This document shows, in pieces, positions 1 through 64,000 of a stretch of DNA of 64,000 nucleotides. The translations under genes and the position numbers were made by a program. The DNA comes from Paraspadella gotoi (taxonomy: Eukaryota > Animalia > Chaetognatha), in assembly GCA_051294375.1 (NCBI GenBank), contig CM119263.1:30257376-30321375 (forward strand), written 5' to 3'. Numbering within the stretch: the stretch's first letter is position 1; each line of letters opens with the position of its first letter. The notes beneath the pieces were generated by a model. The model searched no databases. It saw only the letters and a program-made list of their open reading frames with translations, and was not told the origin of the DNA.

Positions 1-158
1 GTGAGTCATCCTAGTGAATCTTCTCTTTACTTTTCTCTCGTCTTTTGTTTTGAAAATTTTTAATTTTTTTGTTTTTTGTTTTGAGTTTTAATGTCTCGAT
101 CCTGTTTTTCGGGCGAAGCGACCACCCCGCCCTATTTGGCTCATGAAGAATAGTAGTA

Positions 159-193
<35 letters not shown>

Positions 194-2183
194 NNNNNNN
201 NNNNNNNNNNNNNNNNNNNNNNNNNNNNNNNNNNNNNNNNNNNNNNNNNNNNNNNNNNNNNNNNNNNNNNNNNNNNNNNNNNNNNNNNNNNNNNNNNNNN
301 NNNNNNNNNNNNNNNNNNNNNNNNNNNNNNNNNNNNNNNNNNNNNNNNNNNNNNNNNNNNNNNNNNNNNNNNNNNNNNNNNNNNNNNNNNNNNNNNNNNN
401 NNNNNNNNNNNNNNNNNNNNNNNNNNNNNNNNNNNNNNNNNNNNNNNNNNNNNNNNNNNNNNNNNNNNNNNNNNNNNNNNNNNTTTTTTTATAAACCGGA
501 ATCAACCGGTGAGTGAATCTCCATCAAAATAGAATCACGAGGCCTCACAACATGAATTATGTGATCACGCGATATCACTACTTTATTATCATAATCCTAT
601 TATAACTCTACACCATGTCATCAAACTCCATCAGACTTTATCATACTCTTTGTTATCATTTGGTACGATGTCATTCCGTTACAGTGACAAGCGCAGTTTG
701 AATGAATGCAACATAATGATAATCTTTACACTAGTAAATTAATAATGACATTTTCTTGTTTTTTGGGTATTTTCAATATCTACGTTTTACTGCATATATG
801 ATAGATATTGTTTAGCAATATAGATATTTTTTAAAATGAGTTTGAATCCTTTCGTCTCACGTAAATTATAGAAGTCACGAGTTATCACAAATCACTTTTG
901 TCTCTCTTCACGTTTCGGTCAAATGTACTTGAACTTTGATCACGTGATCATCTCCCCCCCCCCNNNNNNNNNNNNNNNNNNNNNNNNNNNNNNNNNNNNN
1001 NNNNNNNNNNNNNNNNNNNNNNNNNNNNNNNNNNNNNNNNNNNNNNNNNNNNNNNNNNNNNNNNNNNNNNNNNNNNNNNNNNNNNNNNNNNNNNNNNNNN
1101 NNNNNNNNNNNNNNNNNNNNNNNNNNNNNNNNNNNNNNNNNNNNNNNNNNNNNNNNNNNNNNNNNNNNNNNNNNNNNNNNNNNNNNNNNNNNNNNNNNCT
1201 CTCTCTCTCTCTCTCTCGTGGCGTCGTTTTTCTTACTAATGATGATTCGGTTTTGTCTGTCTTCTCTTTAAGAGTTGAAGATCACTACAGTTTAGAAGTT
1301 TCACCCGTAAAAAAAAACTTCAAAGGCTTAATCACTCCGGTTTTAAATTGTGTCTTTTAAAAACAAAACAAAATTTAAAAAAAAAGTTTCGTCGAGAGAG
1401 AAAAGAGCATCGTACGGGATATGATCCAGGATGTTTCCGATCAGGATTTCCGTTTCAAAACAATCGGAGGACGCGCCTCCAAAATTTGAAAACTTTTTCC
1501 TTTCGAATTTNNNNNNNNNNNNNNNNNNNNNNNNNNNNNNNNNNNNNNNNNNNNNNNNNNNNNNNNNNNNNNNNNNNNNNNNNNNNNNNNNNNNNNNNNN
1601 NNNNNNNNNNNNNNNNNNNNNNNNNNNNNNNNNNNNNNNNNNNNNNNNNNNNNNNNNNNNNNNNNNNNNNNNNNNNNNNNNNNNNNNNNNNNNNNNNNNN
1701 NNNNNNNNNNNNNNNNNNNNNNNNNNNNNNNNNNNNNNNNNNNNNNNNNNNNNNNNNNNNNNNNNNNNNNNNNNNNNNNNNNNNNNNNNNNNNNNNNNNN
1801 NNNNNNNNNNNNNNNNNNNNNNNNNNNNNNNNNNNNNNNNNNNNNNNNNNNNNNNNNNNNNNNNNNNNNNNNNNNNNNNNNNNNNNNNNNNNNNNNNNNN
1901 NNNNNNNNNNNNNNNNNNNNNNNNNNNNNNNNNNNNNNNNNNNNNNNNNNNNNNNNNNNNNNNNNNNNNNNNNNNNNNNNNNNNNNNNNNNNNATAAAAA
2001 GACACAGAATTAATGGGCTGGACAGTGGACATTGTCCAGTGGACAATCAGGGAGGCACACATTCAGACAGACAGAGAGTCAGACAAGCGTGCCGGGTGAC
2101 ACAAACGAGACCTTTTCGCGGTGGAACCGGTTCCATGAGTTCGATCGCAAATCAAGTTTTGTCGTCGTCGTCGNNNNNNNNNN
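194..2183. other. Region with assembly gaps (N runs 194-483, 964-1198, 1511-1993, 2174-2183)
   Basis: Runs of N, several flanked by (CT)n, poly-C or (GTC)n repeats. Confidence 0.99.
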
Positions 2184-2336
2184 CGTCGTCGTCGTTTTAA
2201 TTCGACCTTTTGATTGACCTTGAATGCGACCTTCAAAAATCTGTTAAAAATCGAAAATAAAAAATATTTCTTGGATTTAAATTGATTTTTTTATATTAAT
2301 TGAAATATTTAAACGTGGAAGGTTTTAATGAATAAA

Positions 2337-3372
<1,036 letters not shown>

Positions 3373-3815
3373 GGAGAGATGTTTGTTCAATGTTTGGTCG
3401 CGAATTTTAAATATTGTAGTATATAAAAAGTGTATGGATTGGCTAATCTTTCTAGTTTTTTCTATTTGTCTTGTTGAGTAAATTAAAAGGTTTACAAAAA
3501 TCGTCAAATATATCCGTTTGTATTTAAAAAAGCAATTAAAAAATAAGATCTTAATCAATTTGATCATTTGATCATTAGCGGTAATGAATTAATTATTATA
3601 TTTAATATTATTTATGCCTCACCTCTTACTAATCTCTATATATGTCATCGACCCTTCCGTAAGTTTGTATGAGAACACACAGTCCTTTTTACTTTACAAT
3701 TAAACTGAGTAGATTTTTCTTTAAAATTTACCGTTAACAAAGAAATTTCACTCTTTGATTAGGGAATTACTAAAGTTTCCGACAATATGCACAATTTTAC
3801 GCATATGAAAAAAGG

Positions 3816-3901
<86 letters not shown>

Positions 3902-5822
3902 CAGACGCAGATTTACGAAAAAACCAGAACCAACTGATGTCGTCATTCGCGGTTTTTACTGTATAAGCCTTTCGACATCCAATAATCGTTAAATTTCAGG
4001 TTCATTTGAACCGAATTCATTTTTTTATACAATAATTTAAAAAAAGTTTGAATCTAAATTATGAACGGATCATGAACGACTACAGTTTTGATTTAATCAC
4101 TTGATAACTCGAGTAAATAATGAACAAAATCAGTAAAAATCTGAAAAAAATCAGCACCTGTGCTTTCATAACAGTCTATATATTGTATTAAGAGAGAATT
4201 CATTTTAAGTATTTAATCGTTTTGGAATTTCAAATATAAGTTTTAAAAAAACGAGATCACAATTGAAAACATGTTTAAAAAATCGAGAGATCGAAAGTCA
4301 AACGAACACTTTCAAGTTGTGACGCAGAATAAAACCCTGGAGGTGAAAGGAAATCTGTCCCGTGAATGATATCCACACGACGGACATTTAATCCCCTCAT
4401 TTGTTGACTTCCAGTTTCAAATTATCTGACTTCACTTTAAAGATTAACGTAATACTATCATTTTTCTTTGTCATGTTTTTTTCATTCCTAATCTTTTTTT
4501 TTTAAATCGTTTCACTTTTAGTGGGTTTTCTTTACTTTCTTTTAATTTTTTCTTTGCTATTTTTGTGTTTTTATTTTTTCCTTTTTTTTTTTCTTTCCAA
4601 CTTTTTGATCACTCTTTCATCGCCTCCTCCTGCCATCTTCAGGAAACAGCTCGACTTTCGACGGCAGAAATCGAGGAAATGACGAACAAAAGGCCAACCG
4701 CTGAGACGATCTGAGGGAGGAGAGATTTAAACTTTGACGAGAGAAAAAAACAACTTCTGAATTTTTAAGTAGTCGATTTAAAGAAAGAGAAATAGACGAG
4801 TCAAAGAGATTTTAGAGAAACGGAAATAAGAGAAACTGATTTTGATAATAGATTGTAGATAATGATTACTAGATATTGAGTTCTTTATTATTTTATTTTT
4901 ATATATATTATCTAATATGTAGCTTGAGTATATAAAGCCTGTCGAAAGTCAGAGGAAAGATAGCTCATTTATTAAATGAATAGATATTTTTTATATTGGT
5001 TATACCAATTTCATAATATACGTTAAACGTTCAAAACATTATTTTCAAAGGAATTTTTCCTTTTTTAACTAAGCTAAATCTCAGCTTTATATGTTCTCTT
5101 CATATTTACATTGTTGTGACATTATACTTAGTCTTGCTCGCTGTTTTTGTTTGAACTGAATTTTAAAAAAAAGGCAATAGTCGTGGAAGATTAATTCTCA
5201 TTTTAACTTCTACTGGGACGGACGAGACGACGCTCATGAAAAAGTAACGAATTTCATTTCATTAATATTTTGATTTAACTAACTTATTTTTTATTAGAAA
5301 TAGCTTACTATTAGCTATATTTAAAACGACTTTTGTTTTTCTCAAGAAAGTGAAATCATTGGATTTTAACGACATCTTTCAAGAGTTAAATTCAACGAAA
5401 GACAAAAAGACAACATTTATAACAAATGATAATTACACAGAAAAATATCTGCAAACGATATATATATATACGCTCGCAATGAGACATTAAATTAAAATTC
5501 AAACGAGTTAATAAAATCTGCCAAATCAGCGATTAGGCTATGTAATAAGTATGACACTGAAAAGCTGAAACCTTGCGCGGGATTTTGTTTTTTGAGAGAG
5601 GTAAAGTTTCAACAGATAAAAAGAAAATGTGATTCAAGGGAAATAAAATTTAATCAAAACCCACTGAACTAAAATATGTAATAATAATCCTAATTGAATA
5701 TTTATATCTGCTTAGTTTACGTTTTGCGAGAGGGGGTAAACTTAAAATTATTTGAAAGACAGGTTTTTGCTTTGTTTTGAGCGATGATGAATAATAAAAA
5801 AAAACTTGTTTTAAACTTTAAA

Positions 5823-7700
5823 TTAAAGCACTGGAGCCTCGTTCTGGATTCCGTTGGGTTTCGAAGTAAATAAAACTGGACGAGGATCTAATTTAGCCTC
5901 TGTGTCTGAAGCGGTTTGGTCAGTTTGGCTCAACATTGGGTCAGTGTGGCTCAACATTGAGTCAGTTTGGCTCAACATTGGGTCAGTTTGAGTCAGATTA
6001 GGTTCAAAGAACTTCGAGTCTTCGTCGATTTGAGTCGATTTCTCTAATCCGCGACGATCGCCTTCGAATCCGCGACGATCTTCGACGCGCGGGACGAACG
6101 AGGAAGACGACAACGACGACAATTCGTCGCTGATCGAATATTGGGGCGGCGGCGAAGTCATCATCATCATCATCGTCTTCGTCGTTGCTGGAGTCAACGA
6201 GATTTCCCGGCGACGACGACCATCGCGATCCAGCACCATCAGCTGTTGATGGTAAGGATGTTGATGTTGAAGATGATGTTGTAGATGATGATGTTGACGA
6301 TGGAATTGTTGTTTCCGTTCGTGATAGAGAAACGGGAGACTGAGACTCGGAGTGGAACCGGATTCGGTTCCATCGTACTCCTCCTCCTCTTCCTCCTCCT
6401 TCCTCTGTTGACGCAAGAGACGGACGGCGACGCCGACGATGACGACGAGGACGACGACGCCGACGACGGGGACGACGACGTAGACGACGTGAAGAGGAAG
6501 GTGGGTTCGACGAGGCGGTTGAGGTGGAAGAGGGTGGTCGAGTGGAGAGAGGGGGGAAACGTCTTCGATGGGAGGGAGAGGAGGAAGGGTGGAGGGAGAG
6601 ATGAGGGGAGGAGAAGTCGCGTTTTCTGTTTTGAGGGGGAGAATGAGTTAATCAATGATAATCGATATCAATCAATATCAAAATTATCCATTCATTTAAT
6701 AAATAAGCTATCTTGCCCCTGACTTTGGACAGGCTTTGGTGATTTGAGGCCTCCATTACACTTACAAGGGAATGACATAGCGGGTCCCTGCAAGCTTTCG
6801 ATCAAGACTCGTTTATTCACTCTCAGAGTAACTGGCTTCCCTTTCAATGAAGTGGTGTAATATTTCAAAGAAGGTTTCAATTGTATGAAAAGACCTAACA
6901 TCTTTGATTTACATTTTATTTTTTTGATTGGTTGACACGAAATTCTGACATAAAAAATATTATTTATTTTTTGAAAAGATTTTATGACATGATCATTTAT
7001 TTTTATTTTTATTTATTTTTGTGATATGGCTGTCTACTAGACAGTGACGGTGTCTCGTGTCTAGTGTCTACTGTCGAGTGTCACCTCTCTTATCGCTCAT
7101 CCACTTTGGCAAAGTCGAACTGAATTCCTCCGAATTGCAGAATGAGGAGGAGCAGCAATGGATCAGAGGCCAAAGGTGCCAAGGGGCGTCGGAAGCATCA
7201 GCGGCCGCGTCGGAACCCCATCGAGATTTCCGCCTCTTTTTCTTCTCCTATGATAAGAAAAATCAGAAATTTGTTCTTTTACTGGCCATTATGCCCAGTT
7301 AATTTCATTAATTTTCCATGATTTTGATTTTAAAAAAATATTGTAAATAGCACTGATCAAGAATATTTTTAAATATTGAAAATAGCGCAGATAAAGAACA
7401 GAAAAAGAGTTTAAATTTTAAATCGAAACTGACAAAAGAAAAAAAGAACAATTTTGACCCACCCCCTCCTCACCTTCATCTTCCTCCTCCCCCCTCTTCC
7501 TCTGCCTCCAACCCTCAATCCAGCGGGGGGTTGGTTCTCGCAGAGAAGAGAGTTGGCCACACCGTCGATGCAGCCCCTCGTCCACGGAGAGGCTCCGTCC
7601 CCGCGGTCCAGATACTGGACGTAGCACATGGAGGAAGCGGAGCAGACGCTGGAGCCGTCGAGGGAGCATTCGTCGGTTGAGCAGGAGCACTGGAGCTGGC
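5823..7700 (-). CDS. BAMBI: BAMBI-like BMP/activin pseudoreceptor; last three coding exons (7700-7513, 7247-7085, ~6625-5823); signal-peptide exon not located
   Basis: The spliced translation GQLQCSCSTDECSLDGSSVCSASSMCYVQYLD...SPWTRGCID...LIHCCSSSFCN matches the BAMBI ectodomain cysteine pattern (GEIRCYC...CFSRLLD...SPLTHGCLD...CC....CN). TM segment VVVPVVGVVVLVVIVGVAVRLLR resembles the BAMBI TM. There is no kinase domain, and GT-AG sites are in phase. Confidence 0.7.
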
Positions 7701-8494
7701 CTGAGTAGTGGGAGACATGGGGAATAGGGTGTGAAAATTGCTAGTCTATCGAGTTTTATGACCAAAAAAAGGAAATTAGTAAATCAATAAGTCAATCAAA
7801 ATTTAATTATAAATACATAAAATAATAAACTATAAACTAATACTAAATTTAACTTTTGAGATAACGCTCAAAAAATAAACAAAAAGCCATTGCATGAATT
7901 TTTAAAACTAACTTTCTCTTAAAAATAATGAAAAACAATAAACAAAACTAAATCTAAAGTTTCTTTTCTTCGCTTCTGATTCGTCATCGAAGAACCAAAT
8001 GACGTGAGACGTAAACATCTCAAAAATCGTGATTCCCGAGTGAATCGTTCACTTCACATCGAACGAGGTCATCTCGATTCACCTCTCATGTTTATCATTA
8101 ATATTTAGTTGTGAATGTTTTTGAAGTAAGAGAGTGTGTAGACTTTTAAATCTTTATAATAGGAAAGAAAGTAGAAAATAGACAGTGAAAAAAGCAAATC
8201 TAAAAATAACGAACTCAAGTTACAAAAAAAATGTGTTGATTTTTTTTTAAAGCTAAGTAAACTGACCTCAGAAAATAATGATACTGTCACAGAAAAGAAC
8301 CGGAAATACTCAAACTTTCACGCCAAACTTTTTTTTAATCTCAGACGAGAGAGTTTTTTATTCTCACAATTTCTCGTCTGCATCGAAAACCTTTTCAACT
8401 CTTTTTCCCTTCATAAGATCTGTTTTTTGGACAAGGAGGAAAACTGCTTTGAATGAAACTGTGCCAACTAAAGATCATGAGATTGGGGCCAGGA

Positions 8495-8560
8495 AAAAAG
8501 AAAGAGAGAAAGAAAGAAAGAAAGAAAGATAGACAGAAAGAAAAAGAGAAAGATAGAAAG

Positions 8561-8630
<70 letters not shown>

Positions 8631-8830
8631 TAAGAAAGAAAGAAAGAAAGAAATGAAGAGAGAAAGATAGAAAGTAAGAGAGAAAGAAGGGAAAAAGAAA
8701 TAAAGAAAAAGGAAATAAAATGAAAGAAAGAAAGATAGAAAGAAATAGAGAAAGAAGATTAAGAAAAGAAAAAGAAAGAAAGAAAGATAGAAAGAAAAAA
8801 GAAAGAAAGAAAGAAAGAAAGAGGAAAAAA

Positions 8831-8910
<80 letters not shown>

Positions 8911-8950
8911 AAAAGAAAGAAAGAAAGAAAGAAAGAAAGAAAAAGAAATA
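8495..8950. repeat. (GAAA)n-rich microsatellite
   Basis: Direct reading; source of spurious KER-repeat ORFs. Confidence 0.95.
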
Positions 8951-9074
8951 AAGAGAAGGATAGTCAGAAAAGAGGAAGAAACCTAAAGGCCAGAAATGGC
9001 AAAAAGTCTTGTTAAGGGAGCAAGATTCCTGGTGGTTGCCAAGGAAGATATTTGCTTTTTCTAATGAGCGAGAA

Positions 9075-9142
<68 letters not shown>

Positions 9143-9756
9143 TTTAAGACGAAATTACTTAACCGAACAGAAGGGAAGCCGCTGAATAGATTCAAACCAA
9201 AAATATCTTTAAGGAAAAAGTTTAAGTGTTTGATTCTCAGTCAAGTCATGAGCGATTAGATGCTTGGCAAACAAGCTTAGGGTAATTGTATTGTATCAAT
9301 ACCAAATGTAATCATATTTACTCATTTTAGGAGATGTCAGGGAAGGGACAGTAGCGATAGAATTTTTTTAAAAGATGCGATTCAATCTTTTTTGAAAGTA
9401 AAAATGTACATAATAACGAAATATAACCTCGCCAATTCAGACAGGAGTGGCTACTTTCCATGTCCCTTCAAACCGCAGTGGAGATGATATCGTTTTGACT
9501 TTGGCGCCATCAGATTTGTTTATCAGAAAAAAAGGAGTCAAAACTCGAATCGTGAAAAAAGTGATTAGGAAAAAGAAAGTTCGCTCGTGACTCAGTGAAT
9601 CGTGAAAGGAAATGGAATCGCAAAAGTTTTCTCTGTTCACAGACTGAAGGTGAATTTATCTTATCAAATAGAAAATAAGCGTTTGTAATCAGGCGATAGA
9701 ATATATTGGAAAAGCCTGGGCACCTAATGCCTGATGTTTTTGGGCAGGTTTAAAAA

Positions 9757-10011
9757 GAAGCTGGTTCACAATATTCTTAACAAAAACGTTAAAAATTAAA
9801 GTATTAATAACATCAAGTAATTAAATTAATTAATGAATTAATTAAATAACTTAATAAAATGAAGCTGGTTCACTATATTCTTAACAAAAACGTTAAAAAT
9901 TAAAGTATTCATAACATGAATTAATTAAACGAATTAATTAAATGACTTAATAAAATGAAGCTGGTTCACTATATTCTTAACAAAAACGTTAAAAATTAAA
10001 GTATTAATAAC
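9757..10011. repeat. Three tandem ~100-bp AT-rich units
   Basis: GAAGCTGGTTCAC(A/T)ATATTCTTAACAAAAACGTTAAAAATTAAAGTATT occurs at ~9757, 9861 and 9957. Confidence 0.9.
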
Positions 10012-10824
10012 AGAGAGAAACTTTCGTAAACTCTCAAAAATAAAAATAAAAACATTTATCGTTTATCGATTATCGATTTATCGATTGATTATTGATCAAT
10101 ATTTATTATTCATTGCCTTTTTTGTTTAGTTATCATAAGTCGTTCATAAGAAATTGCTTAATACCGTTTTACTATTGAAAAAGCATGTAAAAATCCTGAA
10201 AAAGGGTCTTGAAAATCTTTTGAAATCCCTAAAAACCCATTCCACCTTCTAAAAGTCTCAATAAAACTTTCTCCCATAAAAACTCTCGCAAAAAAAACTC
10301 TCCCAATTATTTTTCGACTCGTTCGCTCCCATCTTTACGACTTTCCTCCCTTTTCGTCAACGACTACGACGACGACGACGACGTCCGCTCATAAACTACG
10401 GCGCCATCGATCGGGCAAATCAAGCACGAAATGAAGAGAACGGCGCCCGCCTGTTATGGAGAAGTGGGGACGAACTTAGGAAAAACATAATAAATTTAGA
10501 AGAAAAAAAAACAATTTATAAATGAGGAGGAGATGGCGTCTAAACAATTTGATGAAATTTCCTCCGGAAAATTAGAGGAAACTTCAAGTATTATATATCG
10601 GGTTTGTTTGGTCTACACTTTTTTTTATTATTATTTTATTATTAATATTTGAATATCCGTTTGACTAATTTCTGTCAAGAAATCGGTTCCGGTTAATAAA
10701 AGGGAGACAGACTCCTCTCTTTAATTCGCCTTTTTAAGTCGGCGATTTAAAAAATAAATAGTATTTTAGGGCATAATACCGATTCATCCATCAACTCAAT
10801 TAAATTCTCATCAAGTGGAACGAG

Positions 10825-13155
<2,331 letters not shown>

Positions 13156-13882
13156 AGCATCAGTCTACGATCTTAGATCGCAAACAAAGATAAGAAACCA
13201 GTTTCGTCGCCGGCGAAAAAAAAAAAAGAAAAAGTCTTCGGGATGAAAATGAAATGGAGAATAATAATACTACTATAATATAAAACAATAGGAAAAAGTT
13301 TAATCGTGAATGAGGATAAGTCGGGGTCTTAATTAGGCAAAATGAATTTGGAATAAGAAAAGGAACCATAAGAATTAAGCCAAATCGTTTATCCACGGAG
13401 AAGTTGAAATCTGATTCAAGTCATCATCACCATTGAAACATTCTTTGAAACAATATACCACTTCATTGATCGAGAAGCTAGGTACCCTGGGAGTGAATAA
13501 ACGAGACTGTGAAAGAGTCTTGATTTAAAGCTTGCAGGGACAATGGGACATCCTATGTCAGTATCTTGTGAAAGTGATGGAAGCCTTAAACCACCATAGC
13601 CTGTCAAAAGTCGGGGGCCAAACAGACTATTTATGAAATGAACGGTTAATTTTTAAATTGGTTGTACCAATTTTATTGAGTTAGTAATTTTTTTTATGAT
13701 GTCGAAATTCACTGTTAAGATAATAAATATACTTTCCATTTCACATTAAAATTTGTAAGAAAATGTTTGCAGGCCCAGGCTGATCAACTCTGTGTTTAGG
13801 ACAAAATTACAAAGGTGGCGGATTGACACATGACAAATGACCACAATTCCATCTGCTGAGGTAACCATACAACCTGCCTGCC

Positions 13883-14118
13883 GAGAAGACCACACATCTA
13901 TAATGCGGAGAAGACCACACTTCCATCCTGCGTAGAAGACCACACTTCTATCTTGTGGAGAAGACCACACTTCTATCCTGCGGAGAAGACCACACTTCTA
14001 TCCTGCGGAGAAGACCACACTTCCCTCCTGTGGAGAAGATCACGCTTCTATCCTGCGGAGAAGATCACACTTCTATCCTGCGGAGAAGACCACACTTCCA
14101 ACCTGCGTAGAAGACCAC
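13883..14118. repeat. 25-bp minisatellite, about 9 copies
   Basis: Unit GAGAAGACCACACTTCTATCCTGCG, head-to-tail with no unique spacers. Confidence 0.92.
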
Positions 14119-14279
14119 CCCGCTGCCTCGACCTCCCAATCGGAATCAAGAACCGCGCCTCTTTTACGGCAACAACAACAACAACAACAACAGTAGAGGC
14201 GGCGCTATCGCTTTAGGCGTCGATGACAAATAACGACGACAACGACGACGACGAGGTCACCTGCTGAGTTCCTTCAATC

Positions 14280-14317
<38 letters not shown>

Positions 14318-16121
14318 ATCCTCTTCTCTCTCTCAGTTGGTCATATCGAGTGGGAGGTTCATCCCTGAGGACGACGACGACGACGACGACGACGACGACA
14401 ACAACTAACATGACCACAATGACAATGAGCCAAAAAATGGTCACGGCAGCAAAAAGGGAACATCACGTCATCCTTTTTACCTCGACTCGTCAATTCTCCT
14501 TGTGAACCGACAACGACGACGACGACGACGACGACAAATAAGATAACTCGATGACCGACATCGTTGTCTTCGCCAATTCACAATCTTCTACTTGAAAAAT
14601 AGGCACTTCACATTGAGCCCTACCCGCTTCACTTCACAATCTCACTTGGCCACTTCACATTCTGCTCGGGCCACTTTACTTACACAGTCTGACATGTCCA
14701 CTTCACTCGTTCATCGTTCATTCGCCGCGCGGGAGGTCAACCCGGGGTCAATCATATTTCGACGTCAGAAAGAAGAGCGGGAAAAAATGTAGAGCGACAT
14801 AGATGAGCGACATTTTCTTTCAACAGCTCGTAGTACTATATTACCAATTAGTAGTAATTTATATATTTTATCATTTTCTTACGTTTTAAAAGAATCAACA
14901 TGGTCCCTCCCTGAGATTATTCTTAACTGGGCGTGTTCTTTTAAGAAAGTTACGGATCGAAGATCATCGCCCGGAAATGTAAAATCTCTTTTCACATTAA
15001 TGATACATAATACAGATACATATGAAATTGTAGCAGAAATAAAGAATTGTCCATTTATATATAAATGCAAGCTTACCTCCTGACTTTGAACAAGCCTCCA
15101 TCCCTCTTACAAGATAATTTAACATCGTAGAACCTTGCAAACTTCCGGTCGAAAACCGCGTACAGTCCGCTTCATTTCTTAAAACTTTTTAAAAGAATCA
15201 ATTCTGTCTCTCACAGTCTTTTTCTAAACAGAAAGTGAGCAATGGGTCATGGATCAATGGATATCATCAATCGATATCTCTTTTCACACTACTACAATTG
15301 GCTATTTTTTTACAAAAACCCCCATGTCTTTTGTCTCTCTGTCTCTCCGCAACTTAAAAGAAAAACAACAAAAATCCCGTCGGTGGTTTGATGCCTCGAA
15401 ATCGCGATCCCCGTCAGTCGAAAGTTCGGACTCATAAAAACCCATGAAAAACTCATAAAACCCAGAATCGAATCGGAAAAATAAATTTTAAAAAATATAT
15501 TTTTTTTTAGTTCGTGAATTACGAGTTCGATTATTGACGTTGAAAACCGAAATCGGAATTCGAGGTTCGAACAGAAAATTAGAAATGATTTTTTTTGGCT
15601 TTTGCATTTTTTGTGATACATAAAAACCGATTATTTTCGTGATACGTCAAAACTTTATTTTGCCTTTCTTCGGTTTGAAGATGGTTTATCGTATGAGATA
15701 TAAAAAGTAGTATTGTACAGAGGAGACCGGATTTAACGACTGGGGCCGGTTTGACGATTTCCCCGGAATTAAAAACGATTAAAAAAACTAAAGTCACGTG
15801 ATTTTTTTCTCCGATTAACGACAAAAGATATAAACTTATTTTAAGCGTTAGTGCCGGTGTTTACTGTACATTAGTCAAATTCTTACGTGTATAAAAATAC
15901 GAGAAAATCGTTAAAAAAAAGGAAACTAACGATTTTGAAACATGAAGTGACATGAAATGACATGAAACGACATTATTGAAGTGAGAGTTAGGTTGAGCGA
16001 TGTACCATAATAATTATAATAATAATAATAATAATGTACCAAATAATTATGAAATAAAAATTAAAAAAATATTTTAATTCTATAGAAAAATTATGAGAAA
16101 TAAAAGTTATCTGGTAAAGAA

Positions 16122-16881
16122 ATAAGTTTGAGCAAACAATGTCGGATCTGCCCACGATCATTATCGGTAATTAATTAATTAATTAATTTGATCCCAAATT
16201 TGTTTTTAGGTATTTTCGTCACTAACCACGACAAAAGCAATGACGACGATGAGAATAATACCGATAACGATTGACTTAATTGATTGACTGATTATTTAAT
16301 TATTGATTAATTAATTGACTAATTGATTAAATAACTGATTAATTATTTGATTAATTAATACATCTTGCATATACATTTAATATAAAAAGAAAAAGAAGCA
16401 TAATCAATTAGTGAAACAGTTTTTTTGTTTTTACAATTTAAACTCATTTCCACTCAGACGATTCCATCGAAACTTGATTTCCAGCTTAATCACACACTTT
16501 CCTACCCACAAACAAAATTTTAGGTTAATCGCCCCATCCACTCATGAGCAATTGGTGTTCAAATAGTGAAATATATTTTTTTGTTTTTTCCATTTAAACT
16601 CATTTCCACTTGGACGATTTCATCGAAACTTCATATCCAGCTCAATCACACACTTCCCTACCCAAAATTTCATTCCAATCCATCAATTCAATCACGAGTA
16701 ATTGGAGTTTTTTGCTAAGGTGGGACGGACGGACAGACGGACGGATGGATGGACATTTTTTTTGCATAATTTATCATAATTAGATATTCTGACATGATAT
16801 AAGTGAATGCCCGACAAGATTGAGGGGGCGGACCGACAAAGTGAATTATAGAGTCGGGATGCAAAGCAGATCCGACTAAAA
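16122..16881 (+). mobile_element. Non-autonomous Helentron/DINE-1-like (HINE) element
   Basis: Subterminal inverted repeat GTCGGATCTGC (16141) / GCAGATCCGAC (16866), terminal hairpin AGTCGG...CCGACT before an A run, internal (GACG/GACA/GATG)n microsatellite at ~16724-16754, and an internal ~160-bp duplication. Confidence 0.55.
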
Positions 16882-18584
16882 ACACAAGAGAACTGGTTTT
16901 CCTATCGCACGATGGCAGTTTTGGCCGATTCTTTTGGCCGTTTTGCTCTGGCCAGGAGGCAATAAGAAAATAAGGGATTTTCTCTTTTATGATCTCACAC
17001 GTTCTTTATTTTCGCAAGATTCCCTTTACTAATTTTAACACTTGGTTATTTAGCAAATGGACGGGGGTTTGGCGATATTTAAAAGTGGGAGATGCTTGAA
17101 GCGATCGAAAATATGGAGAATTAAATTTCCGATTTTTTTTTTTCGCGAGAGGAAAGGATGGGAGGGGCTTTTTCTTTTCGGCAATGTTTTTGTTTATTAA
17201 GACAGAGAGAGAGAGAGAGACGAGAGAGGAGAAGAGAGAGAGAATGAATGGAATCCCAGTCAAGAGAGAAAGAAAGATGAAAAGGATGATTAAAGAAAAA
17301 TCAGCGCGGACTCATTTTAAGGTCGAAATCAAAGCTTCATTCGCCTCCCCCACCCTAAAAAAAATTGTTTTGATTTTTGGAGGAAACGAAATTCGTTGGC
17401 GATGATGAGATCAAACGTCAGAATTGAAGAGAAAACGTCAGTCAAAGAAAAAATAAAAATAGTATTAATTTCAAAGAAACAAAAGATCAATAAAGAAAAT
17501 AACTTTTTAAATTAAAACAAGATGATTTTTTATTAAAATGAGCTTAATGGACTCACGTTGAGATTCACGCAATGAACCGACCTTTGACTTACCACGCCCC
17601 CCCAGCCCACAAAACCTAACCCTGCACCCTGACTTACCCTCCGCCCCCACCTTTGTACTCCCTACCTTTAGCGGTCGTGGATTCGAGCAGCGCCAAAAAC
17701 TCCAGAGTCAAAAAGCATAAAAAGGCGGCGCCGACGTCTCGACGAAGATTTGGACGCGTCATGATTCGCGGAGATTATCGTCTCCCCAATTGTTTTGTTT
17801 TGTTTTTATAAAATCGTTGTGCGTTTCAAGTTGGTTTTTTATGAGGTTTCCGCGTTGCGTTGTTATTGTATTTTTTCCCGCTTTTTTAAAATGCTTAAAA
17901 ATGATTAAGATCGGTTTTTTTGGTCGCGTTTTGTTTGTTTCTTTTTCATTTCTTATTTGTTTTCTCTCTCTGATTTCGTCGTCGTCGTCGTCGTCGTCTC
18001 TTGTGATCCCGCGATTCTTTCTTTCAAAATTTTTTCCCCTTTTTCCACTTTATTCTTTTTAAAATTTCCGAATTTAATTATTTTCTTTTCTTTTTGCTCA
18101 ATCGATTATACTTAATTAAATTCGTTTGGAAAAAGTTTTCCTTTTTTTTAATATATATTTTTTTCCCCTTTTTTGACTTCCGACTTTTTTTTTTTTTAAA
18201 TTAACGCGAAAATCGTGGGATTTTTCTTCGATGTATTTTTTTTTATTTTCACCGGAGTTTTTTTTTCTTTTCGATCTGACTCTGTCTCTATCCTTCTCCG
18301 GTTTTTACCGTTTTTCTTTCTCGTTTAGAATCTATCTCTGTCTCTCTCTCTCCGTATTTTTTTGCGCGAATGACGGACGGCGAGGATAAGAGGAAGAGCG
18401 AGAGAGAGAGAGATTCACTCATTAATCGGGTCATGAAGGAGGAGGAGGAGGAGGAGGACGAAGTGGGAGGCGAAAGGAGGAGGAAGAGAAGGAGACGATT
18501 GCGACGACGACGACGACAACGGGATTCTTTTCTCTTCCTCAAAAATCCGCGTGCGGCCTTGACCAGTTTTCAATAGACAAGCGA

Positions 18585-19020
18585 TGGGGAGAGAGGAGGG
18601 GAGGGAGGGAGGGAGGCGGGGGAGGGAGAAGGGGAGAGAGGGAGGGAAGCGGGGAGGGAGAAGGGAGAGGGAGGAAGCGGGGGAGGGAGAAGGGGAGAGG
18701 GAGGGGAAGTGGGGGAGGAGAAGGGGAGAGGGAGGGAAGCGGGGAGGGAGAAGGGGAGAGAGGGAGGGAAGCGGGGGAGGAGAGAGGGGAGAGAGGGAGG
18801 GAGACGGGGAGGGAAGGGGAGAGGGAGGGAAGCGGGGGGGAGAAGGGGAGAGGGAGGGAAGCGGGGGAGGGAGAAGGGGAGAGGGAGGGAAGCGAGGGAG
18901 GAAGAAGGGGAGAGGGGGAAGCGGGAAGGGAGAAGGGAGAGGGAGGAAGGGGGGAGGGAGAAGGGAGGGAAGCGGGGGGAGGGAGAAGGGGAGAAGAGAC
19001 GGGGGGGAGGAAAAAGGGAA
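18585..19020. repeat. Purine-only G-rich minisatellite (GGGAGGGAAGCGGGGAGGGAGAAGGGGAGA-like units)
   Basis: Direct reading; potential G-quadruplex/H-DNA. Confidence 0.9.
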
Positions 19021-19260
19021 AAAGTCAGAAGGGTAAGAGGGAAATGAGAAACTAGGTCCGGAAAACAAAAAAATGAGATTTCGGGTTGAAAAAAGATCGA
19101 TAGACTCGATACACAACGAAAATTGAAACGGGTCGACTCGGTTTGAAGTTTATATTGCAAAGCCACTATATCTATCAAGTTATATCTATCTAGTTAAAAA
19201 GAAAAAGGGGAACGTGAACGGAAGATCGCGTTTGCAGAAGTATGACATCGGATTAGCATA

Positions 19261-19312
19261 TTACCGCTAAATTATCGTAAGCAGTTCCGACATTGTTTGC
19301 TCAAACTTGTTA
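19261..19312 (-). mobile_element. Fragment of the same HINE-like family (5' end)
   Basis: Reverse complement AAGTTTGAGCAAACAATGTCGGAACTGC...CGGTAA matches 16124-16170. Confidence 0.6.
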
Positions 19313-20960
19313 TAAGCCTAGACGAGTTTAAATGACTGATTGAAACAAAAGGCTTTAAACATTTCAGTAAATTTCACTCGAAATTACAAAAACCAATTAA
19401 AGAAACCCCCCCCCAAATTGGTTAATAATCAGTCTTCCACCAGCTAACTAAGCCATAGCAAGGACAGCTTGCTTGTGATATCCCGGACTTTTCCTGCCTC
19501 AAAACCGTTTACCACTTTCTTTATTGAGACGTTGTCATTCCGCTGTGACTAAACTCTGAGAATAATACGGGGAAAGTCCATTATTTTAAAAACTACCTCG
19601 CGGAGATGAACTTAATTTACTAACTTATATCCCCAAGTCAATTAAATGAAAACCATTTCCAGAAGAACAATCTTATTTATTTTTTGTAATCAAAAAAGCA
19701 ACGAAATCATTAACTGTCTTCTACGATTCCTTTTCCAAGAACGCACTACTACTACCGATTATATTATCATTATAATTATAATTTTTTTTTTTCTTTCACC
19801 CGTCGTCTGTGAAAGCGCAGAGTGACAAGCGAATTTGCCTGATTTTCCGAATGATTTAACCAGTGACAACGGGACAAGAGAAAAAGAGCCGGCGACGTCA
19901 GCTTTTCCGGAATTAATTCACGACGAAGCTTTTTTAAATTCAATATTATATGTTAATTAAAAAAAAAAAAAAAAAAACTAACCCGCCCCCGCGTGATGAG
20001 CAAAAAAAAAAAAACAAAAACAAAAGAGGAAGCGAGAGGAGAAGGAAGGGAAGAGAGTGAAAAACGGGGGGGGAGGCGGAGAAGGGGAGGGAGAAAGGAC
20101 GAAGAACGATCGTCGAGAACCATTTCAACATTTTTTCTCTCTCGCGATGGTTTTAAGAAACGAAATTCGCTCTTTTTTTGGGGGGGGCGTGTCAAAGGAA
20201 ATAAAATATCAACCAAATCTTCGTTGGTTGGTTTTTCTCTAACTTTATTAACAACGACAACGAAAAAAAAATCTTCTTCCGAGCGACGTTATCTTTTTCC
20301 TTCGAATTGTCGTTGTTGTTGTTGTTGTCGACTCGCGACGACGAAGGGCGACGGAGAGGAGATCCGTGTCGAGGGAGAAGACGAGGAAAGACTTGGGGGG
20401 GGGGGCGAGGGAGAAGACGAGGAAAGATGGAGACGGAATCGTGAAGAGGAGGAGGGAGGGAGGGAGGGACCAGAGGAAAGTAAAAAAAAATAAAAAGAAC
20501 AACTGAGTTTCAAAACGGAAAACGAGACGAAGACGAGAGACGCCATCTTCTTTTCTCGAGTCTTTCGATCTTCGAGATGGAATTTATTTTCTTTCCCGTC
20601 GAATCAGATCAGTAATAAGATCACGTGATAATCCGCCGCCGCCAAAGCGAGGATGACCCCTGCTCGCCGCAGGAGCAGCCGCCTCCGCCGCCGCAGGCCT
20701 TTTCATCGTCCGCTTTTTTTTTCTTTTTCTTATTCTTTTTTTTCGTCGTCGACTCCGCGGCATTTTTTCTCCCTCCACCCAACTTTGGGCCGAGGAGACT
20801 CCCGCGAATGGAGCGGCCACGCCTCCCTCTCATCGTCGTGACGCGACGCGAGCGCGCCTCCTTCCCCGACGGAAGAGACGCGACGTCGGCGGGGCGCCAC
20901 TATCCGCGCAGTAGCTCGTCGACGAGTGCTTTCCCGTCGCGACCCCGAGAGGATCGCGAA

Positions 20961-27690
<6,730 letters not shown>

Positions 27691-28881
27691 GATGGAGAAG
27701 AGGGATGGAGAGAGAGAGAGAGAGAAAAGAAGAAAAGAAGAGAAAGTTCACCGCGCGGTTTTCGCTCAACTTTTGAGTTTTATTGTCGTTTGATTTTAAA
27801 AAGTCGTTAACCGAATTTTCTACGGAGAAAACGGAGGAAAGTTAAATCTGTGAATCTCGAACTGAAAAGGGATAACAATCAACAAAAATGAGTGAAGGGA
27901 GAAGAACTGGAGAGAAAATGATCGATGACGATATTTTTTTAATCATGCACCATTTTTTGTTATGGAATTAAAGTCAAATTGATAAGATTAAGAACGAATT
28001 ATTCGTGCAGAACCTCGAGTCCAAGAGATATTCATAAAACCTAGGATCTCTTAACGTGACGAGGAACAGATTTAGTCGCAAGTTAATGTCTTCATTCTCC
28101 CATTTATTTGTCAATTTTTAATTTCAAATAAAGAAAGAGTTGTTCACGTGTTGCGTTTTTGTGTCGCAACTTGTGCGACGTTGTTTTGGAATCTCGGCGG
28201 GACCGCGCCTCCTCCTCACCCACTTCCATCTCCTCTTCCTCCTCCCCCTCCTCCTCTCCTTGGTCTACGGGACGCGAGACTCGAGGCGTCCTCTGCAGGA
28301 GACTTCGTACTTAACCAAGACAGATGAACAACGTTATAACTTTTACAAATTTAGATGTACAAACTATAAAATAGATACTATAAACATATGTATTTTAAAA
28401 CTGTACCTCTAACATCACGCTGATTTTTTACTTTCAATTCATTCAAATTTTTAAAAAGTCCAAGGTATAGAATCACAATTTTTAATCAAGATATTAATCC
28501 AGATATAATTTTGTGTCAGGTTCGAACTCAATCCGGTTTCAATTCAGTTCAGTATCCAGTTCGACTTGTCAGTTATTTTTTCCAAGGCCGACGATGACAA
28601 CGTTGAACCAAATACGATTAACTGTTTTTTTTTTTTTAAACTAGCAAAGATAAATCTAAAAAATTATACCAACTTTTGACAAAGCGCGAAAAAAAGAAGA
28701 AAATGTATGCAAAATGTAAAACTTTTAATAAATTACCTAAAAAATACCTGTTTTTAGAAATCAAGGCAAATATATAACATTCGTATATCACGGTGAAGAC
28801 AGAATGTTTTTGATAAACTTTTAAAGAATTTTGAAGAGCGATCCGAAATAATTTGGAGGCGGTGAGAAGGGCCTGGTCAAA

Positions 28882-31800
28882 TCAAGAGAGCATGCGGGTC
28901 TCCTTGACGAGCCACTTGTAGGCTGCCTTGTTGCCTCGGCGTTCGAGGACAGGCCCGACCGTCTCGAGGACTCGGCTGTGATACTCGTCGATCCAATTTA
29001 CTTCTTCGGGCGTCAGGAGTGAAGGCTTCATCAAATTCTATTCGAAGAAAAAATTCAAGTCTCATAGGAACTGAAATCAATATCCGATTAAAAGGAGGAC
29101 CTCACCTTGCACAGCGGCACCAGGGTGATGGGTTCGAAAGTGAGGAATCCCTTCTCCTTGAAATTGTGCGCCGTCGTCGCCTTGACAACGAGAACGAGCG
29201 ATTCGATCCGGATCCCGAAAGACCCGTCGTGGTAGTAACTAAAGAAAAATGTATTAAAATAAAAGTATCAAAGAATATAAAAAGTTTTAACGCGAACAAA
29301 GGTCGTAAGAGTTCTTGAGGAGATATAATCGAATTAATCAAAAAGGCGAAAGACTTTGTCTTCCTTTTGAAAAGTAAGATCCTAAAAAGTCTCAAAGGTC
29401 AACCCGAAATTTGCCTTCTTATCTTTCAGCCGAAACCTCGACATATAAGTTTTTTTTAGTTTCATTTTTTCAAAAAAAATCAATAAATACTCAAGAGAAT
29501 ATAAAAACTTCCAAAAGTAAATCTCCATAATTCTTGCATCATTTCAACGGTTTCTAATATATATATATTATATATATTATATATTATAATATACCAATTT
29601 CATATATAATTGGACTCACGTTGGGCGCAAGATTCTCTAACTGAACCACATCGAACTGCAAGGCTCACCGTTAAGATAACGCCTATATAACACGACCACA
29701 CCTAGCACACAACCTCACCCCGGTTCGTCGGACAGCACCATCCCTTCTTCGAGATTGATCTCAATGGGCGAGACTCTTGGCGAGATCCCGCAGGGTCCCT
29801 CGTGGACGTTGAGAAAGGCCCCGACACCGTGGCCGGTTCCGTGGAGGTAGTCGAGCCCGAAGGACCAGAGGTGCTTGCGAGCTGGAGGAGGTGAGAGGAA
29901 AGTTAAGTGGAGAAGGTGGCCAAGGGCAGGACGCAAAGGAGAACTTACCCAAACAGTCGATCATGTGACCCTTGACTCCGTTAGGGAAAACGGCGCTCGA
30001 GAGTTCGATGTGACCCTAGGGAGGAATTAGGACGGAAATCTATTTAATTTTATAAAAATTCAAATATACAAATTTGAATTTCAGAAAACGGATTTACGTT
30101 TTCCTCACCCTCGGCCAAGCCTCCCCTCACCTTGAGCACTCTCGTGAAGGCCTCTTTTTCAAAATCCGACGGAGACCCGAAGTGAAACGTCCTCGTCACG
30201 TCCGTCGTCCCGTCTCTGGTCACATAACAAAAATAACCTTTGGACAAATGGAGGACGATAGGGGGATCGCCGTCGCCGCGGTGGGCAGCGCCTCTACGGA
30301 GCCAGGAGCCATATCTGTAATGCCTGGAAACGGGGCCGTTTCTCCGTCGGCCATTGTATCGGCGCCGGTCATCGAACGCGTAAGTCTATCAATTAATTTT
30401 TGAACCTGTCCAATGATGATGATGATGATGATGATGATCCCACCCTCTCTCTTTTCCCCATCCTCCAAAGCATCCGTCTGCCTACACCTCCTACGCGAGT
30501 CGATGGTTCGTGCTGTTGACGGCGGCGACGCTCAACTTGACAAACGCGATGGTCTGGTTGTCTTTCGCCGAAGTCGTCGACGAGACGAAGAATCTTTTTG
30601 GGATTTCTTCGGATCAAGTCGACTGGTTCTCTATCATTTTCTTCGTCAGCGGTTAGTCAAAAAAATCTCATTTGCATATTGTAGCGATGGTGGTGATAAA
30701 AGCACTCGCGGTTCAATGGTAAAGCTTGTGGATAATGGACTGGTAAATCTGAAGTATTAGTAAATTGGAATTTGGTATATTCCCTGATCTTTCATCCGCC
30801 AGGCCTTCCCCTAATCCTCCCCATGACCTACGCTTTGGATTCCAAGGGAATTCGTATCTGCCTCATCGGCGCCGCTTGGTGCAACGCCATCGGCGCCTCT
30901 TTACGGGCTGGCGGCGCCTACTTGGCGTTGGCCGACTACGTAGGCCAAGGGGCCTACGCGATGGCTCTGACTGGACAGGCGTTGGCGTCGTTGGCGCAAC
31001 CAGTGGCGACGTCAATCGGAACCAAAATCGCGGCCCAATGGTTTCCCGATAATCAAAGGGCCGTAGCCAACGCTTTGATCACTCTGGCCAACACGATGGG
31101 TAAAATATTAGTCCTTTACATTCATAAATTTCTTTAGATTCATCAACTTTTTTATATTCATCAATAATCAATCCCTCTTTCCATAAAGGCATGCTAATCG
31201 CCAACGCCTCCATCCCTTCCGCCGTCGACTCCAAAGCTTCCATCCCCAAAGTGCTCCTTGTCATCGCCGCCGCCTGCTTCTTCAACGCCGTCATGGCGAC
31301 GCTCGGCGTCCGATCGTCGCGACCCCCGACGCCGCCTTCGGCCTCCGCGGCCGTAGAGTCGACTGAGACCTTTGGCGCGGGACTCAAGAGGCTCTTGACT
31401 AACAAGTGATAATTCAAATTTAACTAAGTCGAAGTAGGAAACCAGTATATAAGGTGATAGACAGACGCGGGTCTATTACCCCCTCCTTCTTCAACCGCCA
31501 AAATTTTAACCACAAGGCCGTTTTGGATTTTAATGATGACGGGTGGAGGCGGCCTCGGAATCTTCTCCGCTTTGCAATCCCTGCTGCAACAAATTCTCTG
31601 CATTAAAGGATTCCCCAACGAAGTCAGTGACTGTTTTGTTATTTCCCCCCTTGTTTTGTAAATCGTTTTGTTCATCTCTCATTTGTTTTCTCAGGAAACG
31701 GGTTGGATCGGCGCCGGAATGATTCTCTCCGGCGTGGCGCTCTCTCTCGTCGTCGGCGCCATCGTGGATCGGACGAGGAAGTTGGAGGAGGCGGCGAAGA

Positions 31801-34792
31801 TATGCTACGCCTTCGCCGTCGTCGGCCTCAACGTCTTCCTCATCGCCGCCGACTTTCATCGCGCGGTTTGTTACTTAAACTTACTCAAATTTACTCTTCT
31901 TTTCTTACTCTCCTTTTCCCTACTTTTAACCAAGACGGCGATGGCTACGATCGGTCTCTGTCTCTTCGGCGGATTCGGTCTCGCTCTCTATCCCGTCATC
32001 CTCGAACTCGGAGTCGAGGCCACCTTTCCCACCCCGGAGGCTACGTCGAGCGGCCTCATCTTTTTGACGGGTGAGTTTCGGGTTTAAGGCGAGGCGCGAT
32101 TTTTACGCCAATGACAGTTTATTGTGAAATGTAATTCTTTTAAAACCGAGAGACGATCTCGAGCAAAAATGATTATTTAATAAAAATGATGAAATCGCAG
32201 GTCAACTTCTCGGATTGCTCTGCATGTTGCTCTCCAGTTTCATAGTCAGCGAAGCCAACGCCTTCGACCAACATCATCAGGTATTTATATTAATTTTTAA
32301 CAATATTTATAAAGGTAAAATACCTAATGATAATACAACCCTTTCTTTTCAACGCGACAGAAATGCCAATCGTCTAACGGGAAAGATTTAAACGATTACC
32401 TCAATTTCAACATTTTAATCTGCGTCTTGGCCGCCGTCATTTGCGTTTCCTTCATCCTATTTTTTAAGGTCCACATTTTTGAAGGAAATATAACTTAGTA
32501 AATTTTATAACGAGACAACCTTTAACGCAGGCCACCTATCTTCGGCAAGAGGAACAAAATCCGGAAAAGAATAAATCAACGACGACAAACACGAAAGTCG
32601 TCGCCATTTCAATTACCAACTTGAATCAAAATTATTAACCTTCTATTTTTAATTCCATTATACAGCATTTGTTTATTTGAAATCAAAATAAATGGATGAA
32701 CTGATATACCAACCTGTATTGAGCACCAGAATCGAGAAGATAGACTTCCTCTTTAGTGATCGGACGATCGGTAGAAGGTTCGGGTCTGAAGGAAAGAGAA
32801 GTTAAAAAGTTCAAACAGAGACAGAGAGGCAAACCGCGCTTTTGTAGCAAAACCGAGACTTTCGTTGCACCTGTAGTGAATGATGGCGGCGTTGGAACCG
32901 ACGGAGGAAATTGTGTCGAAAGAAAGAGAAACGAAATCGTCTTGAGTAGAACGACATTTCTCTAGGTAGTCCGCTCCTGAAGGAGACGAAAGGGAAAGAA
33001 AAGGAAAGGAATAAAATGGAGAGACGAAAGGAAAGAAAGATAAGAAGGAAGGAAAAGATAATGGGAGAGGAAAGGAAAGGAGAGAGAAAAGGGAAATGAA
33101 AGGGAAAAAATAGGAGGAAAGGATATTTGGTTGAAAAGGCAGAAAACGCAACAGCGATTCGACTTTCGGAACTAAGTTTACATGTCATGGACAGAACACA
33201 CTAATGATTCTTTTTCTTACTCCTCTCCCACCTGATATCTCCGTCACGTGATGCCCTTTCTCCAGCTGATCCTCCAGCCAGGCCAAATATTCGACGACGG
33301 CCGCTCCGTCCCGCGCGTGACTCTCACGCATTCCCTTCACTTCCGTCGGGTTCTTCACGGCTTTCAGCGCCGCGATCGGCGTCAGGCCCGTCAGGCGCTG
33401 GTGATCCTGAATTTGGACGGGGATTTTATTTAGTTGAATGCTTAATTAACAGCAACAAACAAGAATTAATTAACAAACGTAGAAGCAAAACGAATAGCAT
33501 GATCAATTTTAGAGAAAATTTTTGAGAGAGAGGTTTGTCGGCTTTCAAAGCGGCCAAGTCAGTCACGTTGTTGACACGAGATTCCATTAATATTATTAAC
33601 AATAAGTGAGAAAGATATTTGAGACCGTGAATCCAGAGTGAACCGTGCCGTTCACTAAACCTTCCCAACCCCCCCCTCCCCTCCCCTCAACTTCAAACCT
33701 TAAACAATGAAGCGAGGGCGAAAGCGGATCGATCGCTAACCCAAGCTTTCCCGCCTTCTCTGCCTCCCGTCAACGTGACTCCGCCCGTGATCGAGTTGGC
33801 GCCGTCGATCGCGAGGGAAGAGAGAAAGGAGGAAAGGCTCGCGTAGGGATGGACCTCAACGTGGCAAGGGGAAGAGGAAGAGGATGAGCCGTTGGAGGAG
33901 GAAAGGCCGAGGTGCTGCTTGACTGAAGCGTCTAATCTGGGCCAACGAGGAAAAGGAGGAGGAAAAACTGAAGATTGGATGACAGAGTTCGTAAAATATT
34001 CCCAATTTTGAAAAGGTTAAAGTCCTGGTCTACATAAAGGCTCAATCTTTTTTATAGGGTAGTGCGGGGTAATTAGGAACAGGGGTAATTAGGAAAACTG
34101 ACAAAAAAATTAAGGAAAAAAAATTTGTAAGAAATTTGAATAATTATTATAGTTTTTAATTAGGAGAAAAACAATTTTTATTTGTTTTGACAACGAATTT
34201 TAATGACAATTTGACAGATATGTTTTTAATTAATTAATACGTCATAATATGAAGGGAATCTAAATTAGATCAAACATTTGAACTGTAACAAATCCATTTT
34301 TAAAAGAAAGATGATGAGCAGCCATATCTAAATTTTCAGCTTCCTTTGATCACACACTAAGAACAGTAAGAACACCACTTAGAAGCAGATCCATTTCATA
34401 ATTCTCTCCCAAGCCTGAAAGACTGGTGAGATAAAAAAAGACCTGTTTTGGTCGATGAAGAAGTGAAGTCGATCCTTGGTAAGAACGACGTAAGCGAAGA
34501 AGACTGGATTGTATTTGATGTCGGATCCGCGGAGGTTGAGAAGCCAAGCGATTTCGTCCAAGGCTGGTGGAGTGAGACAGAGACAGAGATGATAATTAAC
34601 TAATATCTACAATATTAAGAGTTATTAGCCGCAGCGAGTAAAAAGGTAATTTTCTCTAACCCGTGACGACGAGAGCCTCGCATTTATTCTTCTTCATCTC
34701 CTTCCTCACCGCATCCACTTTTTCCCGCCAACTTTTTCCTTTAAAACAAAAGGACATCAATGACGAGGAAACTCGACACGGAACTTACCCCG

Positions 34793-34836
<44 letters not shown>

Positions 34837-36500
34837 AATACTGCAAGGGATGCAAGAAGACGGGATTGGCGGGCGGCGCCGGGCGCTCTTGGCCCCAGAC
34901 GGCGTCGACGAGGTTGAGAGGCGTCGCGACCAATCGATGTCCGGCGCTTTCGAGCTGTTGGGAGAGGGGCTTCCAGACATCCACCTAGAGGGGGGTGGAA
35001 GGGCGGTTGGGTTTGATAAGGCGTTGGGTTTTAATCCGTCTCACTCTCGCCGTCACCTTGTTTTTCGAGAAAACCTTTCTTTGCGCTCTTCTTCTTTTTA
35101 AATGTATTATATTTTACTTTGCATACAGCAGTAAAAGGATAGAAATGGTCTATTTTACTATCTTAAACAAAAATTTGATAGCAATTGAAAACTTATTAAA
35201 TTATTCGGGGTAAGTTTACTTTTCGACGACCGTAACCAACCTGAGCTACTTCCGGTCGGTTGTTTGTTAATCACATTACTTTTGTTTTCCCTCTCACGTC
35301 GAGTTTCAGTTTGCGCAATAAAATAAACATTAAATATTCATTTAAATCTTTGTTTCTTAATTTCTTTCTTTCATATTTTCGACATTTGTGTTAGCTAAAA
35401 AAAAAGCTATTTTTGCATATTTGTTTTATTTACAATTAATACTTTTATCGTAAATTTTTTGTTAATTAGCAAAAGAAAATCTTGAAAACATAATTTTGTA
35501 CGTTCTTTGTTCATTGGTTAGGGTTAAGGGTGGTTAAGGGTAGGGGCAATTACTGAATACTGCTTTGGGTAAAGGTTTGATGGGGTTAGGGGTGGTTAAG
35601 GTAGTTAGGGTTGGATAGGGTTAGGGGTGGTTAGGGCGAGGGGTAGTTTTCAAAAAAAAAATTAATTAAAAAAATTTTCTGCTCTTACCAGTATTTTTTT
35701 TTTCTTTTTTGCGTAACGAGATTACAATAAATCGCTCATAGTCAATTAGTCATAACATAAGAAACGAAAAACAACCGACCGCAAAATCCTGTCTCCAAAT
35801 ATATGCATTGTATTTGTATGCAATAGAAAACCTGCAGCAGATGGGGATCGACGCCGACGCGACCGCCTTCGCGGGGGAGAACTTCGCAGAGCCAATCGGC
35901 CTGAGTGGGCGTGCCCGGTTGACCGTCTTTCATTAAAATCCAACTGAGAAACCCAAGAAAAGCGGGAGATTTAAAAGACATTTCGACATTGCGACCAATA
36001 AGAGTCAAAACCTGTCGGGATCGAGCTGCTGATTGGCCTGTAAAAAGTAGCGCCCGTCCGTCCAGAGAGCCGCTTTCTCCGTCGTGACTATGACGGTTCC
36101 TGGTAAATGTCGTAGGGCTTTTTTTTAAAGCTAAAGAATTGATGAATAAATAAATGCAAAATATGTATGTATACTTGTGCTGATCCTAATTTGGAATCGT
36201 GTAAATATTGTTTTTTGTCATTCTCTCATTCTCGAGCCGAAATTTGCTTAAATGAAGCCTCCAAGACTAAGCCCTTTCTCTCTCACCGGCGGAACCCGTG
36301 AACCCTGAGACGAAGGCCCGTCGACAATCGCAGTCGGCGATGTACTCCGACTGGTGAGCGTCGCCGGAAGGGACGATGACGGCGTCGAGCGGCTCCGCCG
36401 CGGCACCGCTCGTTGGCCCGTTGCTGCCTTTGACGGCGCCGCTGCCGCCCCTCATCAACTGGCGCAGACGCGACAGGATGACAGCGTTTTTGGAAGCCAT
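28882..36500 (-). CDS. XPNPEP1: Xaa-Pro aminopeptidase 1 (cytosolic aminopeptidase P), about 15 exons
   Basis: [105 protein letters not shown] motifs; spliced frame is intact. Confidence 0.97.
30248..32638 (+). CDS. SLC49A3: MFS transporter of the SLC49 family (SLC49A3/MFSD7-like), nested antisense in an XPNPEP1 intron
   Basis: YASRWFVLL...NAMVWLSFA...[55 protein letters not shown] motifs; GT-AG introns; AATAAA at ~32687. Confidence 0.85.
35516..35645 (+). repeat. Degenerate TTAGGG-like interstitial repeats in an XPNPEP1 intron
   Basis: GGTTAGGGTTAAGGG...GTTAGGGTTGGATAGGGTTAGGGGTGGTTAGGG. Confidence 0.7.
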
Positions 36501-36901
36501 GGATTTTTGTTTTTATTTTATTGTTGGTACTAATATTAGTTGTTCAAGGAATCGTTTGTTTTTTGTTTCTTTAATTTCCCTACATCTTTTTTTTGGGACT
36601 CTTTCATTCAGAGAAACAAATTTCTGTTTTGAGGCTAAAGAAAAACTCATTTGAAAATAGATTTTTTTTGTATTTTTTTAATTCTCGACCGCAAAAATAA
36701 ATCAACTGAACGCGAAACAAAATTCTAAAAAGAAAACTTCTAAAAACCCATTTCGTTTTTCTCCCCCAAAAAAGTTTTCTGAACAATGAAGCTTCGGCGA
36801 TCCCGACAATCTTCGACGACAAAGAATTCAACTACATTGACTACCCCCACTCCATCCCCTCCCCCTTCTTCCTCTCCCTTCTCTCTCGCGGTGCCATCTC
36901 C

Positions 36902-38482
36902 TTATTTGGAAGTGCTCTGCTTCTTGGGCTTTTCCGAAGTGGAATCGCGAAGAGAAGCGGACGAGCGGCGTCGAGACAGTTTTCGCTCTTTCTTCTCCTG
37001 AAAATCCAAAACAAAAACGTGCTTAGTTTAATTTATTCAATTTAGTTTGTGAATCTATAAAATATTAAATTAATTCATTAATAAAACCTTGTTAAAAGTG
37101 GCTGTTAAAATAAAAATAAAACTAAGAAAGCAAAATACAAAAAAAATATGAGAAATAATCTAAACTTCTGCAATATGCAAAGTAGATTCTTGAAGAACTC
37201 GACCTTATTTGAAATGAACCATAAGTTATTCCACCTCTACATTACACAATAGACGCTCATAACGGATTCTCCCCTTTTCACCTTTTGCCGGATAGCCAAG
37301 AGCTTGGCGTAGTCGTTGGCCTCCTGCTTGGCCTTAGCCACGCGCGCCCGCTTCTGGGCCTTGGCGCGACGGGCGCGTTGAAGAACGAGCGGCGTTATGA
37401 GGCGTTGGATCTTGGGCGCCTTCGTCTTGGGTTTGTCTTGACCCTCCTTTAGTTTCAAGGGTCTGTCGGGAGACAAGGAGAAAGCAATGTAGGAATCGTG
37501 TTCCACACTCAAAATGGTAAGTTGTATCTGACGGTCCTTACCTTCTGACGACGTATTGTCGAACGTCGTCCTCTTTGCTCAAGTTAAATAATTTTCTGAT
37601 CTTTCCCGCTCTCTTCGGGCCCAAGCGACGGGGAATCGTCGTGTCGGTCAAACCTTAGCGTAAAAGAAATTAGTAATATTTTACAAATAACTTGATAACA
37701 TTATATAAAGCGTATTGTTTGTTATATTTGAGAGACAAAAACTATTATGAAAATATCTCAATTTTTCTTACCCGGAATTTCTCCTTCTCCCTTCTTGGCG
37801 ATGATCAAATGAAGAACGGAAAGATTAGAGTCAACGATGCACCTGTCAAAAAGCAAATGGTTGCACCTGTAGCGTCACCGACTAAAACAAAAACCTTGAC
37901 GAAATACAAGCGAAATCATCTTTGGTAAAAACTGACCCCCTGACGCTCCTGCGGTGTCGCTGTCCGTCCCTCCGCGGTCGGTAACACTTGTGATTTTCTC
38001 CCAGCAGCAGCCTCACTCGCCCGTTGGTCAGGACGCCCTGCATCATGGGGAATCCCTGCTTGTCGTTGCCTCCGCCGATGCGAAAGACGTAACCCTGATT
38101 AAAAAAAAGGAAGGAAGAATTTTTTATATTGATTTTGTCAAGCTTTGTCAAGTAATAAATTAATGAATATCATTTTAATATTGTTATTGTATTCGAAAGA
38201 ATTGGGGCGCAGTCCACATGAGAACCTCGTCACACCCGATCCGAAATTTGCTTTCCTTCCGTTGACGACCGACTCGGCGATGGGAGACGCCAAGCCGGTG
38301 CTTTTATTGGAAGGCCTCACCAATCTATCAATCAATGGACTCACCTTCCACTCGTCCCCGAGCGAGTCGCCCGGAACCTCCTGCGCCATCTTCTTGTCGA
38401 AGAAGACGCGGAGTTTCTTGTCGTCTTCGATCTCTATGAGCTTCTGACATCCCGTCGCCGGGTAAGCGATGTTCAACTTCAT
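36902..38482 (-). CDS. RPS6: 40S ribosomal protein S6 (eS6), 6 coding exons
   Basis: [46 protein letters not shown]-terminal [13 protein letters not shown] phospho-region. Confidence 0.98.
38185..38316 (-). ncRNA. Intronic H/ACA snoRNA, SNORA10(ACA10)-like, in the first coding intron of RPS6
   Basis: Hairpin 1 (CCUUCC/GGAAGG; 12-bp ACCGGCUUGGCG/CGCCGAGUCGGU), H box AAAGCA, hairpin 2 (UUCGGA/UUCGAA), ACA 3 nt from the end. Guides are complementary to 18S (..CG-psiG-CUUUUAUU) and 28S (GGAUUG-psiU-CACCC). Confidence 0.82.
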
Positions 38483-38822
38483 TGTTAAAAACCCAGTTTT
38501 TTTAAAACTTTTTACATATATAAACTAGAATCGTAAATTGGGAGAAAAAAGTATCACTTAAAATACGTCGATGGAAAAAAACGATTTTTTTAAAAATTTT
38601 AGCAAATTAACGGAATTTTAACAGAAACGATAAATTTTCGGGTTTTTTTTAAATGCATTTTTGACGTAAAAGTAGTAATGTTGAAATTTTAAAAGTATAA
38701 AGTGTCGTAAACTTGGTCGACTCTTTGAACGCGAAAGAGTTTTCATCTTCGTCGCGATAAAAAAATCCACAGAAAGCGAAGCCACTCGATCCTCAAGGAT
38801 TCGCTTCCGCCGATCGCTTCTT

Positions 38823-41800
38823 TTAAACTTTGAAGCCTCGGCTCTTTCTGCGTCCGCGGGCGCGTTCGAACTTGCGACCCTTGGAGCGAACGCGAGGACG
38901 CGTGCTGGAGTGGGGTTGACCGGGCGCCTTGCCGAAGTAGCGCGTCGAAGTGCGGGCGTTTCGGCAGCCCTAAGGAAACGAGAGAGAAAAATTAGTAGGG
39001 TATTAGTTAGTTAATTATTAAATTTAAATATTACTTTCGCTAATTCACAAGTTTATTGGCAATTTTAGCAAAAAGTAAACAAATTCAGTTTCGTTTTAGT
39101 TTTTCTTCTCCAACTCGACTCACCTGCATCAAGACGGTGTTTTGTCCCTTGGGCGCCTTCAACGCCAACTGGTCAAAGGTCAGCAGTTCTCCGCCGGCTT
39201 TGAGGATGCGTTCGCGAGCGCGCGCCGTGACATGCAGCGCACACAGCGTCAACTTGGGGACTTTGAGAAGACGAAGGTCGTCGGTGATGGTGCCGACGAT
39301 GACGGCGGTCTTTCCGTCACGACCTTTTCGGGTGTCAAGCGAATTCAAGTTACCATTTGATTCATAAATCTTTTTACGCCATTACATAAAAATTTTAGCG
39401 TAAAGATTCAAATCAAAGCAAAAGAATTATAATTAAAGCATTTGTTTACTTAAGGGAACCCAGTGATCGAGGGGGGTCAGGGGGGTAAAAGGCTGATATC
39501 ATAACGTTTGCCCTCAAACTCCCCGATTCCAAAAATGTAATTCTTTCTTCTCTAGTCCAATGGGAAAGTGGTCAAAAAATTCGATGTTGTCAGCTCGCCT
39601 ATTTTTGTTTAAAAATTCGGTAAGGGGCAAATCTTTTCCAAGTTTCAATTTTTTTTCACATAAAGATGGTATAGAATTTTTTTTTTGTTTCCAACTTTAC
39701 ACTAAAAATTAATTCTTGAATCCGACAATGACGACAACGAACATAACGAAAAAGACGAAAAAGACAAAAACCAATAGAATAGAGATGACGAAAACGACGG
39801 CGAAGACGAAAAAATGGATAACAAAACAAAAACAACGACGAAACGTCGACGACGAAATGATAACAAAGACGACAACAACAACAAAAACGATGATGAAAGC
39901 AACAACAGACGATGACAACAACGATGAAGACGACAACGACGAAGATGACAACAATAACAACAACAATGAAACAACGACAAAGACGACAACAAAAACATCA
40001 AAGACGACGACAACAATAACGATGACAAAAACGAAAACTCCGAAAACGACAACGAAGACGACAACAAACGACGACGAAAACGACAAAAAACAAAGAGCGA
40101 AAAACGGACGACGAAAATGAAGGCGAAGACCATGACAAAAAAATATGACAAAGTAAAAAGACAAAGAGTACGGCAGCAAAAAAGAGAGAGAGAAAGAAAG
40201 AAGAAAGAGAGAGAAAGAAGAGAACTCGGAAAGAGAGGTTTCAAATTTAAGCAAGCAGCGGGATTTAGTTGACTGTTGATTCTCTCTCTCTCTTCTCTCT
40301 TTCTCTCTCTCTTTCTCTCCGACGTAAACAGATTCCAAAAGTACAGATTAATAAGTTAATCATTGACATTGTGATTGTGATGACGAAAACGACAAAACAA
40401 TAACAAAAAATACAGTGAATATGACGAAAAAAAAGTTGAGAAAACGACGACGAAGAGGAAGACAAAACCGACAACGAAAAGACAAGAAAGAGAAAACGAC
40501 GACGAAGAGGAAGACAAAACGACAACGAAAAAGACAAAGAAGACGAAAACGACGACGAAGAGGAAGACAAACCGACAACGAAAAAGACAAAGAAGACGAA
40601 AACACGACGAAGACGACGACGAAAAGATGAGCCGAAACAACGAAGATGAAAACGATGGTGAAGATGACGGCAAAGACGAATTCATAAACACTTCAATGAT
40701 TTTTTATTATAAATTTTTTGACATAGTGGTAATAACCTTTCTTTTTCGTTGTTATGTGTATTAGAGGCAATTTGGTTTCCTCACCACTTGACCACTATTC
40801 TTTCTCAACTCTGTGTGGGAAACTTTGCCTATCACTCTCTCTTGTAGAGAAAGCCCCGACAGACCGACCAAGTATTGACGGACGAAGGACGAGAGACCGA
40901 GTTCGTCGGACTGACCAGTGACCGGACTGATATTGACCGTACGACTCATTCGCACTCTCTCTCTTTCTTCTCTCTTACCGGTTTCTCCCGCCCTTTCTCT
41001 CTAATACTTTCCTTGGACAAGACCAGACAGACCGAGTTTAGTTCACTTTGATCACGATTTGTTTACGATTTTCTTTGGACACAAACTATTTTCTCCGGAT
41101 TTTTTGTACGATTTTTTGCTTGATTCACGTCGGATTTTCTGCTCGATTTACTGCTCGATTATATTCCATTTACATTTATATTTCGTCTCATTATTTGGTT
41201 CCAGTTTCGAGTCTTTTCTCTTCGAGATATTTTCGACTTTCGAGATCCGTCAGATTTACGTTTACTTCTCTCTCACGACGAGCCACGCCTACCTCGCGAC
41301 GCGGGAGAGCCAAGTCTCTCTACACTCTCTCTCACTCTCTCTCCCTTCTTTCACACAAAAAACTGTCTAACAATTCACAAATTATTTGATGCTGATGAAG
41401 GCTTGCATTCCAAGCCGAAACGTTTCGAAACGTTTCTTTGAAATAAAAATTTGTTGTAAACTGAAACCAAATTGCCTATAAATTTATTATAGATAGAGAT
41501 GAGAGAGAAAGAAAAACATAAAATTATGATAAAATCAACATGCTATTTCAATTTTATTATCAATTCAATTTTGAAATTCAGCCCTGCAGACGTATTTTTC
41601 TGACTTTTAGGAACTCAAATGATTCCAACAAAGACGAAGACGACGACGAACTCTTTGTACTCTGTACCCTTAGTGCCGTAGTACTGTAGTGGTTTTTCTG
41701 TTTGAAAAATTGATTAAGAATTAAATGTTATTCATTCACTGTTTACTAACTTTACAATAGCATTTCAGTTTCAAAAACGGCATATTATAGTTGAAATTTG

Positions 41801-43264
41801 TCCAGTTTTTTTCGTTTGATGTTGAGTTCATCACTTTCCGTCTGGGCCACTTCGTAAGCTGATTATTTTTTTTTCTCAAAAAACAAAAAAAATTTAAAAA
41901 AATCAGGAATGGATAAAAATTTAAGGTATGGAAAAATTTTAATTAAAGTTTCTTTTAAAGTCAAATCATTAATTGGATCAAAGTGTAACCTCTAACATTA
42001 GTACAAGTATAAGAAGAAGGGAAGCGCTCTTTATCTCTCCTAGAATTCAATCTGTTGTGAACAAGAGTCAAAGGAAACCGGAAAGATATTTCAGGGGTCA
42101 TGAAAAATGTTTACCAAATGAAATAACATCCTTGTTCCAATTTTAAGAGGGATTTGGTTTTTTTTTCTGTACTTTCCTGTGCGTTTCTGAAAAATATAAT
42201 ACCACCATTAAAATTCCTTTATTAAAGGAGGCCCAGACGCAAGAATTCTGCTTTCTGCATTAAAAAATAAAAATTCGAAATTCATGGAAAAATGACTTCC
42301 CAAGTGAAAGTAAGAGAATGGAGGGTATCAGTATTTAGGGGAGATCAATTAAAAAATTTTCCAATAAATATCTCGTCCTTGTTCGAATTGCAACAAGGAG
42401 ATGAGAATTTTTTCTCCACTTTCCCGCGCGAAGAAAAATTAATGACTATCACCATTCGAATTCCTTTAATGATAGACCCTTAAGCTTATGATATCATTTT
42501 TATCACTGGGTCCCCTTAAGCCTTGTTTTGAATTTTTTGTTTCCAGCTCATCTACAACTCTCTTTGAAGCCCAATATTGTTTAAATTCCATCCCAAAATT
42601 CAAACTTGTTCTCGGCAATATGAAAATGAAAAGTTTATTTTTTTTTATAAATAAAAGATGGAGGATAAAAAAAAATTGACCGAGAAAAAATAATAGTAAA
42701 TCAAATGGCCAGAAGACAGAAGCCAAAAGCCAACGATTGTTTATAGATTTTGAAAGAACAATGGAGGCAAAGAGGAGGAGGAGGAAGAGGAGGAAGAGAA
42801 GAAAAAGAAGACGACGACGACGACGACGAAGAAGCCGCGAAAAAAAAGACAATATCCGACGCGACGCTTTCGAATCAACTACCCTGGCTTCCAAACATTC
42901 GGTATCTCACGGTGGCTTCGCAAAAAAAGTTTCCCTCTCTGATTCACCAAACGCCTCACCTTTCTCGAGTCTCGACTTACCCGGTTTCTTCATCATCCTG
43001 GAGACGCGAGCGATGGACATCGGCGGGCGGTTGACGCGGCTCATGTAGAGACGCTTGAGGACCACCTGAGGGGGTGATTGGTTCTCGGTTAGATTCGATT
43101 AGCGGTGATTGGTGAATTGATTGAATCACCTTGTTGAACTTGGACTCGGTCCTTCTGGCCAAGAACCGGTAGAGCTTGACGAGCAGACGGAGATAGATGT
43201 CCTTGCTTTTCGGTTCCGTCCGTCTCGACTTCCTCATGTACTTGTGACTGATGTCGACTCCCAT
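38823..43264 (-). CDS. RPL18: 60S ribosomal protein L18 (eL18), 4 coding exons with a 3.66-kb intron 2
   Basis: [78 protein letters not shown]. Confidence 0.98.
39720..40680. repeat. Degenerate (ACG/AAC/GAA)n low-complexity tract
   Basis: Direct reading; source of T/K- and F/V/S-rich spurious ORFs. Confidence 0.9.
41385..41446 (+). ncRNA. Hammerhead-ribozyme-like motif (type I, Penelope-type), stem I degenerate
   Basis: CTGATGA-A-GGCTTG cattc CAAGCC-GAAAC, with stem III ACGTTT/AAACGT followed by a GUH-type site. Confidence 0.55.
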
Positions 43265-43733
43265 TTTCGACACTTGGACTACTATCCCTCTTTACTTTAT
43301 TTTAAGTCCTCCTTTTTTAAACTTAATATTTTCTTAACAAATCTAGCAAAGGCGTTTTGAATAGGAAAAAAGAATTATCCATTATTTTTTTATAAATTAA
43401 TTATCGCTTCCAATTTTTTTTCAAAAACATAACATTTAGGGAAAAGACAACCAAAAAAATCCCCGCGGAAATCGAAAGAGAACGATTATTTTTGATGGCG
43501 ATACACCCCCCCGCTACTCCCCCCCCCCACATTCGGACTGCGACGACGAGAATCGTAACAAGAGACGCAGACGAAGATGCAAATCAAGATGACATTGGAA
43601 ATGCAGTCAAGTCTACTGCCTGGAAATGCAGTCAAGTCTACTGCCGTGAAATGCAGTCGAGGGCGAAACGAATACGATCAAGATCACTTCTCAAAAAAAA
43701 GATCAAGATCGTGAGTCCCCCTCGCGTGGAGTC

Positions 43734-44860
43734 TTATTCCGAGTCGACGTTGACAGTGTGGAGGCCTTTGAAGGAGGTCGTGGGCACGTGGGTCACGTAG
43801 GTGTAGAGTTTGTGGACGCTGTCTTCGTCCTCGTTACGTTTGCGGGCCAATCTGTGGAATAAGAGATGGTCACGATTGTAATTTGTTGTTATTGGCAAAG
43901 ATTATCGGAGGCTTTGAGAGACTGACCTGACCCTGACTCTGACCGGGACGCCCTTGACGCCTTTAGACCAGAGATGCTTGTTGAGGCGAGTGTCGATGCG
44001 AACGTCCGACGTGCCCATCTGCTTGACGGCGAATTCCCGGACAGCCTGAGAGAAAGGGGTAATAGGGGAGAGAGAGGGAAGGAAAGTGAGTCGTAATGGG
44101 GCTGAGAAAGAAAGATTTTTCTAATCCTCTGCTGCTCAGAGAATTAAAAAGAATTTTAAAGATGTCAAGAAAAATGAGTTTTAAATACAGTTCTAAAAAT
44201 ACCCTAACCACAAAAATATTAAAATAAGGCCTTTCGAGTACAAAGCAGAGAGTTTTTATTTTATAACGATATTGAAGAGACAGTAATAATTGTTGTGTTA
44301 GTGACAGAACCGTTCAATATAAGCAATTTCTGAGCTTTGGATCAGGCTGTAAGTGTAACACCGTGTTACAGGCGGGTTAATCGCCCTGTCAGTCATAACT
44401 GCTAGGCGACCACCGGGCTAGAACCCCGGACCTTTGGGTTGGGAGGCGAATGACTTGCCTCCGGCACCAATGGCCGCTGATGATTGATTGGTGGATTTTA
44501 GTCCACCATAATATATATATATGTGTACGAATTCCGAAACAACGAAAAGAAAGGAAATTACATAAAATAAAGCCATATAACTTTTTTTGATAAAAATAGA
44601 AAAATCATGCGAAACGAAGAAAGATTTAACATAAAACGCCATTGAAACAAATTATTCTACGTCTCGAAACAAATTACTTCAATATGCAAATGAGATTTTT
44701 AGGATCAAGGTGCCGTGAATCCAACCTTGATGGCCCTGGGCGCCCTCTTCTTGGAGCCGATCCCGAAGATCCTCTTGTGAAGGTGGACCGTGTACTCGCG
44801 AGTGACGACCTCGTTGATGGCGCTCTTCCGTTGTCGCTCGCTCTTCTTCGCCGCAGGCAT
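43734..44860 (-). CDS. RPL31: 60S ribosomal protein L31 (eL31), 3 coding exons
   Basis: [68 protein letters not shown]. Confidence 0.97.
44272..44510 (-). mobile_element. tRNA-derived SINE-like repeat, copy 2 (RPL31 intron)
   Basis: Reverse complement aligns along its length with 25891-26126. Confidence 0.75.
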
Positions 44861-45142
44861 TTTTAGTTTTAAAAGTTTATCCCTTAAATTTAAATCTGAA
44901 GATACGCCAAAAAAAAAATGTACCAATTTCATAAGGGGGGGAATGAGGAATCATTTCGGTAAATGGCGTTTGATGCCTAAAACGTAACAAATAATCCAAA
45001 ACGAAATAGAAAGATGGCGACACAGAGAACATTATAAAGATTTAAAGTTCATTAAAAATTTAAATTATAAAAAATGGGCAAAAATGAAAATAGCCACAAG
45101 ATGAAACGCGACATCACAATAAAACAATCACAAAAATATCAA

Positions 45143-46904
<1,762 letters not shown>

Positions 46905-47195
46905 CTTTCAATTTTAGAAAATAGTCGCTCGAATATTTTCATTCAAATTAACATTTCTTTTCGCCAAAAAAAAATGCGCTAGATTTAAATAACGAACTGA
47001 CAAATTGGGACTAGTCGAGTTTTTGAAAAAGACGAGAAAAGGAGGGAGAGAAAAGCAGAGAAAGGTTAGTAAAGTTAGCGTTCGTTGACGGCCAAGTAAT
47101 TAGCGTTAGAGATCTCGAGTCAGGCCCTCGAAGTTAACCATGTCTCAATGTTCTCTTCTATCACCATTTCTTCTTCATCCTCCTCCTCTTCCTCC

Positions 47196-50100
47196 TCACA
47201 AAAATGGCTCGATGTTGATCTCCATCGCGGAGACGGGAAGAAGAAGATCGAAGGAGGCAATTACATCCGGGTGGAGGACGCCGAGTCGACCCACGGAATT
47301 TCCGGCGACGAGAATGTCGGCGCATCGTCCGGGAAAGAAGGTTGAGTCGTCGACGGGGGAAATGGAGTAACCAGCTGGGGTTTTGTAGGGGACGTTGAGG
47401 AGCTGGGGGGTAGACGGGGGAGAATCTAGATTGTTAAAATATGTTTTTAAAAATCGATTTGGTTTATAACTTTCTTACGAAGAAATGACACAGGAATTGA
47501 CACGTTCATTTTACAGGTAACATTCATTCTTTAAAATTGAACAATTTAACAATTGTCCGACGTCTCACCTGCATGACCCTGTCCATGAGACCGTGGACGA
47601 TCTCGAATCCGGAAGTCTTGGCCATGAAGACGGCGCAGAGGCGTCGCTCGTTTTTCGCTCCGACGTCGCGACTCGCGTCTTTGACGACGATGTCCGAGAT
47701 CTCGAAGAGTTTGAGCGGAAGTGGGAGGCGACGGTTGGCGGCGAGGGTGCGGAGGATGCCGGGGAGGAGGCGGGTGCGGGCCACCTGGAAGAGGTTGAAG
47801 GGGAAAGGCAAAACGTTCAAACCTAATCTACATAACCGGTAAATTTCTGACTAATTTCAATTACTTTTAACTATAAAACTACTACACTTCAATCGAGCTG
47901 TTCCGCAGTCGTAGGAGACCTAAAACAGAAGAAAACCCGCCACAGCTTTAGCTGAAAATCTCTGGCCAAATTCAAGAGTTCCTAACTTCTTTCTCTAATC
48001 AACAAATCAGATGTCTCAAAAAAATATATTTAATTGCACTGTAAAATGAAAATGAGCTCGATTTCGATCCGAAATGTTTAATGACCTGAAAGTCTTGCGT
48101 CTTGGGATTCCCGATGTGCACGGCACCAGATGTCTCTAATGGTTGCCGCAATTTAGCGGATACGTCATCCCTAAAACACGATGTCGTGCAATAAACAGTA
48201 CAGGATCATCATTATTTAGAAAAATAATCATTAATCACCCACACTTGAGCCGACCTGCTACAGAGCGCGAAGGTGAGCACTTCGCAAAATCCCGAGGCGG
48301 CGATCTCGTGCCTCAACGCGTCCGTCAACTTGTTGAGCGGGAACTGTGCTGCAATTGTGTTGGTATTGGGAATCGTCTTGACGATGTTGTTGTAGCCGAA
48401 GGCGATGGCGACGTCTTCGGCGACGTCGATGGGGTGAATCACGTCCGCGCGGGTGGGCGGCACGAGGACGTCGAGGATCGGGGATCTGGGAACAAATAAA
48501 AGAGAGACAAATAACATTAACAATAACGCGGACAACTCCTCCAACCGACTTACCCCTGATCATCAACCACATCCGTCTTCAAGCACATCCGGGTCAAGAG
48601 ATTCGCCATTCGATCCGCGTCTAAATCGATCCCTATTCGTTTGTTGATGTACGATGGTGAGATTCGCTCGTGGCGGTAGGGAAGAGCTGTGGAAAGTGGA
48701 CAATGGAAAGGTGAAAAGGACATCGTTAATAATAATATACGAAAAGAGCGATAGACGAATTTCAACAATGACTAACAACGACGAGCAAAATAAGAACATT
48801 TACGAACTCCCAACTCCCACCCCATTCACCGGGAAACTCGGTGGTGTTCCCGTCGGCGCCGACGACGACTCCAGGTTCGACGGTGAACTTTCGATCGCAA
48901 TATTCGGAGAACATGGAGACGATAATGTCAAGGACGATCTTGGCTTTGGTCAGATCCGTCGCCGTGCACTCGATGAACACGTTGCGAGTGCCCAAGTGGA
49001 TTCTGGCCAAAGGGAGGCAAGGGGCGGAATTAGATCGGGGGGAAAGAGATGGGAAACGGGGGAAAGGAAAGGGAGGGAGAGAATAAGTGGAAGAGGGAAA
49101 GAACTGACTTGGAATGATTTCCGTTGATGATGGGAGGCATCGAGAGGACGACGCGGTTGGCGTCGTAGATGATGGGGTAGACTGGGGAGTCGCGAATGAT
49201 GGGGAGAAACTGGCGGAGATGGAGATCAGTCGAGTAGAGGCTCATCAACTCCGTCTAGAGGGAAAGTGGAATTTGATGACGTACTTAAGTTTTCATTTTA
49301 GGAAAATTAAGTCAAAGTTTACTAAAGAAAAGTTCAAATAGCTAGTTCAAAGTAAGGGGCAAGACAGCACATTTCTTGAATGAATGGATATTTTTCATAT
49401 TGGTTGTAGCCCGAAATAAAAGGTACAAGAACTAATAAAAGGAGAAAAACTTAAGACAATATTCATGGAAACAATTACAATTACGGCAATGTGCAAATGA
49501 GAAGAAAGCAAACTTACAGCTGTGTATTCCTTGTCCTTATTGAGAGGACAGAATTTGATTTGGTCGGGCGGTCGGGCCTCGTAGGAGAATGGCCCGACGA
49601 GCGTGTCCAAATCGTGAGTCCCGATCGCCACGAGTGATCTTTATGAGAAGGAGAAACTTAGCGGTCACAAAACTCCAGTTAAAGCAGAGTCAATACTCCA
49701 CGTACCGTTTCCTGCAGATGTTCTGATGCAGCTTCTCCTGCAGTTCGATGAAGCTATCGTATCTCTCCTTGGTGAAAGTGACGCCTCTCAGCGTCGCGCA
49801 GACGACGAAGGGACGAATCTGCTTCGTCGAAGGATCGACCTTCATCGTCTGAGAAGATGGAGTAGATACTTTTTCGTAGACCGGGATCGAGGCTTTGTTC
49901 TGAAGACCGGATAGGGTAGTAAAAATTATTATCAATTCAATTACTTGTTTAATCATTAAAACTAACTCACCATGAAGATCAGCAAAGCCCTGACGAGCCC
50001 TTCGAGACACAAAAGGTCGTATCGATTGGCGGGGATATCGATCTTGAAGACGGTTCGTTCCTCGCCCGACTCTTCATTCTTCTCGACGACGACGTCGTCC

Positions 50101-50204
50101 AACTCGAGACCGAAATCGAAGCACAACTGATCAAATTCTTTGTCCGTGAAGCGTCGCCCGAGGGCGTCGAAGAGCCGCTCGCGGCCCAAGGAGATCGTCG
50201 GCAT
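47196..50204 (-). CDS. FARSB: Phenylalanine-tRNA ligase beta subunit, 10 exons
   Basis: MPTI..., [71 protein letters not shown], ends EINIEPFL*. Confidence 0.97.
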
Positions 50205-50326
50205 CGCGACGAAAATCGAAAGAGTTTGGCGAGTCGGAAAGAGGAATGACTAAAGTTCTCGTTCCACGGAACCGGCTGAGTAACCCGCGTTTATCAATCT
50301 TATGAAGCAAAGGTACAAACAAAATT

Positions 50327-50554
50327 TTATTGAGATTAAAGACGAAGTCTTTTTACATAAACGATTAATTTTTATTATTTAACAGACATGTTTCGGCTTT
50401 AATGTAAGTCGCCTCACCTTCATCAGCGCTTTGACAATTTCACATTTTTGGGTGAAATTGTCAAAGCGCTGATGAAAGCTTGCATTAAAGCCGAAACATG
50501 TCTGTTAAATAATAAAAATCTATCGTAAAAAGACTTCGCCTTTAATTTCAATAA
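50327..50554. repeat. ~228-bp near-perfect palindrome carrying a hammerhead-like motif on each strand
   Basis: Arms of ~110 bp around the loop ATTTTTGG; plus strand CTGATGA(50469)...GAAACATGTC(50502), minus strand CTGATGA(50426)...GAAACATGTC(50385). Confidence 0.85.
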
Positions 50555-50816
50555 TACCTAAAGACAACGAAAAGAAAGAATATTCGCGAACAAAATCTTG
50601 AAAAAAGAATCGAATTAATTGGCTTTAATTCAAGCGAAGCAATAAATCTATTATCGCCCTATCATTGATTACTGGACTAAAACAATCCGAATAATAAAAA
50701 CAAATACGAAATACATAGAAATATTCTAAGAAAAAATAACAATAACATTTTAATCATAGAAAACAAAACCAAAAAAATATCACGAAGGTAAATATCACAA
50801 TTGCAGGATAATAATG

Positions 50817-53800
50817 TCAGGTCAAGTCTCCCGTGCTGGCGTACAACTGAGCGAGGACCCGGCTGATGACTGGCCCCAACTTCCGACCCAGGACGCCACA
50901 CTTAATGTCCTTCAAGAGATTCTCGCGACTCTCTGCTGTCGGGAGGGCGTCGTAGGCGCGCATGAGGAGTTCCGGCGTAGGGTAAGTCTGGAGAAAGTGG
51001 ACGGACAGTTGGAAAGTATTTTAATTAATTGATTTCTCCCTGACTCTATCCTATCTCTATCTCCTATCTCTATCCTATTCATTGCGTTGATTCACAGATT
51101 CCTCTTACCTGGACGATAGCATAAGCTTTTACGCCCGAGATTCCCGACAGAACCATGAGCTGCTTGGCGAAGAGCTCCTTCGCTGAAATGGCGCCGTTTT
51201 TCTGGCAAGCTCGTTGAAACTCGGCGAAGGCGACGCCGTCGAGGATAGGCGCGTCCAGAGAGAAGGCGTCGTCGTGACTGTTGTCTTTGTCGCGCGAGAT
51301 GGCGCGCAGAGTTTTGGAGGCGTAGACGCTACTGAGGTAACGCGTCATGAGGGAGAGATAAGCGGCGACGTCTTTGGGGTCACGACAGTGGACTACGTGG
51401 AAACCGTCGATGATTTGCGTGTTGGAGATGGCCTGGAATAAGGGAGGGCGGAGGGCCGTTTAATCTAATTTGCATATTACAGTGATTAAACCATTAAAAG
51501 AAATAGTTTTATATCAATTTTTTTTTACTTATTTTTGTCCAATTCAATTTGGATCCTCATTACATTTTCATATTTAAATCATAAACTCGCGCATTGAAAG
51601 ATTAAAATAAAAAGATCCAGAAAACTATTAAAACTAATTCGAGTCAATCGTATTATATGAATATTGCGAAGTCTTAATTCTATTTTTAACTGTAAATGTA
51701 ATATAACCTCGAGTCGTTTATTTCTGGTATATTTTCGTTAAACGATAATAATAAAAACATTTAGAATAATCAAAATAAAGTTTTCTTTAATGTTCGTTTG
51801 GCGATCCAAGTCAAGAGCGTTTCTAAAAAAATACTTTCATAGTAGAAACAGACGCTCGACTTTGTTGTCATAAAAAATCATAAAATATTTTTTTACAGAT
51901 AACACTCGAGGATATATATATATATATTATGAAAATTTGCAAATTACTTGTTTGCACTATATTTCATTTTCATATTTTATGAAGATTTAGTATTTAATCT
52001 ATACTATTTAAACAAATATATATTGCTTTCTTTTTTAAAAATGTTTTATTTATCTATATATTCAATTTGGGAAGGGAAAGTCAGTGTTGTCTTCTGGAAA
52101 TAGAGGGATCATCTATACAAACAAAAGGTTAGATTACTATCTGTCCTAGTTTTCTAATAGATATCACACATCATTTTTGTTAGAAAGTCATTAATGAAAA
52201 ATCATAATATCTAAAAGGCTGAACAGAAAGGGGTATGAATGGATAATTTTTTTAGGGGGGCCAACGTTATATATGATTTTTTTTACAAATAGGGATAAGA
52301 CTACTATGTAGAATTGTATGTTTGATAGGGATACATACTGGGGGAAAGGTCTATAGGGGCACCTTTATGTTATGAATATAATTTTAAAATGCTTTAATTA
52401 TTTATTTTTTGAATATTTTTTATTTTTTATGTTTATACAATGGGAAGGTCATCAGTTGGGAACCTATACCCTTCATGGATTTCGGCTCTTTAATCCCAAT
52501 ATCCAGGTATAGGCGAGCCATCACCAAATGGTGATCCTTATATATATATATTATATATTTTGACTAATAACTCTGCCCAATTCCCAACCTGTCTCAAGCT
52601 AGCGACGGGCAGCGACCCTGGCTTTCGTCTGAACTCCTCGATGAGATAGATGATCCTCTTGAGACCCGACGCCCTCAGGCGGTGCTTCTGTTCGCGGAAT
52701 CGCCCGTCGACGATGGAGGAGGAGAGGTCGTCCATTCGTTTTCGTTCGATGATGAAGTCGAGGACGATTTCGCGGGGATTGACTGGTGAAGAGGTGATGG
52801 TGATGGGGGAAGGGGGTAGAGGATGGTTGATGGGGAAGGGGGGGTTAGGAGATATGGAAGGGTGATGTGGGAAGCGTGATGTGGGAAGGAGGATTGGTGA
52901 AGAGGTTAAGGGGGATGGGCGATGGGGCAAAGGATTAAGAGGGAATTAACCAACGAACACTTGATCTTTATCCTTTATGGCTCATTCGTCTCTCCCAGTT
53001 TTTTAAATTTTCACCCAATTATGTTACTACACCTTACATTCACAACCCCAAAGAAATTACATATCAACTCATTCAATGAATTAACTATCTGGCCCCTAGG
53101 ATATTGTTAGAGGTCGGTTAGAGGTCGGTTCAGGTCTCCAGCCCTCTTATAAGATGAAAATATAGCAAGGAAGTTTCCAATAAAGTAATAGATTAGTAAT
53201 AGATCCGCACTAACATCAAGATTAAAGAGTAAACTTACTCGATCTTCCTCGTTCCCTCGCGATCCAGAGGAAATCCCCGACGGCCAAACGTCTCGTCTCG
53301 TAGACGACGCCGTTGCGAGACAAATCCGAAGAACAGGCAACCTTAAAGTTAAAACAAGTTAAAACTTGAGTCCCTTCCAGGCTCCTTTTAATTCTCCTTC
53401 TCTCACCCCACCCCACCCATCCCACCTCCCCCGTGTCTACGAGAAGCACGAGATCGAATTCGCCGGAACGAAGAACGAATTGCGGCGCCGGACCGGATGT
53501 AGGCGTGTCTCTCGTACGCATTTCGGCCACCGCGTCATCGACGCTTCTACAAAAGAAATTTAAATAATAAAGCATTTTCTATTGCAGGATAAAATTAGGA
53601 TTTAATCTTGGTTTACATGCGACGAGAGGTTCCTTTAATATTCGCCGAGGCCTGAGGCGAAACCGTCTCTGGAGCCGGCGTCGTACACGTCATTGATTTG
53701 GGATTTTTCTCAATTACCACGTTGATGGTCGACCCAGGAGTCGAATCCGACGTATCGTTAAGATTCTTTTTTCCCGGTTTGGCTTTTTTCCTCATAGTCT

Positions 53801-56194
53801 TCATCTTCATAACCTCCGACAGAATTTCTCCATCGTCATCCATCAAGCCACCCACCCTTCCTCCTCTCGCCATCTCTGGACAATCTTCGTCCTTCAAAAA
53901 GGCGACGACGAATTCCCCGCCTTCTCCGCTCCGCCCTCTATGTTCTTCCTCGACGAACCACTTCCCGCTCCATTTCAAATCTTTTCTTCGACTCTTGACG
54001 AGAAACGTGACTCCGACGTCGGCGTCGAATCCAACCACAGCTGAGTCTTTGGAGAGGACGTCGTTTCCCGCCGCGTCCACGTAGACGAATGATAAGGGGG
54101 CGTGGCTGCTGTTGTCGCTCACTTGGTCATTCGTACTCGAGGTAGGAAAAGGGTCAATAGATTGGTCGAAACCTTCCATGCTTATCCCATTTTTCTCGCT
54201 CCGACTTTCGACTTTGTTACAAACGACGACATCGTCTTCTTCGTCGCTGGAAATTTCGATGGAGATGTCGTGAAATTGGTTTTTCTTTTTCACCGATGAG
54301 ATTTCAGGATTCGGGATTCGAGCGATGGACGAATACAACTTCGCTAACCCTTTGATGTTGTTGTTATCGTCGTCAACGTTCTCTACAGCAGCCCTCCCGC
54401 CGCCTACTAAGTCCTCGTCGGCCGCCTTCAGCCGCGCGGCCAACTCTCTTCCCGCCAGCGTCAGGCTGTATTGAGCCGGGCTGCTCCTCTTTACCACCAA
54501 CTCCTTGGTCAAGAGTGTCGACATGGAAGACCAGGCCGAGTAGAACGAGTCCACGTCGTCGGGTTTGAAAAAGGAGGCGTCACAAAGAGGCTGCGCCAAT
54601 TTCATCAGGCGCCGTTTGGAGAGATGAAATGGTTTCGTCGGCGGCGCTGGCGCGTCGGAGTTTTCGGCGCTGCAAGTGCGATGGTAAAGCGCCAGCAGCA
54701 GTGCGTAGGCGCCGCCGCGGCGCGAGGGAACGTAATCGCGAGAAGCTGAGGTGGGTCGCCGACGCGGCTTTTTGCCGGGCGGCGACCCTGGATCGGGAAT
54801 TGACAGCGTGGGAGGCGAGATCTGCGGCGCTGACGGGGCGTTCGAAGGGCTTAACGGGGCCGTTCGTTTTCTTCCTGTGGCGCAGCTTAGAACTGGTGCC
54901 GATGGGTTCGGGTCGGCGTTCTCCGCCAGCCAAGATCGGTGCTCCTGGAGTCGTTCGTCAAGCATCTTACAAGTCTTGGGTCCGAAGTTCTCGAGTATGG
55001 CGCAGGACTGACCGCAGGCAAGGACTGCCGGGTATTTCTTGAGGGATTTTATGGCCTTTAAAGGAGAAGCGATGGAATGAGGGAAAAAAACATAAGGGAG
55101 AGACAGAGAGATTAGAAAATATCCCCATTGACCTTATTGATTTGTCGTTCTCGAAGACGAGTGTCCAAAACACAAGTACCAAACAGTTTCTACAAACAGA
55201 AACATTGGGTTGCAGGTTTTCATTTTGATATACCCCTTCAGTGCACACAACATATCCAATAAATCGCGATTGCTGCCGGCTTAATAGAAGGGGCTTAAGA
55301 TAGGACCTCAAGTTAGATCGAGCATAAAACTTACCTTTAAATGATGTAAGGGAGATATGGGGTGAACAAAATCGGGAGGCGAAGGGTAAAAGAAAAAACA
55401 TAAAATGAAATGTTAAATTAAATAATAAACATTAAACATATAAACATTTAAAACTTAATTCATCCTGTCCAAAACAAAAGTACCAAATAGTTTCTACAAA
55501 AAGAAACTTTGGGTTGCAGGTTTTCATTTTGATATACCCCTTCAGTGCACACAACAAATGCAATAAATAGCGATTGCTGCCGGCTTAATAGAAGGGGCTT
55601 AAAATAGGACTTCAAGTTAGATTGAGCATAAAACTTACCTTTAAATGATGTAAGGGGGATGATATGGGATAAACAAAATCGGGAGGCGAAGGGTAAAAGA
55701 AAAAAAAGAAAAATGAAATGTTAAATTACATAGTAAACATTCCATTAAGCATATTTAAACATTTAAAATTCAATTCATCCTGTCCAAAACAAAAGTACCA
55801 AATAGTTTCTACAAGAAGAAACCTTGGGTTGCAAGTTTCCATTTTAATATACCCCTTCAGTGCACACAGCGAAGGCAGGGAAAAGCGATCGCTGCCGGCT
55901 TAATAGAAGGGGCTAGCCAATAAAAGCCACAATGACGATTATCACTCAGATACACCAACCCCAAAATCAGTTACTCATTTTTACCTTGGTATAAACAAAG
56001 ACCAAGTTCTTGTTGTCCTTGGCCCTGGCTTCTTCCTGCCATTCCTTCAACCATTGAAGGAAGAGAGGATTAGGGTGAGGGAGAATTTTCTTTTTTCTCT
56101 TCCCCTTAAGGGCGACGGGGTCATAAGTAGGAACGGGATTCCATTCTCCCGATCCCCTTTTCTTTTTCTTCTTTTTCCCACGTTTTTCATCCAT
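50817..56194 (-). CDS. MUS81: Crossover junction endonuclease MUS81, 7 exons
   Basis: N-terminal PNPLFLQWLKEW..KAIKSLKKYP HhH, winged helix YVPSRRGGAYALLLAL..YSAWSSMSTL, ERCC4 nuclease GDFLW and ERKRMDDL..DGRFREQKHRL, C-terminal HhH. Confidence 0.95.
55159..55295 (-). ncRNA. H/ACA snoRNA copy C in MUS81 intron 1
   Basis: Hairpin CCCCUUC..GA(A)GGGG, H box AUAUCA, second hairpin, ACA box; 3' pocket complementary to 18S GAGUA-psiG-GUUGCA. Confidence 0.75.
55330..55345 (-). other. Putative recursive splice site (AG|GTAAGT, junction 55335/55334)
   Basis: Pyrimidine-rich tract with no other AG for ~118 nt, ending TTTAAAG and followed immediately by GTAAGT. Confidence 0.65.
55463..55599 (-). ncRNA. 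H/ACA snoRNA copy B in MUS81 intron 1
   Basis: Same architecture; H box AUAUCA; ACA 14 nt after the 3' pocket strand. Confidence 0.78.
55633..55650 (-). other. Putative recursive splice site (AG|GTAAGT, junction 55639/55638)
   Basis: No other AG for ~140 nt upstream; TTTAAAG directly abuts GTAAGT. Confidence 0.65.
55778..55914 (-). ncRNA. H/ACA snoRNA copy A in MUS81 intron 1 (predicted guide for the 18S site equivalent to human psi1174, SNORA40-like target)
   Basis: H box AUAUUA; pocket strands UUGCAAC and UACUU pair with 18S GGAGUA-UG-GUUGCAA; 14 nt to ACA; compensatory change CAGCGA/UCGCUG versus CAGCAA/UUGUUG in copy B. Confidence 0.8.
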
Positions 56195-56546
56195 GAGCTT
56201 TGGGAATTTAGTTATTGTCAATTTATTTTGATTTTAATTGTATTTTAATTTTTATGTTGTTCGAAATGTCTCATTACGAAAATCAAATTCAGATTGAGTT
56301 GGTTTTTTGACTTTTTCGGTCCCTTTAACCGACAACCCATCACATCGTGGGTAAGTCAGAGGAACCAAACAAATCAGGGGCACCCTCGCCGCCCGATCGT
56401 TTCAACTGTACGGAAACAAAAGATTGAAGCTTTTGTCAACTATTTTAATTACGAAACGGAAACAAAAACATCTAGAATTGTAAATTTTTTTTTTAACTGA
56501 AAATTTATCAATACGGAAACTATCTCTGGAGTAAGAAAACTAATGT

Positions 56547-57138
<592 letters not shown>

Positions 57139-57455
57139 GATGAATGTTGTTGTTGTTAACTTTAGGATATGGAAGTCCTCGATGACAGAAATCGCAAACT
57201 CACTTTTAATTCAGACTCTGGAAAAAAAAGTAAAATATAAAAGCAAATGGCAATTTGTATAAAATATATATCATTTTGAGGTAGAGAAGACGGTTCAGAA
57301 AAACTATTCAAAAATATAAAGGTGTAAAAAATGAATATATCACGAGGAAAAGGTTGCCTCTGACTCTGGACGAGGGAAAGACTGTTTGAAAATTGCTGAA
57401 GGATTTGTCAACTTAAACGAACAAAGAATTTAGACCAAATTCATTGGGGAAAGAA

Positions 57456-58181
57456 TCAAAGTTCAGAGTTTTCCACCGCGACCGAAATATCTTTAGGCGG
57501 CGATGTGGCGCTGGCTGCGGAGCACGTAGCGGCGCACGCTGCGCTCTCAAGCCGCGCTTCTCGGAGGATACGGTGCATTTGCGCCGCGTCGACGCTGGAC
57601 ACGGCGGTGCCGGAGGCGGACCCGGGCGCAGTCCCGGAGGTAACAGAAGTGCCGGATTCGGCGACGCTGAAAACGTCGCTGGAGCCGAGATCGGAAGGGG
57701 CGCCGGAAGGGGCGCCGGTAGCTGCGCAAGAGGCGGAAGAGAAGGCGGAGGCCAAGGAAGTGAGCGACGCCGCAGGAGTCAGGGTCATTGAGGTGGAGAC
57801 CGCGCTGTAAAAAGAAAGTGGGGTAAATTAATAGATAATATAATAATATTAAGAAATAATATTTTAACAATAAAAGTTAAAATAAATTAGCCTAATTTAT
57901 TCAAAATCTTTTGAATGTTTCTTACTTGGATTCCTCAGTCGTTGGATGATAACTAGAATTGAATAGAGAATCCTTTTCAATGTTATCCTCGACGATCACT
58001 CTCGGATTCTCCACGCTACGATCGCTTCCACCGCTTCCGCCAGTAGAGACCACCACTGCATCGCTTCCGTCGTCTCCAGGCGGACGCGGTGTTGGCGGAC
58101 AGGCGGGATGCGAGGAGGCAACGGAGGGAAGGGTGGGATGAAAACGTCGTATGTCGAGTCCCTTAAGAAGAAATATATTCT

Positions 58182-58279
<98 letters not shown>

Positions 58280-61200
58280 GTAAACAAATAAACATCCGCG
58301 TCGCGACGGCCATTCGTTCCCGTCGATCTCCCTGTCGATCTTCCCGCCGCCGAGTTTTTCGTCCAGATTGTCCGCGCTCGAGGAATGCGCGGGAGGGCGC
58401 GCGGGGACAGGAGCGAAGCGTCGGCGAAAGCGGGGGCGATCCATTGGCGCACGTGGGGCGGAGGAACGACGAGGAAATTGGAGGAAGGACGGCGAGGCGG
58501 AGACTGGAAAAGGAAAGGTGAGGAATTTTAGCGAAACATTTTAATCACATTTGCATATTGCAGTATTTCTTTGGATCGACTATAAAAATCGAAAAGTAAT
58601 GTACAGAAGAATGAATAAGACTAACACGAGTTTCTTCGTAAAGGCTAAGGCTAAGGCGTTGCCAAAGCAAATGTGAAACATACGTATAAAACCGCTAACG
58701 TTCAAGATTGCGATTCACGACCCGCCCCCCTTCAGCTCGCTCCAAAGAGATCTTACCCGCTTCTGTTCGTCGTCTGCTTGACCGAAGTAAGTGACCGTCC
58801 TGACCTTCTTCCTCTCCACGCAGCTGCAGACGCAGGATCGATCAGCGACGACGACTTTCTTCCTTCGTCGATGAACCGATTCCTCGATCTTCCTCTTCCT
58901 CTTCATACCCGTTGCACCGTCGTCCTCCTCGCAGTCTTGAGGCCCCATCCAAAAGAGAAGAACGGGGAGGAAGGCGAGGCCGTGCCAGAGGCCGACGATA
59001 ACCATGGAAACGATGAGCTTGGAAAATGCCTGGGGAAACGGGTGGAAAACGCGTCTTAAATATAGAAAAAAGGAGCGATAATTTCAATTTCACTGTATTT
59101 ACTTTTTCAAAAAAAAAAGTTTAATTAGTTGTTTTCTTTTTCAAATGTTTTAATTTTAAAATAATCATCTGACCTCACAAATTTAAAATGTTTCACGCGA
59201 AGATTAAACGTGACATTGAGAAATAAAGTGACTGCAACACTTGAGTAACAAATCTTTCAGCGCTAAAATAATTTTAGCTAAAATAATTGCGCTATTCTCA
59301 TAACCTAATAAAAACGTAGGAGACTGAATACGTAATTGATAAGAGCATGACGCAGTGACGCACCGTAAAAGCATAAGCGTTGGAGACGACGAGTGGCGCC
59401 ATTGCGATGACGGTGGAGACGCCTCCGTGAATGACGGCTGGGCCGATGGAACCGAGGGAGGCGGCGACGCGGGCCGCGCGAGTCCCCGACGAAGCGATGA
59501 ACGAGTGGCCCAGGTGGACGGAAAAGTCGATGCCTAAAAGATAGCGAGAATCTCATTTGCATAAAAATATAGTCTAGGTTAACGAGGTCGAAAAAGGAAA
59601 TCAAAATTTTCGCTTAAAACTTGATTTTAAATTACAAAGAATTATGAAAATAAAAACGCTACTCTTAAAAGTACAAAATTTACGGAGATAAAAAAAAAAC
59701 TTGACAAAAAACGCACCTAAGCCGATGAGAATGACCATAGTCATAGCAGTGACCGGCTCCAGTGTGAGGCCGAAGAAGTGGAGCAGACCGAAGACGTCGA
59801 GGAGCGAGAGAAAGACGGCGAAGGAGCAGAGGAATCCCATGCGAGCGTCGGCGAAGAAGAGGAAGATGACGAATCCGATGAGGACGAGGGAAATGCAGAG
59901 GTTGCGGCCCAAATCCCAGGGCAGGAAACGAGCCTTAAGCGAATATATCAATATTAATTCAATTATCGCAATAATTAATATCATAACTGTTCACAATGAT
60001 ACAGTTGGTTTAACGTCTTACCTGTTCGAGCGAAATAAAGAGCTGGGAAAAGATAAATACGGTGTCCTTGGCGAGACCAATCTGGTTGTAGACGAGATTG
60101 TGGAGCGAATCCAAGAAGCCCATGTTCTCCGAAGTCTTGAAGTGAAACTTGTAAGTGTAGGTGAACTTGCAAGCTTTGAGAGGATGATAGACGAAGCCGG
60201 TGGCGTTATCAACGTGGGTCACGTTTTCGTTGAAATAGAGATCCTGAGAGAGAGAGAGGGGGGGATTCATCGTTAATCGATGGTCATCCTCCAATCGAGG
60301 ACGCCCTCTAACCCAACCTACCCCACCTTCTCCGCCGTCCCCATGACGGAGCTGTTGATAAAGTGTTGAAGCCAAAAGTAATATGACGCCCGCGTCGAGG
60401 GTTTCGCTGTCATGTTGTCCAAAGGAAATCGGCGCAAGTCCTCCGGATTGAGTTCGGGCGCGAGGCGGAGGTACATCTCGAATCCGCGGACCCAGTCTTG
60501 GCTCAAACTAAGCTCCTTTTGGGCGCTGAGAGAGGCCAGAACCTGGGAAACAAAGAACCAGTGCAATAAGCAACAAAGCAGACGGACAATATTCTTGCAA
60601 CTCTCACCTTCTTAATGACGCCGGTCGATCGATGAAAGTCCAAATCCCTGAAGATGAGCTGCATCGGAGTCCGCATGAGGCTTGGGAAGAATTCCTTGGC
60701 GATCGTCTTGAACTGGTGGAGGAATGAGTCCATGGGGATCAAGCTCCACACGTCCCACTGGATCTGCGTTTTGATCAGACCTGAAGATCAAAGTTTGATT
60801 TATTAAGCGTGCGAACCGAGCCTCTACTCGATCGACCGGCCCTAGACACGACTTCGCACCGTAAAAGCAAACGCCGAGGATGCCAATGGTGACGCCGACG
60901 ACGACGACTTGTACGTACGCGTTGGCGACGAGAGGAACGTAATACTTTTTGAAGTAGACGCTGAACTTGTCCGGGTGACGCGGACGGCAGCAGAGCGGTG
61001 GCGGGGGAGTAGAGTCCGTCGCCGCCCCCAGCGCCTCTGCCGAGCGACGAGAAAGTTTCTGGCGGGTCCTGAGAATTATGGATCACGGGGCTTATTATCA
61101 GTATCGTTAATGAAAGCAATGTCAATGTCTCTATGAATAAAACTCACCTCATCCTCTCGATGAGTGAGAGACAAGCGATGAAGAAAGTGTTCATGAGGGC

Positions 61201-63594
61201 GAAGATGAAAGATATGCCGACAGCGAGCCAGACGCACATGGAAGACGTGGCTGGCATGATGAAGGTGGTGCCGACTGCGAAGGCAAGGGCGTCGGAGAGG
61301 GACGTCACGAAGATGGAGAGACCTGGTGGAAACGAAAGGTGAAGTGATATTGTCTAATGTCTCGTCCTGTAAACCAAGGGAGAAATCCGACCGACCTACG
61401 TCGTGAAGGATTCGCGACAGAGAGTCGACGACGACGGTTTTGACTCTGATTTCCGAAGTCGCGTTGTTCACGGATTCCATTTCTTCTCCGGTTCCATCCG
61501 ACGTCGTCAGCGGATTTATCGTCGTTGTGATCGTCGTTCGACTCTTTTCTTTATATCGATCCCGTTTGTATTCGATTGCTCTTTTGTTTTTCAAAGCCTG
61601 ATATAATAAAATAATTCCGTTTTTAACTCATTGATAGTTTTTGTATTATTAACATCGACGACAGCAACATCGAGAACAATTTAAACTCGCGCGCAACGTG
61701 CGCGATCGAAGCTTGAGGAGAAAGGGGATGGCTGAAGGGAGTAGGAGGAAGAGGAGCTTGCTAATAATTCTAATACTAATAACAGTAAACAGTGAAAGTT
61801 TAACCTGCGTCACAACGAACATGTCGTCGATCCCAATGCCGAGTAAAATAGCGGGAATAATTAGATGAACGTTGGACCAGAAATAACCCATGAGAGAACA
61901 AAATCCGACCATGAGGGAAACAGCCAGGCCTTCAAGTGAAAACCGGTCAGGATTTGGACAAAGTAAGATAAACTAAAATGCGTGAAAAGCGGTCAGTCTA
62001 CGAAAAACGTAGAAACAGTCAAAACGTATCAAGCATACTTGCGATTGTACTTCTATGACTCACCGACTGTGAGGAGACCAGACAGCGATACCAAGACACC
62101 CGTCATCAACCGCCCATCGTAGCTCATCTGCGAGAATTTGAATACAAGCGGTTGAGCGTCAACAGAATAAAGCAGAGGCTAAAATTGCGCCAAAAGCTCA
62201 CCTGAGTGATCATGTAGAGGAAAACGAAGGAGTAACCGTAGAGGACGTACTTTAACTCTCGCTCCATGATCGACTTGGACTCTGTATCGAAGCTGCGGCC
62301 ACCGCTGTCGAGGAAAGGATTAAAGAGGGGGGGGGGTAATAGACCCCGTTAATAATAACGAGAGTTACAACAGTTGAATTTTATTAATCAACCTGTAAAC
62401 GAGATTGTCGAACTCCGGTTTCATTTCCCGAGCCACTTTGTAAAAGTTTTCTTCAAAATCTCCGTACCAAAGGGCGTAGCGATGTGCATGCATGTTCCAA
62501 TGAAGGAGTACGGCTTTGGCTCCTGAAGAAAGGCGAGGAATGACTTGCGCTCCGTCTCTCTCTCTTTCTCTCGCTCACACACACACACAACCTGCGATCG
62601 AGTCGTTGTTGTTCGATTGCCAGAAATTGCTGATGGTGGCAACAATGTAATGTTTGTCGACTCTGGTGCGAAGATCTCGCAACGACTTGGCGAGATCAGC
62701 CTAGGGAGGGAGAGAGAGTTTTAATCCTGAGATAAAAAGAGATGGCGTTTGATTTTATCTTCTTCACCTCCGTCATATTCATGATCTTCTTCTCGTCGTA
62801 ATCCCAGAGACGAAGGACGCTAAAGTTGGCGCAAGACTGAAGGGGAAAGCAAAAAAATGTATAAAATAAACCATTTCTATAAAGCCTATGTACATCGTAT
62901 AATTAAAATATAAATTCTCTCACCTGAAACTCCTCCATACGAATGCACCTGTCTTCATAGTCGCTCCGGTGACTCACGATTCGATGGTGCATCCTAAAAT
63001 CAATCAACAAATTCTCGGATGAAAAGCGAAGAGCAAAATTCAAGCTGAAATGAGAGATCACGAGTTTTCAAACAAACCGGTAGAGATTTTTTATGACGTC
63101 CGGCCTTAACACGTTTTCGCCGGAAACGATGACGGATTGAATGAAACCGTTGGGCACCGGAGATTCTGAGGAAGTGTTTTGCGGGAAATATTTGTCGAGC
63201 CAAAGTTTGTTTTTGTGCAGCGAAGACTCTTTAGGCAGCCTTGGGGATATAATGATGCGAATTAGGTTGATGCCATTTTGTCTTTAACTCTTTAACTTCT
63301 TACCAAAGGTTATAGGGGTCTCTCTCGTCGTTCATCCAGAGGACGCCGAGCATAGAGACGAAGACGATGGCGAAAGTCAAGTAGATCGTCGTCATCGGGT
63401 TCGTCGAGACGACGTGACCAACGCGGAAGAAAAAGTTGGAGAGGAAGGCGAACATTTCAGAGTTGAAATACTAGAAAAGGAATTGGAAAGAAATGAGTAA
63501 GGAATTTGTTAAGGGTAAGTTAATGACAAAAAAAACTTACCCTCGCGCATTTTCCGCTCTTTTTCGTCTCATTTTTCGAGCTTCGTCGCTTCAT
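57456..63594 (-). CDS. Patched-domain (PTCHD3/NPC1-like, sterol-sensing RND) multipass membrane protein with a long low-complexity C-tail
   Basis: N-terminal TM then LWLPKES, SSD motif LLGIGIDDMFV, TSLSDALAFAVG, second TM set with IGLGIDFSVHL, GLWHGLAFLPVLL. Exons 58503-58279, 58161-57926 and 57804-57456 splice in frame from the donor at ~58757. Confidence 0.85.
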
Positions 63595-64000
63595 CGATGA
63601 ACGAGAATGAAAAATGTGAAAAAATCCAAAACCAAATTTTACAGATTTTTTGTTAAATCGCAGAAAAGCTTTTTTTTTTCTCTCTGAAGAGAGAAAAAGT
63701 CGAACCAAATATGGAAGGAAAGAAATTCTGGAAAGTGGAATGACGATCGTGAGAGAAAAAAAATAAGACTAGAAATACAAATATGGCTGCGAGAATTCAC
63801 AAAACTTAACCTTAAACAATTCGCGTAAGGTAAAAATATTTATTTTAAACATTTAATGGTATCGTATAGGAATTAAGGTTGAACGTTTGTATATTTTGTT
63901 CCGAAAATTAATTTTTAAGTTTTTTTAAATTAATATTTTTGAATCGAGAGAAAAGCCGAATGAAGAGACTTTCTTCTTCAAGGTGAATTTTAGAACTAAA

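Follow-up and report, generated by a model that had tools for sequence, protein, structure and literature searches.

Introduction

Introns that follow one another with no exon between them have been described in fungi. Luo et al. (2013), in the accessible text of their report, describe such 'complex introns', with at least 61 cases of exon loss and one intron-intron-intron cluster, and find that 42 spliced products fit either stepwise splicing from 5' to 3' or an alternative choice of acceptor (PMC3596301). Recursive splicing with an exon size of zero has been reported by Donovan et al. (2016) for snoRNA clusters of the Candida clade (PMC5033589), and in S. pombe spliceosome profiling found a zero-length exon within a 336-nt intron of SPNCRNA.445, the host of snoRNA61 (10.1101/226894). 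For Drosophila, the available portion of Duff et al. gives ratchet-point introns of 11-133 kb, none of whose segments is below 2,596 bp (10.1101/006163). When two snoRNAs share one lariat the outcome described is a sno-lncRNA and not free snoRNAs (PMC11028025). Among the snoRNAs themselves, H1, the target of which is U1820 of 18S rRNA, occurs singly in an intron of mfl, whose cluster holds one snoRNA per intron (PMC1821038), and the shuffling of snoRNA halves has been proposed (PMC6984369).

How, then, would an animal coding gene release several snoRNAs from one short intron? The first intron of MUS81 in the chaetognath Paraspadella gotoi carries three H/ACA snoRNA copies, and between them lie two sites at which an acceptor adjoins a donor. 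This intron is probably removed as three abutting short introns, in steps, with one snoRNA in each lariat. A first-pass annotation of the locus had regarded such an arrangement as undescribed for introns of less than a kilobase, a view contradicted by the fungal reports (PMC3596301, PMC5033589) and by the 336-nt S. pombe intron (10.1101/226894).

The host gene and its first intron

The window is the whole 64,000-nucleotide stretch of contig CM119263.1 that was analysed, and MUS81 lies on its minus strand.

55985..56194, minus strand: MUS81 coding exon 1, with its ATG at 56194 and ending in ...ACCAAG in phase 0, from the sequence and an X1 contig
55056..55984, minus strand: MUS81 intron 1, 929 nt, GTAAAA...CTTTAAAG, from the joint in an RNA contig
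53617..55055, minus strand: MUS81 exon 2, encoding an HHH_8 domain and a MUS81-like winged helix (Pfam), with an X1 contig

Of seven sequencing runs, none recorded as RNA, the contigs of four were compared with the window, and one of the four, X1, covers MUS81; X1 was taken to be RNA by guess, and six segments bounded by GT and AG are missing from its contigs. An X1 contig runs across exon 1 (56467-55984), and the translation of 56191-55985 contains no stop. That intron 1 is spliced is seen from the joint of 55984 to 55054 in X1, at a depth of 193, where precisely 929 nt bounded by GT and AG are left out; four letters at this joint can be placed on either side because both real junctions read AAG|G. 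X1 and the window differ at a single position in exon 2. The ERCC4 domain of MUS81 lies in a later exon, and seven of the nine homologue hits are named, all seven being from invertebrates. An RPS12 exon, with 90% identity to vertebrate proteins, is a neighbour of MUS81, and the contigs of X2, X3 and X5 consist, as far as they match the window, of RPS12 pieces and short partial matches only.

Architecture of intron 1

The intron divides into the following parts, in which branch positions are guesses from motifs and the separate splicing of the units is predicted.

55778..55914, minus strand: H/ACA snoRNA copy 1, with an H1/SNORA70-type 5' hairpin and an 18S-complementary 3' pocket (RF00291, 20.7 bits)
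55463..55599, minus strand: H/ACA snoRNA copy 2, an apparent mosaic, its 5' part like copy 3 and its 3' part like copy 1
55159..55295, minus strand: H/ACA snoRNA copy 3, from sequence comparison and pairing
55633..55645, minus strand: zero-length-exon site 1, TTTAAAG|GTAAGT, cut at 55639/55638, donor score 10.84, acceptor score 8.73
55329..55341, minus strand: zero-length-exon site 2, TTTAAAG|GTAAGT, cut at 55335/55334, donor score 10.84, acceptor score 6.92
55641..55779, minus strand: 139-nt pyrimidine-rich zone free of AG ahead of site 1, where the branch A may lie at -32 (55670) or -83
55337..55453, minus strand: 117-nt pyrimidine-rich zone free of AG ahead of site 2, where the branch A may lie at -29 (55363) or -79
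55639..55984, minus strand: unit A, 346 nt, a predicted intron with the real donor, copy 1 and an internal acceptor
55335..55638, minus strand: unit B, 304 nt, a predicted intron with an internal donor, copy 2 and an internal acceptor
55056..55334, minus strand: unit C, 279 nt, a predicted intron with an internal donor, copy 3 and the real acceptor

The sequence AG|GTAAGT occurs twice in the intron, and these two occurrences are also its sole GTRAG motifs; at both, the AG directly abuts the GT, as is expected of a recursive site. Exactly one such site falls between each neighbouring pair of snoRNAs, behind an AG-free tract, and every unit has its own donor, branch-like motif, pyrimidine tract and acceptor together with an intact snoRNA. 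The real acceptor of the intron also ends in TTTAAAG, with an AG-free zone of 75 nt, and the candidate branch positions of unit C are -57, -38 and -23 (motif guesses). Across both strands of the window there are 29 AG|GTRAG sites, and the AG-free zones of the two in intron 1 exceed those of all the others, which reach 46 nt at most. The site at 62202 and similar AG|GTRAG sites in the window were rejected as recursive sites and are read as exon ends.

The first-pass annotation had placed the 929-nt intron, the three snoRNAs and the two zero-spacing sites at these same coordinates, and its description of TTTAAAG preceded by a long AG-free zone at both internal sites holds, the zones now being measured as 139 and 117 nt. 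Its division into three units of about 300 nt stands in so far as each unit carries one snoRNA; the true repeat is instead the snoRNA with its spacer, in 2.4 copies of 304 nt (55162-55914) that begin with copy 1 and extend as far as the end of copy 3.

Could the internal sites have arisen by chance?

Splice sites were scored with a weight matrix built from 49 hand-picked introns of the window, 5 of them confirmed by RNA and 44 predicted. Prediction gave 97 introns on the minus strand and 98 on the plus strand, all of the latter being dropped as shadows, and long predicted introns were mostly dropped, which leaves a reference median of 88 nt that is biased short. On this scale the internal donors (10.84) are the highest of the 54 GTs in intron 1, where the real exon 1 donor has 5.83, and they outscore 33 of the 49 reference donors. 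The internal acceptors are mid-range, site 1 (8.73) outscoring 25 and site 2 (6.92) outscoring 18 of the 49 reference acceptors, and they rank second and sixth among the AGs scored in the intron. The sites are thus of a strength like that of the real sites of the organism, as represented by a reference in which 44 of 49 introns are predicted. Acceptors ending in AAG are found in five of the 49 reference introns (one RNA-confirmed), besides that of intron 1 itself.

The two internal sites are copies of each other and were counted once, as one event. When one spacer was shuffled with its dinucleotides preserved, AGGTAAGT arose in 7 of 20,000 shuffles, and in 1 of 20,000 when a long AG-free pyrimidine context was required as well; for the looser AGGTR the corresponding frequencies were 5.4% and 0.6%. 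Decoys within other introns provide a second control. The 3,142 internal positions of the 49 other introns contain nine AG|GT, one of which (44432) scores about equal to the intron 1 sites, so that matrix scores alone do not exclude chance. This decoy has an AG-free zone of 20 nt, and among the nine none is GTAAGT and none has an AG-free zone above 56 nt. Ordinary acceptors in the window have AG-free zones of up to 184 nt. The identity between the spacers at the site is unconvincing as evidence of conservation, with p=0.42 for the 8-mer and an uncorrected p=0.019 for a run of 33 nt, and another identical run, of 34 nt, lies away from the AG|GT site.

The snoRNAs and their guide pockets

By their anatomy the three copies are real H/ACA snoRNAs, and their expression as mature RNAs is predicted. 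All three, each of 137 nt, have an H box (ANANNA) and an ACA 3 nt from the end in the order hairpin, hinge, hairpin and tail, and a shared two-hairpin structure fits them with 96.7% of cells paired. Fold z values are -3.4, -2.8 and -1.7 for copies 1, 2 and 3, respectively; the minimum-energy fold of copy 1 taken alone arranges the 3' half differently from the shared structure. Covariation was rejected as a proof of structure, since among three copies 169 of 500 shuffles reached as high a value. An X1 contig of depth 2.9 (55653-55910) covers copy 1 and its trailer and stops 14 nt before site 1; the ends of this one intronic contig and the uncovered 55171-55650 were given no weight because contigs cannot show ends or absence.

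In all three copies the 3' pocket can pair with 18S rRNA on both flanks of a single U, through one helix of 6-7 bp and another of 5 Watson-Crick bp, and this U sits 14 nt from the ACA and within the 14-16 nt of a bipartite H/ACA pocket. The 18S used for this pairing was that of other eukaryotes and not that of P. gotoi itself. None of 2,000 shuffled guides matched the same 3,073-nt stretch. A search with the reverse complement of the window pockets, for which pockets and gap had been chosen with 18S already suspected, matched 21 genome contigs, and 12 of the 20 scanned are eukaryotic SSU rRNA (L030 was omitted from the scan, as it shares a contig with L027); viral contigs gave 0 matches to the 18S motif. 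In the 5' hairpin the 5' strand pairs over 9 bp and the 18S segment matched by the 3' strand lies far away, canonical pairing being present on one side only. The U predicted as the target of the 3' pocket lies 58 nt before the U that adjoins the 5' pocket match, these being presumably U1174 and U1232 in human numbering. Between copies 1 and 3 the differences are confined to the hairpin apices and the tail: within the 5' hairpin they affect 11 of 22 apex positions and 0 of 42 in the stem, pocket and 3' strand.

The 5' hairpin is the part that the copies have in common with snoR639/H1 (RF00291) and SNORA70 (RF00156). The best Rfam match of copy 1 is RF00291 at E=0.077, where 20.7 bits, the highest value obtained, compares with a gathering score of 42 and leaves the copies outside the family by that measure; Rfam gave no match of the window copies to RF00156. 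At the gathering score the Rfam scan of the window found nothing, and scans of the window by E-value yielded no further convincing snoRNA. In a metagenome search a strict snoRNA pattern found 0 loci and a looser one 13, of which seven match H1 and/or SNORA70 at E<=0.5 and none at the gathering score; five of the 13 (L001, L005, L007, L009 and L013) look like chance and were set aside. The pocket strands of the 5' hairpin and the H box are invariant across the three window copies and the eight metagenome sequences. Within -300 to +400 nt of the eight remaining loci there is no AG|GT with an AG-free zone above 37 nt, and the metagenome pattern scans found no related species with an orthologous intron. 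The H1/SNORA70 relatives have a 3' pocket of the GUGUGU type, which is absent from the window copies, whose 3' hairpin does not align with theirs and pairs with a different 18S site. The window snoRNA is likely to be a half-shuffled guide, in line with the proposal made for snoRNA halves (PMC6984369).

Origin of the array

The copies differ from one another at 10-22 of 137 positions (7-16%) and the spacers at 13 of 167 positions with 4 gaps. The 5' part of copy 2 agrees with copy 3 and its 3' part with copy 1, with 17 of 21 informative sites fitting a single switch, for which the permutation value is modest (p=0.02). The first leader and the last trailer show no significant likeness to the spacer (p 0.06-0.75). 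The earlier proposal that tandem duplication of the whole intron made both sites is accordingly unsupported: the outer flanks are not detectably like the spacer and copy 2 is mosaic-like. A mosaic copy 2 points to unequal crossover in an ancestor with two copies. This ancestor would have had two introns, two snoRNAs and one AG|GT junction, and unequal crossover between its two snoRNAs would then have copied a snoRNA, a spacer and the junction. The first junction could have come either from duplication of an intron at the AAG|G repeat of both real junctions or from the loss of an exon, and both fit.

At least the second site is, judged from the repeat, a product of duplication. That an intact acceptor and a consensus donor have been kept while the outer flanks can no longer be aligned suggests selection. 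It is a more tentative proposal, held at slightly less than even confidence, that the stacking of complete introns of about 300 nt with zero-length exons amplifies an H/ACA snoRNA in an animal coding gene, the stack having started from the AAG|G repeat of the two splice junctions and grown through unequal crossover.

How the intron may be removed

In stepwise removal the spliceosome would pair each donor with the nearest acceptor, and the three resulting lariats would be debranched and trimmed to single snoRNAs in the manner of ordinary intronic snoRNAs (PMC11028025), raising snoRNA output per transcript with the mRNA unaltered. Since two snoRNAs in one lariat make a sno-lncRNA, separate lariats would free three single snoRNAs. 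The prediction, made at first pass, that joining exon 1 to an internal AG recreates AAG|GTAAGT is borne out by the sequence. Indeed the order of the steps is irrelevant to the mRNA, as every order rebuilds the next site; the same message results, since AAG closes exon 1 as well as each of the three units and both internal donors are GTAAGT. No junction of exon 1 to 55638 or 55334 and no sign of a lariat was found in the four contig sets, of which one covers the gene and in which rare forms are lost.

What else could become of such an intron? It might be removed mainly in one step, as a single lariat that yields a sno-lncRNA or is opened by an endonuclease, with the AG|GT sites as relics of duplication. 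The sole joint observed, that of exon 1 to exon 2, agrees with this, and there are precedents: sno-lncRNAs, including the H/ACA-ended SLERT, come from two snoRNAs per intron (PMC11028025), and Drosophila has intronic H/ACA clusters, as described in the accessible part of that source, so that animals may free several snoRNAs by other means (PMC3089462). The exon 1-exon 2 joint is, however, predicted by both models, and a relic ought to have decayed along with the unalignable flanks, whereas the donor is a consensus that outscores the real one. Nor does the spacer, which is unstructured, offer a stable hairpin for an endonuclease (z +1.22), and a hairpin cleavage signal within it is unsupported at that value. 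Removal in one step is thus unlikely. The sites could alternatively be used without forming a series, the exon 1 donor choosing among three acceptors, or an internal donor being used with retention upstream, in which case stop-containing isoforms would be degraded and lariats would carry one to three snoRNAs. Luo et al. leave an alternative choice of acceptor open for the fungal complex introns (PMC3596301), and translation into intron 1 meets a stop at codon 6. Against this, the products would regain a strong donor or acceptor and could be spliced again, whereby the scheme collapses into the recursive one, and the X1 mRNA contig spans removal of the whole intron; non-serial use is likewise improbable, slightly more so than single-step removal.

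Two further readings carry still less weight. The GTAAGT motifs might be the donors of ordinary poison exons, 141 and 130 nt long, whose acceptors would be the ACAG motifs at the 3' ends of copies 1 and 2 (55780 and 55465), the longer with an in-frame stop and the shorter shifting the frame; these ACAG acceptors score 5.81, above 13 of the 49 reference acceptors. Such use would sever the ACA+3 tail and require a branch point within the snoRNA, the AG-free tract of 117-139 nt running up to the donor would have no explanation, and the supposed exon is intron-like, with indels between the copies, all of which makes poison exons a very improbable account. An artefact of assembly behind the triplication is barely credible: the independent contig does cover only copy 1 and its trailer, but the copy differences (10-22 of 137) and those of the spacers (13 of 167, with 4 gaps) stand against the single exon 2 position at which X1 departs from the window, and allelic duplication cannot yield such divergence. 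Three abutting introns remain the favoured reading; all three copies also keep their boxes and an 18S-pairing pocket, and the fungal counterpart of this layout is spliced stepwise.

Comparison with known systems

If the internal sites are used, a mechanism of fungal snoRNA hosts would extend to a protein-coding gene of an animal, in segments roughly one eighth the length of the smallest recursive segment reported from Drosophila (2.6 kb, in the accessible text of 10.1101/006163), and there would be a route to snoRNA dosage that leaves the mRNA untouched. Recursive splicing, which in animals is known from long introns, would in that case also keep the rule of one snoRNA per lariat in short ones, and other multi-snoRNA introns of animals, for instance the Drosophila H/ACA clusters described in part in PMC3089462, may conceal AG|GT sites. 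With its 929 nt and copy-specific variants the intron also lends itself to use as a compact minigene in work on how an acceptor that overlaps a donor is treated by the spliceosome.

A zero-length exon between snoRNA introns of an animal was not found in the literature covered, which includes few subscription papers. The new element may be the occurrence of this layout in an animal, within a coding gene and with H/ACA paralogues, as a variant by taxon, snoRNA class and origin by duplication.

The Drosophila ratchet points resemble the MUS81 sites in being AG|GT that recreate a donor and in the position of the branch, which for most lies at -21 to -36 and for the candidates here at -32 and -29; the introns concerned are long, with no link to snoRNAs noted in the accessible text, whereas the MUS81 segments are of 279-346 nt with one snoRNA each (10.1101/006163). 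The sno-lncRNAs and SLERT share with MUS81 intron 1 the presence of more than one snoRNA per excised intron, and differ in that the joined product is the outcome there, an outcome that the internal splice sites of MUS81 would prevent, as judged from the accessible part of PMC11028025. SPNCRNA.445 of S. pombe is similarly a snoRNA intron of less than a kilobase in which an internal 3' splice site adjoins a 5' splice site; its host is a non-coding yeast gene with one site, conserved across Schizosaccharomyces, in contrast to the animal coding host with two (10.1101/226894, in the part available). The fungal clusters I-III, like MUS81 intron 1, consist of abutting snoRNA introns with one snoRNA each and no exons (PMC3596301, PMC5033589). 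On the accessible text, their hosts are non-coding, their intronic snoRNAs mostly C/D and their origin exon loss, where MUS81 has an animal coding host and three paralogous H/ACA copies, and the use of the sites is demonstrated in the fungal complex introns and predicted for MUS81. The locus probably resembles clusters I-III in its working and does not belong to them. The mechanism itself is not new: MUS81 intron 1, by analogy, most likely works like the fungal complex snoRNA introns.

Gene organisation around MUS81

The reverse strand of the window between 43000 and 57900 carries, as identified with Pfam, a tightly packed series of genes on one strand that runs RPS12, MUS81, PheRS beta, KRR1 and RPL31, together with a further gene that is presumably ribosomal-protein-like. 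Within X1, the only one of the compared run contig sets to cover MUS81, the RPS12 contig ends at 56495, with the MUS81 contig starting at 56467, a gap of 28 nt. An RPS12 contig also extends upstream over another intron. The whole cluster is possibly operon-like; a contig that spans genes does not itself prove a single transcript. Spliced RPS12 contigs that match window 56495-57217 exactly are also found, at low depth, in X2, X3 and X5, runs which carry the labels of other organisms.

Two other features lie on this strand:

~44480-44290, reverse strand, GC-richer insert whose head is tRNA-like, inside the 680-nt RPL31 intron
58720-63590, reverse strand, membrane-protein gene with many introns, patched-like by eye

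Judged by eye, the insert resembles a SINE, and it houses, at 44432, the top-scoring decoy AG|GT from other introns. A Pfam scan of one exon of the membrane-protein gene returned no match.

Pairing of the snoRNA and related loci

Eukaryotic 18S rRNA genes are present in prokaryotic genome records at the pocket-matching loci L016, L017, L019-L021, L023, L026-L028 and L032-L034, which likely reflects assembly contamination. The snoRNA at window 55778-55914 combines a 5' hairpin of the H1/SNORA70 type with a 3' hairpin whose match in 18S lies at another site. In the 5' hairpin, the 3' strand is invariant and pairs 7/7 with 18S 1641-1647 (L028 numbering), distant from where the 5' strand pairs. 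Set beside metagenome loci L003, L004, L006, L008, L011 and L012, this snoRNA looks half-shuffled. Several snoRNA-like matches succeed one another at L011:233-2452, with snR60/Z15 over the gathering score and SNORD15, H1-like and SNORA13-like matches under it, all apparently within the introns of a single host gene.
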